In this document: in pieces, positions 1 through 64,000 of the stretch | Position numbering within the stretch: position 1 is the first letter of the stretch | Layout: the number at the start of each line of letters is the position of its first letter | Source of the DNA: Candidatus Methanomethylicia archaeon | GTDB lineage: Archaea > Thermoproteota > Methanomethylicia > CALHIW01 | Length of the DNA: 64,000 nt | Assembly: GCA_038845975.1 (NCBI GenBank) | Contig: JAWBQF010000004.1 | Span: forward strand, 64,001-128,000 | Direction: 5' to 3' | Position numbers and translations under genes: made by a program | The notes under the pieces: model-generated | What the model was told of the DNA's origin: nothing | What the model saw: only the letters and a program-made list of their open reading frames with translations | Database searches by the model: none

Positions 1-540
1 TATGTAAATGCTGTTCTAGCTGGTGAACGAGACGGCATACCACCAAAGAGGTTTAATCTAGGTAACTCACCACATGAGTTTAAGCCAGAAGCTATTAATG
101 GTAGACTAGTGATTTTAACAACAACTAGTGGTACAAGAACAATAAAAAGTGCTAGTAGATTAGGCCCTACCCTCATAGGTGGAATTATCAATATAAAAGC
201 TGTTAGTGAAGCTGCATATAAGCTTGCAGTTGAAAGGGGGAGGGATATAGTTATAGTTATGGCTGGAAGAATAGGATTATTCTTCCTTGAGGATTTTATA
301 GGGGCTGGCTTAATAGCTAATGAGTTGGAGAAGTATAATGTTGTATTAGATGATGTAGCTACAGCATCTTTAAACCTAGTTAAGAATAGTGATTGGAGAA
401 GTTTAGCTGAAAAATCCGAGCATGCCAACTATCTTGCTAGTATAGGTTTCGGAAGAGATGTAGTATATGCTCTAACACCTAACATTTCAAGTACAGTACC
501 AATATTGATTAATAACATCATCACTAAGCTCGGAAAATAA
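1..540 (+). CDS. comB: 2-phosphosulfolactate phosphatase (ComB family), 5'-truncated by window edge
   Basis: Frame 1 is open from base 1: LAGERDG...FNLGNSP...LTTTSGT...LEDFIGAG, typical ComB motifs. Confidence 0.85.
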   Translation, partial: YVNAVLAGERDGIPPKRFNLGNSPHEFKPEAINGRLVILTTTSGTRTIKSASRLGPTLIGGIINIKAVSEAAYKLAVERGRDIVIVMAGRIGLFFLEDFIGAGLIANELEKYNVVLDDVATASLNLVKNSDWRSLAEKSEHANYLASIGFGRDVVYALTPNISSTVPILINNIITKLGK

Positions 541-621
541 CTGGAGCAGCTTAGATTAGTCTTATAAAGCTTCTGTGCAAAAATTTTTATACAACATTAC
601 TTTACATTAGGCGGTGTTTTA

Positions 622-1188
622 ATGTTTGAATTACGTCTCCATGGTAGAGGAGGACAAGGTATTGTTACTGCTGCTGAACTTCTTGTTAAGGCCGCATCTA
701 TAGAAGGAAAGTGGGGTCAAAGCATTCCTATGTTTGGAGCTGAACGTAGAGGAGCTCCTGTTATTGCCTATGCTAGAGTATCTAATAGACCTATTAGAAT
801 TCATAGTCAAATTTATGAGCCTGATGCTGTTGCCGTATTCGACTCTAGAATTATTGAAATTGTTAATGTTACAAGCGGATTGAAAAATGGTGGAGTTATA
901 ATTCTTAATACAAGTAGGGGGGTTGAGGGGCTGAAGCTAAATGGTTATAAAGTTGTTACTGTTGATGCTACCAGAATCGCTGTTAATCTTAAACTTGTTA
1001 CTGCTGGTTTCCCTATTGTTAATACAGCTATGATTGGAGCTATAGTTAAAGCTACAGGCTTAGTAAAGCTTGAATCAGTAATTACAGCTATTAGAAATAC
1101 GTGGAGTGGAGGTTTTGCTAATGGAAACATTAAGGCTGTAGAAAAAGCATATGAGGAGACCGTAGGGGTTGATTATGGAGACCCTTGA
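622..1188 (+). CDS. porG: 2-oxoacid:ferredoxin oxidoreductase gamma subunit (operon 1)
   Basis: RLHGRGGQG, FGAERRGAPV, VNTAMIGA motifs; 188 aa. Confidence 0.92.
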   Translation: MFELRLHGRGGQGIVTAAELLVKAASIEGKWGQSIPMFGAERRGAPVIAYARVSNRPIRIHSQIYEPDAVAVFDSRIIEIVNVTSGLKNGGVIILNTSRGVEGLKLNGYKVVTVDATRIAVNLKLVTAGFPIVNTAMIGAIVKATGLVKLESVITAIRNTWSGGFANGNIKAVEKAYEETVGVDYGDP

Positions 1189-1435
1189 AACACCATTATC
1201 AAAGCCTTCAGAAGGATCAGCTGGAATTACAGGCTACTGGAGAACATTCAAACCAGTAATTAATAAGTCTAAGTGTATAAAATGCTTACTATGCTGGATC
1301 TACTGTCCTGAGGGAACCATAATTAGAGTGGATGATGGTGTAGAGGTTAATTACATGTATTGTAAGGGATGTGGTATATGTGCAAATGAATGTCCAGCTA
1401 AAGCAATAGAGATGGTTTTAGAGGGAGAAATATGA
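1169..1435 (+). CDS. porD: 2-oxoacid:ferredoxin oxidoreductase delta subunit, 2x[4Fe-4S]
   Basis: TGYWRTFKPV, CIKCLLCWIYCP, YCKGCGICANECP. Confidence 0.92.
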   Translation: MIMETLETPLSKPSEGSAGITGYWRTFKPVINKSKCIKCLLCWIYCPEGTIIRVDDGVEVNYMYCKGCGICANECPAKAIEMVLEGEI

Positions 1436-2628
1436 GAGTTGTTTTAACAGGTAATCATGCTGCTGCTTACGCTGCATTACTATCAAGAGTTGAAGTTGTA
1501 GCGGCATATCCTATAACACCACAAACCCAAATTGTTGAGAAGCTAGCTGAGTTTATTGAGGGGGGAAGGCTTAAAGCTAAATATATAAGAGTTGAGTCTG
1601 AACATAGTGCGATGGCTGCCATAATTGGTGCTAGTGCTGCTGGTGCAAGAACTTTTACTGCTACAGCTTCACATGGACTTGTATATATGAATGAAATGGT
1701 TTTCTGGGCTGGAAATGCAAGACTACCTATAGTTATGGCTATAGTATGTAGAGCCTTAGCCCCGCCATGGAATATTTGGACTGAACATACAGATATACTT
1801 GCTCAAAGAGATACTGGATGGATTCAGTTTTTCTGTGAAGATAATCAGGAAGTTTTAGATACTGTTATTCAAGCCTTTAAAATAGCTGAAGATGATAGAG
1901 TTTTACTTCCAGTAATGGTTGGTCTTGATGCATTCATACTCTCACATACAGCTACTCCTGTAGATGTTCCAGAACAGGAGGATATTGATGGATTTCTACC
2001 TCCAAGAAAGCCTTTACCATTCATACTTGATGTTAATAATCCGTTAACCCATTCAAACATGGCATATCCTAATCAAACAATGGAGTTTAGATATAGACTT
2101 CAGAAAGCAATGGAGAGAGCTATGAGGGTTATAATGGAAGTAGATGAAGAATATGGAAGATTAACCGGTAGAAAATATGGTGGATTACTAGACTGTTATA
2201 GATGTGAAGATGCTGATTTAGGGGTTATAGTTATGGGATCTTCTGCAGGTGATGCTAAGGAGGCTATAGATAAACTACGTGATGAAGGATATAAGCCTGG
2301 AGTCATTAGGATTAGAGTTTTCAGACCATTTCCAAGGGAAGAACTTAGGGAAATATGTAGAAGATTTAAGGCTATAGCTGTTATTGATAGGGATCTATCC
2401 CCAGGTTTAGGTGGAATACTCTATACTGAAACACTTACAAGTCTATATGATTTAAAGAATAGACCAATAGTTCAAAACTATATAGCTGGATTAGGTGGAA
2501 GAGATATTAGTGTAAATGATTTTAAATTAATTGTTAGGGAATTATATAGAAATATTGAGGAGGGAGTTGAAATAACTCCTATAAGATGGATTGGAATAGA
2601 GGGAGTTAACTATGAGTTTAAAAATTAA
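1432..2628 (+). CDS. porA: 2-oxoacid:ferredoxin oxidoreductase alpha subunit
   Basis: AYPITPQT, VESEHSA, TATASHGL, GLGGRD motifs. Confidence 0.93.
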   Translation: MRVVLTGNHAAAYAALLSRVEVVAAYPITPQTQIVEKLAEFIEGGRLKAKYIRVESEHSAMAAIIGASAAGARTFTATASHGLVYMNEMVFWAGNARLPIVMAIVCRALAPPWNIWTEHTDILAQRDTGWIQFFCEDNQEVLDTVIQAFKIAEDDRVLLPVMVGLDAFILSHTATPVDVPEQEDIDGFLPPRKPLPFILDVNNPLTHSNMAYPNQTMEFRYRLQKAMERAMRVIMEVDEEYGRLTGRKYGGLLDCYRCEDADLGVIVMGSSAGDAKEAIDKLRDEGYKPGVIRIRVFRPFPREELREICRRFKAIAVIDRDLSPGLGGILYTETLTSLYDLKNRPIVQNYIAGLGGRDISVNDFKLIVRELYRNIEEGVEITPIRWIGIEGVNYEFKN

Positions 2629-3520
2629 AGATCTTCCTATTGAGGATTATTGGCTACCTGGCAACCCATCATGTCCCGGATGCCCAGCCTCACTTGGATT
2701 AAGATTACTTATGAAAGCCCTTGGACCTAAAACAATAACCATTATACCTGCATGCTGTTCAACAATAATTCAGGGAACATATCCTAAAACCTCAGCAAAC
2801 TTTCCAATACTTAACATAGCGTTTGCAGCTTCAGCAGCTGCTGCTTCAGGCATTGTTGAAGCATTAGAGCTTAAAGGTAAAAATAACGTTAATGTTGTTG
2901 TCTGGGCAGGTGATGGTGGAACTGTAGATATAGGACTGCAAGCGCTTAGTGGTGCTGCAGAGAGAAATGAAAATATTATTTACATATGTTATGATAATGA
3001 AGCGTATATGAATACGGGAATACAGCGTTCAGGCGCAACTCCCTACGGTGCATGGACAACAACAACCATTACAGGTAAAAAGGAACACAAGAAGAATTTA
3101 CCGCTAATAATGATTGCTCATGGAATACCATATGTAGCAACAGCATCAGTATCCTATCCTATAGACTTTATAACTAAATTGAGAAAGGCATCTAAAATTT
3201 ATGGAATGAAGTATATACACTTACATTCTCCATGTCCAACAGGGTGGAGGTTCCCATCAGACAAAACAATAGAAATCGGTAGATTAGCTGTTCTTACAGG
3301 TACATGGATATTATATGAAGTTGAAAATGGAACATTTAAACTAAATCCTCCAAGTAATATCTTAATAGATAAGAGTAAAAGAAAGCCGATAAGAAACTAC
3401 ATAAAGATTCAGGGAAGATTCTCTCATTTAAATGATGAGGATATAGATGAGCTGCAAAAATATGTAGATAGACAGTGGGAAACCTGCTTAAAGCTTCTAT
3501 CTATAGGTAAAGTCTATTAG
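2612..3520 (+). CDS. porB: 2-oxoacid:ferredoxin oxidoreductase beta subunit (TPP-binding)
   Basis: CPGCP, GDGG...DNEAYMNTGIQRS, SPCPTGW; substrate specificity cannot be read from sequence. Confidence 0.93.
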   Translation: MSLKIKDLPIEDYWLPGNPSCPGCPASLGLRLLMKALGPKTITIIPACCSTIIQGTYPKTSANFPILNIAFAASAAAASGIVEALELKGKNNVNVVVWAGDGGTVDIGLQALSGAAERNENIIYICYDNEAYMNTGIQRSGATPYGAWTTTTITGKKEHKKNLPLIMIAHGIPYVATASVSYPIDFITKLRKASKIYGMKYIHLHSPCPTGWRFPSDKTIEIGRLAVLTGTWILYEVENGTFKLNPPSNILIDKSKRKPIRNYIKIQGRFSHLNDEDIDELQKYVDRQWETCLKLLSIGKVY

Positions 3521-3714
3521 ACTATTGTAGAGCATCATGTAAAATATTGAATTTAAGCATGATATAGTTTAGAAGTTAGGAATCTAATGAAGAGAATACA
3601 ACATATTGGGTTAGAATTAAACTATTCGACAATTATATACCGTGCATGAAAGATAGGTGTGATAGTGAATGTGTATCCATGCTTATGGAGTCAGTAGTAT
3701 AGCCACCATTTAAT

Positions 3715-3771
3715 TCATAGAATATACAATACCAAAATAGAGGTGATAAAACATCTTAAGTTAACAAATCC
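3715..3771. repeat. Isolated end of the IS6-like element at 54655-55351
   Basis: catagaatatacaataccaaaatagaggtgataaaacatcttaagttaacaaatcc closely matches the reverse complement of 54655-54712. Confidence 0.75.
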
Positions 3772-3827
3772 CATAAAAATAACTTAATATTTAAATATTT
3801 TTATTCTATTTATTAAATGGTGCTTAT

Positions 3828-5528
3828 GTGACTTGGGAAAAACCTTGGTTTAAATTTTATCCTGTAGGTATTTCAAAAGAAGCTAAGATTCCTGAAGTAA
3901 GATTAGATGAGCTTTTAAAGAAAACCGCACAAGAGTTTCCTGGTAGAGTTTTTCTAAGATTTATGGGGGTTAAGTTTACATTTAGATATGTTGATGAGTT
4001 AGTAGATAGATTTACAACTGCTTTAGCTGATCTTGGTGTTAAAAAGGGAAGTGTTATTGCTATAATGCTTCCAAATTGTCCTCAGTTTGCTATAGCATAT
4101 TATGGAGCCTTAAGAGCCGGGGCAATAGTTACGACTTTAAACCCACTATATACTGCTAGAGAAGTAGAGTTTCAGCTGAATGATAGTGAATCAGAGATAC
4201 TTATAGTTTTAGATGTACTTTATACTAGCATCATTAGAGATATTAAAAATAAGACTTTCATTAAAAAGATAATCATTACAAATATTGCTGATTTCCTACC
4301 GCCATTAAAGAGGATGCTAGGCAAGTTTTTAAAGAAAATTCCTCAAGCTAAAGTTGAAGCAGCACCAGATATATATCTACTAATGAATTTAATTAAAAAA
4401 TATAGGCCAAATCCACCTAAAGTGGATATTAATGTAAAGGATGATGTTGCAGTACTCCTATATACAGGTGGAACAACAGGTACTCCAAAAGGAGCTATGC
4501 TAACACATTACAATATGGTTGCAAATGCTATACAATGTAATCTATGGTCTGGAACCAGAACCGGAGCAGAGGTTCTTATTGGCGTTCTTCCATGGTATCA
4601 TGTTTACGGTCAAACAGTAGTATTGAATAGTGCTGCAGCCATGGGTGGAACGGTAATAGTGTATCCAAGATTTGATGTTGAGGAGATAATGAGAGGTATA
4701 CAGGAAAATAAAGCTACATTATTTCCAGCTGTTGCAACAATATATAATGCTATTAATAATCATCCAAGCGTTAAGAAGTATAGTTTAAGTAGTTTAAGAG
4801 CAGGTATAAGTGGAGCAGGCCCGTTACCACTATCAATACAGGAAACATTTGAGAAGCTTACAGGAGCTTTAATATGTGAGGGATATGGATTAACAGAAGC
4901 AGCACCAGTAACTCATTGTAACCCTCTTAACCCAGAACTTAGAAAGGTGGGAAGTATAGGTATTCCACTACCAAGTACGGATGCTGGTATTATGCATATT
5001 GAGAAAAACGAATTTCTAAAACCTGGAGAAGAAGGGGAAATCGTGGTTTCAGGACCACAGGTTATGAAGGGATACTGGAGGAAACCTGAAGAAACTAGAA
5101 AGACATTAATTGTTATGAATGGGAAAATATGGCTACGTACAGGAGATATTGGGAAGATGGATGAAGATGGATTCTTCTACGTTATTGATCGGAAGAAGGA
5201 GTTAATAAAGTATAAGGGATGGTCTATATATCCGAGAGAAGTAGAGGAAGTACTGTTTAGTCACGAAGCTGTAAAAGATGCAGCAGTAGTAGGAATACCT
5301 GATCCTTCGGTTGGTGAGTGGATTAAAGCATATGTTGTATTAAAAGATGAGTATAAGGGAAAGGTAACAGTAAATGATTTAATAGAATGGTGTAAGAAAA
5401 ATCTTGCTCCATACAAGATACCTAAAGAAATAGAGTTTAGAGATCAATTACCAAGAACAATTGTAGGGAAGCTATTGAGAAGACTATTAAGAGATGAAGA
5501 AATAGCAAAACGTAGAACTACAACATAA
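3828..5528 (+). CDS. fadD: Long-chain-fatty-acid--CoA ligase (ANL superfamily)
   Basis: YTGGTTGTPKGA, EGYGLTE, RTGDIG, DRKKELIK, PRTIVGK motifs. Confidence 0.9.
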   Translation: MTWEKPWFKFYPVGISKEAKIPEVRLDELLKKTAQEFPGRVFLRFMGVKFTFRYVDELVDRFTTALADLGVKKGSVIAIMLPNCPQFAIAYYGALRAGAIVTTLNPLYTAREVEFQLNDSESEILIVLDVLYTSIIRDIKNKTFIKKIIITNIADFLPPLKRMLGKFLKKIPQAKVEAAPDIYLLMNLIKKYRPNPPKVDINVKDDVAVLLYTGGTTGTPKGAMLTHYNMVANAIQCNLWSGTRTGAEVLIGVLPWYHVYGQTVVLNSAAAMGGTVIVYPRFDVEEIMRGIQENKATLFPAVATIYNAINNHPSVKKYSLSSLRAGISGAGPLPLSIQETFEKLTGALICEGYGLTEAAPVTHCNPLNPELRKVGSIGIPLPSTDAGIMHIEKNEFLKPGEEGEIVVSGPQVMKGYWRKPEETRKTLIVMNGKIWLRTGDIGKMDEDGFFYVIDRKKELIKYKGWSIYPREVEEVLFSHEAVKDAAVVGIPDPSVGEWIKAYVVLKDEYKGKVTVNDLIEWCKKNLAPYKIPKEIEFRDQLPRTIVGKLLRRLLRDEEIAKRRTTT

Positions 5529-6132
5529 CCATTATAAAATATACTTAAATAATAAACCTTCTTTATGATAGAATCTCAAGACGCTTGACTACTTAGAGTA
5601 AATTAAAGAAGACGTTAAACCATATAATTCCACCTATTTAAAATCTAGTTAGAATTTAAGAAGTCAAAGTATCACATGCTATTTTATTGCATTCTTCCAT
5701 TCAATTTGCCCTATTATATAGGGTTGTTTACTGTATTGAGCTAAGAATACTTAGTTTTCTATTAAAGATAAATATACTGATTCTACTATGTTTCTCTTAC
5801 TAAAAGATGTTTCTGACATGGTTTAAATTTAGTACTTACATGCTACTCTATAATTGTCCTGCCAACCTAGATTTCATATTTATGTGCTGATAAGTAATGA
5901 ATGTAAAGTATGTAAGCTTAATAATATTTAAAGTAGATGTATACAGATAAGTCAAAATAATTTATTAGTTTTTAAAAGTATTGAGTAACATAATAAATGT
6001 ATAATTTAGATGCTGGAATTATAGGAATGTGTTAGAAAGATGAAAATAATAAAACTTCTAAAGATCACAAAGCCCTCTAGTTTTAACGATAGGCTTATAT
6101 ACTATTACTAAAAATACTTTTTGGTGTTCTAT

Positions 6133-6732
6133 ATGTCTTGGAATGAGGATTTTCCATCATGGTGGCGTAGAAGAAGAAAAAGCATACTTCCATCTTTTGA
6201 GGATATATTTGCAGAGTTTGATAGAATATTTGAGGAAATGTTACGTGGAATAGGTGAGGAAATTCCTAGAGGTTTAATTAGAGAAAGAAGACTTCCAGAT
6301 GGTAGGATAGTCCGTGAAACTGGACCAATAGTATGGGGATATTCAGTAACTATAGGCCCTGATGGAAAGCCACAAATAAGAGAATTCGGAAATGTTAAGC
6401 CTAGAATTAAGGAAACACCGTTCGGCGCTAAACCATCAGTAGAGGTTTTGGAAGAAAGAGAGCCGCTAGTTGATGTCATTGAGACAGAAGACCAAGTTAA
6501 GATTATAGCAGAGCTACCAGGTGTAGAGAAAGATGATATAAAGCTTAATGCAACAGAGAAAACACTTACAATATCTGTTGATACTGAGAGAAGAAGATAC
6601 TATAAGGAGCTTCAACTACCAGTAGAAGTTGATCCTGAAAGTGCTAAGGCATCATATAAAAATGGAGTATTAGAAGTGCAATTAGTAAAGAAAATTAAGA
6701 GTAAACCAGGAAAACATATTAAAATAGAGTAA
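6133..6732 (+). CDS. hsp20: Archaeal small heat-shock protein Hsp20
   Basis: GPIVWGYSVTIGPDGKP.IREFGN, EREPLVDV, AELPGV, ASYKNGVLEV; ATG at 6133 follows GGTG. Confidence 0.92.
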   Translation: MSWNEDFPSWWRRRRKSILPSFEDIFAEFDRIFEEMLRGIGEEIPRGLIRERRLPDGRIVRETGPIVWGYSVTIGPDGKPQIREFGNVKPRIKETPFGAKPSVEVLEEREPLVDVIETEDQVKIIAELPGVEKDDIKLNATEKTLTISVDTERRRYYKELQLPVEVDPESAKASYKNGVLEVQLVKKIKSKPGKHIKIE

Positions 6733-7105
6733 CATCTAAACTAATCTTAGTGACCATCTTTTTCATCCTAACTATTACTAGGATAGAGTCTATCTCGATA
6801 TTGTATTCATCAACTATACTTCCTAATCAATATGAATTACAGATGATAGCTCACAGAATCTATGAATCCTACATAGAGTTTCATAGCTTAATAGGTAAAA
6901 TCCTACTCATACATCTTAAGCTACATCCAAGAATAAGTTAATAAACTGTAATCAAATATAAATGATGTCCTCATCCCCTGAAGAAACTATAATTGCTAAC
7001 CATACTCAATATCAGAATGGGAATATACCCAAATAAAACTTCCAAAGTTGATGGGGCAATTATTTAAAATGGAAACATTTAAGTGTATGTAATAAATTAG
7101 GGCAT

Positions 7106-7112
7106 GGTGAGG
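7106..7112 (+). promoter_or_regulatory. Shine-Dalgarno-like GGTGAGG upstream of the true start of the interrupted gamma-subunit gene
   Basis: GGTGAGG directly before ATG 7115; AT-rich TTTAAG about 35 nt upstream. Confidence 0.55.
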
Positions 7113-7114
7113 CT

Positions 7115-7720
7115 ATGAAGTTTATTGAAATTAGATGGCATGGTAGAGGTGGTATGGGAATAGTTACTGTTGCAAGAATACTTGCAGAAGCAGCGCTTCT
7201 GGAGGGAAGATATTCACAGGCATTTCCTCATTTCGGCCCAGAATGTAGTATCTAGGCCTATAGGCCTAGATACTACCTGGAGCGTTCAGGAGCTCCTGTA
7301 GATGGATTTACTAGAATTGCAGATTTTCCTATTGAAATTCATAGTCAAATTTATAATCCTGATGTTGTTGTAGTAGTAGATCCAACATTGATTGGAGTTA
7401 TTGATGTTACACATGGACTTAAAAAGGATGGGAAATTAGTAATTAACTTTAGAGGGAAACCAATCGATATTAGGAATAAACTTAATATTGATAAAAGTAT
7501 AAAGGTTTTTGTTGTTGATGCTAAAAGAATAGCTTTAGATATTTTAGGTAGACCTATCTATAATACACCTATGCTTGGTGCTACTATTAAAGCTATTGAA
7601 GGACTTGTTTCATTAAAATCAGTAGTTGAAGCTACTATGAGTAGGTTTAAGGGAGAGTTAGGATTAAAAAACGTTGAAGCTATTAAAAGAGCTTATGAAG
7701 AGGTGATTTCCGATGAGTAA
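7115..7720 (+). CDS. porG: 2-oxoacid:ferredoxin oxidoreductase gamma subunit (operon 2), split gene join(7115..7243,7283..7720), 188 aa after splicing
   Basis: Exon 1 [18 protein letters not shown]...QAFPHFGPE; exon 2 [12 protein letters not shown]...IHSQIYNPD...IYNTPMLGA. The ORF track shows only the C-terminal part (7388-7720) because of the in-frame TAG at 7253. Confidence 0.9.
7244..7282 (+). other. Putative 39-nt bulge-helix-bulge (BHB) intron in a protein-coding gene
   Basis: Central helix CCAG(7238-41)/CUGG(7277-80); 3-nt bulges AAU(7242-44) and AGC(7281-83); inner stem from the perfect palindrome 7245-7276; outer pairing GGC/GUU. Removal restores FGPERSGAPV. Confidence 0.85.
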
Positions 7721-7991
7721 AACTGGATGGCGTAGCTTACCAGTTGCAGGTATTATTCCTAAAGCTGGCTCCAGTTTAGAATATAAGACAGGTACATGGA
7801 GAGCTTTTAAACCAGTAGTTGATGAGAGTAAATGTACGTTCTGCTTATTATGCTGGATCTATTGTCCTGATGGAGCTGTTAAACGTTTTGATAGTAATAG
7901 AAAGATTTCTATTGATTACGATTACTGTAAAGGATGTGGTATATGTGCTTCAGAATGCCCTGTTAAGGCTATAAGTATGGTGGAGGAGTGA
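7713..7991 (+). CDS. porD: 2-oxoacid:ferredoxin oxidoreductase delta subunit (operon 2)
   Basis: YKTGTWRAFKPV, CTFCLLCWIYCPD, YCKGCGICASECP. Confidence 0.92.
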   Translation: MSKTGWRSLPVAGIIPKAGSSLEYKTGTWRAFKPVVDESKCTFCLLCWIYCPDGAVKRFDSNRKISIDYDYCKGCGICASECPVKAISMVEE

Positions 7992-9169
7992 GTACTATGA
8001 GGATTATTGGTTTAACAGGTGATGAGGCTGTAGCTTATGCTGTTAAGCAGTGTGACGTTGATGTTATTGCTGCATATCCCATTACACCACAGACAATCAT
8101 TGTTGAGAGAATTAGTGATTTTGTTGCTAACGGTGAAATAGATGCTGAATATGTATGTGTTGAATCAGAACATTCAGCTCTCTCCGCATGTATTGGTGCA
8201 AGTGTAATGGGTGCTAGAGTATTTACTGCTACAGCTAGTCAGGGTCTAGCTTTAATGCATGAAATACTCTATATAGCTTCCTCTCTTAGGCTACCTATTG
8301 TTATGGCTGTTGTAAATAGAGCCTTATCTGCACCTATTAATATTCATGGAGACCATTCTGATATGATGGGGTCTAGAGATTGTGGATGGATTCAAATTTA
8401 TACTGAAAACGCTCAGGAAGCATATGACACTACAATTCAAGCATTTAAAATTGCTGAAGACCCCAATGCATCTCTACCTGTAACTGTTAATCTTGACGGT
8501 TTTATAATTTCACATTCAATGGAGAGAGTTGAAATCCTAAATGATGAAGATGTTAAAAGATTTCTCCCACCTAGAAAACCTTTATATAGACTTGATGTAG
8601 AAAACCCAATAACTATTGGGTCACTATGCTTTACCGATTACTACTTCGAGTTTAAAAGACAGCAAGCCGAAGCCATAGAGGAATCATACAAGACAATAAT
8701 GAGTGTTATGAATGAATATAGTAAAGCATCAGGTAGAAGCTATAAGTTTATAGATACATATGGTATTGAAGATGCTGAGGTACTGATTGTCTGCATGGGA
8801 AGTACATGTGGAACTGCTAGATTTACAGCTAAAAGACTAAGAGAAAGAGGAGAGAAAGTAGGAATTGTTAAGGTATCACTATATAGACCGTTTCCAAGTA
8901 AAGAAATAATTGAAGCTATCAAAAATGCTGAAGCCCTGGTTGTTATGGATAGAGCTGTAAGCTTTGGGGCTCCCTCAGGACCGCTATGCTCAGACATTAA
9001 AAATACACTATATGATGCTGGATTAAGAATAAAGATTTTAAATATAATCTATGGTCTTGGAGGAAGAGATGTCTCACAAAGTGATGTAGAGCAAGCGTTT
9101 AAGCTAGGCTTTAAATTAAAATCAGGAGATGTAAAAGATAAAGTCTTATGGCTAGGGGTGAGAGAATAA
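7988..9169 (+). CDS. porA: Pyruvate/2-oxoacid:ferredoxin oxidoreductase alpha subunit (operon 2)
   Basis: AYPITPQT, VESEHSA, TATASQGL, NRALSAPINIHGDH, YGLGGRD. Confidence 0.93.
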   Translation: MSTMRIIGLTGDEAVAYAVKQCDVDVIAAYPITPQTIIVERISDFVANGEIDAEYVCVESEHSALSACIGASVMGARVFTATASQGLALMHEILYIASSLRLPIVMAVVNRALSAPINIHGDHSDMMGSRDCGWIQIYTENAQEAYDTTIQAFKIAEDPNASLPVTVNLDGFIISHSMERVEILNDEDVKRFLPPRKPLYRLDVENPITIGSLCFTDYYFEFKRQQAEAIEESYKTIMSVMNEYSKASGRSYKFIDTYGIEDAEVLIVCMGSTCGTARFTAKRLRERGEKVGIVKVSLYRPFPSKEIIEAIKNAEALVVMDRAVSFGAPSGPLCSDIKNTLYDAGLRIKILNIIYGLGGRDVSQSDVEQAFKLGFKLKSGDVKDKVLWLGVRE

Positions 9170-10089
9170 TGGTTACCCTTAGGGAATTACCAATTGAGGA
9201 CTATATCGTATCTGGACATAGAATGTGTGCTGGATGCGGATCAGCTATTGCTGCAAGAATGGCTTTAAAAGCTGCAGGACCAAATACAATTGTTGTAAAT
9301 GCTACTGGATGCCTTGAAGTAGCAACAACAATTTATCCATATACTTCTTGGAGGATTCCATGGATACATGTAGCCTTTGAAAATGCAGCTGCTGTTGCAA
9401 GCGGTATTGAAGCAGCCATAAGAGTATTAACTAGGAAAAACTTGATGAAACAGAAGCCCAACATCATAGCTTTTGGAGGAGATGGAGGAACCTTTGATAT
9501 AGGAATTCAAGCATTATCTGGAGCATTAGAGAGAGGACATAGATTCCTATACATATGCTATGATAATGAAGCCTATATGAATACTGGAATACAACGTAGT
9601 GGAGCAACTCCACTTGGTGCTGCTACAACTACAAGTCCCTCAGGCAGAGTTATACCTGGTAAGAAAGAGTGGAAAAAGGACTTAATAGGTATCGCTGTTG
9701 CACATAATATTCCATATGCAGCTACAGCATGCATATCATATTGGAGTGACTATATTAATAAGGTTAAAAAGGCCTTAAGCTTTAATGGACCTACAGTTAT
9801 CCATGTTCTTTCACCATGCCAGCTTGGATGGCGTTTTGATCCTAGTGAAACAATAAAATTAGGTAGGTTAGCAGTACAAACCAGGATATTCCCAATATAT
9901 GAGGTTGAATATGGTAAATATAAATTAAATATTAATGTAACAAAGCCTTTACCAGTTATAGAGTATATAAGGATACAGGGTAGATTTAGGCATTTACTTG
10001 AACCACAAAACAGCCATATTATTGAAGACATACAGAAAAACATTAATTTACAGTGGAATCGTTTACTTAAACTTTGCAGTATAGAGTAA
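9169..10089 (+). CDS. porB: Pyruvate/2-oxoacid:ferredoxin oxidoreductase beta subunit (operon 2)
   Basis: GHRMCAGCG, ATGCLEV, FENAAAVASG, GDGG...DNEAYMNTGIQRS; ATG overlaps the porA stop (TAATG). Confidence 0.93.
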   Translation: MVTLRELPIEDYIVSGHRMCAGCGSAIAARMALKAAGPNTIVVNATGCLEVATTIYPYTSWRIPWIHVAFENAAAVASGIEAAIRVLTRKNLMKQKPNIIAFGGDGGTFDIGIQALSGALERGHRFLYICYDNEAYMNTGIQRSGATPLGAATTTSPSGRVIPGKKEWKKDLIGIAVAHNIPYAATACISYWSDYINKVKKALSFNGPTVIHVLSPCQLGWRFDPSETIKLGRLAVQTRIFPIYEVEYGKYKLNINVTKPLPVIEYIRIQGRFRHLLEPQNSHIIEDIQKNINLQWNRLLKLCSIE

Positions 10090-10300
10090 TCACATCTAAA
10101 TTCAATACCTATTTTAATATCTTCATTTATACAAATAACTTATAATTTTTACTTGAAGTTTTGTATGATAGACTGGTTTAGATACTACTTCTAATGTTAT
10201 TAGAAATTTAACCTTCAACTACTGTTAATATTATAGTAACATGGTTATCAAGCTTAATAATTAGCTAAAATTTAATATTTATATGTAGTTTAGTGATGTT

Positions 10301-10924
10301 ATGCTTGAAAGACTTTCATGCAGTATTTTAGCTGGTGGAGATTCAAGTAGATTTGGATCTTATAAGGCTTTAGCAATAATTAATAACAAGTTTTTAATAA
10401 CACATATTATAGCTAAGCTTATATCTCTAATACCAGACATAGTAATTACTGTAAGTAATGACAAACAGGAGAGAATGTTAAGAGATGCTATTAAAGAATT
10501 TAATGTTAGAATAGTTATTGATAAGCCTTTAGGAATTAAAGCTCCTATTGTTGGCTTCTATACAGGACTTATTGAATCAAGAAATGATTATGTTCTACAA
10601 GTTGCTTGCGATATGCCAAACATATCAATAAAATGTATTAAGTATATGTATGAGGAAGTAATAAATCATAAGTATGATGCAGCTATACCAAAATGGAATA
10701 ACCATATTGAGCCATTGCATGCTATATACAATAGAAAAAAAACTATTAAAGTAGTTGAAGAAGTATTGTATTTAGATAAAAGACTAGATTTTAGAGCAGT
10801 AATAGATAAAATTAGTAATAAAATATTCATTCCAATTGGTGGAAAATGTCCTGAAGAAACATTCTATAATATTAACTACAAATATGAATTACTAAAACTG
10901 AATCTTCACTGTGATGATTACTAA
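10301..10924 (+). CDS. mobA: Molybdenum cofactor guanylyltransferase
   Basis: ILAGGDSSRFG..KA, VACDMP, EPLHAIY, FYNIN. Confidence 0.88.
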   Translation: MLERLSCSILAGGDSSRFGSYKALAIINNKFLITHIIAKLISLIPDIVITVSNDKQERMLRDAIKEFNVRIVIDKPLGIKAPIVGFYTGLIESRNDYVLQVACDMPNISIKCIKYMYEEVINHKYDAAIPKWNNHIEPLHAIYNRKKTIKVVEEVLYLDKRLDFRAVIDKISNKIFIPIGGKCPEETFYNINYKYELLKLNLHCDDY

Positions 10925-11329
10925 TAGTAGGCTCTAGATTTCTTTAAACTTAAGCATTCTTAATTATTTCATCGTAGGAAAATTCACGAATCCATTATTT
11001 CTAGTCATTTTCATAGCATTAAACCATTAACTTAGAAGCATTGAATCACATAGATGAGACTATAGTAAAGTAAGATACTGCTATATTTTCTATTTTATGT
11101 TGAAGCAGTTCTTCAATAGAAGGCTCTTATTCATATCCAAAGTTCACTACTATCTTTAAGATAAATTCTCAATAGAACTATATTATGAAATAGAATAAAA
11201 AGATTATATTTGATTTAATGTTATTAACCTAAAGAAAGATTAAAGATAGAGAATGAAGAACATCTATAATTAAGTGAGAAATGAAATTATATACTTTTAC
11301 GTTCCTTAATAAGATTTTGTGGTTGCTAG

Positions 11330-11890
11330 TATGCAGATTATTTCTAGGATTTCCATTACTGCTTTTATTGAGTTTATGTTTCTTGATCTTCTACATGTTT
11401 TGAAGGCTGTTAAATATAGGCTTACATTATCCTTACATATTTCTCTATGTATTGTTAGCTATTGTCTTAGTATTGATGCCTTATTCTTATAATTATTTAC
11501 ATGGCATTTATCTTTAATCCATTCACCATCTGAATGGTCTACGTATTCATGAATATATCCTAGCTTGCTTAAGCCCATGTACAAGTTGAAGCTATCCATG
11601 TATATCGTTGAGCTCTTCTCAACCCGTCTACCTAAGATCTTAAGAGCTGCTTGGATTCAACATTGCTTAATGGAACATAATCCCCTGCTCCTACCAGCGA
11701 TTATGAATACGTTGGCTTATCGTAACTCCATAACCCACGTCTTCTCATACTCCAGTCTTGATGGTGTTTACTATTCTAGGTTTGGTCTTATAAGATATGC
11801 ACCATTAAACTCAATCTTACCAGTCCGTACTTTTAAAGAGAGAATTATAGTAAATATATGGTTCTATGGAATTGCTTGGAGTTTTGCTTA
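11330..11890 (-). pseudogene. IS1595-family (ISXO2-like DDE) transposase remnant; boundaries approximate
   Basis: Minus strand reads GKIEFNGAY...RRVEKSSTIYMDSFNLYMGLSKLGYIHEYVDHSDGEWIKDKCHVNN...HREICKDNVSLYL, with stops and frameshifts. Confidence 0.75.
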
Positions 11891-12369
11891 AACATGATTA
11901 AATCTACTAAGAGTAAGTAATGGATTCTTCTTTCTTAAGAAGTTTCTAGCTTCTACTCTATTAGGTTTTATCAGCTGTTTCCCAGTTGCCTTGAAGATAT
12001 ACTACATGTCATAAAGCTCCAACATTTACACATTTTAACTTCATTTGCTGGTTCAGATGTTACAGTTTCCCATTTTTAGGGCTTATTAATCTTGAAACGT
12101 GTTTGTCACACTGTTATTGGTATGTTTGTGTTGGTTTATATGGGGTTTCAATCCTTATAGTTTATGTGTAGAGTTACTTGTAGGGTTTGTTTAGGGTTGA
12201 ACCTCTTATTAATTCATGTTTAAGGGTTATTAAGCCCTTTACAGTTTAAGTTGAAGTTAGCTGGCGGCTTAATAGATTATTATCTTGACTTAATCTTTAG
12301 AGTTTCTTAACTGCTCATGGATTCACATAAAAGCCTATGGAGATATTGACATATGCTTTCAGAATTAGA

Positions 12370-12830
12370 ATAGATTTAAGGTTATAGCGTGGATGAGGAT
12401 GGAGCTTATGGGTAGTAGAGTATTCATGTTTTATAGTTGGTGTTGAACGTGAATTAATATTTGTAACAGTCTACGTAGTCGTACAGTCTTAGAAGTATTG
12501 ATGATTGTTGGAAAATTAGGTTTGATGTTAAATACGTAAATGATGAAGGGTCCTAGTATAGATGTTTGAATGGATTAAGCAAAATAACATGAAAACCTTA
12601 GAATATACTTGAACAAGTATTCAAATCATTAAACATAGAATTAAAAAATTCAATAATTTCAAAGGAAAATAACAAGAACAATAAGCTAGCTACATAGCTT
12701 CACATACATACACAACCTAACAACAAGCATAAAACAAGGAGTGATGATAGTGTGGCAAACATCTTGAAACTACCTTGTGAGCTCAAGCAATCAATTACAT
12801 GTACTTCTCACATCTAAAGTTCACAAAGCC
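12370..12830 (+). pseudogene. Heavily decayed IS6-family transposase remnant with a terminal repeat copy
   Basis: Fragments such as ..VDE.., NDEGS*YRCL and ILEQVFKSL/HRIKKFNN; TIR-like ctaaagttcacaaagcc at 12814-12830. Confidence 0.55.
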
Positions 12831-12990
12831 CTTAAGGCTATTTAATCTCAGATATTCATTCAACATTGTAAACATTGTCTAAATAACAATTTCAAAAATA
12901 TCTTATCCTTTCAATACTATTTAGACTTGTTCATTCATTTCATAACTAAAGTTAGGATTTCTAAGCAGAATTTTATAACGGCCACCATGA

Positions 12991-13908
12991 CTATTTAGTA
13001 GCACGACCACATCGAGTACAGAAAACAGAGCCTTCAGGTATTTCAGCTCCACAATAGCTACATTTTACATATTTTACTGATGGAAGTAATGTAAATCTCC
13101 TCTCTCTAATACCTTCATATTTCTTAGCTACTAGAACTGCTACTTCAAGCAGTATAATCATAGGTATGAATAGTGCTAAATCAGCTAATGGACCGCCATT
13201 AGGTGTTATAATCGCTGTAAGTATAAACAATACTGCATATATGTATCGTCTTCTTTTAGTTACAATGGTAGTATCTATAAAGCCAAGCTTTACAAGAATA
13301 ACAAAGATAACTGGTATCGTAAATGATAGTCCAGTCATTAAAACTGTAAAGAATATTACATTGTAGAAATCAATTACAGAAATGAATGCTTGAGCACCAA
13401 CTATATAATAGAATGGAAGCATAGCCCATATTAAGAATGGACATAAAATGAAAAAGCCGAAAAGCCCACCAACAATGAACAGTATTGTGAATGAGGTTAT
13501 GAATGGATATATCATTTTTCTTTCATGTGGATATAGAGCAGGATCTATAAACTTGTAAGCCTCATACGCTATAACAGGCATAGATACAATTACACCGAAT
13601 AATATTGATGTTAAAACATAAAGTTCAAGAGGAGCAGTAATCTCTACAGCTATAAGCTCTATTCGAGTTGAGTTTAAGGAATGGAATAGAAATGAGGATT
13701 CTAAAATATATGATCTAATATTTCTAAGAATTAAGCCTATTAAAGGCTCATAGAAGCCTAAAGGATCCTTTATAAAGTCGATGTTTGCCGGAAGAACCAT
13801 CATTGCAATGGATGACATTAATAAACAGTATACTACGACTTTTAATCTAGCCTTAAGTTCTTCAATATGCTCTGAGAAAGCCATTTCATTAGACAATATA
13901 GACCACAT
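12991..13908 (-). CDS. tatC: Twin-arginine translocase TatC with C-terminal zinc ribbon
   Basis: EHIEELKARL, FIDPALYPHE, AIITP, six hydrophobic segments; tail CSYCG...FCTRCG. Confidence 0.9.
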   Translation of the reverse strand: MWSILSNEMAFSEHIEELKARLKVVVYCLLMSSIAMMVLPANIDFIKDPLGFYEPLIGLILRNIRSYILESSFLFHSLNSTRIELIAVEITAPLELYVLTSILFGVIVSMPVIAYEAYKFIDPALYPHERKMIYPFITSFTILFIVGGLFGFFILCPFLIWAMLPFYYIVGAQAFISVIDFYNVIFFTVLMTGLSFTIPVIFVILVKLGFIDTTIVTKRRRYIYAVLFILTAIITPNGGPLADLALFIPMIILLEVAVLVAKKYEGIRERRFTLLPSVKYVKCSYCGAEIPEGSVFCTRCGRATK

Positions 13909-14033
13909 TAAATGCTATCTACACTAAGGTTTTAAACTTTTAGGCCTAGCTTAAACATGACTTATTTTCAATAATATTAATAAAGCTGTTTAAGCTAAGC
14001 TTAAGATTAGTTAAATTGCGGTAAACTACTAAA

Positions 14034-14318
14034 CTACCTAGCACGTGTCTTCTCAAGTATTTCTTGTACTATTTGTTCACGTGTTTTACCTTCAGTTTTT
14101 ATACCGAGATTTTTAGCAATTTCTATTATTCTTTCATCTGTTGTTGAAGATTTTTTAATTTCATCCTCAATACCTTTAGAAGCCTTTTCAAACTCCTTCT
14201 TCGCTAGTCCTATTGATCTAGCAAGCTCCGGAAGCTTCTGAGGACCCCATAGGAATATAACTACTATTAACACAATCACGATAATCCATTCCCAATTCAT
14301 TATCGCTAACGGTATCAC
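14034..14318 (-). CDS. tatA: Twin-arginine translocase TatA/E
   Basis: N-terminal TM followed by WGPQKLPELARSIGLAKKEF. Confidence 0.9.
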   Translation of the reverse strand: MIPLAIMNWEWIIVIVLIVVIFLWGPQKLPELARSIGLAKKEFEKASKGIEDEIKKSSTTDERIIEIAKNLGIKTEGKTREQIVQEILEKTRAR

Positions 14319-14442
14319 AATTCCACCTAAATATAACTTTAGAAAGATGAATTTAAACTTATCTATCTTAATAGTTAATTACTTATCATACTAGACTTAA
14401 ATTAGAAGTTGTAAAGCAAATTAAACTATTTAAACTTACATA

Positions 14443-14739
14443 TTGGGTGTTTTAAATTGTTTCATGCTAGATATGATTATTAGTGATATGATGTTACTGG
14501 ACTTATCAGATTTAATTAATAAAATTGATGAGTTCTTTAACGCTCTTGAACAGATAGCATCAGAATTTTTCACTCGTGCAAATCTACTTATCTTAGCAAT
14601 TGCAAGAATATCCTATATTACGTTAGCTACAGCCGGCTTTCTATTGTACTTTTCAGGTATTGATAGGTATAGAGGGAAAAATCTGATGATAGGTGGACTA
14701 ATCTTAGCATTAATAACAGAGTTTATGGGGGCAGCATAA
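14443..14739 (+). CDS. Small two-TM membrane protein, weakly VirB2/TrbC pilin-like; true start probably downstream
   Basis: Two hydrophobic segments separated by SGIDRYRGKNL. Confidence 0.5.
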   Translation: MGVLNCFMLDMIISDMMLLDLSDLINKIDEFFNALEQIASEFFTRANLLILAIARISYITLATAGFLLYFSGIDRYRGKNLMIGGLILALITEFMGAA

Positions 14740-15338
14740 TTATACATCTAAAGTCACTATGGTGTTACATCTAACCTATATCTTATCCTTAAAAGCTAAC
14801 CATTTTTAGCTTATTGGAAATATTCTTGTACTCTTAACTTTAGCCTTCTCCTCATAGCTTAGATTCCTGCACTTCTAAGGTCTTCTACAAATTATTCCAG
14901 TATCTTTAAGTATATTTCATACATGACCCTTATCTCTTAAAGTCTTTTACTAAGTGCTATAATGGAATCCTAACATCTCGGTTATTTCTAGGTATAAGAC
15001 TGAATCTTTAGAATTAACCATACTCTTTCTACTCTACTTGCTTATCTTTACTTTCATCTTAATTTTAAACTTATTCTTGGGAAATTATACACTTTATAAT
15101 GCTCATCCTATTTGTATATGCCTTCTAAATATAAGCTTTGATAAGATTCCTGTATGAGAATCCCATCAGATCTCACTATATGTCCCTTCTATACTCATGA
15201 AATCTTGGTTTTACTTAGAAAGTCTTTTAACACTACTTTACTAATCTCAGAAAACATAAGCCTCTAGATCCCTAAAATATAGTATTCTAGCAAATATGTA
15301 AGCATCATATTAAAATGGACTTAACTGATTACACTAAT

Positions 15339-15791
15339 TTAAATGCTAGAGTGATTAAGCTGCATTAATGTCTCTACTCTACTTACTACTCTATACATAT
15401 TCCAGTATACAGTTTTAGTTAGTTTAACAATTGCTGATGCCAATAATTCAGCTGTAGTTCTATCAAGGATTTCACTCACGCTTAAACCATTAATTTTACA
15501 GATAGATAGTAATTCCTCACATACTCTAAATATTAACCAAGACCTTAATAGTATAACTTTAACATACTTTCCCTCATACTCTTTAAATAACCTAACAGTA
15601 CTAGCCAGTAATTTTCTAAAAATTTCTTCATTTATATGATTACCATCTATGTTTAGGAGGTGTTGAAGATGTTGAAAACATAGCTTAATACATTCATTAG
15701 AGTTTATAACAGCATCTACAAATTGTAGCTTATTTAATTTTCTCTCAGCAATGATTAATACTTCATAAGCTTGGTCAAAAGCAGCAGTCAT
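15339..15791 (-). CDS. Hypothetical helical protein, possibly a degenerate HEPN domain
   Basis: N-terminus QAYEVLIIAE...FVDAV...ECIKLC resembles HEPN helices; no RxxxxH motif. Confidence 0.45.
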   Translation of the reverse strand: MTAAFDQAYEVLIIAERKLNKLQFVDAVINSNECIKLCFQHLQHLLNIDGNHINEEIFRKLLASTVRLFKEYEGKYVKVILLRSWLIFRVCEELLSICKINGLSVSEILDRTTAELLASAIVKLTKTVYWNMYRVVSRVETLMQLNHSSI

Positions 15792-16169
15792 CTTAACTCT
15801 ACTGAAGTTCTCATTAGAGTTTATATAATTACATCAAACTAAGCATAATTATAAGTTAACATATTATCACGCATGAAAGTTACTATCATACCATAATGTA
15901 ATTATATTAACTTTACTTGGAGATGCTTCTTCATTCTTAGAGAGGATGTTTATGATTATCCAAGTTCTGAATGTTTACCTCATATAATAGGAAATTCTAG
16001 TAATTGCTTATATACAATATAGCTAGATAAGATTATCCGGTAAAAAGCATTGTAAATTAAATAAATGGTCTTGTAAATAGTTAGTAAGCTTTTTAATCAT
16101 TAAAGAATATTATAGTAGAATTATAGATACATAGTGATAATTATATAGTATAAGTTAAGTATACTGATT

Positions 16170-16673
16170 ATGAGGAAATGGAAGGCAAATATACCGGAAT
16201 CAGAAGGAACATACATATTAGTTATGGAGGTAGCTAGTGATTTTAATATTAAGATAGGATGTCTTGGAAAACATGAATTAAAAGAAGGAATATACATGTA
16301 CGTAGGTAGTGCTAGAGGACCTGGTGGATTGAAAGCTAGGATTTATAGACATTTAAGATTAAATAAAAGAATAAGATGGCATATAGATTATTTAACGGTA
16401 AATCCAAAGGTTAAGATTAAAGCTGTATTTTACCTTAAATCCAAGACTTTACTTGAAACCATAGTAGCTAGGAGATTGCTTAGCAGTAATTTTTTTGAAG
16501 GAGTAATAAAGGGATTTGGATGTACTGATAGGAAAAATAGCTATACACATCTGTATAAGTTGAAGAATATAAATTCAATTGAAGAATTAATGAAAGAATT
16601 AATGAGAATAGTTGGAGATATATGTCGTGGAGAACAAGGATTCATAATTATTAACGACACTACGTTGGTGTAA
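16170..16673 (+). CDS. DUF123 / GIY-YIG (Uri) superfamily nuclease
   Basis: GTYIL, YMYVGSARGPGGLKARIYRH, RWHIDYL, GFGCTD..SYTHL. Confidence 0.85.
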   Translation: MRKWKANIPESEGTYILVMEVASDFNIKIGCLGKHELKEGIYMYVGSARGPGGLKARIYRHLRLNKRIRWHIDYLTVNPKVKIKAVFYLKSKTLLETIVARRLLSSNFFEGVIKGFGCTDRKNSYTHLYKLKNINSIEELMKELMRIVGDICRGEQGFIIINDTTLV

Positions 16674-16686
16674 GATGAGATAAGTA

Positions 16687-17427
16687 TTAGCTTTCACTCA
16701 TCCTAATTCTTTTTACCTCGTTTATTATCATTAAAAACGGTGAAGCATATATATGTACTAGTGGGCTAAATGGAACATACATTACTAGAGTCTGTACAAG
16801 TATTGAATGAAATAATAGTAGGTTAATGTCAGGTATATGTTCTAATCTTAATGTGAATCCTGGAGGTATTACAATTACTTTTTCCTCAGTAATAAATGGA
16901 GAAAACCTCATCAAATTCCCAGTTACAATCACTAAAATTAACAAAAGAAGAACAATATAATTACCTAAACTTGAAACTGATCTTAAATAAATTAACCTAT
17001 ACATTACTAGGATTATTAGTGCTGTCATGACTACAATTCCAAGTATTGTTGGAAGAGTATATTTAAGAAATTCCTTAGGCGCTATCCATGTAAACCATTC
17101 TAGGGACCATACTCCAAAACCGCGAAGATGCCCAAATATTATGAAAAGCACAGGTATATGAAAAGCTATCCAAGACACTATCCAAAGCTTATATGAGCCT
17201 CTTAATAGCTTAAACTGCAATACATATCTTGAAATAGTTGATATTAAAGATTGTAAAACAATGGATAATGTTAACTCTTTAAGTGGTAATACATTATCCC
17301 TAACAAAAACGCTATATGTATGCTTAATCCATGAAGATATTTTAAGAGTTACACCTAAAGTAAAAACTATATAAGTAATTAATGGGAGAATTCTAAACGT
17401 AACTATTTCCAGATACTGAGAAAGCAT
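16687..17427 (-). CDS. NarI/DsrM/HdrE-family membrane b-type cytochrome
   Basis: Heme-ligand His pairs FH...FGH and FH...PFSPLVH; about five TM helices. Confidence 0.85.
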   Translation of the reverse strand: MLSQYLEIVTFRILPLITYIVFTLGVTLKISSWIKHTYSVFVRDNVLPLKELTLSIVLQSLISTISRYVLQFKLLRGSYKLWIVSWIAFHIPVLFIIFGHLRGFGVWSLEWFTWIAPKEFLKYTLPTILGIVVMTALIILVMYRLIYLRSVSSLGNYIVLLLLILVIVTGNLMRFSPFITEEKVIVIPPGFTLRLEHIPDINLLLFHSILVQTLVMYVPFSPLVHIYASPFLMIINEVKRIRMSES

Positions 17428-17540
17428 AACTACACAACTAGAAGTAGCTTATAAAGTTACTTCTTTCACACCTATCTCATTAACTTAAGCTATCAACTAC
17501 ACATATACTATACATGTGAAACTCAAGAGTCTTCATATTT

Positions 17541-17730
17541 ACCTTATGAACTTTAGCTTTATTTTAGTTTCTCTCTCTTATTTATGGTGTCAGTATGGTT
17601 AAAGTTGTTAGGTCTGTTAGCGAGAACTCCATTTACTATAGCTTTATGATGCTTACATATTTCCATTCATGTTCATCTAGAATGGCTTCGAATATTTTAA
17701 ACTTCATTACTACAGGAGTTGTACATCTAT
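17541..17730 (+). repeat. Partial copy of the 5' end of the IS6-like element at 54655-55351
   Basis: cttatttatggtgtcagtatggttaaagttgttagg...tctagaatggcttcgaatattttaa aligns with the reverse complement of about 55175-55351. Confidence 0.8.
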
Positions 17731-18111
17731 ATTATGTCTTACTTTAATCTCTCTATTTGAATTTAATAATAATGTTAGGTAATTACAGTTAATGATACAG
17801 GTTTAGGGAATAGTAGCTTAATGGAGAGAATAATATATTAGAATTGATAAAAATGTATAAGTAACTATTTGATTTCACAATTCATGTATTCGTCATAAAG
17901 AATCCTTCCTTATAATAGTTTTAGATATTAATAGTTTAGTTTCCATATTCTGAATTCATATCTTCACCTAATAATTTTAAGTATATTAGCACATATCCAG
18001 GATGAAGTGGAGAAATCTACATAGAAATTATTGACTCATAAATACTTATATTTTAATGATGGATGGAAATGATGATTTTGGATAGTAAAGTTGTGGAGTT
18101 AAAAAATTCAG

Positions 18112-19605
18112 TTACTCCTTAAAAGATAGTACATATGCTAGTGGAATTGATAATAAAGTTATTATTCCTAGAAGCCATGCTGCCGGTGCCCAAGGTACTT
18201 CAGGATATGAGTATGGATACTTTACATAGGACATTCCCAATACTCCGGATATTAATGTTAAAACACCAATGATTGCTAGAGCTACTAGAGGATTCTTATT
18301 AACTTTTAGCTGTAATTCTGAGTTTTCTAAGGTTTCATGAGACCCTATAATGGCTAGTTCAACTATTGGAAATAGTTTAATAAACACGGTATAAATTAAT
18401 GCTGCTATAGCATATCCTCCAATTATAAGTGAGAATTCAACCCATGTTGGTATATATATACCTAGTGGATACGGTAGCTCCGGTCTTAAAAGTACAGGAA
18501 TAACTATTATAATCCTCTTAATCCATAATCCAATATTAATTAGAGTAGCAGCTAAAACAATAAGCTTTATACTGAAAAATTTAGGTATAAATGTATAAAT
18601 TGAAAGCATAATAAATGGAATAGCTAATGTTATGATTACTACAAACCAATATAAGGCTGCATAATCTCCGAAAAAGAGAATGTTTGAAACCTCTTTTTCA
18701 CGTGCTGGACCCAAATATCTTATTGTAACCTGCTCACATATCATGAAGTATATGTATATTGCTAAAACAACTCTAAGAAAATTGGATAAAATCCTAAATA
18801 TTTGAGGAGTTATAAGAAATTCCCACTGGAAAATTTTTCTGAAAACAGCAGCAACCATTATAATTGTTGCAACACCTGAAGCAATAGCTCCGGTTACGAA
18901 ATAAGGCCCGAAAAATGGATTATACCATCCAGGCCTAACCATTAAGCCGAAAACCCAAGATACAACAGTATGAACACTTACCATTATTGGAAGTATTACT
19001 AGAGCAAGCCACCATGCTGCTTTCTCATGAGCTTTCCTGGATAATACATCATACTTATATCTTAATGAAGCTATTTTATACAACCATGATCTCTTTATAA
19101 GATGTTTAGCACATAATGCTATATCCTCCCTCATCGTTACATAAAGATATATTATTGTTGCTACTAGATATGTTGTTATTGAGGTCATATCCCACACTAG
19201 AACTGAAAGCCATCTTCCATAAGCAAACATATTAAGAACTCTTTCAGGCCTACCTAAATCAAAAAGTACATTCATAAAAGCTATAATTAGGCTAACAGCT
19301 GTTAATAATTCAGCCATTCTAACAATAGGCTTAAGAACTACAACTCTTAACAGTCTGACACCAGCAGAAATAGCTATACCAGCATGACTAACACCTATTA
19401 GAAAAACGAAATTAGCTATATATAATCCATAAATAACATAGTCTCTCATACCTGTAACTCCAAGTCCATAATATAACTGAATATACCAGGCATATAGAAA
19501 CCACACAATAGTTACCGCTAATACCGAGATAAATATGTAAAATTTCCTTGATGTATATGTAAGAGGTCTTAATACTTTACTAAGTTCATTTCCACTATAA
19601 CTCAT
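18112..19605 (-). CDS. NrfD/PsrC/DsrP-family membrane quinol-interacting subunit
   Basis: GLGVTGM, YGLYIANFVFLIGVSHAG, DLGRPER, VSVHTVVSW, PTWVE. Confidence 0.88.
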   Translation of the reverse strand: MSYSGNELSKVLRPLTYTSRKFYIFISVLAVTIVWFLYAWYIQLYYGLGVTGMRDYVIYGLYIANFVFLIGVSHAGIAISAGVRLLRVVVLKPIVRMAELLTAVSLIIAFMNVLFDLGRPERVLNMFAYGRWLSVLVWDMTSITTYLVATIIYLYVTMREDIALCAKHLIKRSWLYKIASLRYKYDVLSRKAHEKAAWWLALVILPIMVSVHTVVSWVFGLMVRPGWYNPFFGPYFVTGAIASGVATIIMVAAVFRKIFQWEFLITPQIFRILSNFLRVVLAIYIYFMICEQVTIRYLGPAREKEVSNILFFGDYAALYWFVVIITLAIPFIMLSIYTFIPKFFSIKLIVLAATLINIGLWIKRIIIVIPVLLRPELPYPLGIYIPTWVEFSLIIGGYAIAALIYTVFIKLFPIVELAIIGSHETLENSELQLKVNKNPLVALAIIGVLTLISGVLGMSYVKYPYSYPEVPWAPAAWLLGIITLLSIPLAYVLSFKE

Positions 19606-20381
19606 TTAGATCCCCTATTAATATAGTAAATACGTGGCTTATATCCAAGATCTTCCCTAAGTCTGAATGATACGTTTTCCCTTATGAGCTTTGATACTTC
19701 GCTTTCAGGATCGTTTAAATCACCGAAATATCTAGCACCTGTTGGACATTCAACAACACATCTAGGTTTTAACCCACGTGTAACTCGATGAGGACAGAAA
19801 ATACACTTTTCTACAACTCCAGCAGGTCTAGGTGGGAGAGCATTAGGATTTAGCTCACCTTCAGGTACTTGAGGCCAAACCCAATTAAAACGTCTAGCAT
19901 TATATGGGCAGGCAGCCATACATAATCTGCATCCAATACATCTCCTATGATCTATCCAAACAACCCCAGTTTCAAGTTTAAAGGTTGCACCTACAGGACA
20001 TACTTTAACACATGGTGGGTCATCGCATTGCATACATTGAACAGGTATATACCATTTACCCTCTTCGGTTTCGCTATAGCATTCATCACCAACATCTATA
20101 TCAAGTATACCACGAGGTAAAGCGTAGACCTTAATATAGCTGAATCCAGAATTTCTACCTATATTATTCTCCTTAATACACGCATACATGCATATCCTAC
20201 ATCCAATACATTTAGATAGATCTATTACCATAGCGTACTTGGGAAATACGTTATTTTTAGAATCTATACCACTAGCTTCACTGCCAATCTTAATGGATTC
20301 TGTAAAAATTTTTGATGTAAGTAGGAGAATGGGAGCTGTACATAGTATTTTTAGGAAGCCCCTCCTACTTACATTACCCAT
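19602..20381 (-). CDS. Tat-exported 4Fe-4S ferredoxin subunit (NrfC/DsrO-like)
   Basis: SRRGFLK Tat motif; CIGCRICMYAC, CMQCDDPPCVKVCP, CIGCRLCMAACP, KCIFC...CVVECP. Confidence 0.9.
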   Translation of the reverse strand: MGNVSRRGFLKILCTAPILLLTSKIFTESIKIGSEASGIDSKNNVFPKYAMVIDLSKCIGCRICMYACIKENNIGRNSGFSYIKVYALPRGILDIDVGDECYSETEEGKWYIPVQCMQCDDPPCVKVCPVGATFKLETGVVWIDHRRCIGCRLCMAACPYNARRFNWVWPQVPEGELNPNALPPRPAGVVEKCIFCPHRVTRGLKPRCVVECPTGARYFGDLNDPESEVSKLIRENVSFRLREDLGYKPRIYYINRGSK

Positions 20382-20385
20382 TGCA

Positions 20386-20904
20386 TCACCCTAAGTTAGG
20401 TTTAGCTAAAAAAAATATTAGAATAGCTATTAGTGCTAATAATAGAATGATATATTGGTATTTTGGAGGAATTGGGCTTGGAGTAGTTAATGGTGGCTGG
20501 AGAGTAACATCTTCCAGTCGTGATGGACGTACTATCCATGAGGATTCCCATGTATAATTAATTGTAGTGTGAACAGTTTCACTCCATAGATTAGGCTCTT
20601 TAGCATGGCATTGACTACACTGTATTGCTTTATCTTTAATTATTGTACCGTTTAGTAGGCATAGTGCTCCATGGTTTGGTTCAATGGGCCAGCTAACAAT
20701 ATGGCAGAGAGAGCATACCTTCGGTTCATCTCCAAGTTTACTATGATTACCTAAATATATGTATCTATGACATCCATAGCAATAAGGCTCTTGTGGTGAA
20801 ACATATGGTGGAATGCTTAATGCTAGTATTAGTACAATACATAATCCTAGAAGTAGAACTATAATAAGACGTGGGTAATCAGTAAGTACTTTAACAATAC
20901 TCAT
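20386..20904 (-). CDS. Membrane-anchored triheme c-type cytochrome
   Basis: Three CxxCH motifs (CYGCH, CSLCH, CSQCH); hydrophobic N- and C-termini. Confidence 0.8.
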   Translation of the reverse strand: MSIVKVLTDYPRLIIVLLLGLCIVLILALSIPPYVSPQEPYCYGCHRYIYLGNHSKLGDEPKVCSLCHIVSWPIEPNHGALCLLNGTIIKDKAIQCSQCHAKEPNLWSETVHTTINYTWESSWIVRPSRLEDVTLQPPLTTPSPIPPKYQYIILLLALIAILIFFLAKPNLG

Positions 20905-20938
20905 AAAATCACCTCCTATAATAGTTTAATAATCATAA

Positions 20939-22918
20939 TTACACCCCATCTAAAGATTTAGAAATAAGCTCAGTTAAATCACATATAGATACTTTCTCAT
21001 CAATACCCTTAATTCTTGCAGCATCCTCAAGCATTGCTAGACAAAATGGACACTCGGTAATTACTCCTTCCACATTTAAATCTGTAAGCTCCTCAAGTCT
21101 TACAACACTAATTCTCTTCTCCTCAAGTATTTCATACCAATAATTCGCACCACCACCTCCACAGCAAAATGTTTTCTTTCCTCTATTTCCAGCTTCCTTA
21201 ACCTTTAATCTTGGAATGTGTTTTAGAATAGTTCTAGGCTGATTATATATGTTGTTGTATCGTGCCAGATAACATGGATCATGAAGTACTACTACAGTAT
21301 CTATTGGTTTGCCTATCTTGATAGCTCCCTTCCTCATAAGGTTTTCAATAAGCTCAGAGTAATGATAAACCTCAATATCTAGTAATCCAAATTTTGGGTA
21401 TTCGTTTTTAAATGTATTATAGCAGTGTGGGCAAAGAGTTAGTATTTTCCTGACGCTATACTTCTTAAATAGTTCAATATTATTTAATGCTATTTCTTGA
21501 AATCTACTTTCTTCTCCTAGTCTCCTTGCAGGATCACCGCAGCATGTTTCCTCAGCTCCAAGTACTGTAAAGCTTATATTAGCAGTTCTAAGAATCTTTA
21601 TGAGAGATTCTGAAATTTTAATAGCTCTACTATCATATGAAGCTAAACATCCAATCCAAAGTAAATATTCAACATTAGGATTTTCCTGAATAGTCTTAAC
21701 GTTTAATTTAGCTGCTAATTCCTGTCTATCCCACTGCGACATTCCTAAGCTATTTGAGGAATGAGCTAGATTACTTAGTAGATCGCTTTTCTTCTTATCA
21801 AGTCTGGAATTTCCTACAAGCCATCTTCTAAGGTCAACTATAAAGTCTACATGACTTATCCATGCAGGACATGTGATCATGCATTTTCCACATGTTGTGC
21901 AGGACCAGACCTCATCTTCGGATATTATTGAGCCAGTTAATGTCTCAACATCTCCAGTTATGAGTTGTTTTTTAAGTTTTTGAATTATCATTCTAGGCTT
22001 TAAAGCTCTTTTTGAAGCTACAGCAGGACAAACTTCGTCACATCTTCCACAATTAGTACAGGAATCAACCATAAACTTTCTAGGCCAATCAAGATCCCAA
22101 ACATTACCTACACCAAATCGAATATTCTCCATCGCTTCAGGATTGCTTAATAACTCAGACAGTAGGAATGGAGTTGTTATTGAGCCTAATGGTTTATCAG
22201 ATTGAATAGCAATATTTCCTGGTACAGCTAAAATATGCCATAACTTAGAGTATGGAATAGCTGCTATAATAATACATGCTGCAATAACATGTGACCACCA
22301 AAACAATATATGAAGAGTTTCCGCAGTATTAACTGGTATACTAGTTAAAAATAGTGAGATTATAGAGCCTACAGGAGACCATGCAGAGGATAATGAGGAA
22401 AATATAAGTTTAAAACTTTCAGTTAATAATCCTGATAGCCCTAGATATAGTAAAGCTACTAGAGCTAGAAGATCTTCCATTCCAGTTTCAAGCTTCCAAG
22501 GTCTAATAACCACTCTTCTAATTAATGCTAGGCAAACACCTACAATGAATAGAATACCGGAAATATCCATAATTAAGCTTAAATATTGAAAATAGGAGCT
22601 GCCGAAAATTAACACTAATGGAAGGTTTAAATTAAATAGAAAAGGAAAACCGAGAATAACCTTTCCAAATAGGAGTATTAGGAAGCCGTACATAATTAGA
22701 AAATGTGAAATACCAATATAGGGATCATTTAATACCCTACCTTGAAGAAGAACATCCCTTAAAAACTTAATATAATTTCTAGAAAAATACTTAAACTGAT
22801 TAATAAACCCAGTAATACCATAAATCTTAACTCTAATGTAGAAACCATAAGTAAACATCACCAACGATCCAATAGCTAAAGCATACATTAACGTTGGTGA
22901 TGGGGGGGTTAAATTCAT
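20939..22918 (-). CDS. NarI-like membrane domain fused to HdrD/GlpC-type Fe-S domains (FadF / ETF:quinone oxidoreductase-like)
   Basis: TM region with His ligands (SHFLI, WWSH, KLWH); two CxxCxxCxxxCP; two CCG domains (TCCGDP..CPHC; HDPCYL..FCCGGGG..CPFC). Confidence 0.88.
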   Translation of the reverse strand: MNLTPPSPTLMYALAIGSLVMFTYGFYIRVKIYGITGFINQFKYFSRNYIKFLRDVLLQGRVLNDPYIGISHFLIMYGFLILLFGKVILGFPFLFNLNLPLVLIFGSSYFQYLSLIMDISGILFIVGVCLALIRRVVIRPWKLETGMEDLLALVALLYLGLSGLLTESFKLIFSSLSSAWSPVGSIISLFLTSIPVNTAETLHILFWWSHVIAACIIIAAIPYSKLWHILAVPGNIAIQSDKPLGSITTPFLLSELLSNPEAMENIRFGVGNVWDLDWPRKFMVDSCTNCGRCDEVCPAVASKRALKPRMIIQKLKKQLITGDVETLTGSIISEDEVWSCTTCGKCMITCPAWISHVDFIVDLRRWLVGNSRLDKKKSDLLSNLAHSSNSLGMSQWDRQELAAKLNVKTIQENPNVEYLLWIGCLASYDSRAIKISESLIKILRTANISFTVLGAEETCCGDPARRLGEESRFQEIALNNIELFKKYSVRKILTLCPHCYNTFKNEYPKFGLLDIEVYHYSELIENLMRKGAIKIGKPIDTVVVLHDPCYLARYNNIYNQPRTILKHIPRLKVKEAGNRGKKTFCCGGGGANYWYEILEEKRISVVRLEELTDLNVEGVITECPFCLAMLEDAARIKGIDEKVSICDLTELISKSLDGV

Positions 22919-23061
22919 AGTGAAGTTAGTTGAATCAACATTTATATAAATTTTTCCTAGATTTTACTAAGAATTCCATGATACTGTATTAATTATTAAC
23001 GCATAAAATATTTTAAGATAATTCTGTAAATGTTTAAATACTAATATATTCAAGTTTATTC

Positions 23062-23406
23062 ATGGTTGAGCTAGCAACTACCGATTTAGCGCTTAAAATC
23101 TTATCTAGATATAAGCTATGTAATAAATGTCTTGGTAAACTATACTACGATCCCGGATATGTTAAGGATGAAGAGAGAGGGGAATCGGTAAAGATTGTCT
23201 TATATATAGAGGCATTTAAATACATTCAAGAAGACAACTACAATCATGGAATAGAAATTCTTAAAACATTAGCTGAAAATGGTGATTTTCACCCAGCATA
23301 TTTAAGCCTAAAAGAGCTTAATATAAATATGGAAAGGGGAGAGTTTCAATGCGATTCATGTACTGGAAAAATAGATTTAAACAGTCTTAAAGACAAGAAT
23401 GAATAG
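23062..23406 (+). CDS. Small Cys-rich protein resembling the N-terminal zinc-binding domain of archaeal Pus10
   Basis: KILSRYKLCNKCLGKLY...ERGESVK...CDSCTG; no catalytic domain follows. Confidence 0.6.
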   Translation: MVELATTDLALKILSRYKLCNKCLGKLYYDPGYVKDEERGESVKIVLYIEAFKYIQEDNYNHGIEILKTLAENGDFHPAYLSLKELNINMERGEFQCDSCTGKIDLNSLKDKNE

Positions 23407-23906
23407 GTATTATATGAGGTAATTTTACGATAAAATTTAACAATAAACTAATTACATGTTACTAACTATTATTGTTTAAGCTAGGAATACTGGATTATAT
23501 TAAGAGTTTATGAATTATATATTATAATCCAATTATATAAACAATATTTAAAGTCAGCAATGAATAGCATATAATTATTATGTCTCTAGTATATCATGTC
23601 TATGAAGTATAGTTCATATAGTCTTTATACATGCTAAAGCTTTAAACTATTCAACAAGAATTTGATTATAAATTTCAATTTATACGCTATACAAGCAAAT
23701 CTTCAAGATGTGGAGCTGGTTTACTATTTATGTATTGATGAATAGTAAATTACACGTAAGTTTAACTAAGTTTACGTGTATGGCTGTAAGTATTAGAATA
23801 TAATTTCATGATGCTTGATATGGGATATAATCATGCTGTTCCAGAAATGCTACCAGATGCTTTATTTAGTTTCTAATTGCTTCTAGCAGTATATAGCTGG
23901 AAAACT

Positions 23907-24653
23907 TTACGTAAATTCTTCCTGAATCAATTGGATAAGATTTTTCCTAATGTCAAGAAATACATCACTAAATATGCTTCTAGGTTTCGGTAATATTGCT
24001 GAAAGATCTATTTCCTTCTTTACTGTTGCCGGTCTTTTTGTTAAAACAATTACAGTATCAGCTAGAAAAACTATTTCCTCAACATTATGACTTACAAATA
24101 CTGTAGTTTTCCTATATTTTTGATGAATTTTAAGAACTTCAAGCTGAAGATAATATCTTGTTTGAGCATCAATATTTGCAAATGGTTCATCCATTAGTAG
24201 GACATCAGGGTCTATAGCTAAAGCCCTTGCAAGACATGCTCTAGCTTTCATACCTCCTGATATTTCATGAGGGTAATAATCTTTAAATTCATATAATCCT
24301 ACAGCTTTAAGGAGATTATAAACAAGCTCCCTACTAGATTTTTTATTAATACCTCTAATTTCCAATCCAAAGAAAATGTTTTCCTCAACAGTTCTCCAAG
24401 GATATAGTGTAAGGCTCTGAGGAACATAGCCTATTTTATGTCTATATGTATTAGGGGCTTCATTATTAATAAGTACTTTACCAGTATCTACCTTCTCGAT
24501 ACCGCTTAAAATTCTTAGAAGAGTTGTTTTACCACAGCCTGAAGGACCTAAAACTCCAATAAGCATTCCAGGTTTAGCAGTGAATGATATATTATTAAGC
24601 ACTTTAAGATTATTAAAGGATTTACTAACACCCACAATATTTAGCTCAGCCAT
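23907..24653 (-). CDS. NitT/TauT-family ABC transporter ATPase
   Basis: GPSGCGKTT, ISGGM, LLMDEPF, SH. Confidence 0.92.
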   Translation of the reverse strand: MAELNIVGVSKSFNNLKVLNNISFTAKPGMLIGVLGPSGCGKTTLLRILSGIEKVDTGKVLINNEAPNTYRHKIGYVPQSLTLYPWRTVEENIFFGLEIRGINKKSSRELVYNLLKAVGLYEFKDYYPHEISGGMKARACLARALAIDPDVLLMDEPFANIDAQTRYYLQLEVLKIHQKYRKTTVFVSHNVEEIVFLADTVIVLTKRPATVKKEIDLSAILPKPRSIFSDVFLDIRKNLIQLIQEEFT

Positions 24654-24661
24654 ATGACCAC

Positions 24662-25417
24662 TTAAACCTGTCTAACAAAGCCTTTCTGCCACTTTAAAGT
24701 CTTAATCTCAATAACTCTAACAATTCTCTCAAGAATAAAACCTATTACACCAATAACTAACATGTATGCTGTTACTGCAGATATATCATGTAAATACCTC
24801 ATATTCATTATTTGAAGACCAAGACCTGGAGGACCAAACATTTCGGCTGCGACAACACACATCCATCCAACACCTACACCAGTTCTAATACCGCTTAGCA
24901 TGGATGGAAGAGAAGACGGAAGAGCAACCTTAACTAGAATGTCTAGATCACCAGCTCCTAATGTTCTAGCTATCTCTACATATTCTAACGGTACATTACT
25001 AAATCCTAGAAAGGTATTTGTAAATATTGGAAAGAAGGAGCCTATAAATATTATTAGGGAGGATGCTTCAAAATCACTTCTAAAAGATATGAGAGCGAAT
25101 GGAATCCATGCTATTGGTGGAATAGGTCTAATAATTTCTACTATAGGTTTAATAAGGGCTCTTACTGAACGATACCATCCAGACAACGCACCAATAGGAA
25201 TAGCAACTACTAGAGCCATGGCAAATCCAGCAATGAAGTGGACGATGCTATGATATGCATATATTGGGATTTTATCTATTAATGCATAGATGGAGAAAAC
25301 AACATCAACAGGTCTAGGTAGAATAGCAGGAAGAATCCGGATTTCTGATGCTAACTCCCATAGTGAAATAAATACGGCAATAGATGTTAACGATATTAGG
25401 CTATCTCTAAACTTCAT
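24662..25417 (-). CDS. NitT/TauT-family ABC transporter permease
   Basis: RPIPPIAWIP, ARTLGA, VVAAEM. Confidence 0.92.
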   Translation of the reverse strand: MKFRDSLISLTSIAVFISLWELASEIRILPAILPRPVDVVFSIYALIDKIPIYAYHSIVHFIAGFAMALVVAIPIGALSGWYRSVRALIKPIVEIIRPIPPIAWIPFALISFRSDFEASSLIIFIGSFFPIFTNTFLGFSNVPLEYVEIARTLGAGDLDILVKVALPSSLPSMLSGIRTGVGVGWMCVVAAEMFGPPGLGLQIMNMRYLHDISAVTAYMLVIGVIGFILERIVRVIEIKTLKWQKGFVRQV

Positions 25418-25446
25418 ATACTGTCAACTATCAAATAGAAGTTAAC

Positions 25447-26547
25447 TTATAAGGTTTCCTTAACAGCTTCTTCATATATTGACTTGTTAAGCAGATCATT
25501 AATTTCTGGTTTAACCTTTATTGATCCTATATTATACATTGCATTAACAAACATAATCAACCCTTCCTCAGCTTTACTTGGATCCGGATTAAATATAATT
25601 TTTGTTTTATTATCTGTAAATGTCTTCATCAATACGTATCTAGTAAAAGTTATATTATAGCCCCAAAGCTCAGAAAGCTTTAAAGCACCAATTTCAATAG
25701 CTTCAACGGTATTCTCAGCAATATATTTCTCAGCCTTTACATGTAGTTTAACCAGTAATCTAGCTAAATCCGGATACTTCTCGTAGAATTCTCTACTTAT
25801 AGCAAGTACACAGCATGGATGATCCAATACCATATCACCGCTTGAAGTAACTATTTTACCAATATTTTTAATTTCACAAATTTCGGGAGTTGGTGAGGGG
25901 GCAAATATAGCATCTACCTTTCTAGTTGATAATAATTCAATTTGTTCCTGAGGGCCAGAAACCGGCTTAATATAGACGTTTACATTAGGATCACCTAAAT
26001 CTCCAGGTTTTAATCCATTATTTTTAAGCCAGCTAATCATGATTGTATGTTGAATACTACCTGGAGGATATGTTGCAATTACTTTTCCAATCAGGCTTTT
26101 TGGACTAGTATAGTTTAATTCAGGATTTACTACAAGCGCTGAGCCATGATATTGAGCTATAGCAACTATAATAGCCCGTGGTACAGATCGGCTAGATTGC
26201 TTAGCTTCAAGATATTTAGCTACAGCACTAATAGCCGGAGTTGCACCAACATACATGACATCAATATCACCAGCTAAAAATCTCTCAACTTGCGGTGGAC
26301 CACTAGGAAACGACTTCTCAATAATAGTTACATTATATCCAAGCTTAGCAGCTTCAGACTCAATCCATTTCTTACTTAGCATAATGAAAGCCGGTAAATG
26401 ATGATCTGAAGGCTGATATGAAAATTTAATAGTAACATATCTAGACTCTACCGGCTTATTGAATGTTATAAGAAATATTGCTATTGAAGCTATAAGAATA
26501 ACTGCTACGATCATAATAGCTTTACCTATGTTCTTCAATGCAGTCAC
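25447..26547 (-). CDS. NitT/TauT-family ABC substrate-binding protein
   Basis: N-terminal anchor; YQPSDHH, FPSGP, PGSIQH, HPCCV. Confidence 0.88.
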   Translation of the reverse strand: MTALKNIGKAIMIVAVILIASIAIFLITFNKPVESRYVTIKFSYQPSDHHLPAFIMLSKKWIESEAAKLGYNVTIIEKSFPSGPPQVERFLAGDIDVMYVGATPAISAVAKYLEAKQSSRSVPRAIIVAIAQYHGSALVVNPELNYTSPKSLIGKVIATYPPGSIQHTIMISWLKNNGLKPGDLGDPNVNVYIKPVSGPQEQIELLSTRKVDAIFAPSPTPEICEIKNIGKIVTSSGDMVLDHPCCVLAISREFYEKYPDLARLLVKLHVKAEKYIAENTVEAIEIGALKLSELWGYNITFTRYVLMKTFTDNKTKIIFNPDPSKAEEGLIMFVNAMYNIGSIKVKPEINDLLNKSIYEEAVKETL

Positions 26548-26784
26548 CTAAACCCTAAAAGGGATGAGGTATATAAAAATTTCTAAATAGTATATAAATA
26601 GAGCCTTTTCAAATACAAATGGATAGAAAAATATCCTTACAGTATTACTATTTGATTTCCTACAACTTTAAATATGTTTATTTCATTGTTTTGAAATGTT
26701 TAATATGAATTAAGTATTGAAATAAGGAATTATATGTGGAGCATAATTAAGCAATAACGTTTCCAGAAGCGCTACTAGATAATA

Positions 26785-27321
26785 CTAGCTGATAGTGTTA
26801 AACTGTGATGCTGCTCTTTTTATTGATTGAACAATATCGTTTTCGCATACATTAACTGAAACAAGAGGTATATCTATAAAATCCTGTAGCATCTGGATGA
26901 CTATTGGTGCTGCAACTATAGCTTTGGCTCCATCTTTAACTGCTTTTATAGCAACCCTATATACATCATCAAGCGTATTTACAGAGTATCCTTTAACCTT
27001 TATATTTAGCTCTGTAAGCTCTCTTGAAGATAAAATTCTTTCAACAACTTGTCTAGTAGCTAGAAGAGCTATAAAATCCTTCTCATAACTTTCCCTATTA
27101 TGAATACTTTTAAAACCATTTATGATTGCTCTTAAAGTATAAATTCTAATACCGCCTTTCCCACTTACAATCTTCTTTAAAGTACTTAATGGAACACCTG
27201 ATATATTTGAAAAATCACGAAGCTTAACTCCTGAAATTATTAGAGCTCTTCTAAACTCTTTTCCAAACTCAGCATCTGACATTAAAGCAGCATTAACCAA
27301 TCTCTGAATTATAGAACTCAT
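26785..27321 (-). CDS. XRE-type HTH transcriptional regulator with C-terminal ligand-type domain
   Basis: LRDFSNISGVPLSTLKKIVSG HTH; GAKAIVAAPIV. Confidence 0.75.
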   Translation of the reverse strand: MSSIIQRLVNAALMSDAEFGKEFRRALIISGVKLRDFSNISGVPLSTLKKIVSGKGGIRIYTLRAIINGFKSIHNRESYEKDFIALLATRQVVERILSSRELTELNIKVKGYSVNTLDDVYRVAIKAVKDGAKAIVAAPIVIQMLQDFIDIPLVSVNVCENDIVQSIKRAASQFNTIS

Positions 27322-27691
27322 ATAAACTATTAACTATAGCTTTCTTATATTTCTTCATAACAATAGCTTTACTACTTGCCGATTTAAAACCTAAAATAAT
27401 TATTGATTAGAATTGTTATGATTCTAATCAATATAATGGTAGTATGGATTTTACAGATATGTCTTGAATGTAATAGTTTATTTTAATACATCTACACGAT
27501 AAACTCACTACAAAACCTCAGTAGTATTATTATGTATACTGTTTGGATGAGTGTTGATACTAGCCTTTCATACCCATAGTTACTCTTCTGAATGATGTTA
27601 TCAATGCGAAAAGCCTTTCAACAATGCTTCTCATGCTTTTATATACCTTCTTAATGAAAGCTTGTAGTCAAAGTTATTAGTTAATGTTTAT

Positions 27692-28762
27692 CTACAGTAT
27701 AAACCATTTCCCATCCTTCATTACTAGCTCATTATCGAAGTATATTTCTCCATTTACTCTTAAATCTTTAATCATATCCCAATGTATTGCTGATTCATTC
27801 CTGCTTAAAGTTTCACTATAGCCTCTTCCTAATGCTAAGTGTATTGTACCCCCAATTTTTTCATCAAACAATATTTCCTTAACACTTCTAGTAATGTTGT
27901 AGTTAAGACCTATACCAAACTCACCTATTCTTCTAGCTCCTTCATCTGTATTTAGCATTTTTTTAAGAAATACTTCATTAAATCGGGCTTTACACTCAGT
28001 AACGACACCATCTTTAAATTTTAAATGGATGTCTTCAACTATGTTTCCGTAAAAAACTGCTGGTATGTCAAATTCTATTACTCCATTAACGCTGTCTTCA
28101 ATTACTGATGTGAAAACTTCTCCATCAGGCATGTTTCTCTTACCATCAGCAACTACAGCGCTTCTATTTTTAACGCTGAACTCTATATCAGTATTTGAGC
28201 CTATAATTCTAACTTTATCTGTTCTATTAAGCCTATCTTTAATTTTATGTAGTTCCATAGATGTTTTTCTCCAATCAATAAGGCAGGCATTAAATACAAA
28301 GTCTTCAAACTCTTGAAGAGACATACCTGCTTCCTGCGCTAATCCTTCAGTTGGGCAGTAAAAGATAACCCATCTCGTTTTTTCAACACGCCAATCAAAT
28401 ATAGGTTTTAAAACTTTCATTCGCATACTGATTTTTGATGGATCAATAGATGAAAGCTCCTTTACATTTAATGGAGCTCTTAAAGCAATATATACATCAG
28501 TATTTTTAATCTCAAACATATCGATTTCAGGGAAGAATTGAATATGCTTGTCTTGAGCATACTTATAAAACATGTACTGTCTTCCAGGAATTTCAACTCT
28601 AATCCATGGATAAGCTCCTTTAATAAGAGCATTCTTATAAATTTCCAATGCTAAATCTTTAGCAGCTAAATCAGCATATATTAATACTTTATCATCACTT
28701 CTAACCTCCGTTGAATATTCAAGAAGTAAATTAGCTATTTTAACTATTCTCCCATCAACCAT
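27692..28762 (-). CDS. M29-family aminopeptidase (AmpT/PepS-like)
   Basis: NMPDGEVF, GEFGIG, LFDEKIGGTIHLALG, SAIHWDM. Confidence 0.92.
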   Translation of the reverse strand: MVDGRIVKIANLLLEYSTEVRSDDKVLIYADLAAKDLALEIYKNALIKGAYPWIRVEIPGRQYMFYKYAQDKHIQFFPEIDMFEIKNTDVYIALRAPLNVKELSSIDPSKISMRMKVLKPIFDWRVEKTRWVIFYCPTEGLAQEAGMSLQEFEDFVFNACLIDWRKTSMELHKIKDRLNRTDKVRIIGSNTDIEFSVKNRSAVVADGKRNMPDGEVFTSVIEDSVNGVIEFDIPAVFYGNIVEDIHLKFKDGVVTECKARFNEVFLKKMLNTDEGARRIGEFGIGLNYNITRSVKEILFDEKIGGTIHLALGRGYSETLSRNESAIHWDMIKDLRVNGEIYFDNELVMKDGKWFIL

Positions 28763-28895
28763 TCAAACCACCAAATAGCTAAGCTATTAGAATTTTCAAT
28801 CTTATATATCTTCTTAATTAATGATGGATGCTGAAGCTTAACAGCTACTAATTCCTTACTAAATGCGTTAATTATATATTTAATAGCTAATTAGC

Positions 28896-29561
28896 ATGAA
28901 TATGGTTGGATCTATATTTAAAATAAGGAAAGTAACTGTTGGACCTCTTGAAACAAACTGTTACTTATTAATTAATGAGAATACAAATAACGCTGTAGTT
29001 GTCGATCCTGGATGGGATTCAGATAAAATAATTAGGGTTCTCAGGGATACCCATATTAAGTACATTATTGCTACTCATGGACATTTCGATCATGTTTCAG
29101 CCGTTAAGAAGCTAAGAGAAAGTAAGGGAGGAGCATTTATGATTCATAAGTTAGACCTAGAAATACTTAGCCACGCTAGGATTAGCTCATATCTTTTCCT
29201 AGGAGCTAATATTGATGAGCCGCCAAGCCCAGATATAATTCTTGAGGATGAAGTAGAAGTAGAATTTGAAGAACTTAAACTTAAAATAATCCATACACCA
29301 GGTCATTCTCCAGGTAGTATAAGTATATACATTAAGGAATTAAATAGCCTGCTAAGTGGAGATACATTATTTAGGGATAGTGTAGGTAGAACTGATATTC
29401 CAGGTGGATCATGGGAAGAATTAAAGAACTCACTAAGAAAACTACTTCAAAACCTTCCGGATACAACGGTAATATATCCTGGTCATGGTCCTGAAACAAC
29501 AGTAGGTAGGGAGAAAAGTATTAATCCATTTGTTAATGAGATACTATTCAGCAAACATTGA
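28896..29561 (+). CDS. MBL-fold metallo-hydrolase (glyoxalase II-like)
   Basis: THGHFDH, HTPGHSPG, SGDTLF, PGHG. Confidence 0.9.
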   Translation: MNMVGSIFKIRKVTVGPLETNCYLLINENTNNAVVVDPGWDSDKIIRVLRDTHIKYIIATHGHFDHVSAVKKLRESKGGAFMIHKLDLEILSHARISSYLFLGANIDEPPSPDIILEDEVEVEFEELKLKIIHTPGHSPGSISIYIKELNSLLSGDTLFRDSVGRTDIPGGSWEELKNSLRKLLQNLPDTTVIYPGHGPETTVGREKSINPFVNEILFSKH

Positions 29562-29928
29562 ATTTATATCTTCATAGTTCTAAATTGCTCTTTATATTGC
29601 TTTTTATAATGTTACTAATTTATTGATAGTGTTGTTTATATTAGGGCTCTCATCAGTCTCACATGTCAAGTTTAGCGTTTCACTAAGCTTCTTAGGAATT
29701 ATTGGAAACCAATATCTGAAAACTATAGACCTAATTCGTCTCCATATAGTAATACTACTAAATCATGGTAATAACATAATAAATCTTAAATCACTAATTT
29801 GATATTTTAGACATTAGTACTCTATAAACTTTAATGTGGAAGTATATGTTTGATTGGTTAAGTTCACAAGGTGGAAAGCGTATTAGAAAAGTTTAATAGT
29901 ACTAGAACGATTAGGCTTTAGGCAATAT

Positions 29929-32900
29929 ATGAGAGCACTGTTTCTAAATGCTTGTCCAAATTGTGGAGGAGATATACTGGATGAGAGGCTTTCACTGGGA
30001 GTACCTTGCGAGAAATGTCTTCCAATATCAATTAAAGAAATAACCGAGATATCATCAGTAGTAGGTAGTGAGAATTTTAAATTTAAAGTTTATGAACTCC
30101 TAAAAAGCCATAATACACTAAGCGGACTTTCCAGTCTGTTTAGTGTTGATGTTAAGCTTAAGGAGTTAGATGAGTTGTTTCATAAAGCTACGGGAAGTAG
30201 GCTTTGGAGTGCTCAAAGAGCATGGGCTAGAAGGGCGCTAGCTGGTAGAAGTTTCGCTATAATAGCTCCCACCGGTATGGGTAAGACAGTTTTTGGAATT
30301 GCATTATCAGTATATAATGCTTTAAATGAGAAACGTAGCTACATTATTGTTCCAACAGCAATTTTAGCTGAACAGGTTTACAGTAAAATCAATATATTTA
30401 TTGAAAAGCTTAATCTAAACATTAAAGTTTCACGTTACCACTCAGTTTTAGATGGAAACCAAAGAAAAAAGGAGCTTAACAAGATTATTAACGGTGAATT
30501 CGATATATTAGTCACTACTTCAAGCTTCCTCACTAACAATTTTAATATAGTTTCAAAATACTTATTTAACCTAGTTTTTGTAGATGATGTTGATTCTCTA
30601 TTAAAATCTTCGAAAAATGTAGATAAAGTACTTATGCTTTTAGGTTTAACTCCTGAAATTATATCTAATGGTTTAAAAATTGTAGATCTGAAAGCTAAAC
30701 TTTCAAAACTTCAAAAACGAAAAACAACCTCTAAAGAAGTAGACAGTATAGAATCTGAAATTGAACATACTAAAGAGGCAATTAGCGACTTCATAAATAA
30801 GGTAAAGACAGGAATTCTCATAGTTTCAGGAGCTTCAACTAAAGCTAGAAGAACCAAGAGAGTTAAGTTATTCAATGAGTTATTGGGATTTGAAATAGGA
30901 TCAAGAATAGAGTTTATTAGAAACATAGAGGATATATATGTTCATGATGTACATGTAGTTGAGGATAAGGTTATTGAGCTTATAAGGAAGTTAGGATCTG
31001 GAGGCATTGTATTTATTCCAATGGATAAAGGGGTAGAATATGCTGAAAAGCTTTACGGAAAGCTTATAGAGAGCGGTATTAATGCTGGTATCTACACTAA
31101 ATCTAAAAGGAAGCTTATAGAGGATTTCACTAATGGTAAATATGATGTCCTAATTGGTATGGCTTCCTATAGAAGCCCATTAACTAGAGGTATTGATATT
31201 CCACATAGAATTAGGTATGCTATATTTGCTGGAGTTCCAAAGTTTAGAATTAGCCTTGATATTGAAGAGGAGTTTAAACCTTCACGTGCATTAATATTAC
31301 TTGCAAATTTAAGAGATTTATTGGAGCAGAAGGAGCAGGATTTAGTGGACAAGTATATAATGGATCTTAGAAACTTAATAGCAATTATTGGAAGAGATGA
31401 CATGAAGAAAATAGTTGATGCTGTGAAACAGAATGTTAAGCTTACAGGCTTCCTTGAAAGAGTTAGAAGGAAGTTTATTGAAATAATTTCGTTTTTAACA
31501 AATCTAATAGGAAGAGAAGATATTAAGGAGAAAATTAAGCTAGCACCTCACCTGTCAATAAGCTCCGAGTTAGGTAAGCCGTATCTCGTAGTTCCAGACG
31601 CTGTCGCATATATTCAAGCATCAGGTAGAACTTCAAGATTGTATCTTGGAGGAGTATCAAAGGGTATTTCCATAGTTATTATTGATGATGATAAAGCATT
31701 TAATGGATTAGTAAAGGATGTTAAATGGTATGTTGAAGAAATAAATTGGAAAGATATCAAGGATGTTAATATTACTAAGTTATTGGAAGCTGTAGATAGC
31801 GATAGAGCTACAATAAGAAAGCTAATGGATGGAGTGATAAGTCCAGAATTTCAGGATATAGTTAAAACAGCACTTCTAGTTGTCGAGTCGCCTACTAAGG
31901 CAAGAACTATAGCGAAATTCTTCGGTAAACCTAGTAAAAGAACTATTCATGAACTAACTATTTACGAAGTAAGTACTGGGGACTTAGTTCTTAACATAGC
32001 TGCTAGTGGAGGACATGTCTTCGATATCCCAACCTATGATTTAGGAGGTAATAGTTTATATGGTGTATTAAGTATTGATGGAAGATTTATACCGGCATAC
32101 ATCACTATTAAGAGATGTTTAAAATGTAGGAAAACATTCACGGAGCCAATAGGAAAGTGTCCATCCTGTCAATCTCCTCTAGAAGATAAAATGTGGATTA
32201 TAGAAGCATTAAGAGATGCTGCTTGGGAGGCAGATATGGTTTTAATAGGAACTGATGCTGATGCTGAAGGGGAAAAAATAGGATGGGATATTGCACAAAT
32301 GCTGATGCCGTATACTTCAATGATTAAAAGAATTGAATTTCATGAAGTAACAAAAAGAGCATTAATAAATGCATTAAAAAATATGCGTGATATTAACCAT
32401 AAACTTGTAGAAGCCCAAATAGTACGGAGAATTGAGGATAGATGGATTGGATTTGAGCTCAGTAAGAAGCTATGGTCTAAATTTAATAATTACAGGTTAT
32501 CAGCTGGAAGAGTACAAACTCCTGTTTTAGGCTGGGTTGTTGAAAGAACAAGTGAAACTAGAAGAAATATTCAGGATTTCTTCGAGCTTACATTAGAGAA
32601 TGGAATTAAAATAGTTTTAAAAAAGCCATTAATGAAACATGAGGAAGTTAAAAGAGAAATAGATAAACTTAAAAATTTAACATGCATAGTTAAATGGGTT
32701 TTAAAGGAAGAGGAGGAAGTTAATCCGTCACCACCATTCTCAACAGACTCACTACTTAACGAGGCAGCATCAACACTAAAGTTTAATGTTAGTAAAACTA
32801 TGGCTTTAGCTCAGGACCTATTTGAAGTAGGCTTAATAACATATCACAGAACTGATAGTATAAGAGTTTCTTCAATTGGGCAGAATATAGCATTAGAATA

Positions 32901-33612
32901 CATTAGGGATAAATTTGGTGAAGAATTCTTTAAGCCACGTGAATGGTCGAGAGAGGGGGCACATGAATGTATAAGACCGACAAGACCTATAGATACAGCG
33001 AGACTTAGACAACTACTAGCATTAGGTGTTATAAGACTTGCTAAGAGATTAACAGATGATCATCTAGCATTATATGATATTATATTTAAAAAATTTATTG
33101 CAAGCCAAATGACACCTACAAAAGTAGTTAAGCAGAAATGTGAAATAGCTATTGAAGACTACATTGAAAAAATTGAAGGTTACATACACATAGTTAAACC
33201 TGGCTTTAGCCTTATAAAACCTCTCCACTTAATACCGGAGGTCAAGGAAGGCGCAATAAAGATATTAAATGTACAGAACTGGAAAGCTCCAACAGTTAAT
33301 TTACTAACACAGGGAGATATAATAGGACTAATGAAAATTAGAGGAATAGGAAGACCATCAACATACGCTAAAATTATGGAAACACTATTTCAGAGAGGAT
33401 ATATAAAGGAAAGCCCTAAAAGAAACATAATTTCAACAAAGAAGGGGTACATGGTTTACATTTATCTTTCCAACGAGTTTAATGAATTTGTATCTGAAGA
33501 AACAACAAGAAAACTTGAGGAAATAATGGATTTAATAGAAAAAGGAAGTATTGATTATCAAGATGTTCTACATAAACTATACAGTGAAATAGTAAGTATA
33601 AGAATAAGGTAA
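29929..33612 (+). CDS. rgy: Reverse gyrase
   Basis: N-terminal CPNCGG zinc finger; APTGMGKT, DDVD, QASGRTSR helicase motifs; VESPTKA, SAGRVQTP, ITYHRTD topoisomerase IA motifs. Confidence 0.97.
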   Translation: MRALFLNACPNCGGDILDERLSLGVPCEKCLPISIKEITEISSVVGSENFKFKVYELLKSHNTLSGLSSLFSVDVKLKELDELFHKATGSRLWSAQRAWARRALAGRSFAIIAPTGMGKTVFGIALSVYNALNEKRSYIIVPTAILAEQVYSKINIFIEKLNLNIKVSRYHSVLDGNQRKKELNKIINGEFDILVTTSSFLTNNFNIVSKYLFNLVFVDDVDSLLKSSKNVDKVLMLLGLTPEIISNGLKIVDLKAKLSKLQKRKTTSKEVDSIESEIEHTKEAISDFINKVKTGILIVSGASTKARRTKRVKLFNELLGFEIGSRIEFIRNIEDIYVHDVHVVEDKVIELIRKLGSGGIVFIPMDKGVEYAEKLYGKLIESGINAGIYTKSKRKLIEDFTNGKYDVLIGMASYRSPLTRGIDIPHRIRYAIFAGVPKFRISLDIEEEFKPSRALILLANLRDLLEQKEQDLVDKYIMDLRNLIAIIGRDDMKKIVDAVKQNVKLTGFLERVRRKFIEIISFLTNLIGREDIKEKIKLAPHLSISSELGKPYLVVPDAVAYIQASGRTSRLYLGGVSKGISIVIIDDDKAFNGLVKDVKWYVEEINWKDIKDVNITKLLEAVDSDRATIRKLMDGVISPEFQDIVKTALLVVESPTKARTIAKFFGKPSKRTIHELTIYEVSTGDLVLNIAASGGHVFDIPTYDLGGNSLYGVLSIDGRFIPAYITIKRCLKCRKTFTEPIGKCPSCQSPLEDKMWIIEALRDAAWEADMVLIGTDADAEGEKIGWDIAQMLMPYTSMIKRIEFHEVTKRALINALKNMRDINHKLVEAQIVRRIEDRWIGFELSKKLWSKFNNYRLSAGRVQTPVLGWVVERTSETRRNIQDFFELTLENGIKIVLKKPLMKHEEVKREIDKLKNLTCIVKWVLKEEEEVNPSPPFSTDSLLNEAASTLKFNVSKTMALAQDLFEVGLITYHRTDSIRVSSIGQNIALEYIRDKFGEEFFKPREWSREGAHECIRPTRPIDTARLRQLLALGVIRLAKRLTDDHLALYDIIFKKFIASQMTPTKVVKQKCEIAIEDYIEKIEGYIHIVKPGFSLIKPLHLIPEVKEGAIKILNVQNWKAPTVNLLTQGDIIGLMKIRGIGRPSTYAKIMETLFQRGYIKESPKRNIISTKKGYMVYIYLSNEFNEFVSEETTRKLEEIMDLIEKGSIDYQDVLHKLYSEIVSIRIR

Positions 33613-34341
33613 ATCGTACTCCAATTAGAGCGACATAGAAGCATTTCTTCATTCTTACTATCCTATATGTTTAAGCTTGAGTTTTCTTTATTTATAGTGA
33701 ATTGTAGCTATTTGCTTGTAAATATTATAATTTAGATTTCATCTAATAAAGTTTAGTTTATATATTGTTGGTTTATCTGGTTAGGTTTGCGATGCTTACG
33801 ATACTCAAATACAAAATTTATCACTCTAATAAATAATATGAGTTGAACTATTTTAAGAATAAAACCATTAACAGAATCTAAGCTTCTAAACGAACTATAT
33901 AAGCTTTCCAAAATCTTATATATTGTTTCCCAATATAGACACTACCCACCTTTACTGTCACTAGCATAAGCTAGTTCTACTCCTCCCATAATCACATTAC
34001 GATATAACTCCACTATAAGAATGATCTAATTCAGCTCTACCTTACATATTAGCGAATACTAGCTCTTATCAACTATGTTTAGAATTAATTGTTGATTTCA
34101 AAATGTTAATTTGATTAGCTGTTAATCACCTATATTGGAAGAGTAGTTAACAATTTTAAAGCTAATCATCATCCTACACTAAACTTCTACGATATAACTA
34201 TGGGGTATTCGTAAATCCACATAGAAAACATTATACTAATGCTTAGTCTCAAATATAGATAGCCATATTAATCATAATAATAGTGCTGAATGACTGTCTA
34301 AATGTAGGTGTTATGAATTCATATACTATGGAAAATTTTAA

Positions 34342-36036
34342 GTGCTTACAATTATATTTCAACTTATGAGTTACATAAATAATGTAGTACTAAAACAAAT
34401 CGAACTAGAGGAAAAAGAAAGGGAAAAAGCTAAAAAAGGGCTTGAAAGAAAGAATAAATTTGAAACATTATCAGGCATTGAGGTTAAACAGTTTTATAAA
34501 CCTGAAGATATTAAAAATTTAAATTATGAAAGGGACTTAGGAGATCCAGGTCATTACCCATTTACAAGAGGTATTTATGAAACCATGTATCGCGGTAGAC
34601 TCTGGACTATTAGAATGTTTTCTGGATTTGGAAGTCCAAGAGAAACAAATTCTAGATGGAAGGACCTAATAGCTCATGGTGAAACAGGATTAAGCTGTGC
34701 CTTCGACTATCCAACACTTTTAGGATATGATTCAGACGATCCATTAGCAAGAGGGGAAGTTGGTAGATGCGGTGTTTCTGTATCATGTATTAAAGATATG
34801 GAAGATCTTTGGAGTGGAATACCTATTGGCAAAGTTACTGTAAACTATACTATAAATACTCCAGCAATATATATTCTTGCATGCCATTTCGCTCTAGCTG
34901 AAGCTCAAGGCTACTATTTAACTGATGTTAGCGGCACAACACAAAATGATATGCTTAAGGAGTTTATAGGTCAGAAATCATATAGATTCCCTCCTGAACC
35001 ACATGTTAATATTGTTATTGACATTATAAAGTTCTGCGTTAAGAATGCGCCCAGATGGCATCCAGTTAGTGTAAGCGGCTATCATATAAGAGAAGCTGGA
35101 GCTACACCTATTCAGGAGCTTGCATGGACAATTGCAGATGGCATAACCTATATTGAGAAATGCATAGAAGCTGGATTAAATATTGATGATGTTGCACCAA
35201 CATTTTCCTTCTTCTTTGCATGTGGGGATAACTTTTTCGAAGAAATAGCGAAGTTTAGAGCTGCTAGACGTATATGGGCTAAAATTATGCGTGAGAGATT
35301 TAATGCTATTAAGACCAAATCTTGGACTCTTAGATTTCATACACAGACAGCAGGCCATACATTAACATATCAATATCCAGAGCTTAATATTGTTAGAGTA
35401 GCAATACAGGCTTTAGCTGCAGTTCTAGGAGGAACACAGTCACTTCATACAAACTCATTTGACGAAGCAATATGTGTCCCTACTGAAAAAGCAGCTAGAA
35501 TAGCGACTCTTACTCAACGTATTATAGCACATGAAACCGGTGTAGCTGATGTAATTGATCCATTAGGAGGTTCATACTATGTAGAGTGGTTAACAAATGA
35601 AATGGAGGAGAAAGCATGGAGTGAAATAGAAAGAATAGAGAGAATGGGCGGGGTTATAGAATGTATAAAGAATGGCTACTTCCTCATTGAAATTGCGAAA
35701 TCAGCAAATGAATATAGAAGAAAAATGGAGAGGGGGGAAATAGAGAAAGTTGGGGTTAACATACTTCAACCAGCTGAGCTAAAATACGATTTTAAACCTT
35801 TGAAAGTACCTTTAGAACTTGAAGATGAGAGAAGGAAATTTCTAAATGAATTTAGAGGAAATAGAGATCAGCAAAAAGTCAATTATATACTAGATAAGCT
35901 AAGAAAAGCTGCTGAGAAAAATGATCATTTATTCCCAGTAGTACTTGAAGCTGTTAAAGCTAAAGCAACATTAGGAGAGGTTATGTACGTATTTGAGGGG
36001 GTTTATGGAAGATATCGTGAACCCACAATCTTCTAA
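34342..36036 (+). CDS. B12-dependent acyl-CoA mutase large subunit (methylmalonyl-CoA mutase family, isobutyryl-CoA-mutase-type residues)
   Basis: YPFTRG, WTIRMFSGFG, TQNDMLKEFIGQK, SGYHIREAGA, GGTQSLHTNSFDEA. Confidence 0.92.
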   Translation: MLTIIFQLMSYINNVVLKQIELEEKEREKAKKGLERKNKFETLSGIEVKQFYKPEDIKNLNYERDLGDPGHYPFTRGIYETMYRGRLWTIRMFSGFGSPRETNSRWKDLIAHGETGLSCAFDYPTLLGYDSDDPLARGEVGRCGVSVSCIKDMEDLWSGIPIGKVTVNYTINTPAIYILACHFALAEAQGYYLTDVSGTTQNDMLKEFIGQKSYRFPPEPHVNIVIDIIKFCVKNAPRWHPVSVSGYHIREAGATPIQELAWTIADGITYIEKCIEAGLNIDDVAPTFSFFFACGDNFFEEIAKFRAARRIWAKIMRERFNAIKTKSWTLRFHTQTAGHTLTYQYPELNIVRVAIQALAAVLGGTQSLHTNSFDEAICVPTEKAARIATLTQRIIAHETGVADVIDPLGGSYYVEWLTNEMEEKAWSEIERIERMGGVIECIKNGYFLIEIAKSANEYRRKMERGEIEKVGVNILQPAELKYDFKPLKVPLELEDERRKFLNEFRGNRDQQKVNYILDKLRKAAEKNDHLFPVVLEAVKAKATLGEVMYVFEGVYGRYREPTIF

Positions 36037-36046
36037 GTGAGGTAGC

Positions 36047-36448
36047 ATGGAGAAGAAAATTAGAGTACTTATAGCTAAGCCTGGACTTAATGGGCATGAT
36101 AGAGGAGCTAAAGTTGTAGCTAGAGGACTTGCAGAAGAAGGAATGGAAGTTATATATGCTGGATTATGGAATACGCCTGAGCAAATAGTTGAAACAGCCA
36201 TTCAGGAGGATGTTGATGTAATAGGTTTAAGTATTCTCTCAGGAGCACATGATGTTTTAGTACCGGAAGTTTTAAGGATTCTAAGAGAAAGAGGAATTGA
36301 TAATGTTATAGTATTAGTTGGAGGTACTATTCCACTTGAAGATATTAAATTTCTAAAGGATTATGGTGTAAAAGAGGTTTTTCTTCCAGGAACACCAATT
36401 TCAGAAATAGCTAAATTCATAAAGCAAATAATATACAAAACTGAGTAA
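36047..36448 (+). CDS. Cobalamin-binding small subunit of the acyl-CoA mutase
   Basis: AKPGLNGHDRGAK, GLSILSGAH, VGGTIP, FLPGT. Confidence 0.92.
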   Translation: MEKKIRVLIAKPGLNGHDRGAKVVARGLAEEGMEVIYAGLWNTPEQIVETAIQEDVDVIGLSILSGAHDVLVPEVLRILRERGIDNVIVLVGGTIPLEDIKFLKDYGVKEVFLPGTPISEIAKFIKQIIYKTE

Positions 36449-36853
36449 ACAAAATAAATAAGAGTAAAATAAAGAATAATCATAAATCCTAAATGGACTT
36501 ATAAAATACCAAATATTAAATACAGATTAGAATAAGCAATAACATCAAAAGAAAACTAAAAATCAATATTGAACCATATAAGTACTATGAAATTAATCAA
36601 TGCTATCGATTAAACATGCTTAGTTAGAAGACAAAATCATATGATGGAATATATAATTTAATTTCTAAAATATAACAGAAAATACAAACTGATACAAGTA
36701 AACTTCAACAATAAGGTATGGTGTAGAAGCTATAATAATTACTCAATTCCATATATTAAAATTCTTTCCATTAATTATTTTGATGCATTTATTGATAATA
36801 TATGGTTTAGTTTAACTATAATTCAGTAGCAAGTTAACATCTATGTTAGGAAT

Positions 36854-37816
36854 TTATGATGAATGAAGCATTTTTGATATGAGTCTAATAATTTGTTTAG
36901 TTGCGTTATAGGATGTTATTTCGGATCTCATATATGATTCTACTATTTTTCCAATTTCTAAGTCTTTATATAGCTTCTCTTTAATAATCATGTTTAACTC
37001 GTATAGAACATTATCTGTAAGCTCGGACATAAAGCGTTTTCTATTAAGTTTTGTAAAAGTATCCGTTTTATAGAGGAAGTCCTTATGAATCTGTATTTGA
37101 TGATATAGCTCCTCTACTCCTATTCCGGTTAAACCAATGGTTTTCACTACTGGAGGTATCCATCCTTCTTCATGTTTTCTATATTTAAGAAGCTCTACTA
37201 ACATCATAGCTACCAACTCAGCATTTGGATTATCTGATTTATTTATAACATATATGTCTGCAACCTCCATTATACCTGACTTCATAAACTGAATTTCATC
37301 ACCAAGCATGGGTCCAAGTACAAGTAGGACTGTATGTGAATAGTTTGCTATATTCACATCAAGCTGCCCAGCACCTACACTTTCAATTATTATAGTATTG
37401 AAACCTGCTGCTTCAAGAATTCTAATAGCTGGACCTAATGCTCTTGCAATGCCGCCATATCCTCCCCTTGTAGCCATACTTCTAATAAAAACTCCATCAT
37501 CAAGACTATGTCTTTGCATTCTAACCCTATCACCAAGTAGTGCTCCACCAGTAAAGGGGCTTGTAGGATCAATAGCTATAACAGCAATACTACATTTTGA
37601 CTTTCTATATATTGATATTAACTTATCTATGAGTGTGCTTTTACCAATTCCAAGAGGACCAGTTACACCTACTATATGAGATTTTCCACAGTATTCTCTT
37701 AATGCTTTAAGTATATAACATGCTTCAGGTTTAAAATTCTCTATAGTCGATATTGCTTTAGCTATTGCTTTCTTATCACCGTTTAGTATATCTTTAACGA
37801 TTTCCATTTCTATCAT
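36854..37816 (-). CDS. meaB: Mutase-associated GTPase metallochaperone MeaB
   Basis: GPLGIGKST, DPTSPFTGGALLGDRVRM, FIRSMATRG, ESVGAGQ, NKSD. Confidence 0.92.
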   Translation of the reverse strand: MIEMEIVKDILNGDKKAIAKAISTIENFKPEACYILKALREYCGKSHIVGVTGPLGIGKSTLIDKLISIYRKSKCSIAVIAIDPTSPFTGGALLGDRVRMQRHSLDDGVFIRSMATRGGYGGIARALGPAIRILEAAGFNTIIIESVGAGQLDVNIANYSHTVLLVLGPMLGDEIQFMKSGIMEVADIYVINKSDNPNAELVAMMLVELLKYRKHEEGWIPPVVKTIGLTGIGVEELYHQIQIHKDFLYKTDTFTKLNRKRFMSELTDNVLYELNMIIKEKLYKDLEIGKIVESYMRSEITSYNATKQIIRLISKMLHSS

Positions 37817-38260
37817 GTCTCATTTCAATTACTTCATCCTTATAAAAGTTTTCTAGCGGTTAAGATGTATTTTTAAATATGATTGATAGAATTAGTTAAC
37901 ATTAGATATCTCATCTTTACTAATAAAATTAAATCTACGAACATACTTCATGAATTTAGCTTCTAATATTTATTTAAAACATGATTTTAAGATTTACCCT
38001 TACATATAGGGGAATTTTGTATTAATCTAGGCTGTGATTGAGAATTTTACTTCTAGTATTTTGAATAGATTATATGCTTCATGAGTTAAGATCAACCTAT
38101 TCTTATGGCTGTGATTAGTAGAGTTGGAAAAGTTAAGAAGACAGGTATGACTATATTTATTAATCTCTTCACACGTAGTTTCCAGTATTGAGAAGAATAT
38201 TGTGATGAAGTTTCTTTAAGTTCTCTCTATTCTTATTTTGTTTATTCTTTGCTATTATAG

Positions 38261-38361
38261 GAAAGACTATAGAGTAGCTGTTGAAAATTATGAAGATTTG
38301 TGAAGGAACTAGTGAAATTTAAAGGATAGTAATTATAATGCAGCTTTTAAAAAAGTTTTGA
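38261..38361 (+). pseudogene. C-terminal relic of an acyl-CoA dehydrogenase gene
   Basis: LKIMKICEGTSEI*RIVIIMQLLKKF* matches the conserved ACAD tail (IYEGTSEIQRxVI). Confidence 0.65.
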
Positions 38362-38389
38362 AGTGGATTTATTAGGATTAAGCTAGCTC

Positions 38390-39184
38390 TTACTCCCCCT
38401 TAAACTCCGGTTTTCTCTTTTCAAAAAATGCAGTTATACCTTCAATCACATCTTTTGAAGAAATCACCATTCCAAATGCTTCAGCTTCAATTCTTAATCC
38501 AGCCTCTAATGATGCTTGAACGCCAAGATTTAATGCATACTTAGCGCATTTTAATGCTATTGGTGGACCTTCAGCAAGCTTTCTTGCAAATGCTTTAACT
38601 TCCTCTTCAAACCTATCTACCTGAACAACCTTATGCACTAATCCAATTCTTAAAGCTTCATCAGCAGTTATTCTATCACCTAACATTATTAGCTCTTTAG
38701 CTTTCGCTAAGCCAATTATTCGTGGAAGCCTCTGTGTTCCTCCCCATCCCGGAATGATCCCAAGCTTGATCTCAGGCTGACCAAGCTGGCTTGTTTCTGA
38801 AGCTATTCTAAAATCACATGCAAGAGCTAATTCTAATCCACCACCTAAAGCATATCCATTTATAGCTGCTATAACTGGCTTCGAAATCTTTTCTATCTTC
38901 GATATTACCTCCTGCCCTTTACTTGATGCTTCCACAGCTGTTACTGGTGTTAAGCTGGAAAATGATGTTACATCAGCACCTACACTAAATGCTCTATCAC
39001 CTGCACCTGTTATAATTATGCATCTAACATCTCCATCAGCTTCAAACTCATCTAGAGCTGTTGAAAGTTCGTTTAGTAGTTCTATAGTCATAGCATTTAG
39101 TCTATGTGGCCTATTAAGTACTATCCAACCTATATTACCCTCCTTTTTCACAATTATATTTTCAAATCTTCTTACCTCAGACAT
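38390..39184 (-). CDS. Enoyl-CoA hydratase (crotonase family)
   Basis: LNRPHRLNA, AFSVGAD, GYALGGGLELALACD, GQPEIKLGIIPGWGGTQRL. Confidence 0.93.
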   Translation of the reverse strand: MSEVRRFENIIVKKEGNIGWIVLNRPHRLNAMTIELLNELSTALDEFEADGDVRCIIITGAGDRAFSVGADVTSFSSLTPVTAVEASSKGQEVISKIEKISKPVIAAINGYALGGGLELALACDFRIASETSQLGQPEIKLGIIPGWGGTQRLPRIIGLAKAKELIMLGDRITADEALRIGLVHKVVQVDRFEEEVKAFARKLAEGPPIALKCAKYALNLGVQASLEAGLRIEAEAFGMVISSKDVIEGITAFFEKRKPEFKGE

Positions 39185-39189
39185 TATAT

Positions 39190-40386
39190 CTACCTATTAT
39201 AGATGTGGAAGCCTTGACCGGTTTTCTTGCCAAGTCTACCCTTACTAACATAGTCTTCAAGAAGGGGGCATGGCTTATACATTTCTTCACCGTATTTTGA
39301 ATACATATCTCTTAGTTTACCTAGCACTACATCTAGACCTAATCTATCTCCTAATTCACACGGTCCTGAAGGCCAGCCAGTACCAAGCTTCATACCAGTA
39401 TCTATATCTACTGGATCTGTAACATCTTCATGTATTAGCCAGGCAGCTTCATTAATTGCTACAGCATATACTCTATTTATATCATATTTTCCTGCAAGCG
39501 TAAACTTTATTCTTGGTCTACCAGATAACCAATCATAAAAGCCCTGACCGGTTTTTTGACCAAGCTTACCCTCATTTAGTAGAGGTTCAGCTAATGGACA
39601 TGGCTTCATTCTTTCACCGTATGCTTCATACATAACTTTTGCAACGCTTGCTAGTACATCAAGCCCTACATAGTCAGCAAGCTCAAATATACCCATTGGA
39701 AATCCTGCCTTATACTTAACCGATGCATCAATCTCCTCTATTGTAGATTCCTTTCGATATACAGTCCAAAATGCTTCATTGAATACTGCTCCAAGAACTC
39801 TATTTACTATAAAGCCTCTAACATCCTTTCTACATGTAACAACGGTTTTACCCATTTTTTTAGCGAGTTCAGTAATAATGTTCATAGTTTCATCACTTGT
39901 AAACTGTCCCTTGATTACTTCACATAGCGGCATTAACTGCGGTGGATTGAAAAAATGCATTCCAGCAATTTTATCCGGTCTACTTGTAGATTTCGATATT
40001 TCGGTAATGCTTAGACTTGAAGTATTAGTTGCCAGGATAGTATGTTTAGGAGCTAACTGGTCAAGCCTAGCAAACAGCTCCTTTTTCAACTCGATTTTTT
40101 CAGGTATTGCTTCTATAACTACATCAGCACTTCCAGCAACTTCCTCTAGCCTTGTTGTTGTTTTGATACGTGAAAGAATAAGAGATACATCTTCAGGTTT
40201 AATTCTTCTTTTCTCAGCAAATTTTTCAAGACTCCATTTTATCTTTTCAATAGCTTTAGCTAAAATCTCATCGCTTACATCAACCATTACAACATTATAT
40301 CCAGCAGTTGCAGCGATTTGAGCAATACCGTGACCCATAGTTCCAGAACCAATAACAACAATATTTCTAACATCTTCAACCTTCAT
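39190..40386 (-). CDS. 3-hydroxyacyl-CoA dehydrogenase with duplicated C-terminal domain
   Basis: GSGTMGHGIA, EAIPE, TNTSSL, GMHFFNP; two G.LG.KTGQGF motifs. Confidence 0.93.
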   Translation of the reverse strand: MKVEDVRNIVVIGSGTMGHGIAQIAATAGYNVVMVDVSDEILAKAIEKIKWSLEKFAEKRRIKPEDVSLILSRIKTTTRLEEVAGSADVVIEAIPEKIELKKELFARLDQLAPKHTILATNTSSLSITEISKSTSRPDKIAGMHFFNPPQLMPLCEVIKGQFTSDETMNIITELAKKMGKTVVTCRKDVRGFIVNRVLGAVFNEAFWTVYRKESTIEEIDASVKYKAGFPMGIFELADYVGLDVLASVAKVMYEAYGERMKPCPLAEPLLNEGKLGQKTGQGFYDWLSGRPRIKFTLAGKYDINRVYAVAINEAAWLIHEDVTDPVDIDTGMKLGTGWPSGPCELGDRLGLDVVLGKLRDMYSKYGEEMYKPCPLLEDYVSKGRLGKKTGQGFHIYNR

Positions 40387-40439
40387 AAAATAACCCCATT
40401 CAAAATTGAATGTATTGGAATTATATAAAGTTTTCCAGA

Positions 40440-40868
40440 TTAAATCGGTGTAAACTCATAGGTTAATGCTCCTTCCTGAGATATCTTAGCCTTTAGTTTA
40501 ACTTTCATTCCGACCTTTATATCTTCTATTAACGCACCTGTAAGCCATGCTAAAACCCTTACACCATCCTTAAGTTTAGCTATAGCTATAGTATAGGGCT
40601 CATACTCCTGGAATGATTGGGGCTTAACTACAACATGAGTAAATGTTTCAATTTCTCCTTCACTACTTATTGGTATCCATTCAATATCTGAGGAGTAACA
40701 GTTTGGACAGTCTGCTACTGGTGGAAAGTTTAGTGTTCCACAATTCTTACACTTTGTTGCAAGCACTTTACCCTCTTTAAGTCCATCCCAAAACTGCTTA
40801 ATCCTACTTATTGGAATATCATAGCTTAAACTCATAGGTCTAGACTTTAGAGTTGGCATGGTTGACAT
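40440..40868 (-). CDS. DUF35 Zn-ribbon/OB-fold protein, thiolase partner
   Basis: KCKNCG..FPP..DCPNC, GEIETFT, adjacency to the thiolase. Confidence 0.88.
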   Translation of the reverse strand: MSTMPTLKSRPMSLSYDIPISRIKQFWDGLKEGKVLATKCKNCGTLNFPPVADCPNCYSSDIEWIPISSEGEIETFTHVVVKPQSFQEYEPYTIAIAKLKDGVRVLAWLTGALIEDIKVGMKVKLKAKISQEGALTYEFTPI

Positions 40869-40873
40869 AGTAG

Positions 40874-42052
40874 TTACCTCCTCAATATAGTTACATAGCA
40901 GTAATGTCCAGTTCCACCTACATTATGAGCTAAGGCTATATACTTTCTAAACGTTACTTGTCTTGATCTTTCAATAGCTTCCCCTCTTAACTGTTTTGTT
41001 AATTCAGCAATCATTGAAGTACCTGTTGCACCTATTGGATGGCCTTTTGCCTTAAGTCCTCCATCAATATTTACCGGTATTTTACCATTAACTTCAACCT
41101 CCCCCTCCCTAATCAGCTTTACACCTTCACCTTTCTTACAGAATCCAAGATCTTCATAGGCCATAAGCTCAGCTATTGTAAAGCAGTCATGAACGCTTGC
41201 TAACTCTATATCTTTAGGTTCAATATTAGCCATTCTATAAGCCATCTGGGATGCTTTAACTGTAGGATATAGTCCAACATAGCTAGATCTCTTACTTAGA
41301 TTAATAGTACCTGATGAGTATCCTAATCCAGCAATCCATATTGGAGTATCTATCTTAAACTCTCTAACCCTATCCTCTGATGCTAATACAATAGTAGCAG
41401 AACCATCAGTTATAGGACAGCAATCATAGAGTTTAAGAGGCCAAGCAATAACCATTGATGATAAAACATCATCTATAGTTATGGGCTTTCTAAATTGAGC
41501 ATTAGGATTCATAGCTGCATACTTATGGTTTTTAACAGCTATTAATGCTAAATCCTCCTCTGTTGTTCCATACTTAGCCATATGAGCAGTTGCATGTAAT
41601 GCATAGTATGCTGGAAACGTTACACCAAAGTTATGGAACTCCCATAAGTAACATCCAGCTCTACCCATAAGTTCAATAGCAGTTATAGTATCAACCTCCC
41701 TCATCTTCTCAACACCAACAACAAGAGCTACATCAATCTGACCACTTGCAATAGCTGAATATGCAGTAAAAAACGCAGCACTACCAGTTGCACAGGCAGC
41801 TTCAGTTCTAAGTAAACCCACACCTGATAAACCACAATACTCAGCTATACTTACTGCTGGTAACGGCTCCTCATACCAGACCCCAATAGATCCTAAAACC
41901 ATAAGCTCAATATCTCTCTTATCAACTCCAGCATCCTCAATTGCAGGCTTAATAGATTCAAATGCAAGCTCATTAACATTTACATCCTGTCTAACTCCAA
42001 ACTTTGAATGGCCAACACCGATAATTGCAACACGTCTAAACATTAAAATCAC
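40874..42052 (-). CDS. Archaeal/SCP-x-type thiolase (acetyl-CoA acetyltransferase)
   Basis: EAACATG, CCPITDG, HDCFT, GGLKAKGHPIGATG, HNVGG. Confidence 0.92.
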   Translation of the reverse strand: MILMFRRVAIIGVGHSKFGVRQDVNVNELAFESIKPAIEDAGVDKRDIELMVLGSIGVWYEEPLPAVSIAEYCGLSGVGLLRTEAACATGSAAFFTAYSAIASGQIDVALVVGVEKMREVDTITAIELMGRAGCYLWEFHNFGVTFPAYYALHATAHMAKYGTTEEDLALIAVKNHKYAAMNPNAQFRKPITIDDVLSSMVIAWPLKLYDCCPITDGSATIVLASEDRVREFKIDTPIWIAGLGYSSGTINLSKRSSYVGLYPTVKASQMAYRMANIEPKDIELASVHDCFTIAELMAYEDLGFCKKGEGVKLIREGEVEVNGKIPVNIDGGLKAKGHPIGATGTSMIAELTKQLRGEAIERSRQVTFRKYIALAHNVGGTGHYCYVTILRR

Positions 42053-42240
42053 AATTTAAGACTCTATACATTCTTATATTCTTTATGTTAAATCAAGACT
42101 TTAAAGATTGTTAGAAGGATAAAATAGGAGTTTTCAAGGAGTTGCTTTATGATAAATAGCCGTATAGCTACTATTTATTCGTGAAATCCATTGCTATTTC
42201 CTTAATTCCTAAGGGAAAATCGATGAAGTCTAAATTAATA

Positions 42241-42732
42241 CTATCTGGGAGTATTAGATTGAATGTTTAATTGCCTTCCTTCTGTATCTATCTCTCCCTT
42301 TCTAATTCTTGTTGAGGAAATTGGTTTACCGTTTTCTGCTTTAACTAGTTTAATAACTATTATATCTAGTTTTTTAAGTCCTTTCTTTTCTCTGATTTCA
42401 TTTATTTCTAAAGCTCTTCTCTCTGTTTCTTCACTTACAATTATAGCATCTAGATCAGGTATGCTTACTGCTGGTCCAAACACATCACTTATCGGTACTA
42501 TTTCTACTCTATCTAACCATCCTTTAGCTGCTAGAAAATCTCTAATTTTTCTCTCTCTCTCTTCATAGCTCTCAATTAAGTTATGGTATTCCTTATTTTT
42601 TATTAAATGTTCATCAGCTAGCCCTATTAACACCTTATCTCCAATAGTAAATGCTGTTTCAATTATTACTTTATGCCCTTTATGTAGATGATTAAATGTA
42701 CCACCTAAACATACATAAGCATATTTCGACAT
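42241..42732 (-). CDS. coaD: Phosphopantetheine adenylyltransferase (archaeal type)
   Basis: GGTFNHLHKGH, FGPA, IVSEET, ISSTRIRKGEID. Confidence 0.9.
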   Translation of the reverse strand: MSKYAYVCLGGTFNHLHKGHKVIIETAFTIGDKVLIGLADEHLIKNKEYHNLIESYEERERKIRDFLAAKGWLDRVEIVPISDVFGPAVSIPDLDAIIVSEETERRALEINEIREKKGLKKLDIIVIKLVKAENGKPISSTRIRKGEIDTEGRQLNIQSNTPR

Positions 42733-43006
42733 ATAAGCAATAATTATCTACTTAAATATTAATCTTTTCAAGTAGTAAATACATTGCAGTATGTTAACAT
42801 TAAATGATCTTAATATATAATAGCTTCCTTTAATTTTATTTATAGAGTTATATTTCAAGATCTTTTAATTTTAGATATGAAGAGTTCTTGATTACATTAT
42901 ATTAATCCTTAAGAGTATTATTAAATATTAATGGTGAATAGGAAGAGTTTGGAGACTTATTTGGCAACATATTTAACCAACTTAAAAGATACAAATACTA
43001 GAAGTA

Positions 43007-43531
43007 TTATTTTCTTCTATATTGTTTAGGACTAAAACCTCTTCTAAGCAGAGCTTCTAATAGAAGGTAGCCAAGTATATTGATTGCTATAAATGAACCG
43101 ATGAAGATACTGATTAATCCTATCTCTATAGGAATATTGAAGATAAGAGATAAATATCCACCAACAATAAATGTTATTATAACTGTTTCTGCAAAACATC
43201 CTAGAATTCTACGTTTACGTGTTAAGCTACCTCTACATATATGGTAGGCTACTGTGCAGGCTATAAGGTTTGCAGCAGAACCACCAATAATATCTATAAC
43301 TCCTAATCCACCATAGAAGTTTGCAGCTAGACAGCCTATACATGTTCCAATAGCTACGGGCATGCCGAACATCATGGATAAAGGTAATAAAGCATCTGCA
43401 ATCCTTACCTGATAAACTCCAAAGCTTATCGGAGCTAAAGAAGTAACAATTACGGCGTAAAGCCCAGCAAAAACACCTGTATAAGCTATCTCTCTACCTC
43501 TAAACTTAAAAACTCCAACCATATGTAACAC
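43007..43531 (-). CDS. QueT-family ECF transporter S-component
   Basis: AGLYAV...APISFGVYQVRIADAL, GCLAAN, DIIGGS. Confidence 0.82.
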   Translation of the reverse strand: MLHMVGVFKFRGREIAYTGVFAGLYAVIVTSLAPISFGVYQVRIADALLPLSMMFGMPVAIGTCIGCLAANFYGGLGVIDIIGGSAANLIACTVAYHICRGSLTRKRRILGCFAETVIITFIVGGYLSLIFNIPIEIGLISIFIGSFIAINILGYLLLEALLRRGFSPKQYRRK

Positions 43532-44189
43532 AAAATAGAAAATATTTACACCTCTTAACTCTTACTAAAATCTCCTTGATTTAGTGATAGAGAATACCTG
43601 CTAACCGACTATTAGCCATATATATACTCCCATATCTAAATTCGAAGAATAGATAGAATACTTTGGATAAGCTAAATTGGTTAAATAGCTAAATCATAGG
43701 GAAGCTGGTAGTTATGATAATTACTGTTTAGGTTTTGAAGTAAATTTAGAAACATGGTAATGTTAAGTTTAACTAATTAGAGAATTCAAGATATATGTTG
43801 TTTAAGTATGATTATGATTTTGATGAAGATGTGTTGGGGAAATCACTAAGAAATTTAAGCAGAGAATTAGAGTATTCTTCAACCTAATAAAATCAAACTC
43901 CAATAAGCTATATTCTAGATGATAAAATACAATTAAATACTGGAATCTATTTACTAAGCTACTCATATCATCTACAACTATCTAAGAAGAAGTTAAATTG
44001 TCATACCTAGAAAAAGAAAGAGGAAGAAATAAATAGAGATGGAATGAAGAATAGACATAAAATAGGTCTACTTATTTCCTCCACCTAAATGTTATTAGAT
44101 TAAAGATAGGGATTATGAAAAACCTATATACCATAGAAATGTTTCGATTTCGCTCTAAATCTTCTCTACTCTTAAGTTTTAAAGAGAAT

Positions 44190-45683
44190 TTAAGTTTTAT
44201 TTTTAAGTTTTTCTCTTACATATGAAATTAATGGTAGAAGCCATGCAAGTATTGTTAGTATACTTAAAGCTGCTGCAATAGGTCTTGTAAAGAATGGAGC
44301 TACTTCCCCTCTAGTTTTAATTATGCTCATCATGAATTGACGTTCAAGTATAGGCTGTAAAACTATTCCTAAAACCATTGGAGCTGTTGGAAATCTGTTT
44401 TGTTCCATGAAGTATGCTATGATACCTAGTATAAGCATTAAAGCTACATCAAAGAGACTATTATTTATCGCGTAAGATCCAATAATACAGAATACAAGTA
44501 TTGCAGGCATTAATATGTTTCGTGGTATCTTTAAAAGTAGACTGCTTAATCTTATTGTAAGATAGCCGAATGGAAGCATGATTATATTAGCTAGTATGAA
44601 TATAGTGAATAATGCATATACGAGATCTGATTGCTGCTGAAATATTAATGGTCCAGGTCTAAGTCCCTTCATCATTAAAACACCTAGAACAATAGCAGTA
44701 ATAGAGTCCCCAGGTATTCCGAATACTAATGTAGGTATCCATGCACCTGCAAGTGAAGAATTGTTTGCAGACCCAGCATCAACAATAGCCTCAATACTAC
44801 CTTTACCGAACTTATCTTTCTCCCTGGAGAATTGTTTTGAAACACCATATGCAACCCATGCTGCAATATCTGCTCCAGCACCTGGTAATGCACCGATAAA
44901 TGTCCCTATCAATGATGATCTTACAAAGTTTATCTTATACTTTCTAAGTACAGATAAAACATCTCTAAGTATATATTTCACTCTTGTTTCAGCTATAGAT
45001 TCATAAACTTTTTCACTACTAACCTGTCTAATTATTTCAGGTATACCGAATATACCTATCATAGCAGGTATAAACGATACTCCGCCTAGAAGCTCAACAT
45101 TACCAAATGTAAATCTAGCAAATCCATATGTTTCATCTAAACCTATAGATGCCAGAAAGAGACCTAATAGAAGAGATAATGCACCTTTAATCGGTGAACC
45201 TGTTGAAACTGCTACAGCAGTACTTAACCCGAAGGCACACAGCCAGAAATACTCAATAGAGGTAAATGATGATGCAAACTCTGCAAGTGGAGGAGCAAAC
45301 AGTATTAACATCAATACACCAAAAAGCCCTGATAAAAATCCTCCAATTATAAGGTCAATACCTAAAACAAGTCCAGCCTTACCCTGTTTTGCAAGCTCAT
45401 ATGAATCCTGAGTAAAAGCAGCTGATGCTGGTGTACCTGGTATTCTTATTAGTGTTGCAGGTATATCTCCCGCGAATATTGCTAATGCCGACATGGTTAT
45501 AATCATAGCTAATCCTGGAAGAGGAGGAAGCCAAAATGTGAATGGGACAAGAAGAGCTGTAGCCATAGTAGCTGTAAGTCCGGGGATTGTTCCAATAAAA
45601 AGCCCATATAAAGCAGCAACTACAATAGCGAAAACAACTTCAGGATTTAAAATCATTGATAAAATTTGGAAAGCATCAATCAT
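44190..45683 (-). CDS. tctA: Tripartite tricarboxylate transporter permease TctA
   Basis: GTIPGLT, IPGTPAS, GALPGAG, GIPGD. Confidence 0.92.
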   Translation of the reverse strand: MIDAFQILSMILNPEVVFAIVVAALYGLFIGTIPGLTATMATALLVPFTFWLPPLPGLAMIITMSALAIFAGDIPATLIRIPGTPASAAFTQDSYELAKQGKAGLVLGIDLIIGGFLSGLFGVLMLILFAPPLAEFASSFTSIEYFWLCAFGLSTAVAVSTGSPIKGALSLLLGLFLASIGLDETYGFARFTFGNVELLGGVSFIPAMIGIFGIPEIIRQVSSEKVYESIAETRVKYILRDVLSVLRKYKINFVRSSLIGTFIGALPGAGADIAAWVAYGVSKQFSREKDKFGKGSIEAIVDAGSANNSSLAGAWIPTLVFGIPGDSITAIVLGVLMMKGLRPGPLIFQQQSDLVYALFTIFILANIIMLPFGYLTIRLSSLLLKIPRNILMPAILVFCIIGSYAINNSLFDVALMLILGIIAYFMEQNRFPTAPMVLGIVLQPILERQFMMSIIKTRGEVAPFFTRPIAAALSILTILAWLLPLISYVREKLKNKT

Positions 45684-46141
45684 CTAAACACACCCATAGG
45701 CAAATTAATCTTTAGTACAATACCGAATAGGAAATAGGTACCGAACGTGATTGATAATGTAATTATAATATTATGATAGATCGGTACCTTCATTAACATC
45801 ATAGTAACAAATAAGATAAGAAATATTGTTAATATATATCCTAAAACATTTACGAGATATATATATGCAATTACACCTAATATAATCGATATAGCATTAT
45901 AGAATCCACTACTCCTAAAAATATTTGAGAAACTAGGGAAATCGATTTTAAAATCCTTCTCTAATAATCCTTTAATAGTGAGAACTAATGCAAAAATAAT
46001 TATTAGTATTGAAACTATACGAGGGAAAAAATCGGGCCCGGGAAGTCCAGGCCCAGCTTTAGGATAATCTAGTGTATCATAGTATATACATGCTCCAAAC
46101 ACTATGAATACGATGCCGAATATTACATCCCTTATATTCAT
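45680..46141 (-). CDS. tctB: Tripartite tricarboxylate transporter TctB
   Basis: GPDFFP, four TM segments, LPMG end; lies between tctC and tctA. Confidence 0.85.
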   Translation of the reverse strand: MNIRDVIFGIVFIVFGACIYYDTLDYPKAGPGLPGPDFFPRIVSILIIIFALVLTIKGLLEKDFKIDFPSFSNIFRSSGFYNAISIILGVIAYIYLVNVLGYILTIFLILFVTMMLMKVPIYHNIIITLSITFGTYFLFGIVLKINLPMGVFR

Positions 46142-46144
46142 AGC

Positions 46145-47146
46145 TTATTTACCGTATGCTTCCTTTACTAGTTTACCTACTGATTCATAATCTTCAGCTA
46201 GGAATTTTGCGAAATCACTTGATCCCCTCCAAACCATTCCGAAACCATTAGTATTCATGAAGTCTTTAAACTCCTTTGAATCATATATCTTCTTCAACGC
46301 ATCCTCAAGAATCTTTACTATATAGTCAGGTGTACCTTTAGGAACTGCAAATCCTCTCCATGCTCCATAACTCCATTTCATTCCAAGCTCATTCAATGTC
46401 GGTATATTAGGCATTGCTGGATTCCTCTCATCAGCCATAACAGCTAAACATTTAACCTTTCCAGCATCAATTAATGGCTTAGCTTCAGGTAGACTACATG
46501 TAGTTATAGCAATTCCTCCAGCAACAACTTCCTGGAGTGCGGGCGCTGCACCTGTACTTGGAACCCAACGTACAGAGTTAGGGTCTAAACCGGCTGTTTT
46601 TAACCATCCTATCCTTGCTATATCCCATACTCCACCTAAAGCTGTACCTGAAGCTGTAAGTTCACCTGGATGCTTCCTAATATAGTCTAAAAGTTCATGT
46701 ACATTATTCCATGGAGCATCAGCTCTCACATTTATTGCTGCAGGATCAAAATTTATCTGTGCAATAGGTTTAAAATCAATATATGTAACATTAGCAAACC
46801 CCATCCATTTAAGCATACTTAACTCCCAAGTTATTATTGTAAGCGTATACCCATCTGGAGGAGCTGTTGCTCCGGCAGTATGTCCTACTGCACCTCCACC
46901 ACCAACTCTATTCTCAACGCTTACAGGTACTCCAAGCTCTTTTTCAAGTAGTGATGCTACCATTCTACTTATCCTATCAGTTCCACCTCCAGCAGCCCAT
47001 GGACATATTATCACAATAGGCTTAGATGGATACTTTGGAGGAGCGGTTACAGTAGAGTAGTACCAATAACCAGCAGCAATAGCAACGATAAGCAGTACAA
47101 CAATAACGGCAGCTATAGTGGACTTCGTTATAGCTAACCTATTCAC
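46145..47146 (-). CDS. tctC: Tripartite tricarboxylate transporter substrate-binding protein TctC (Bug family)
   Basis: YPSKPI.IICPWAAGGGTD, VENRVGGGGAVG, PPDGYT, PTLNELG, PKGTP. Confidence 0.92.
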   Translation of the reverse strand: MNRLAITKSTIAAVIVVLLIVAIAAGYWYYSTVTAPPKYPSKPIVIICPWAAGGGTDRISRMVASLLEKELGVPVSVENRVGGGGAVGHTAGATAPPDGYTLTIITWELSMLKWMGFANVTYIDFKPIAQINFDPAAINVRADAPWNNVHELLDYIRKHPGELTASGTALGGVWDIARIGWLKTAGLDPNSVRWVPSTGAAPALQEVVAGGIAITTCSLPEAKPLIDAGKVKCLAVMADERNPAMPNIPTLNELGMKWSYGAWRGFAVPKGTPDYIVKILEDALKKIYDSKEFKDFMNTNGFGMVWRGSSDFAKFLAEDYESVGKLVKEAYGK

Positions 47147-47502
47147 AAATAGTCACCATAATAATGAAAGATAGAAGTTTATATTTCTTTCGCTTTCACT
47201 GGAATTGCCTCTGTTAACTTAAGTAGAGTATTCTAGGTAGAACGTTTCTTTAAAGTAGAAGTAGTTATGACTTAGCAGTAATGATCTATTTTAATATTTA
47301 AGTATGACTAGGCTATAGTAGTACTTAACCATCCTACTATAAGCAGTAAACATATATTAAGATACTTCCACACAATCTAAACAAATAAGTATTGAGAATG
47401 TGTAGATGGAAAATCATTCACCATATTATTAAGAAGTAGAAATTAATAAATATGGCTTATAGGAACTAGGTGTTTAGTCTAAGTATTGGTAGTGAATAGG
47501 CT

Positions 47503-48378
47503 GTGAAGTTAGCTTATAGATTAGGAGTATTAAACCTGAAGACTTCAGGATACTTATCCGTAGCTATTGCTGCAGTTATTTGGGGTTCTAATGGAGTAAT
47601 TGTTAACTGGATTCCTCTTAATGCATATGTTATTGCTTTCTTCAGAGTATTATTTGCCAGTTTAAGCCTCTTACCTGTAGTGTTCCTAGTATGGAGGTTT
47701 GAAGCATTAAAGGCAGCTCAAGCCTGGCGAACTATGCTGACTTTAGGAGCATTATTGGGTTTAGGCTGGGGATTCCTCTTCTCATCAATGAAGCTAATCG
47801 CTATAGCTAATGCTGTTCTACTAAACTATATGGCACCAATCTTCACAGCCATACTTGCACCCATATTTTTAAAGGAGAAAATTGAAAGAAACACTATAGT
47901 AGCACTAGCTATATCTATGATGGGTGTTATGCTAATTTCATATCAAGATACTTTTCAAGGTAATCTAAATATTCTGGGAGTAGTATTTGGATTACTTGCT
48001 GGGTTTGCTTATGCTGGCTTTATCATTCTATCTAAGAAGGCTATGAATAGATTTCCCAGCTATATTGTAGCTTTCTACTCCTACCTAGCAACTATACCGT
48101 TCCTCATTCCCTTCCTAATAGGTATTGATCTATCCATGAATTTAACATCCTGGATTCTTCTAATAATACTAGGTAGCTTCAATACAGGTTTTGCTGTTAC
48201 ACTTTACCTCTATGGGCTTAGATTAATTAAAGCTCAGAAAGCTGTAATCTTCACATATTTAGAGCCTACAAGTGCTATGATTTTCGGCTTTATCTTCCTA
48301 GGTCAACAGCCAACATACATCATGCTTACTGGCGGCTTCCTAATTCTTCTCGCAGGATACATTGTAGCCTCAAAATAG
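47503..48378 (+). CDS. EamA/DMT family transporter
   Basis: IWGS, LNYMAPIF...LKEK, YLEP; about ten TM segments in two repeats. Confidence 0.88.
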   Translation: MKLAYRLGVLNLKTSGYLSVAIAAVIWGSNGVIVNWIPLNAYVIAFFRVLFASLSLLPVVFLVWRFEALKAAQAWRTMLTLGALLGLGWGFLFSSMKLIAIANAVLLNYMAPIFTAILAPIFLKEKIERNTIVALAISMMGVMLISYQDTFQGNLNILGVVFGLLAGFAYAGFIILSKKAMNRFPSYIVAFYSYLATIPFLIPFLIGIDLSMNLTSWILLIILGSFNTGFAVTLYLYGLRLIKAQKAVIFTYLEPTSAMIFGFIFLGQQPTYIMLTGGFLILLAGYIVASK

Positions 48379-48922
48379 ATATTATAAGTTAATGGCTAAA
48401 TAGAATTAAACTAACCGGTTAGACGTAAAGCCCACTATAAACTGGTTCTTAATAGTTTTAGCCAATCTATTTTATACTTAGAAAGTGTCCCCTATCAATA
48501 TCCTGAACTATCTAATCTAAAGACAACTAAGAGTATTAATCTTTAATTTTACTTAAGCATCATCCTCCTATACATCAGATTACTCCATAAAATAATAAAT
48601 GAAATAGACTATTCTTCTACATCTCAATAGTGTTTACTCTCTTAAAGAAGCCATAACTACTAATTATATCAACATAGGGTAAGAATACCTCTAAATAAAA
48701 CCCTTAAAGTTAACAGGGTGCTTTTCATGTCGATAAGAATTAATAGTATCTTCATAGTATATATGAGCTGAAGATGCTGTACTTAATTAGATACAGGTTC
48801 TAAAATGATAGCATGACTTATCTTCTATGCATGTGAAAGAGAGTTATCATCACATTAGTAAAGTTTAACTAGAATATTTTGTTAAGTATTTTAATGCTTC
48901 AGAGTATTATGATTGTGGAATT

Positions 48923-49771
48923 ATGGAGTATCAAAGGTTTCTAACTCGAGGCTTTAAGCCCTTTAATCCTTTAGAGTTAGCAAAGGAAACTGAGAAAATA
49001 GTAACTAGGGAGGGAAATGAAGGTTTAGAGAGGAAATATACAGATTTTTATTCTGTTCCTGTTTATAGAGGTATAGCTACTGGGTATGCTGTTGGATGTT
49101 GTTTAAGATGTATTTACTGCTGGAGTAATTGGTCTAGAGATTTTCCTGAAAGGTTTGGTAAGTTTTACTCTCCTAGACAAGCTGCTCAGAATTTATTTAA
49201 GGCAGCTGAGCAGGGAATAGTTTACTCTAATTATTGGAGGATACTTATCCCTAAAATTAGTAAGCTCCGCTTATCTGGATGTGAGCCTACTATTGGAAAA
49301 GAGCATTTATTAGCTGTTCTCAGCTTTGTTAAAGAATCAAAATATCCCCTTTTTATTTTGGAAACAAACGGAATAATTTTAGGAAATGATAGAGATTATG
49401 TTAGAAAACTTGCTGAATTTAAGGGTAAGCTCTACGTTAGAGTTTCTTTCAAAGCCGCTACTCCAGAAGGCTTTACTCAGAGAACTGGAGCAATGGGGGA
49501 ATTCTATGAATATCCCTTCAAAGCTTTAAAACATTTACTTGACGAGGGAATTTATGCAAGAGCAGCAGCAATGACTGATAGTAGAATAATGCCGAAAGAA
49601 GAGAGAGAAATCCTAATTCATATGCTTGATGAAATCGACCCAAAAGCAAACTATGCTAAAACTCTAGAGGAGGAAGTTATTGATGCATACGACACAACAA
49701 TGAAGAGATTAAAGGCCTTCAAAGATAGGGAATATGCAAGAAAGCTTATACAGGAATTCCTAGAGATATAA
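48923..49771 (+). CDS. Radical SAM protein of unknown function
   Basis: GCCLRCIYCWS (CxxxCxxC), RLSGCEP, LETNG, VRVSFK. Confidence 0.88.
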   Translation: MEYQRFLTRGFKPFNPLELAKETEKIVTREGNEGLERKYTDFYSVPVYRGIATGYAVGCCLRCIYCWSNWSRDFPERFGKFYSPRQAAQNLFKAAEQGIVYSNYWRILIPKISKLRLSGCEPTIGKEHLLAVLSFVKESKYPLFILETNGIILGNDRDYVRKLAEFKGKLYVRVSFKAATPEGFTQRTGAMGEFYEYPFKALKHLLDEGIYARAAAMTDSRIMPKEEREILIHMLDEIDPKANYAKTLEEEVIDAYDTTMKRLKAFKDREYARKLIQEFLEI

Positions 49772-50150
49772 GCAAACATTCCTAATGCGATAGCCCTTAC
49801 AGTTGGAGGCTTACTTGATGCAAAGTTCAGGTAATTTATGACTAAGATAAAAATTATAGCTTTCCTCTCCTCCTCACCTAATTTAAAATCCTGAAGAAAC
49901 CTTCAAGATTAGGCATTATCTCCTCTACGAACATTTATAGAACTGTGTAAAATATCCCAAAGCTAATACGTGTTATACTGGAGAGGAAAGGTGAATAGTT
50001 AATAGATTAAACAAGATTTCTTTCTTTAATGTTTTATCTTCCATCAATGATTTTAAAATCATCTTTACCTCATTTTACTAAGTTTATTTTACATTAGAAA
50101 ACTCTTACACAATATTTTTATGATAAGAATACTAATAACTCTGAGGGAAG

Positions 50151-50816
50151 TTGCCGGAAGAAATACCGTGGCCTTTCAGTAGGCTTTATGATAGATATGT
50201 TAATCGAGTATTCGTTAAGTGGTTTAAGCAGATAGCAAGTGAAATTAGAGATAGCCATATATCAGGAACTATTCTTGATATAGGTACTGGTCCTGGACGT
50301 TTACCTATAGAAATAGTTAAGCAGGTACCTAATGTTAAAGTGATTGGAATCGATATTTCAAAGAGTATGATTAAGATTGCGAGAAAGAATGCAGAGAAGG
50401 AGGGAATTGATAAAGTTGAGTTCAGAATTGGAAGTGCTTATAATACTGGTTTTAAGGATTTATCTGTAGACTTGGTTTTAAGTACAGGGTTAATTCACCA
50501 TTTAAAAGAAGCTGTTAAAGCTTTTAACGAAATATATAGAATCCTAAAGTATAAAGGAGAAGCCTGGATTTATGATGGACGTAGAGATGCTACAAAAATT
50601 GAAATTGAGGAAACTATTCGAAGTATGGATATGGAGAAGGATCTCCCACTACCCTTATGGATAATAGAGAGAATTTGGCCCTACATGCATATAGGATGTA
50701 AAACAGATGTTTACATTACTGGTAAAATTGGAGAAGCTCTCAGGAAAAGCTTGTTTAAAAGCTATAACATTGATAAGAAAGGAGCCTACATAAAGATCAC
50801 GCTAAAGAAAACCTAA
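50151..50816 (+). CDS. Class I SAM-dependent methyltransferase
   Basis: ILDIGTGPG, GIDIS, IHH, EIYRILK. Confidence 0.88.
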   Translation: MPEEIPWPFSRLYDRYVNRVFVKWFKQIASEIRDSHISGTILDIGTGPGRLPIEIVKQVPNVKVIGIDISKSMIKIARKNAEKEGIDKVEFRIGSAYNTGFKDLSVDLVLSTGLIHHLKEAVKAFNEIYRILKYKGEAWIYDGRRDATKIEIEETIRSMDMEKDLPLPLWIIERIWPYMHIGCKTDVYITGKIGEALRKSLFKSYNIDKKGAYIKITLKKT

Positions 50817-51062
50817 AATCACTGAAATTATTAGAAACCAGTAATCTATTCTCCCATAGCTTTTATCCTTAATGTTCTAGTGTAAATTTAGAATTGGTTA
50901 GGGAAACTGTTAAGAAGAAGCTTCTGAACTTTAAGAGTAGATTTTAAAGATATTATAGTTAAGTTGATAGAACATAGCTTAAATAGTGAAAATATTTATG
51001 GGGAGATAGATAATTAATTTTAAACATAATTTCTGCTAATAGATTTATAATCCTCAATTAAA

Positions 51063-54000
51063 ATGATAAGTATGAAACGAATTTCAAAGATTCTGTTATT
51101 GATAGTATTAGCTTTATCTAATTTATTATTTCTCAATTTGACTGCGGATGAGATAAACTATGAAGTAACTGGTCCCCAGGTTAAGGGTTTATGTAGCTTT
51201 CTTGAGTTACAGTATATTCATGAAGCTGGTCTGCTTAGAGCAGCTACCACAGTAGAACCTGAAAGGGAGAGAATCTATATTGCTTCAGATAACTTATTGG
51301 CTGCAAGAGCTCTAACCCTACTAGGAAGTAAGCTTGGTGTAAAGATACTTACCGTCTTATCCCAAAAATACAGCTTCGGCTTTAACTGTCGTCATGAAGT
51401 AATTCTTGGATTTAACATACCTGATGAATTCTATGCTTTAAGACAGGAAAAGATTGGTGAAGTCTACTCTACAGCATTAGGCTTAAAATTTGAGATACTC
51501 TATGAGAAGCCGGATAAGTCAAGAATTATTTATGATTGGCGTGAATATGTAGACCTCACTATTTATAGAGCTTTAGACTACATTATAGAGGGAAGAATAA
51601 GCGAAGCTGAGGAACTTTTCAGAAACATACTCTCAGCTTGGGATGGAAATGGTTTTAGAGATAAAGCTCAGAAGGAAAGTGGAAGATATGAAACATACAA
51701 GATTGCACTTGCACTCTATCTCTACAGAGTTCTTATTGAGGTTAATGGTAAATGTCCTATTGAGACTGAAACCATTAATAAATGGTATACTATCCTAAGA
51801 AGAATGCAGACAGTAAATGGAGGCATAGTAACCCACTATGTTGTTAGAAATGAAGTTATTGAGCCTTTAGGAGATGCTAATACTGAAACTACAAGTATTA
51901 CAGCTATAGCTCTTAGCAACTTACCTTCACTCTTCAGCAGGAACTCTAAGCTCTACCTATTACAGATAGATGTAATAACAGATTCAGACTGGACTAGTGT
52001 GAATTTTCCTAATGGTCCTATTATAATAGCTTACAATGGGTCAATTCTTACAGGTGGAAATGCGTCTGAATTAAAGTATTACTTCGATAATATGAGGGTA
52101 TGGATAAGTAAGAAGACATATGATACGACTAAAGTAACCTTGCGAATAACTGGAATAGCAATTAGGGGCTCTAATCTAGGAGGAATTGTGATAATGAAGG
52201 GACATATAGGTGTTACTGAGGTAGTATTAAGGTTTTGGGATGGAGGAGGGTTCATCTATTATAGCTCGGTTAGACATGAAGGTATTAATCAGAGTGATCC
52301 AGTATCTAATCCGAGATTCTTTACCATAAATTATGATTTTCTCTATGCCAAGCCAGTTGGTACAGCACTCCGTGAATCTATTCCACTAGCAATGCAGAAA
52401 AAAGTATGTGCTTTCTACTATCCCTGGTATGGTAATGCTAGAGGACCTAGCCGCTGTTTCTTTCATTGGGAGGGTGTAGATGTTGATTCAATCGGTTCTT
52501 CAACCCATTATCCGATGCTAGGGCCTTACGATAGCTACGATGAGAAAGTTATAGAGACGCATATGCTATTAGCTAAATCCTCAGGTATAGATTATTTCAT
52601 TGTATCCTGGTGGGGCATAGATACCTTCGAAGATAAAGTATTCCACAGTCTCCTCAATGTAGGTGAGCAGTTAGGCTTTAATATAACAATATACTATGAA
52701 TCATATAGAGGATTATCCCCTCTTCTAGATCCTACCCAGATAGTTAATGAGCTTTCCTATGTAGTTAGGAATTATGCTTCTTCCCCAGCTTTTCTGAAGG
52801 TGAACGGTAGACCAGTTATATTTATCTATGCTGTTGAAGCATATGGGAGAGATCTGGATTTCTGGTTTAAAGTAAGGCGGAGCCTTGAGGAACATGTTGG
52901 ACCCGTATATCTAGTAGGTGATTTAAGGGATCCACGGTATATTCATGTTTTCGATGCTTTCCATACATATATCGAGCTTAACCTAAACGTAATGGAGGAT
53001 GTATTCAAAACCTACAGGCAAAAAATGAGTATTGGATTAAAGGATCTTGACTTAAATCAAGCTATTAACATCATACTGAGTAAAGGAAACCCAACAATAC
53101 AAGAGAAAGCACTCTGCTTCACAGTAGTTCCAGGCTATGATGATAGGAAGATTAGATATCCTGGAGCTCTTCTAGATAGAAGAAATGGAGAAACCTATAA
53201 GGCCTACTGGCAAAAGGCTTTGAAAGCAGATCCAGACCTCATCCTAATTACAAGCTGGAATGAGTGGCATGAAGGTACGGAGATAGAGCCAAGTAGAGAA
53301 TACGGCTTCACATATTTACGGCTAACAGCTATATATACTGCTCAGTTTAAGAAAACTAGCTTACCATACATAGAGAAGCCTAAATTAATTTTGAAATATC
53401 TACCGAGAATAGATAATGGTACTCTAAGCCTAAACATCAGTAGTCAAGATTATACAGCCTTCATAATTACAATTAAGATTATACTTAATTCTAGTTTAGA
53501 GGCCAGCTATATGGAGGGCTACCTTACTTCCACTATACGGCAAGATAATCTTGACGTGATAACCGTAGTATTCCCCGTTCTGAAGAGTGGAGAATCTGTA
53601 ACTATGAGGTTTCAACTAAGAAGACATTTACCTGATACTGTGAATATCAAAGAGACAACTGTAGAATACTATTCAGCTAATGGGGAAAGATTTAAGCAGG
53701 AAGTAGGGGAAGAGTATTACCATAGGTTAACTGTAAGAGGACCAAGTGATTTAGCTATTACTATATTCGGTCAGCTCTATATTGCTAGAAATGGAAACAT
53801 TAACCTCTGGATGAGGAGGCAAGCTGTGGAGGTACATGTCTTAAGTGAGGTTATCCAAATTTCAGATAATGAAAGACTAAGATTTACTGGATGGAGTGAT
53901 GGTAATGTGGAATCTAGAAGAATAGTGAAGCTGGAAAAACCCTTAACTCTTGAAACTATATATCAAAGACAGTTCAGACTCATATTTGAGGATACTTATA

Positions 54001-54548
54001 ACATTATCTTAATACCTAGCAGTATGGAGGAAAACTGGTATGTGGAGAATTCAAATGTAAACATTTCAGTTAAAGCTATACAATATATAAACAATTCAAC
54101 GAGGAAGGTACTTACATCATACTTTATAAATGATGTAGAGCATTCAGTTTCCACACAGGAAGATTTATTTATCATTAGGATAGTAATAGACCAAGCTGTC
54201 AAATTGAAGTTTAAATACGTCACACAATACTTTATTAAAGGCTATTCCAAGTTTAGCCGTGTCCTTGGTGAAGGATGGTATCCTGAAGGATCAGAGGCTA
54301 TACTAAGTGTAGATAATGATTCTGTTCCTATGGAGGGACTTCTCGGTCTAATAGGTGGAACATACAATGCAGATTCAAAAACCAAAAAGCTTAGAGTAAC
54401 AGGTCCAATGGAAGCCCACTTCGCATGGACTCCAAACTATAGACTTCCTACAACTGTTTCACTATTTGCTATTGGTCTATCCATAGGTATACTCTCCCTA
54501 CTTATTGTTAGAAGACGCCGTAAGAGAACTTCTAGTACGGACAGCTAG
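51063..54548 (+). CDS. Secreted, membrane-anchored multidomain protein with a central GH99-like glycoside hydrolase domain
   Basis: Signal peptide; AFYYPWYG, LGPYDS, VSWWG, PGYDDR, ITSWNEWHEGTEIEP; C-terminal TM followed by RRRRKR. Confidence 0.8.
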   Translation: MISMKRISKILLLIVLALSNLLFLNLTADEINYEVTGPQVKGLCSFLELQYIHEAGLLRAATTVEPERERIYIASDNLLAARALTLLGSKLGVKILTVLSQKYSFGFNCRHEVILGFNIPDEFYALRQEKIGEVYSTALGLKFEILYEKPDKSRIIYDWREYVDLTIYRALDYIIEGRISEAEELFRNILSAWDGNGFRDKAQKESGRYETYKIALALYLYRVLIEVNGKCPIETETINKWYTILRRMQTVNGGIVTHYVVRNEVIEPLGDANTETTSITAIALSNLPSLFSRNSKLYLLQIDVITDSDWTSVNFPNGPIIIAYNGSILTGGNASELKYYFDNMRVWISKKTYDTTKVTLRITGIAIRGSNLGGIVIMKGHIGVTEVVLRFWDGGGFIYYSSVRHEGINQSDPVSNPRFFTINYDFLYAKPVGTALRESIPLAMQKKVCAFYYPWYGNARGPSRCFFHWEGVDVDSIGSSTHYPMLGPYDSYDEKVIETHMLLAKSSGIDYFIVSWWGIDTFEDKVFHSLLNVGEQLGFNITIYYESYRGLSPLLDPTQIVNELSYVVRNYASSPAFLKVNGRPVIFIYAVEAYGRDLDFWFKVRRSLEEHVGPVYLVGDLRDPRYIHVFDAFHTYIELNLNVMEDVFKTYRQKMSIGLKDLDLNQAINIILSKGNPTIQEKALCFTVVPGYDDRKIRYPGALLDRRNGETYKAYWQKALKADPDLILITSWNEWHEGTEIEPSREYGFTYLRLTAIYTAQFKKTSLPYIEKPKLILKYLPRIDNGTLSLNISSQDYTAFIITIKIILNSSLEASYMEGYLTSTIRQDNLDVITVVFPVLKSGESVTMRFQLRRHLPDTVNIKETTVEYYSANGERFKQEVGEEYYHRLTVRGPSDLAITIFGQLYIARNGNINLWMRRQAVEVHVLSEVIQISDNERLRFTGWSDGNVESRRIVKLEKPLTLETIYQRQFRLIFEDTYNIILIPSSMEENWYVENSNVNISVKAIQYINNSTRKVLTSYFINDVEHSVSTQEDLFIIRIVIDQAVKLKFKYVTQYFIKGYSKFSRVLGEGWYPEGSEAILSVDNDSVPMEGLLGLIGGTYNADSKTKKLRVTGPMEAHFAWTPNYRLPTTVSLFAIGLSIGILSLLIVRRRRKRTSSTDS

Positions 54549-54654
54549 CTACATGACCATGATATAGTATATTTCAAATAATACTTTTAATAAGATTTTT
54601 TGTAGTTGGTTTCTGATTCTTTTCTATGAATGTTCTTAATCTTCTTTCAAGTAA

Positions 54655-55351
54655 GGCTTTGTTAACTTAAGCATGTTTATTACCTCTATTTTGGTATTGT
54701 GTTTCTATGAATTCCTTAGCTTTTATTTTCTTGTTAATCCATGTTTGTTTAGCTATACTATTGACTTCATAAGAATTGATGTATGCTCATTATCACATTT
54801 ATCCTTCATGTTATGTAGTTATCGAATAGCTTAGTTCTATCCTAATATAATGTATGATTCCTCCATTAGATTCCTAACCTATAAACTATATCATGTTTAA
54901 TTTTAATATTTTACGCTTATAGTATTAAGCTTCATCACTTAATAAACTATATTAACCGCAGATAGCTCCTAATTTTCTTAAGGAATGTTAGGGATGTAGG
55001 TATGTTGCAACATCGCAAACCCATATGTAGAGAATTCTTCTCAATAGTGGCTCGAATACGACATAAACAATCTTCCTCATAGACCCCACACTTATAATAG
55101 CATCATCAACCACAATCCTAACATCCCCTATCAAAATCAAATAGCTTAAGATAAACCACAATAATATAGATACATAACCTAAAATAATAAAGCTTAAAAT
55201 ATCTGAAGCCATTCTAGAAGAACGAAAATATATAAGCAATAAACAACTAAAGTAAATGAAGTTCTCTCACTAATAAACCTAACAACTTTAACCATATTAA
55301 CACCATAAATAAGGGAGAGAACTTCCAAATAAATCTAAAGTTAACAAAGCC
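54655..55351 (-). mobile_element. Degenerate IS6-like element (697 bp) with 17-bp TIRs and a transposase fragment
   Basis: GGCTTTGTTAACTTAAG (54655-71) and CTAAAGTTAACAAAGCC (55335-51), one mismatch; internal ORF 54988-55239 (IVVDDAIISVG...VVFEP); both ends recur elsewhere in the window; no TSD seen. Confidence 0.78.
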
Positions 55352-55644
55352 ATCTACGATGATTAAAATAGGATTAACCTAACAGTTTTCATATCACTAT
55401 TCAATTGCCACGAACTCTGGCATTATTGGTAAAGATATTGTGGAATGGGTTGAAGTATTCTTAAGAAAATAATTTAACTATGAAACATATTGCAACTCTT
55501 CATCAATTCATGACTAGGGTCTTGGTTTCGCCGAGACTCCAGTAACAGGGGAATTAGGCTGGTATAAATATAAAAATCTATAGGTAAAATTGATAATTAA
55601 ATGAAAGGTTGGTGTGAATGTGAAAAATAATAAAAGAAAAATAC

Positions 55645-56170
55645 CTGGCATGCTCTGCATTTTATCGGGAATTGAGTGGGAGACCTATTTTGACAGACAT
55701 AATAAATCGTCCAACTATCTCTTGGAGTTTAGGCTTTCTATAAGCTAAGCGATATTTTCTTCCATCTATTCCGCAGACGAGTTTTCCCGGAATAGATATA
55801 TTACTTTAGTCTTCATCGAATAGGCTTTATTCTCTTTGAGCCTCTCTTGGGCCTTCTCAAATAATCCCCTATAGATTATCGCTGGCACTTTGACTAAAAT
55901 TCACTCTTCCATCGGCCTTAAATTCTCAACCTTTTTCCTTGATCTGTTCGGCTTCTTACACTTTCTCCACCAATAAAATTCCAGTGTACATTTCTCTGGT
56001 TAGCATTCTGTAGATAGTCGTCTGATGCCGCCAACACTTTACATTCAACTTTTCCTCCTAACAATTCTATCGAACTTTGTAGGGATTTTCATCTCGTTCA
56101 ATCTCTTTTGAATCTGGTAAATGTTCAAGCCATCGTTAGCGAGCTAATTGAAAACCATTCTGACAAATAT
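55645..56170 (-). pseudogene. Large serine recombinase fragment (recombinase domain plus zinc ribbon)
   Basis: VRMVFN*LANDGLNIYQIQKRLNEMKIPT...TTIYRMLTREMYTG...RPMEE*ILVKVPAIIYRGLFEKAQERL...YLF/GKLVCGIDG...YYVC, with stops and frameshifts. Confidence 0.78.
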
Positions 56171-56206
56171 GATTGTCAAGAGGAAAATAAAAAGAACTTT
56201 TCCGTC

Positions 56207-56560
56207 TTACTTCTCAACTTTTGAGCCGATTTCCTCCAATATCTTTAAAATTTGTTCTTTGAGTATGGGAAGTTTCTTTTTGATTGTTTCCCAAACCAGT
56301 TCCAAATTTACGCCAAAGTATTCATGGATTAACTTATCCCTCATACCAGCGATATCTTTCCAGGAAACTTCCCGATGCCTCTTTCTCAGCTCCCTACTTA
56401 ACTTCTTTGTTGCCTCACCAACTATCTCGAGAGCTCTTAAGACCGCATACTGTTTCTCTACGTTTTCAAAAAATGCTTCTTTGGTTACGCTCTCGGTAAA
56501 TTTCTCTATCTTGGATATGGCATCTAAGATATGTTTTAGGTACGCTTCATCTTTTTTCAT
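56207..56560 (-). CDS. HepT-like (DUF86) HEPN ribonuclease toxin
   Basis: [29 protein letters not shown] (RxxxxH). Confidence 0.9.
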
Positions 56561-56882
56561 AGATTACCTGCATCTCCTTTTTTACATCCTCTATTATGCA
56601 GGGGTTTAGAGTACTAAAAATTCCAAGATCAACCTTCCTTTTGAAGATCTTACTTAACTCATTTTCTATTCTAACCAAGTCGAGGAGACTCTTCCCGCTA
56701 TTTTCTTCAAATTCAATGGCTATATCAATATCGCTTTTTCTCTTTTGCTCTCCTCTAACAAAAGAGCCAAAGATAGCCATAAAAACTATGTCGTTCCTCT
56801 GGCAGATCTCGAGTAATTTCTCCTTTAAGCCTTCTTTCCTTAGCTCTTTTGGTAAATTTTCTATTTCAATTTTTATGTTCAT
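56547..56882 (-). CDS. MntA-like minimal nucleotidyltransferase antitoxin
   Basis: IFGSFVRGE...[14 protein letters not shown]; overlaps the start of the HEPN gene. Confidence 0.9.
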
Positions 56883-57033
56883 GTTGCCACTTACTAAAAG
56901 ACTCCCTAAATTTAAGCCTTTTCCTCATAAAGTTTTCCGAGTCCTTCAACCAATTCTTGGATTGGGTCTAGAGATTCTTTAACCATTCTTGGTTTAAAAA
57001 TTCATTAAACTTCTCATCTGAAATTAAAAGGTG

Positions 57034-57086
57034 CATAGAGACACAATACAAAACAGAGATGATCAATATGCTTAAGTTCACAAGTC
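57034..57086. repeat. Isolated end of the IS6-like element
   Basis: catagagacacaatacaaaacagagatgatcaatatgcttaagttcacaagtc resembles the reverse complement of 54655-54710. Confidence 0.65.
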
Positions 57087-57131
57087 TAGTTCTACTCTGC
57101 AAAGAATATTAATAAGAGAAGACTGAGTAGA

Positions 57132-57455
57132 GTGGAAATGATAGGATTACAGGAAGTAATTACGATCGCAGGTGTTGTTGCAGGCGCAATCATGGCATTG
57201 AAAGGAATTCAAGAATATAGACGTTCCATCATGTTTAGACGGGCTGAGTGGCTTTATTCGCTCTACCGCGATTTTTACATGCTTGGAGCGTTAAAAGAAG
57301 ATGATGTTAAGGCCATGTTTGACTACTACTTAAAACTCTTTTATAAATCTAAGCTTACAATTGAATATTTATCAAGAATGGGTTTTGAATACTTAGCGGA
57401 ATATTTAGAAAGATATAAGCATTCTACAGGTGATGGAATTGAGGGAGAAGATTAA
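57132..57455 (+). CDS. Hypothetical protein with N-terminal TM helix
   Basis: 107-aa ORF with a hydrophobic N-terminus; overlaps the next gene. Confidence 0.5.
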   Translation: MEMIGLQEVITIAGVVAGAIMALKGIQEYRRSIMFRRAEWLYSLYRDFYMLGALKEDDVKAMFDYYLKLFYKSKLTIEYLSRMGFEYLAEYLERYKHSTGDGIEGED

Positions 57456-57798
57456 TAAAATCTTTGTTTATGGAACACTTGAGAAAACAGAGTTCTTCAT
57501 AGATTTAATTAGTGCAGGAGAAATAAGGTATGTTGGGAGTGGTAAGATTCGGGCAAAACTCTACGATTTAGGAGAATATCCTGGAGCAGTAGAACATAAG
57601 GAAAGCTACGTTTATGGTAGAGTATATGAAGCCCAAAATATAGATAAGGTTTTACCGTTATTCGATAAATATGAGGAATTCTACCCAGATAATCTGGAGA
57701 GTAGCCTTTTCGTTAGAAAAGTTGTGAGGGTAACTATGGAGAATGGGGAGAGTTTAAAGGCCTTCGTCACATTTACAGCAAAGAATGTGAGCTTCTAG
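57430..57798 (+). CDS. Gamma-glutamylcyclotransferase (AIG2-like) family protein
   Basis: IFVYGTL, LYDLGEYPGA, VYGRVY, DKYE, FVRK. Confidence 0.8.
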   Translation: MMELREKINKIFVYGTLEKTEFFIDLISAGEIRYVGSGKIRAKLYDLGEYPGAVEHKESYVYGRVYEAQNIDKVLPLFDKYEEFYPDNLESSLFVRKVVRVTMENGESLKAFVTFTAKNVSF

Positions 57799-58362
57799 CC
57801 ATCTTTACCCTTCTTGTGATATGCTTCAACTCTCTTTGATGCTTTACTTTCGTTTGGTAGTTCCTTGCTCATACAAGACTCTACAAAAAAGTGCTTAAAT
57901 GTTGAGGATGTTGTTTTAACACTCTAATGCTTACTTTAGCTTACGAACCTCGACTAAGTTTCACAGCTAGCTCCTTAAACAGTTTGTAGTTCTATGACTA
58001 ATCGAAGAACTTTTATTTAGCCTTGCGCCTAGGCTTAATGAGCTACTAACGCTTAAAACTATTAAAAGAATGAAATGAGTGAATAAAATGGATGTGATGA
58101 GGAGAATAAATAAGCTTAAGGGAGCAGGAGGAAAATAGTTAAAGACATTATCAAAACAATGGAAACCAGACTTCAAAGCTTAATATTGAAACCTATGTGA
58201 AGAGTGGAGAGTAATACTGCTACTACAATGGAGCTGTAAGCTTTGCTGTTGATGTTGTTAACGGCTTTTCTCAAAGCTGCATGTCGTTACAATTTTGCCT
58301 CCTGCCACGTTTAAAACAATATTTACGTAAAATATATAATTGTCCTAGCAAAAGTATTAAAT

Positions 58363-60297
58363 GTGAGGAGGACTACTAGAGCTATTACCGTCTTTATCCT
58401 TTTAATCGTTATTGTGTTTTTAACATACCTCGGTGTTCTTTATGTTTCTGCAGCTTCTGCAAAGTATAGCATATCTAAGGCAAGCTTATTGGAAATCCCT
58501 GATCTGGTAGAGGTCTTGCTTTCAAGACGGCTTGACTTGGAGCTATGCTTAGATATAGAGGGTCATGGCTTACTATCAGTTCCAGTAAGGTCTCTTAGCG
58601 GTCAGCTATACCTGGAGGACAAGTATGTTGGGAGTATTAGAAGCAGGGAACCTTTCCAGATTCCAGCCTCAGGTACTAGAACAATTTATATTATTCTCCA
58701 CTTAGATCTTTCAAGCATTTCCTTAAGCGACATTCAGTACATTATTAATTCTATTTCCTCTCATAATGGTGAGGTGAAAATAAGTTTTGATGGTCAAATT
58801 GAACCAGTAATTCTATTCTTTCCAATAGTCATCCCAGTTTCATACCAGTTCTACACCTTAACATCTTCAAACGCACCGAAAATATCTAGCCTATCTTGGC
58901 ATCCAACATCTATCACCTTAGGAGAGACAGCTGAATTCCATGTTACTGTTAGAAATGTATTTCGAGCAACTCCTATAGATGGTGTACTTGACGTAATTGT
59001 TAAGGAGGATGTTATAGGCGGCTTTGATGTTGATGCTAATATTTATCATTTCTCCGTACACTTATTACCTGGAGAATCCAAGACATTTAGCGGATCCTTT
59101 AAACCTTATAAGAGAAATATTACTAGAGGATTCTTCCTGAAAGTCCAATGGGGATCCAGCATTCTAGCAGAGCAGGAAAACACATATCCTCCAAGGCTTT
59201 CCGTCGCAAGTGGTGTCCTAAGCCTTGTTGAAACCTATTGGACGGTAGATGGCTTAAGAGTTACAAAGTGTAAAGTGGGAGAAGAGGTTGTAGCACACAT
59301 TATTTTGAAGGCAAGCAATGCTCCGGTTGAAGGTACTGTAAGAATAAAGATAAGAAAAGATTTAGTGCTACGACCAGACGAGGACATTAAGATTTCAAGC
59401 TTCACTATATCCCTTAGAAAAGATGAATTAAGAGAATACACCTTAACATTTACTCCAAGCGAACCTAGTGGAACAAGTCTACGTGGCTACTTCATCGAGA
59501 TTGAGGGAGAAATATCGTGGACTATGCCAGATGCTTACCCTCCAAGATTAACCGTAAGTAAAGATGGAATACCATCGGTAGTTAGTGCATGGTGGACAAC
59601 ATCTGCAGGTACTGTTACAGAAGTGAAGAATGGAGAAACCGTTCAAGCACATGTCTGCATTAGAGCATTAGGAGGAGATTTACAAGGAGCTATAACAATA
59701 CGAGTGAGAAAGGATCTTGTTTCATTACTTGATGAAGATTATGAAATACAAACATACACGCTATCTCTTAAAGAGAACGAGCAGACGGAGTTGACAGTAG
59801 TATTCATAGCTTCAGAGGTAACAAGCCCATTTTTTAGAGGTTACTTCATTCAAGTAGACTTCGTCACGTGGGGTATTTCGTGGACTATGGAGAGCTCATA
59901 TCCCCCTAGGCTAAAGGTAAGTGAGGCACCTATTGGAGGCATACCTTTACTTCAGAAAGCTTGGTGGACAGTGGACAATCAGGTTGTCACAGAGGCAAAG
60001 CAAGGACAGACCGTGAAGGCACATGTATTAGTTAAGGCAATTGATGGAAACTTAAAAGGCATATTAACAATTCGCATCCGTAAAGATTTAGCGTTACTTC
60101 CAGACGAAGACTATGAGGTGGAATCCTTCAGTATCAATGTACCCAAAGGCCAAACCGTGGAGTTAACTGTGACCTTCCTTGCATCAGAGAAATCCAGCTT
60201 CAGCTTCAGAGGATACTTTATCCAAGTGGATTTCAACTCTTGGGAGACATCATGGACTATGGAGAGCTCATATCCTCCAAGACTGAAAATTACTTAA
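58363..60297 (+). CDS. Membrane-anchored protein with LEA_2/WHy-like domain and four tandem ~120-aa beta-rich repeats
   Basis: N-terminal TM; repeats share W...G..V.AH....(R)KD...DED...RG(Y/F)F...YPPRL; identical 23-nt segments at 59881-59903 and 60253-60275. Confidence 0.75.
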   Translation: MRRTTRAITVFILLIVIVFLTYLGVLYVSAASAKYSISKASLLEIPDLVEVLLSRRLDLELCLDIEGHGLLSVPVRSLSGQLYLEDKYVGSIRSREPFQIPASGTRTIYIILHLDLSSISLSDIQYIINSISSHNGEVKISFDGQIEPVILFFPIVIPVSYQFYTLTSSNAPKISSLSWHPTSITLGETAEFHVTVRNVFRATPIDGVLDVIVKEDVIGGFDVDANIYHFSVHLLPGESKTFSGSFKPYKRNITRGFFLKVQWGSSILAEQENTYPPRLSVASGVLSLVETYWTVDGLRVTKCKVGEEVVAHIILKASNAPVEGTVRIKIRKDLVLRPDEDIKISSFTISLRKDELREYTLTFTPSEPSGTSLRGYFIEIEGEISWTMPDAYPPRLTVSKDGIPSVVSAWWTTSAGTVTEVKNGETVQAHVCIRALGGDLQGAITIRVRKDLVSLLDEDYEIQTYTLSLKENEQTELTVVFIASEVTSPFFRGYFIQVDFVTWGISWTMESSYPPRLKVSEAPIGGIPLLQKAWWTVDNQVVTEAKQGQTVKAHVLVKAIDGNLKGILTIRIRKDLALLPDEDYEVESFSINVPKGQTVELTVTFLASEKSSFSFRGYFIQVDFNSWETSWTMESSYPPRLKIT

Positions 60298-60613
60298 AAG
60301 CTTCATTAACTATGACGATATTAATATTCATGAATTATTCGATCCGATCTAAAATATGAGAAATTCATTCCTTTTTAAACTTGAACGACTTCAAACTCTA
60401 CGGAACTGTTTTTAATCTTGGTTCTTCAGATGTAAAAATGATGTTCCAAGCATCTATTTCCAGTCCTCCAAAATCATCCTTAACCTTACCATATTCTTCA
60501 TCAAGTATTCTATGGAAAGTTTGGTATAATAGTTTAAACCGTTCCTCCTTCATAAGTTACCATAAACCATATATTACTACTAATTGAAGACCCTTCTCTA
60601 TAAATGTTTTCAC

Positions 60614-61397
60614 ATCAATTCCTAACTCTGAAGTTACTTTTCTAATTCTATTATCAAGCTCATCCATCGGGATGTTTAGTGGAAGATTACTTATAAGGGA
60701 ATTTAGGTATTTATGCTTTTGCCGGTGGTCTTCCTAGGGTTTGATGTGGCCTATCCAGTTATACCATAGGGTGAAGAGCCTTAGGAAGAGCTCGACCTTA
60801 AATAGCCTCCTCCTCGTCTGGAAGTTATGATAGAATCATTTCATTCGTCCTTAAGGCTTCTAAACCATCGTTTCACAGCATTCCTAAGTCCAAAGCCTCC
60901 ATTGAAGCCCATAGAACCTAAGAGCTTCAGGATACCAAGGGCCTCGATCGACGAGGATGAGGGGTTTGTTAAGACATGCATTAAGAACTTCCTTTAGGAA
61001 TAGGTCGGTATCTAGAATGCTTCGCTGCCACAATACCCTTATAGCAAGGAGCCCTTTGTACGTCATTACTGCCCACACATAGAAGTCCAGCATCCTTAAG
61101 CTTTGTCTATGGCTACGGCCTTTTTCCTCTTAGGCTTCATATCGAGCCCTATACCTTCCATCTTCTGAACCCCGCTTCCATACCTACGTGGCTCTCCTCT
61201 ATGGCTCGGCATACGTATGCTACCTATAGCTTAGACCAGCCAAATATAGGAGACAAACCCTCACCTTAAGCCTAACCGAAACCTATTATGCCTAAAGATC
61301 CCTTTATCCTTCAGAGCTTTGGGGAGTCTACCTATAACATAAACCACCCCAGAAGAATAGACCCTTAAAACACCTCAAAAGCAGAGTTAACAGTATC
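60614..61397 (-). mobile_element. IS6-family element with pseudogenised transposase
   Basis: LLYLAGLSYR, VWKRVQK, AVAID, FYVWA, ILVDRGPWYPEAL, FYHNF; ends taactctg (60623-30) and cagagtta (61382-89). Confidence 0.8.
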
Positions 61398-61653
61398 TCT
61401 TTTTTGTTAGAATCTTTATTTTATCTATTTCTTTGATTTCCATTTTCTATATGGTGTTTCTCTATCTAATGATGTGTGTAGTCTTATCAATTATAGTATT
61501 CCATTCAGTACATAGTCTCTAAAGCTTCTAAACATCTTCAAGTAATCTATAAAGGATGCTTAAATATATCCAATAAAGTTCTATGAAGCTTACACTCATA
61601 TAGAATGAAGAGTAAGCTTAATGAATAATTCTATTATAACTTGGGAAAATTAA

Positions 61654-61783
61654 AGCTTTGTGGCTTAATATTCATTTCTCGTAATCTATATCATTAAATA
61701 CTATGGTTATAAGTGCTTATTAAGCTTTTTCGTACTTTATGTAAACTTGAATTTGCAAAATTTCGGAATTAAGCCACAAAGCA
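61654..61783. mobile_element. 130-bp MITE-like element
   Basis: Perfect 15-bp inverted repeats GCTTTGTGGCTTAAT (61655-69) and ATTAAGCCACAAAGC (61768-82); flanking 8-bp direct repeat AAAATTAA (61646-53, 61784-91). Confidence 0.72.
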
Positions 61784-61846
61784 AAAATTAACATTACAAA
61801 TCTCTAATAGTATACAAGCAGTAGTAATGATTTAAACTACTATACT

Positions 61847-64000
61847 TCACGTCATATTAATGCTTACTAGCTTCTCTATTGTTTCAGCTATTTTCAATAT
61901 GTATGCTTGTGCTTTTCTTGTTAGCTTTCTTGTCTCCCCATAATGCTTTACATATTCCTCATCATCCTCACCTCCCATAATTGCTTCTAATAGTTTTCTC
62001 CTTATGTTTACTGGTGGATAGCTTAATGGCTTAACATTATCTTCAACATATTTTCTTAATGGTATCTTATACCATTCAGACTCTATAGCTATTGATGCTG
62101 CTGTGTTTATTATGGTGCTTAAAGCCTCAACACCCTTACTTGTTAGTTTTCCGTTTTCTACGTATTCCCCAAATTCCTCAATTCCCTCAACTATGTATTT
62201 GTATAGTTTCTCCCTTACATTTAATAGTGGTAGGATTGTTGGTTGTTTCAGCTTGAAGTTTATCTTATCTATGTTTTCAATCCATCTATATGCTTCATCT
62301 TCATCCATTCCCAATATTGACTTTAATGCTGATGTATAGTTTTGACTGTTAACCTCTCCTGTTATGCATATTTCTTTAAGCTCACTATACGTGAACGATA
62401 TGTTTAGCCTTACATGCTCCTGAAGCTTCACTACTGGATTTCTTAATGTCCCCCTTACTATTTCCCTATCTACCTCATTTCTTATTGATGCTAGTGTTGG
62501 TGGGATTTCAGGTGTTTGAATTATGAATTCACCAGTATTCATCTCCGTAACTATCTTTATGAATTCATCCTCATACCTTCTCTCAACCCCTAAAACATTC
62601 ATCATGTCTCTAGCCTCACTACCTGAAAGCCTCATAACAATCCTAACACCTGAATTCGTAAATACATCAGGAGTTATTAGTGATGGATTCTGAGTAACTG
62701 CTATTATGTATACTCCATACTTCCTCAACTCCCTATATATTCTATCCAGTATACTATGCCTTAACCCTATTTGAGCTACTCTATGAGCTTCATCCAGAAC
62801 AATATATAGATTACTTATCCTACCCTGCTCTGCAAGTATGAATACTAGGTTTAGGATTAAATGTATTGCTAATGTTTTCTCCTCATCACCTCCTAGACTA
62901 CTAAGATCTACAGCTATCCTCCCCTTCAACTCTGGAGCTGTAGGCTCACCAACTACATCTAGCGCCCCTCCAACAAACGGCTTTATCCTACTCCTCAACG
63001 CTGCATATAAATTCCTCTCCTCCTCCCTCCTACTTATCCTCATGCATGCTTCAAGCATAACATCAAGCTTTGAGAAACACTTACCACCACTTCTACTCGA
63101 AGTAAATGCTGAAAGTATAGCTTCCTGAGCAGGTGTTACTACATCTTCTCTTCCATATCTTACTCTAAGCAGTGATGTAAATACATCTATAGCATTATCT
63201 TTAAGCATGTTTGAGAATATGTTTAGCCTTAGATCCCTAACTGATAACACCCTATCAGCTATAATACTCATCTGACCTGTCGGATCAATAATTAATACGT
63301 TATGTTTAAGCTGGCTTACTACATGCATTACCAGAGTTGTCTTACCGCTACCTGTAGCTCCAACAATAATCCAATGATAATTTATGAATGGTATATGTAG
63401 TGGATATGTCTTCTCAAGATTTCTCTGCAAGGTATATCCTAGAAACAATCCATCATTAAATCTCTGCTTATACTCATATATGAATTCATGGTCTGGATAT
63501 GGGTAAATAATTGATGAGAGCTGACATGATGGAATAAGGATTCTAAACCTCAATACATGGTTAGGTCTAGATTTAACAGACTTTACATTATCTCCATTAA
63601 CTACCGATGCTAAAACCCCCTCACCACCAGCATGAATAATCCTAACAGATGAAAGCTCATAATCAAGCTCCTGGTTAACCCTCCTTAACAAATACCTTTT
63701 CAACCATCCTACCTTATCTACATCAATAACCGTTACCCCACATGTTCTAAGCTTAATATCGTTAAGGGATTTAGATAGCTTAACTATTCTCCTATCATCT
63801 ACTTGACGTAAAGACTCAACAACCCTACACTCATAAACCAACTCTCCACCCCTATAAGCCCTAAACCTATTAAATGAGAGGTTAATACTTGTTATTGGTG
63901 GACTACATTCCTCAAGTCTTGCACCCATCCTCTCAAAACAATTCCTAATATCATCACCATCAAAAACATACAGATACTGCTCACCCCTAAACACAACTAT
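61847..64000 (-). CDS. HerA/VirB4/FtsK-superfamily ATPase (DUF87), probably 5'-truncated by window edge
   Basis: HWIIVGATGSGKTT, LIIDPTG, IVLDEAHR, RELRKYGV...VTQNPS; frame is open to base 64000. Confidence 0.85.
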   Translation of the reverse strand: MVVFRGEQYLYVFDGDDIRNCFERMGARLEECSPPITSINLSFNRFRAYRGGELVYECRVVESLRQVDDRRIVKLSKSLNDIKLRTCGVTVIDVDKVGWLKRYLLRRVNQELDYELSSVRIIHAGGEGVLASVVNGDNVKSVKSRPNHVLRFRILIPSCQLSSIIYPYPDHEFIYEYKQRFNDGLFLGYTLQRNLEKTYPLHIPFINYHWIIVGATGSGKTTLVMHVVSQLKHNVLIIDPTGQMSIIADRVLSVRDLRLNIFSNMLKDNAIDVFTSLLRVRYGREDVVTPAQEAILSAFTSSRSGGKCFSKLDVMLEACMRISRREEERNLYAALRSRIKPFVGGALDVVGEPTAPELKGRIAVDLSSLGGDEEKTLAIHLILNLVFILAEQGRISNLYIVLDEAHRVAQIGLRHSILDRIYRELRKYGVYIIAVTQNPSLITPDVFTNSGVRIVMRLSGSEARDMMNVLGVERRYEDEFIKIVTEMNTGEFIIQTPEIPPTLASIRNEVDREIVRGTLRNPVVKLQEHVRLNISFTYSELKEICITGEVNSQNYTSALKSILGMDEDEAYRWIENIDKINFKLKQPTILPLLNVREKLYKYIVEGIEEFGEYVENGKLTSKGVEALSTIINTAASIAIESEWYKIPLRKYVEDNVKPLSYPPVNIRRKLLEAIMGGEDDEEYVKHYGETRKLTRKAQAYILKIAETIEKLVSINMT

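Follow-up and report, generated by a model that had tools for sequence, protein, structure and literature searches.

A putative intron of the tRNA type (bulge-helix-bulge) in the gene for the gamma subunit of a pyruvate/2-oxoisovalerate-family oxidoreductase of a Methanomethylicia archaeon

How can an oxidoreductase subunit be made from a gene whose reading frame is closed by a stop codon after only 46 residues? This question is raised by a gene at 7115-7720 of the window, a stretch of 64,000 nucleotides from the genome of a Candidatus Methanomethylicia archaeon (2.77 Mb, 76 contigs, 33.7% G+C). According to a run search, the DNA of the window is present in hot-spring metagenomes of ten studies. 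The frame from ATG 7115 reads to ...FPHFGPE, continues with CSI, and ends at TAG 7253-7255. In the ORF listing, the gene is represented by a 46-aa ORF at 7115-7255, and the next in-frame start is TTG 7388. With the TAG read as X, the frame runs open to the stop at 7718-7720, the insert being a multiple of three with a single stop. The arrangement originally predicted, namely 39 extra nucleotides that carry the TAG and are followed by a resumption at RSGAPV, is thus borne out by both the sequence and the ORF listing. Based on sequence comparison, we propose that the insert 7244-7282 is very probably a tRNA-type pre-mRNA intron of the bulge-helix-bulge (BHB) kind, located in the gamma subunit of a four-subunit oxoacid:ferredoxin oxidoreductase (OFOR) of the pyruvate/2-oxoisovalerate family.

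Taking out 7244-7282 in silico results in a coding sequence of 567 nt, which encodes 188 aa without internal stops and has, as the original prediction had stated, precisely the length of the intron-less paralogue at 622-1188. The two proteins share 45% identity (E 9e-52) and align without a gap at the junction, with FGPERSGAPV facing FGAERRGAPV. In an alignment with 14 intron-less homologues, comprising the window's paralogue and 13 genes of other genomes in the class, the motif FG(P/A)ER(R/M)GAP is cleanly interrupted by the 13 additional codons, which lie exactly between FGP(E) and (E)R, while FGPERRGAP is uninterrupted in 14 of 14 homologues. The read-through gamma protein matches PF01558 with 112.5 bits (cut-off 27.4) over profile positions 1-173 of 173 and TIGR02175 (PorC_KorC) with 203.9 bits (cut-off 81.1). 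Both scores lie above the cut-offs and confirm the proposed porG as a gamma subunit. No equivalog-level model reaches its cut-off for this subunit, so that pyruvate is a candidate substrate. The OFOR gamma subunit is described as domain III, which binds CoA (PMC13768988). The features of the locus are compiled in Table 1.

Table 1. Coordinates of the gamma gene, its predicted intron and BHB elements, the downstream operon genes, and one tRNA gene elsewhere in the genome (positions refer to the window unless stated).
Feature	Position	Strand	Remarks
Exon 1, OFOR gamma-subunit gene (porC/porG-like)	7115-7243	+	43 codons, ends ...FGPE
Outer helix, 5' strand GGC	7235-7237	+	weak with GUU 7284-7286: G-U, G-U, C-G
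Central 4-bp helix, 5' strand CCAG (exon 1)	7238-7241	+	pairs with 7277-7280; in MFE fold; 5/5 sequences, invariant
5' bulge AAU	7242-7244	+	unpaired in MFE fold; predicted cut A7243|U7244
BHB-type intron, predicted	7244-7282	+	39 nt, phase 0, in-frame TAG 7253-7255
Inner helix, perfect 14-bp stem with UAUA loop	7245-7276	+	7245-7258 with 7263-7276, loop 7259-7262
Central 4-bp helix, 3' strand CUGG (intron 3' end)	7277-7280	+	in MFE fold; paired in 5/5
3' bulge AGC as drawn	7281-7283	+	predicted cut G7282|C7283; MFE fold bulges A7281 alone
Exon 2, gamma gene	7283-7720	+	145 codons and stop, starts RSGAPV
Delta subunit gene	7713-7991	+	PorD_Arch 121.2 bits, cut-off 120
Alpha subunit gene	7988-9169	+	PorA_Arch 511.6 bits, below cut-off 550
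Beta subunit gene	9148-10089	+	PorB NF008819 411.7 bits, cut-off 405
tRNA gene with intron, called tRNA-Trp	G000 contig 30, 25301-25388	+	ARAGORN

The gamma gene is the first gene of a four-gene OFOR operon of the pyruvate/2-oxoisovalerate family, which spans 7115-10089. The three genes that follow (delta, alpha, and beta) are full-length, with 90-96% identity in four other distinct lineages and 99-100% identity in metagenome contig L034. The neighbours of the gamma gene are an acyl-CoA ligase, Hsp20, PorD/A/B, and MobA. We rejected an origin of the intron from a mobile cassette, as neither a homing-endonuclease gene nor any other mobile gene is found among these neighbours. The 63-aa ORF at 6750-6941 has no Pfam match. 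A scan for promoters and terminators relied on a bacterial consensus and is uninformative here; the stem in the gamma gene is without a terminator-like T-run.

In the transcript, CCAG of exon 1 would pair with CUGG of the intron, flanked by the bulges AAU and AGC, while a 14-bp stem would close the intron. For the 76-nt segment, the minimum-energy (MFE) fold is calculated at -36.4 kcal/mol (z -5.9), and none of 200 shuffles is as stable. Of the BHB drawing in the original prediction, this fold contains the CCAG/CUGG helix, the AAU bulge, the 14-bp stem, and the UAUA loop. In contrast, the AGC bulge and the outer helix are missing from it, and the 3' side consists of a 1-nt bulge (A7281) and two G-C pairs instead of the AGC bulge and GGC:GUU. 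The strict structure reaches -27.7 kcal/mol compared to -36.4 kcal/mol for the MFE fold of the segment, and the same drawing without the outer helix reaches -29.3 kcal/mol, a penalty of 1.6 kcal/mol (37 °C) for adding this helix. Nevertheless, the second 3-nt bulge and the outer GGC:GUU helix can be drawn and are invariant. For archaeal tRNA introns, hBHBh' and relaxed HBh' motif classes have been distinguished (Marck and Grosjean 2003). As judged from the modelled folds, the motif in the gamma gene combines a well-formed bulge-helix on the 5' side with a formable but weak second bulge on the 3' side, which would place it nearer to the relaxed class than to the strict hBHBh' class. Thus, the motif is of the BHB type, while the term "canonical" originally chosen for it is slightly overstated, given an outer helix of G-U, G-U, and C-G that lies outside the MFE fold. 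The 32-nt perfect palindrome formed by stem and loop (7245-7276) is single-copy in the genome.

In BHB motifs, cuts are predicted between the second and third bulge nucleotides (PMC2738675). Applied to the gamma gene, the rule leads to the cuts A7243|U7244 and G7282|C7283 and to a GAA|CGU junction in phase 0, as the original prediction had it, and this junction restores the conserved FGPER(R/S)GAP exactly. A cut after the first instead of the second bulge nucleotide encodes the same protein (register read by hand from the bases), and therefore the protein does not fix the exact cut sites. We infer that the splicing endonuclease EndA cuts between the second and third bulge nucleotides on both sides and that RtcB ligates GAA to CGU. 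The products would be a protein of 188 aa whose FGPERSGAP loop is intact and, probably, the excised intron as a circle of 39 nt. On an unspliced transcript, translation would end at TAG 7253 after 46 residues.

The genome encodes the enzymes for this pathway. Two genes of the EndA family (PF01974) score above the cut-off. The product of one (183 aa, G000 contig 1) matches chain 3p1z_B of the A. pernix EndA with an E-value of 4.9e-51, without gaps through the N-terminal region, while the second (180 aa) is divergent, with best matches to 5x89, 1a79, and weakly 3p1z_A. EndA of the (alpha-beta)2 type, like the epsilon2 type, is described to cleave non-canonical introns (PMC5829648). The two paralogues probably correspond to the (alpha-beta)2 type, with putative subunit roles, and the enzyme acting on the gamma transcript would probably be composed of two different subunits and belong to a type that accepts relaxed motifs. 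RtcB is represented by one PF01139 gene above the cut-off (E 6.1e-175), located on contig 28. Moreover, of the tRNA genes detected by ARAGORN, only 26 in number, 15 are called with introns. Some of these calls are clearly mis-parsed, for instance a 179-nt "intron"; many tRNA genes of this genome probably carry introns, non-canonical or more than one per gene, that ARAGORN cannot resolve. The divergent EndA gene (G000 contig 30, 24213-24473, plus strand) is followed, about 1 kb downstream, by a tRNA gene called with an intron (Table 1).

A 39-nt insert is found at the identical site in G001/L023, a MAG of the same genus with 92% nucleotide identity to the window, in the near-identical metagenome contig L034, and in the metagenome contigs L035, L036, and L037, which show 84-86% amino acid identity to the window in exon 2. 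The window, G001/L023, L035, L036, and L037 constitute five distinct sequences, and the TAG is retained in all five. Across these, standard pairing is seen in 99.0% of 105 pair cells, compared to 21-49% for registers slid by one to three columns. In the inner stem, 98.6% of cells are paired, and the one unpaired cell overall occurs in L035. Changes on both sides affect 4 of 21 pairs, all within the 14-pair inner stem, a count reached by 8 of 500 shuffles. These compensatory changes convert C-G to U-A at stem pair 8 and replace three apical pairs (G-C/C-G/C-G) by U-A or A-U combinations. As for the covariation score, 3 of 500 shuffles attain it; in this small sample of five related sequences, such shuffle counts overstate the support. 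The bulges, the central helix, and the outer helix are invariant in the five sequences and hence uninformative on covariation, which therefore supports the inner stem alone. Part of the invariance of the cleavage core is explained by coding constraint. The comparison of orthologues suggested in the original prediction thus reveals an insert that is kept in five lineages, with compensatory changes in the stem and an invariant cleavage core.

Nei-Gojobori estimates (own script, five lineages, dS up to 0.62) result in dN/dS values of 0.05-0.34 for exon 1 and 0.05-0.22 for exon 2. By this comparison, both exons are under purifying selection. The leading 35 codons of exon 2 include 13 columns with synonymous variation alone and four with amino acid change. 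Read as codons, the intron has two columns with synonymous variation alone and four with amino acid change; judged by these columns, the variation of the insert is non-codon-like in pattern. No in-frame ATG, GTG, or TTG occurs among the leading 35 codons of exon 2 in either the window or L023. L035, L036, and L037 have an in-frame start in exon 2 at codon 15 (ATG or GTG; TTT in the window). Exon 2 begins with 14-35 codons that are conserved as protein and lack a start of their own, for which the best explanation is that translation runs on from exon 1. The gamma gene of L035, L036, and L037 itself starts with TTG (position 2833) instead of ATG.

An insert of this kind could be explained without splicing, and it might even be absent from real DNA, as a palindromic chimera of the assembly. 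The Logan contigs of two runs do break within the 32-nt palindrome (ends at 7274, starts at 7247), because de Bruijn assemblies break at perfect palindromes. Such a chimera is practically inconceivable, as contigs of run X1 (6800-7274 and 7247-8200) and of the independent run X12 (7153-7274, 7245-7276, and 7247-7403) match the window with 0 differences and bridge each intron border by 31-36 intron letters. Additionally, the insert occurs with its own substitutions in the MAG of a second species and in four metagenome contigs of other records. No DNA joint of 7243 to 7283, as expected for a form without the insert, was seen in any run examined; raw-read run X19 yielded only distant relatives, with 0 reads at 95% identity or above. 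The mapping across the insert called for originally thus supports its reality. Given a real insert, read-through or recoding of the TAG would leave the 13 extra residues in the protein, in agreement with an insert that is a multiple of three and has one stop. We regard this as extremely improbable. TAG terminates 376 of 1265 open frames of at least 250 codons and is therefore an ordinary stop in this genome, not a reassigned codon, and no tRNA with a CUA anticodon is among the 26 ARAGORN calls, which are an incomplete set. Further, the insert varies by paired, non-synonymous changes, and its retention would split the motif that all 14 intron-less homologues keep intact. Translational bypass, of which phage T4 gene 60 is an example, would produce the same protein as splicing by take-off of the ribosome at GAA 7241-7243 and landing at GAG 7280-7282, and a stable hairpin with an internal stop between two Glu codons is indeed present. 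Yet the take-off and landing codons differ, and the stop lies four codons past the take-off site rather than adjacent to it. The 3-4-3 geometry and the invariant core, which are specific for EndA substrates, would have to be a coincidence. To our knowledge, translational bypassing has not been reported in archaea, and we consider it very improbable here.

In a further alternative, the palindromic insertion might have killed this gamma copy, with other paralogues serving its function. The in-frame TAG reduces the ORF to 46 aa, and the genome harbours eight genes with a POR-gamma domain, of which this one alone is interrupted, and therefore this copy need not be essential. Moreover, the sole RNA run found (X17; 0.11 of words) has a depth of zero over 7176-7316, so that neither spliced nor unspliced transcripts are seen in it; elsewhere on the operon, it contributes two near-identical low-depth pieces, 7748-7805 and 8052-8200. 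However, decay should bring frameshifts and amino acid changes, whereas the low dN/dS of both exons is maintained in five lineages at a dS of up to 0.62. The length, site, and pairing of the insert are kept via compensatory changes, and the rest of the operon downstream (delta, alpha, beta) has likewise stayed intact, with 90-96% conservation. A dead gene is hence quite improbable. Alternatively, EndA might cleave without re-joining, or with conditional re-joining. In that case, the element would be a cleavage switch by which operon expression is reduced or gated, or each of the two parts would give a polypeptide of its own. Precedents are the cleavage of mRNAs by yeast TSEN, which is reported to lead to decay instead of splicing (PMC10485636), and the 5'-UTR intron of Haloferax HVO_1309, whose removal seems important for efficient expression (PMC7714728); the position of the intron within the first gene of an operon would also suit a switch. 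In contrast, the initial codons of exon 2 are conserved as protein although they lack their own start codon, ligation predicts a junction like the one here, which is in phase 0 and restores a conserved motif exactly, and the RtcB gene is present. Cleavage without ligation, or with conditional ligation, therefore appears improbable, although it may add a layer of regulation to splicing.

A BHB pre-mRNA intron in the gamma gene thus agrees with the junction, the conservation, the selection on the exons, the genes for EndA and RtcB, and the DNA, and this main claim of the original prediction is supported, with splicing itself predicted from these lines. A more far-reaching reading takes the intron as a post-transcriptional gate, a regulated element rather than a neutral passenger, by which the first OFOR gene becomes translatable only after EndA and RtcB have acted. 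We consider such a gate unlikely. If it did exist, the output of a central-carbon enzyme would depend on how active EndA and RtcB are, with, for example, temperature (via the very stable 14-bp stem) or RNA-repair status as an input, and the excised 39-nt circle might persist as a small RNA.

The intron is narrowly distributed. A homologue of the gamma protein is found in 60 of 62 genomes of the class at E ≤ 1e-20. Among the matches listed, only the genome studied here (G000) and G001 have an internal stop ("1 TAG"), while the next best, with 45-54% identity, are uninterrupted. Likewise, when 401 genomes of the phylum were searched with a degenerate intron pattern (up to three mismatches), these same two had one match each and the other 399 had none. 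Within the genome, there are no further copies of the intron beyond chance matches of 11-15 nt, and Rfam contains no family that matches it. The cbf5 gene of this genome (G000 contig 28, 34018-34962, minus strand) is uninterrupted, with a frame of 330 aa and a TIGR00425 score of 458 bits. A genome-wide scan for ORF-joining BHB motifs applied strict geometry, to which relaxed motifs are invisible, so that the absence of further introns is not implied. It returned 549 ORF-joining candidates with the true 4-bp helix, compared to 1577 for 3-bp and 201 for 5-bp decoys. After filtering for a start-less exon 2, 65 candidates were left versus 226 (3-bp) and 29 (5-bp). These counts follow chance scaling; the porG site ranks first by helix length, and apart from it, no candidate stands out. 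From the sequences compared, the intron appears to have been gained once, in one lineage of genus or family rank within Methanomethylicia.

The closest known counterpart is the BHB intron of the cbf5 pre-mRNA, which is described for Desulfurococcales and Sulfolobales (Yokobori 2009, PMC2738675, citing Watanabe 2002 and Yoshinari 2006). Both are short introns inside a protein-coding frame with a BHB or relaxed BHB motif, whose cuts are predicted to fall between bulge nucleotides two and three, and in hosts with a hetero-oligomeric EndA, as far as the subunit assignment here holds. Both interrupt a highly conserved site, i.e., the codon of the catalytic Asp in cbf5 and the FGPERRGAP loop in the gamma gene, and both are patchy and lineage-restricted in distribution, implying gain and loss. 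In contrast to the RNA-modification enzyme encoded by cbf5, the gamma gene encodes a subunit of a central-metabolism oxidoreductase, and its lineage belongs to the class Methanomethylicia. The cbf5 intron lies between the first and second codon letters, whereas the gamma intron is in phase 0. Finally, splicing of cbf5 is backed by cDNA and in vitro data, while splicing of the gamma intron is predicted from DNA comparison.

Two further systems frame the case. The intron of Haloferax volcanii HVO_1309 (Schwarz 2020, PMC7714728; PMC10485636) is likewise presented as an archaeal mRNA substrate of EndA outside tRNA and rRNA. Unlike the gamma intron, it is located in an untranslated leader, so that no reading frame is interrupted, and its host is described as a euryarchaeon with a homodimeric enzyme. 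With archaeal tRNA introns, the gamma intron shares the identical 3-4-3 geometry and the enzymes, in a genome whose own tRNA genes are intron-rich. It differs in that its host RNA is an mRNA, in an unusually long inner stem of 14 perfect pairs, and in its lack of sequence similarity elsewhere in the genome beyond short chance matches.

The Haloferax report of 2020 gives cbf5 as the sole further BHB mRNA intron besides its own 5'-UTR case (PMC7714728), and a review of 2023 speaks of two or more archaeal genes and of others that "remain to be discovered" (PMC10485636). A search of open-access main text and preprints returned no BHB intron described for an oxidoreductase gene, nor one for Methanomethylicia, Culexarchaeia, or Verstraetearchaeota, and the word "intron" has 0 occurrences in the Culexarchaeia paper. 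The original prediction, which knew of no intron reported for an OFOR gene, is in line with this search. The intron of the gamma gene is thus supported as a further case of archaeal BHB pre-mRNA introns, which the open-access search returned in print for cbf5 and the Haloferax leader only. It would extend archaeal pre-mRNA splicing to a metabolic enzyme gene and to a new lineage, provide comparative support by combining covariation with selection on both exons, and represent a datable, lineage-restricted gain, with intron-less homologues of 45-54% identity in the class. In practice, gene callers will output a 46-aa stub and a truncated gene, and because of this, the OFOR looks incomplete in metabolic reconstructions of these hot-spring archaea. 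Additionally, the palindrome of the intron stem may act as an assembly break and fragment this operon in other assemblies.

The surroundings of the operon show two further features. Directly upstream lies the Hsp20 gene (window 6121-6732), and this position is conserved in all five lineages. A second four-subunit OFOR operon is located at 622-3520, in tandem and 3.6 kb apart, and is closer to the 2-oxoisovalerate type. The best match of its beta subunit is the 2-oxoisovalerate-type model NF008818 (481.7 bits), while the beta subunit of the intron-containing operon is PorB-like.

Follow-up and report, generated by a model that had tools for sequence, protein, structure and literature searches.

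The pre-mRNA of cbf5 in Crenarchaeota reportedly carries an intron, said to have been described by Watanabe in 2002 and by Yoshinari in 2006. The hosts of this intron are given, in a passage of Yokobori 2009 (PMC2738675), as Crenarchaeota of the Desulfurococcales and Sulfolobales, and another passage of the same source places BHB cleavage between residues 2 and 3 of the bulge. The BHB motif consists of two 3-nt bulges on opposite strands with a 4-bp helix between them, and the EndA types reported to cut relaxed forms of the motif are (alpha-beta)2 and epsilon2 (passages of PMC5829648).

A BHB intron was also described in the mRNA 5' UTR of HVO_1309 of Haloferax volcanii (passages of Schwarz 2020, PMC7714728, and of PMC10485636). 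The former source treats cbf5 as the only additional BHB-intron case besides the HVO_1309 leader; the latter, a 2023 review, counts in one passage two or more genes of archaea and expects more. A 2025 paper (PMC12397907) cites the cbf5 work alone in its passage on pre-mRNA splicing, and the relevant part of Danan 2012 (PMC3326292) describes circles in ORFs and no new spliced mRNA. In the main texts of the literature searched, no published porG intron and no further coding-sequence BHB intron besides that of cbf5 was found. The locus described here makes porG very probably a new host gene for this known kind of intron, present in two clades.

The interrupted porG gene and its insert

The window (the whole 64,000-nt stretch of DNA that was analysed) belongs to a genome (G000) of the class Methanomethylicia, phylum Thermoproteota, with a size of 2.77 Mb in 76 contigs and 33.7% G+C. 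Positions 7115-10089 hold a four-gene 2-oxoacid:ferredoxin oxidoreductase operon in the order gamma, delta, alpha, beta, in which porG (gamma) comes first; the genes and features of both operons given below lie on the plus strand. The genes porD (7713-7991; Pfam Fer4), porA (7988-9169; POR_N and PFOR_II) and porB (9148-10089; TPP_enzyme_C) are intact. porG is divided into exon 1 (7115..7243; 43 codons, ending in FGPE), which matches positions 1-32 of Pfam PF01558 (POR), and exon 2 (7283..7720; 145 codons plus stop, beginning with RSGAPV), which matches positions 34-173 of the same family.

The 39 nt that separate the exons (7244..7282, plus strand) interrupt the conserved motif FGPE/RSGAP exactly where its E codon meets its R codon. 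They contain an in-frame TAG at 7253-7255 and no ORF; when the insert is retained, translation stops at this TAG and a 46-aa ORF results. An intronless paralogous oxidoreductase operon at 622..3520 (plus strand; gamma 622-1188, alpha 1432-2628, beta 2612-3520) served as internal reference for the uninterrupted gamma junction. Two intronless gamma paralogues occur in the genome, one at 622-1188 of the window and one on contig C16, and in both the stretches that tblastn aligns with the two exons adjoin directly, with no base between them. Together with the split of the Pfam match, this means that excision of exactly 7244-7282 joins GAA to CGT and restores FGPE-RSGAPV.

The two paralogous operons (622-3520 and 7115-10089) lie 6 kb apart and the intron is found in the second alone. 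Between them are an Hsp20 gene and an ORF at 3828-5528, which to judge by its sequence is probably AMP-forming acyl-CoA synthetase-like.

Positions 7245-7276 of the insert read GTAGTATCTAGGCCTATAGGCCTAGATACTAC, a perfect spacer-less palindrome of 32 nt that fills 32 of the 39 nt, as the preliminary description had stated; the CTGG that follows (7277-7280) is complementary to CCAG at the end of exon 1 (7238-7241), which had likewise been read correctly. As RNA, the insert is made up of U, the 32-nt hairpin, CUGG and AG. With up to 3 mismatches allowed, the palindrome has a single copy in the window and none in 100 dinucleotide shuffles; for its 20-nt core, the 2.77-Mb genome likewise contains one site when up to 2 mismatches are tolerated.

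The genome holds four further perfect palindromes whose arms reach 15 nt or more, against about 0.01 expected by our own estimate. They are spacer-less, 30-34 nt long (G000:C23:9401-9434, C45:5710-5743, C2:14115-14144 and C34:4015-4044), and BHB flanks were found at none of the four. Two of them sit within long open frames, which they leave unbroken.

Contigs from metatranscriptome libraries (X1, X2) matched parts of porD, porA and porB, a few of them as near-identical pieces; these matches do not amount to proof that the operon is transcribed. In four RNA runs depth was zero across 7114-7648, leaving the intron site uncovered, and the raw reads of X3 and X4 gave 0 reads.

RNA fold, conservation and processing enzymes

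The RNA from 7215 to 7310 folds with an MFE of -42.2 kcal/mol (z = -5.56), and 0 of 200 shuffles were as stable. The MFE structure is composed of the exon-exon helices ACAGG-CCUGU and UUCCU-AGGAG, a small loop, the helix CCAG-CUGG, the bulge AAU and a 14-bp hairpin; the RNAalifold consensus of the window clade has an architecture matching this fold. The outer-helix strands of exon 1, ACAGG and UUCCU (7216..7228, plus strand), pair with 7288-7299, and 96% of the cells are paired. Helix H is formed by the exonic strand CCAG (7238..7241, plus strand) and the intronic strand CUGG (7277..7280, plus strand), and the exonic strand is invariant in 5/5 variants. The palindrome (7245..7276, plus strand) is, on the modelled fold, very probably the h' hairpin stem of the intron, with 14 bp and a UAUA loop as RNA; four of its pairs covary.

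At the 5' site the 3-nt bulge AA/U (7242..7244, plus strand; the slash marks the cut) is seen in the MFE and consensus folds, with the cut predicted after 7243. At the 3' site the bulge or loop AG/C (7281..7283, plus strand) has its predicted cut after 7282. In the window clade the folds give a 2x2 internal loop at this 3' site; a strict 3-nt bulge is possible there if 7235-7237 pair with 7284-7286 (C-G, G-U, G-U). Since the 3' site folds as an internal loop and the strict bulge needs two G-U pairs, the predicted motif fits the relaxed HBh' class and not the strict hBHBh' class.

The insert is present at the identical site in the window, in G001, a separate species-level genome of the same genus, and in the metagenome contigs L043-L046. 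Exon 2 of G001 has 92% protein identity to the window, and L044, L045 and L046 are 84-86% identical to it; L043 is identical to the window, possibly from the same sample, and was left out of the 5 distinct variants. When the introns of these 5 variants were aligned, 30 of the 39 columns were invariant, including all bases of the BHB core, and the 9 variable columns corresponded to stem pairs 8, 12, 13 and 14 and to the loop. On the proposed structure 98.1% of the cells were paired, compared with 28-50% when the partner was slid.

Four hairpin pairs were altered on both sides (C-G to U-A, G-C to U-A or A-U). In G001 two C-G pairs had become U-G, and one other variant had one G-A mismatch. Palindromy was imperfect across the variants: it was perfect in 3/5, one variant retains its pairing by virtue of G-U pairs and one carries the G-A mismatch. 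These G-U changes and imperfect palindromes indicate that selection acts on the RNA stem; as judged from the alignment, the conserved feature is RNA pairing and not DNA palindromy.

Exon 1 and exon 2 are open in 5/5 variants, and for the spliced frame of these variants pairwise dN/dS was 0.06-0.22, with dS up to 0.57. When protein databases were searched with the 46-aa exon-1 ORF, the matches were confined to one cluster of 4 contigs at 87% identity. Given purifying selection on a gene with a stop-bearing insert, porG would be a functional gene whose insert must be removed after transcription, as RNA.

Two EndA paralogues are encoded in the genome. One, of 183 aa, matches the crenarchaeal EndA chains 3P1Z_B/3AJV_B (E = 5e-51) and the other, of 180 aa, is divergent. 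The preliminary description had raised the EndA subunit type: two separate EndA genes of about 180 aa each would fit the (alpha-beta)2 type. One RtcB gene is present, and the cbf5 homologue of this genome is an uninterrupted 330-aa frame. ARAGORN predicted only 26 tRNA genes; it placed introns in 15, many of these introns at non-canonical positions. Its odd predictions include a tRNA-SeC and a 179-nt intron in a tRNA-Ile. The tRNA set is probably under-detected, probably as a result of introns.

In the mechanism that we propose, the exonic CCAG of the por transcript would pair with the intronic CUGG to give the 4-bp central helix; the 14-bp hairpin would stack on one side of it and the exon-exon helices would close the other side. 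AA/U and AG/C would then be displayed as cleavage sites, 2 nt past each helix end. EndA, built from two paralogous subunits, would cut both sites, and RtcB would ligate GAA to CGU, giving ...FGPE-RSGAPV... and a functional gamma subunit. The 39-nt intron would be released, possibly in circular form, and the circular junction ...CTGGAG/TGTAGT... put forward earlier is consistent with the splice sites predicted here.

It is thus highly likely that the 39 nt at 7244-7282 are an archaeal BHB intron in the porG pre-mRNA, for which we infer cleavage, ligation and circularisation. The reading is based on the anatomy of the insert, the exact junction, covariation, purifying selection and the presence of the enzymes. 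The BHB-intron anatomy matched to its host site, first proposed from the letters of this DNA, agrees with both the fold and the junction derived from homology. Under coupled transcription and translation, unspliced porG mRNA would yield the 46-aa peptide, which would count against splicing.

Inserts in a second clade and alternative readings

A sample of 301 genomes of the phylum led to G312, whose porG carries a 22-nt insert at the same E/R boundary (L082:435-456). A search of its class covered 120 genomes, of which 42 had a match at E up to 1e-35, and the junctions of these were read. Other inserts were found at the same boundary in G333 (24 nt), G331 (23 nt) and G334 (20 nt), located just upstream of the exon-2 match (L085-L087). 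This second clade comprises four genomes of another class of Thermoproteota, and 3/4 of its insert lengths are not multiples of 3. Open-frame length was an unreliable flag for an insert: G331 shows 188 aa yet carries one.

The insert of G312 folds (z = -4.12) into an exon-exon helix, a 3x3 loop, CCCG-CGGG, the bulge AGA and a 6-bp hairpin. The consensus fold of the clade is the same, with a 3x3 loop at the 3' site, a hairpin of 5-6 bp with the sequence CGCC(C/U)...(A/G)GGCG and one covarying pair; the bulge is AGA, or AAA in G333. Cuts are predicted at AG/A or AA/A on the 5' side and at AU/A, AG/A or AA/A on the 3' side. In both clades, then, the MFE fold and the consensus fold alike contain the 4-bp helix and the 3-nt bulge of the 5' site, and the two sets of introns have a common architecture and no shared sequence.

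The helices of the two clades, CCCG-CGGG and CCAG-CUGG, differ by a compensatory change: base 3 of the Pro codon is C in one and A in the other, and the intron base is G or U, respectively. This change and the covariation described above were observed in a small sample (5 + 4 sequences). Cutting between bulge nucleotides 2 and 3 reproduces the homology-derived junction in 9/9 distinct insert-bearing sequences, with insert lengths of 39, 24, 23, 22 and 20 nt.

The same protein would be obtained by programmed translational bypassing, a hop of the T4 gene 60 type from GAA (7241-7243) to GAG (7280-7282). Such bypasses have matched take-off and landing codons and a stop directly after take-off. The take-off GAA and the landing GAG are both Glu codons in 5/5 window-clade variants, and the gap holds a stable hairpin and an in-frame stop. 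However, the stop is the 4th codon after take-off and not adjacent to it, and the second-clade inserts end in GAU, GAG, GAU and GAA, 2/4 of which are not Glu codons. Bypassing would also leave the invariant CCAG-CUGG helix and its compensatory counterpart CCCG-CGGG without a role, and translational bypassing is not known from archaea. It is a highly improbable explanation.

That porG is a pseudogene, disrupted when a palindrome inserted (as the footprint of a transposon, as a MITE-like element or by replication slippage) while its paralogues suffice, would agree with the in-frame TAG and with the two intact paralogous gamma genes of the genome. Against this, the insert is kept at the same site in 5 diverged variants whose exons are open (dN/dS 0.06-0.22 at dS up to 0.57, as given above), substitutions within the insert keep the pairing, the other genes of the operon are intact and the element is single-copy. 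These observations make decay of the gene an extremely poor candidate.

The insert could in principle be translated as 13 codons, with TAG decoded (e.g. as pyrrolysine), to give a 13-residue loop in PorG: 39 is a multiple of 3, TAG is the sole stop and the genome has an MtmB-family methyltransferase gene. The variation has the pattern of an RNA stem, however, with codon positions 1 and 2 changing in palindromically coupled pairs (A/V/F/I; P/T/S). The loop would lie within the most conserved motif of the family, and the second-clade inserts of 20, 22 and 23 nt are unreadable in frame. Read-through is hardly conceivable on these grounds.

At the locus L064 (G000:C2:32478-33466, minus strand) an MtmB-family methyltransferase frame comes after a gene with a B12-binding domain. 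The frame is open for 454 codons without an in-frame stop, which suggests that it is not the pyrrolysine-type mtmB.

Amplification of metagenomic DNA can produce perfect palindromes artificially, but a chimera from library preparation or assembly has a next to negligible probability here, being refuted by independent assemblies that carry the insert with substitutions (G001 and three further metagenome contigs of 39-264 kb, L043 not counted).

Distribution, origin and relation to described introns

The junction was read in 42 + 60 genomes with one homologue per genome. Among these 102 Thermoproteota genomes other than G000, and among the matches listed, the insert was found in 5 and was absent from 97; 138 further matches lay outside this set. 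It was also present at 4 of 13 metagenome loci and at 0 of 10 bacterial loci. The junctions of intronless homologues gave no signal of a pre-existing fold (60 sequences, mean z -0.03).

A tree was built from 67 exon-2 proteins (144 columns). Each intron clade is monophyletic (100/99) and the window clade groups with the intronless G233 (94/87). The backbone is without resolution, and no sister relationship between the intron clades appears when the tree is left unconstrained; forcing the nine intron-bearing genes together cost 14.2 lnL units and was not rejected (AU p = 0.112).

An Hsp20 gene (6121-6732) lies upstream of porG in the window. Of the 10 intron-bearing loci searched, 8 have Hsp20 adjoining porG, including L003 (G001) and L043, a count in which L043 is the window's own copy and the window itself was not part of the search. 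L045 bears the intron and has no adjoining Hsp20. Most intron-bearing loci of both clades have Hsp20 directly upstream, the neighbourhood being noted at L003, L043, L044, L046 and L084-L090. Hsp20 is likewise the neighbour of porG at 3 second-class loci that lack the intron and at 0 of 26 other Methanomethylicia loci, and its orientation differs between the two clades. This neighbourhood hints that the por loci of the two clades could be related, and Hsp20 may be the marker of a shared or transferred locus.

A positional family exists in the sense that different BHB inserts occupy the same porG codon boundary in two clades. It is possible, though on balance doubtful, that the FGPE/R boundary was invaded more than once or that the intron moved between distant lineages with the Hsp20-por locus; the alternative is plain vertical descent with losses. 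Repeated invasion or transfer, if true, would point to a site-directed route by which BHB mini-introns without ORF are inserted into mRNA-coding DNA, for example one in which EndA/RtcB reverse-splice the intron into a BHB-like fold and the product is then reverse-transcribed and recombined.

The preliminary description had suggested that the insert may belong to a group of tiny hairpin introns that spread. In a search of 62 genomes of the class, each hairpin arm had one site in G000, one in G001 and no other, and the hairpin pattern had no match in viral contigs, so that this suggestion was not borne out. The porG insert had no match in phage records and no Rfam family at E up to 1, and comparison of the 39-mer with the rest of the genome gave no similar sequence. 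A MITE-like repeated palindromic element was rejected, there being one copy in G000.

Descent from a homing-endonuclease intron, also suggested earlier, found no support: no homing-endonuclease Pfam family was detected in window positions 1-16000, where ORFs of 90 aa or more were scanned, nor beside the copies of 7 relatives, where the search took 29 hand-picked frames out of 61 that stay open for 70 codons or more. A mobile intron with a homing endonuclease was discarded, since the 39 nt have no ORF, no endonuclease family was detected in the frames just named and the hairpin is single-copy in the 62 genomes.

The genome was scanned with a BHB descriptor (4-bp helix, 3-nt bulge, h' of at least 5 bp with at most 1 G-U, intron of 20-200 nt), which gave 46,339 seeds. 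An ORF-merging filter left 618 candidates compared with 620-661 in 8 controls with shifted splice sites; there was no enrichment, because the filter mostly takes ordinary neighbouring genes. Of the 294 candidates whose intron was no longer than 120 nt, porG ranked first in structure. A paralogue test of all 618 candidates returned porG and two false positives, which are adjacent ABC-transporter genes and not split genes. A Pfam test of 22 junctions flanked to left and right by 100 or more open codons, one near-duplicate row excluded, gave 0 split genes, and none of 211 hairpin-type candidates had BHB flanks.

The expectation that other broken genes of this genome would be spliced too was not met by this partial scan, which is blind to short exons, weaker stems and genes without paralogues: porG was the one interrupted coding sequence obtained. 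At L074 (G000:C40:4074-5103) adjacent frames gave weak matches, below curated cut-offs, to DUF6046 and to a baseplate hub (Phage_GPD); the region may be tail-like or proviral.

Gene callers split or discard genes of this kind, in the present case into a 46-aa ORF and a truncated ORF, and metabolic reconstructions for such uncultured archaea would for that reason score this pyruvate/2-oxoacid oxidoreductase as broken. If porG is spliced, the cell would need its tRNA-splicing machinery to make this enzyme. The occurrence of different introns at one site in two clades also offers a small and tractable case for the gain and loss of enzyme-spliced introns in protein genes.

Like the HVO_1309 leader, the porG transcript would be an mRNA on which the tRNA-splicing endonuclease acts, in addition to tRNA and rRNA. 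In HVO_1309 the intron lies in an untranslated leader and the enzyme is of the alpha2 type, whereas the porG insert interrupts the reading frame, so that splicing would be obligatory for the protein. The non-canonical tRNA introns of Thermoproteota (HBh'/hBH; a passage of PMC5829648) have 3-nt bulges, a 4-bp helix and presumed enzymes like those predicted for porG, and differ in that the host RNA of porG is an mRNA.

One of the closest resemblances in kind is to the cbf5 intron. Both are short, without ORF and inside protein-coding sequence; both have, by prediction in the case of porG, a relaxed ("unconventional") BHB at their borders with the cut between bulge nucleotides 2 and 3; and both combine a variable interior with conserved borders and a patchy, lineage-specific distribution. 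Hosts of the cbf5 intron have a hetero-oligomeric EndA, to which the two EndA paralogues found here would correspond, the type being judged from the genes. Splicing has been shown experimentally for cbf5, whereas for porG it is predicted.

Unlike cbf5, which encodes an RNA-modification enzyme, porG encodes an enzyme of central metabolism; its hosts belong to one Methanomethylicia genus and to another class of Thermoproteota, and in the window clade its interior is a long, almost loop-less hairpin. The predicted intron in porG would hence add a central-metabolism gene, in Thermoproteota including Methanomethylicia, to the hosts of BHB introns.
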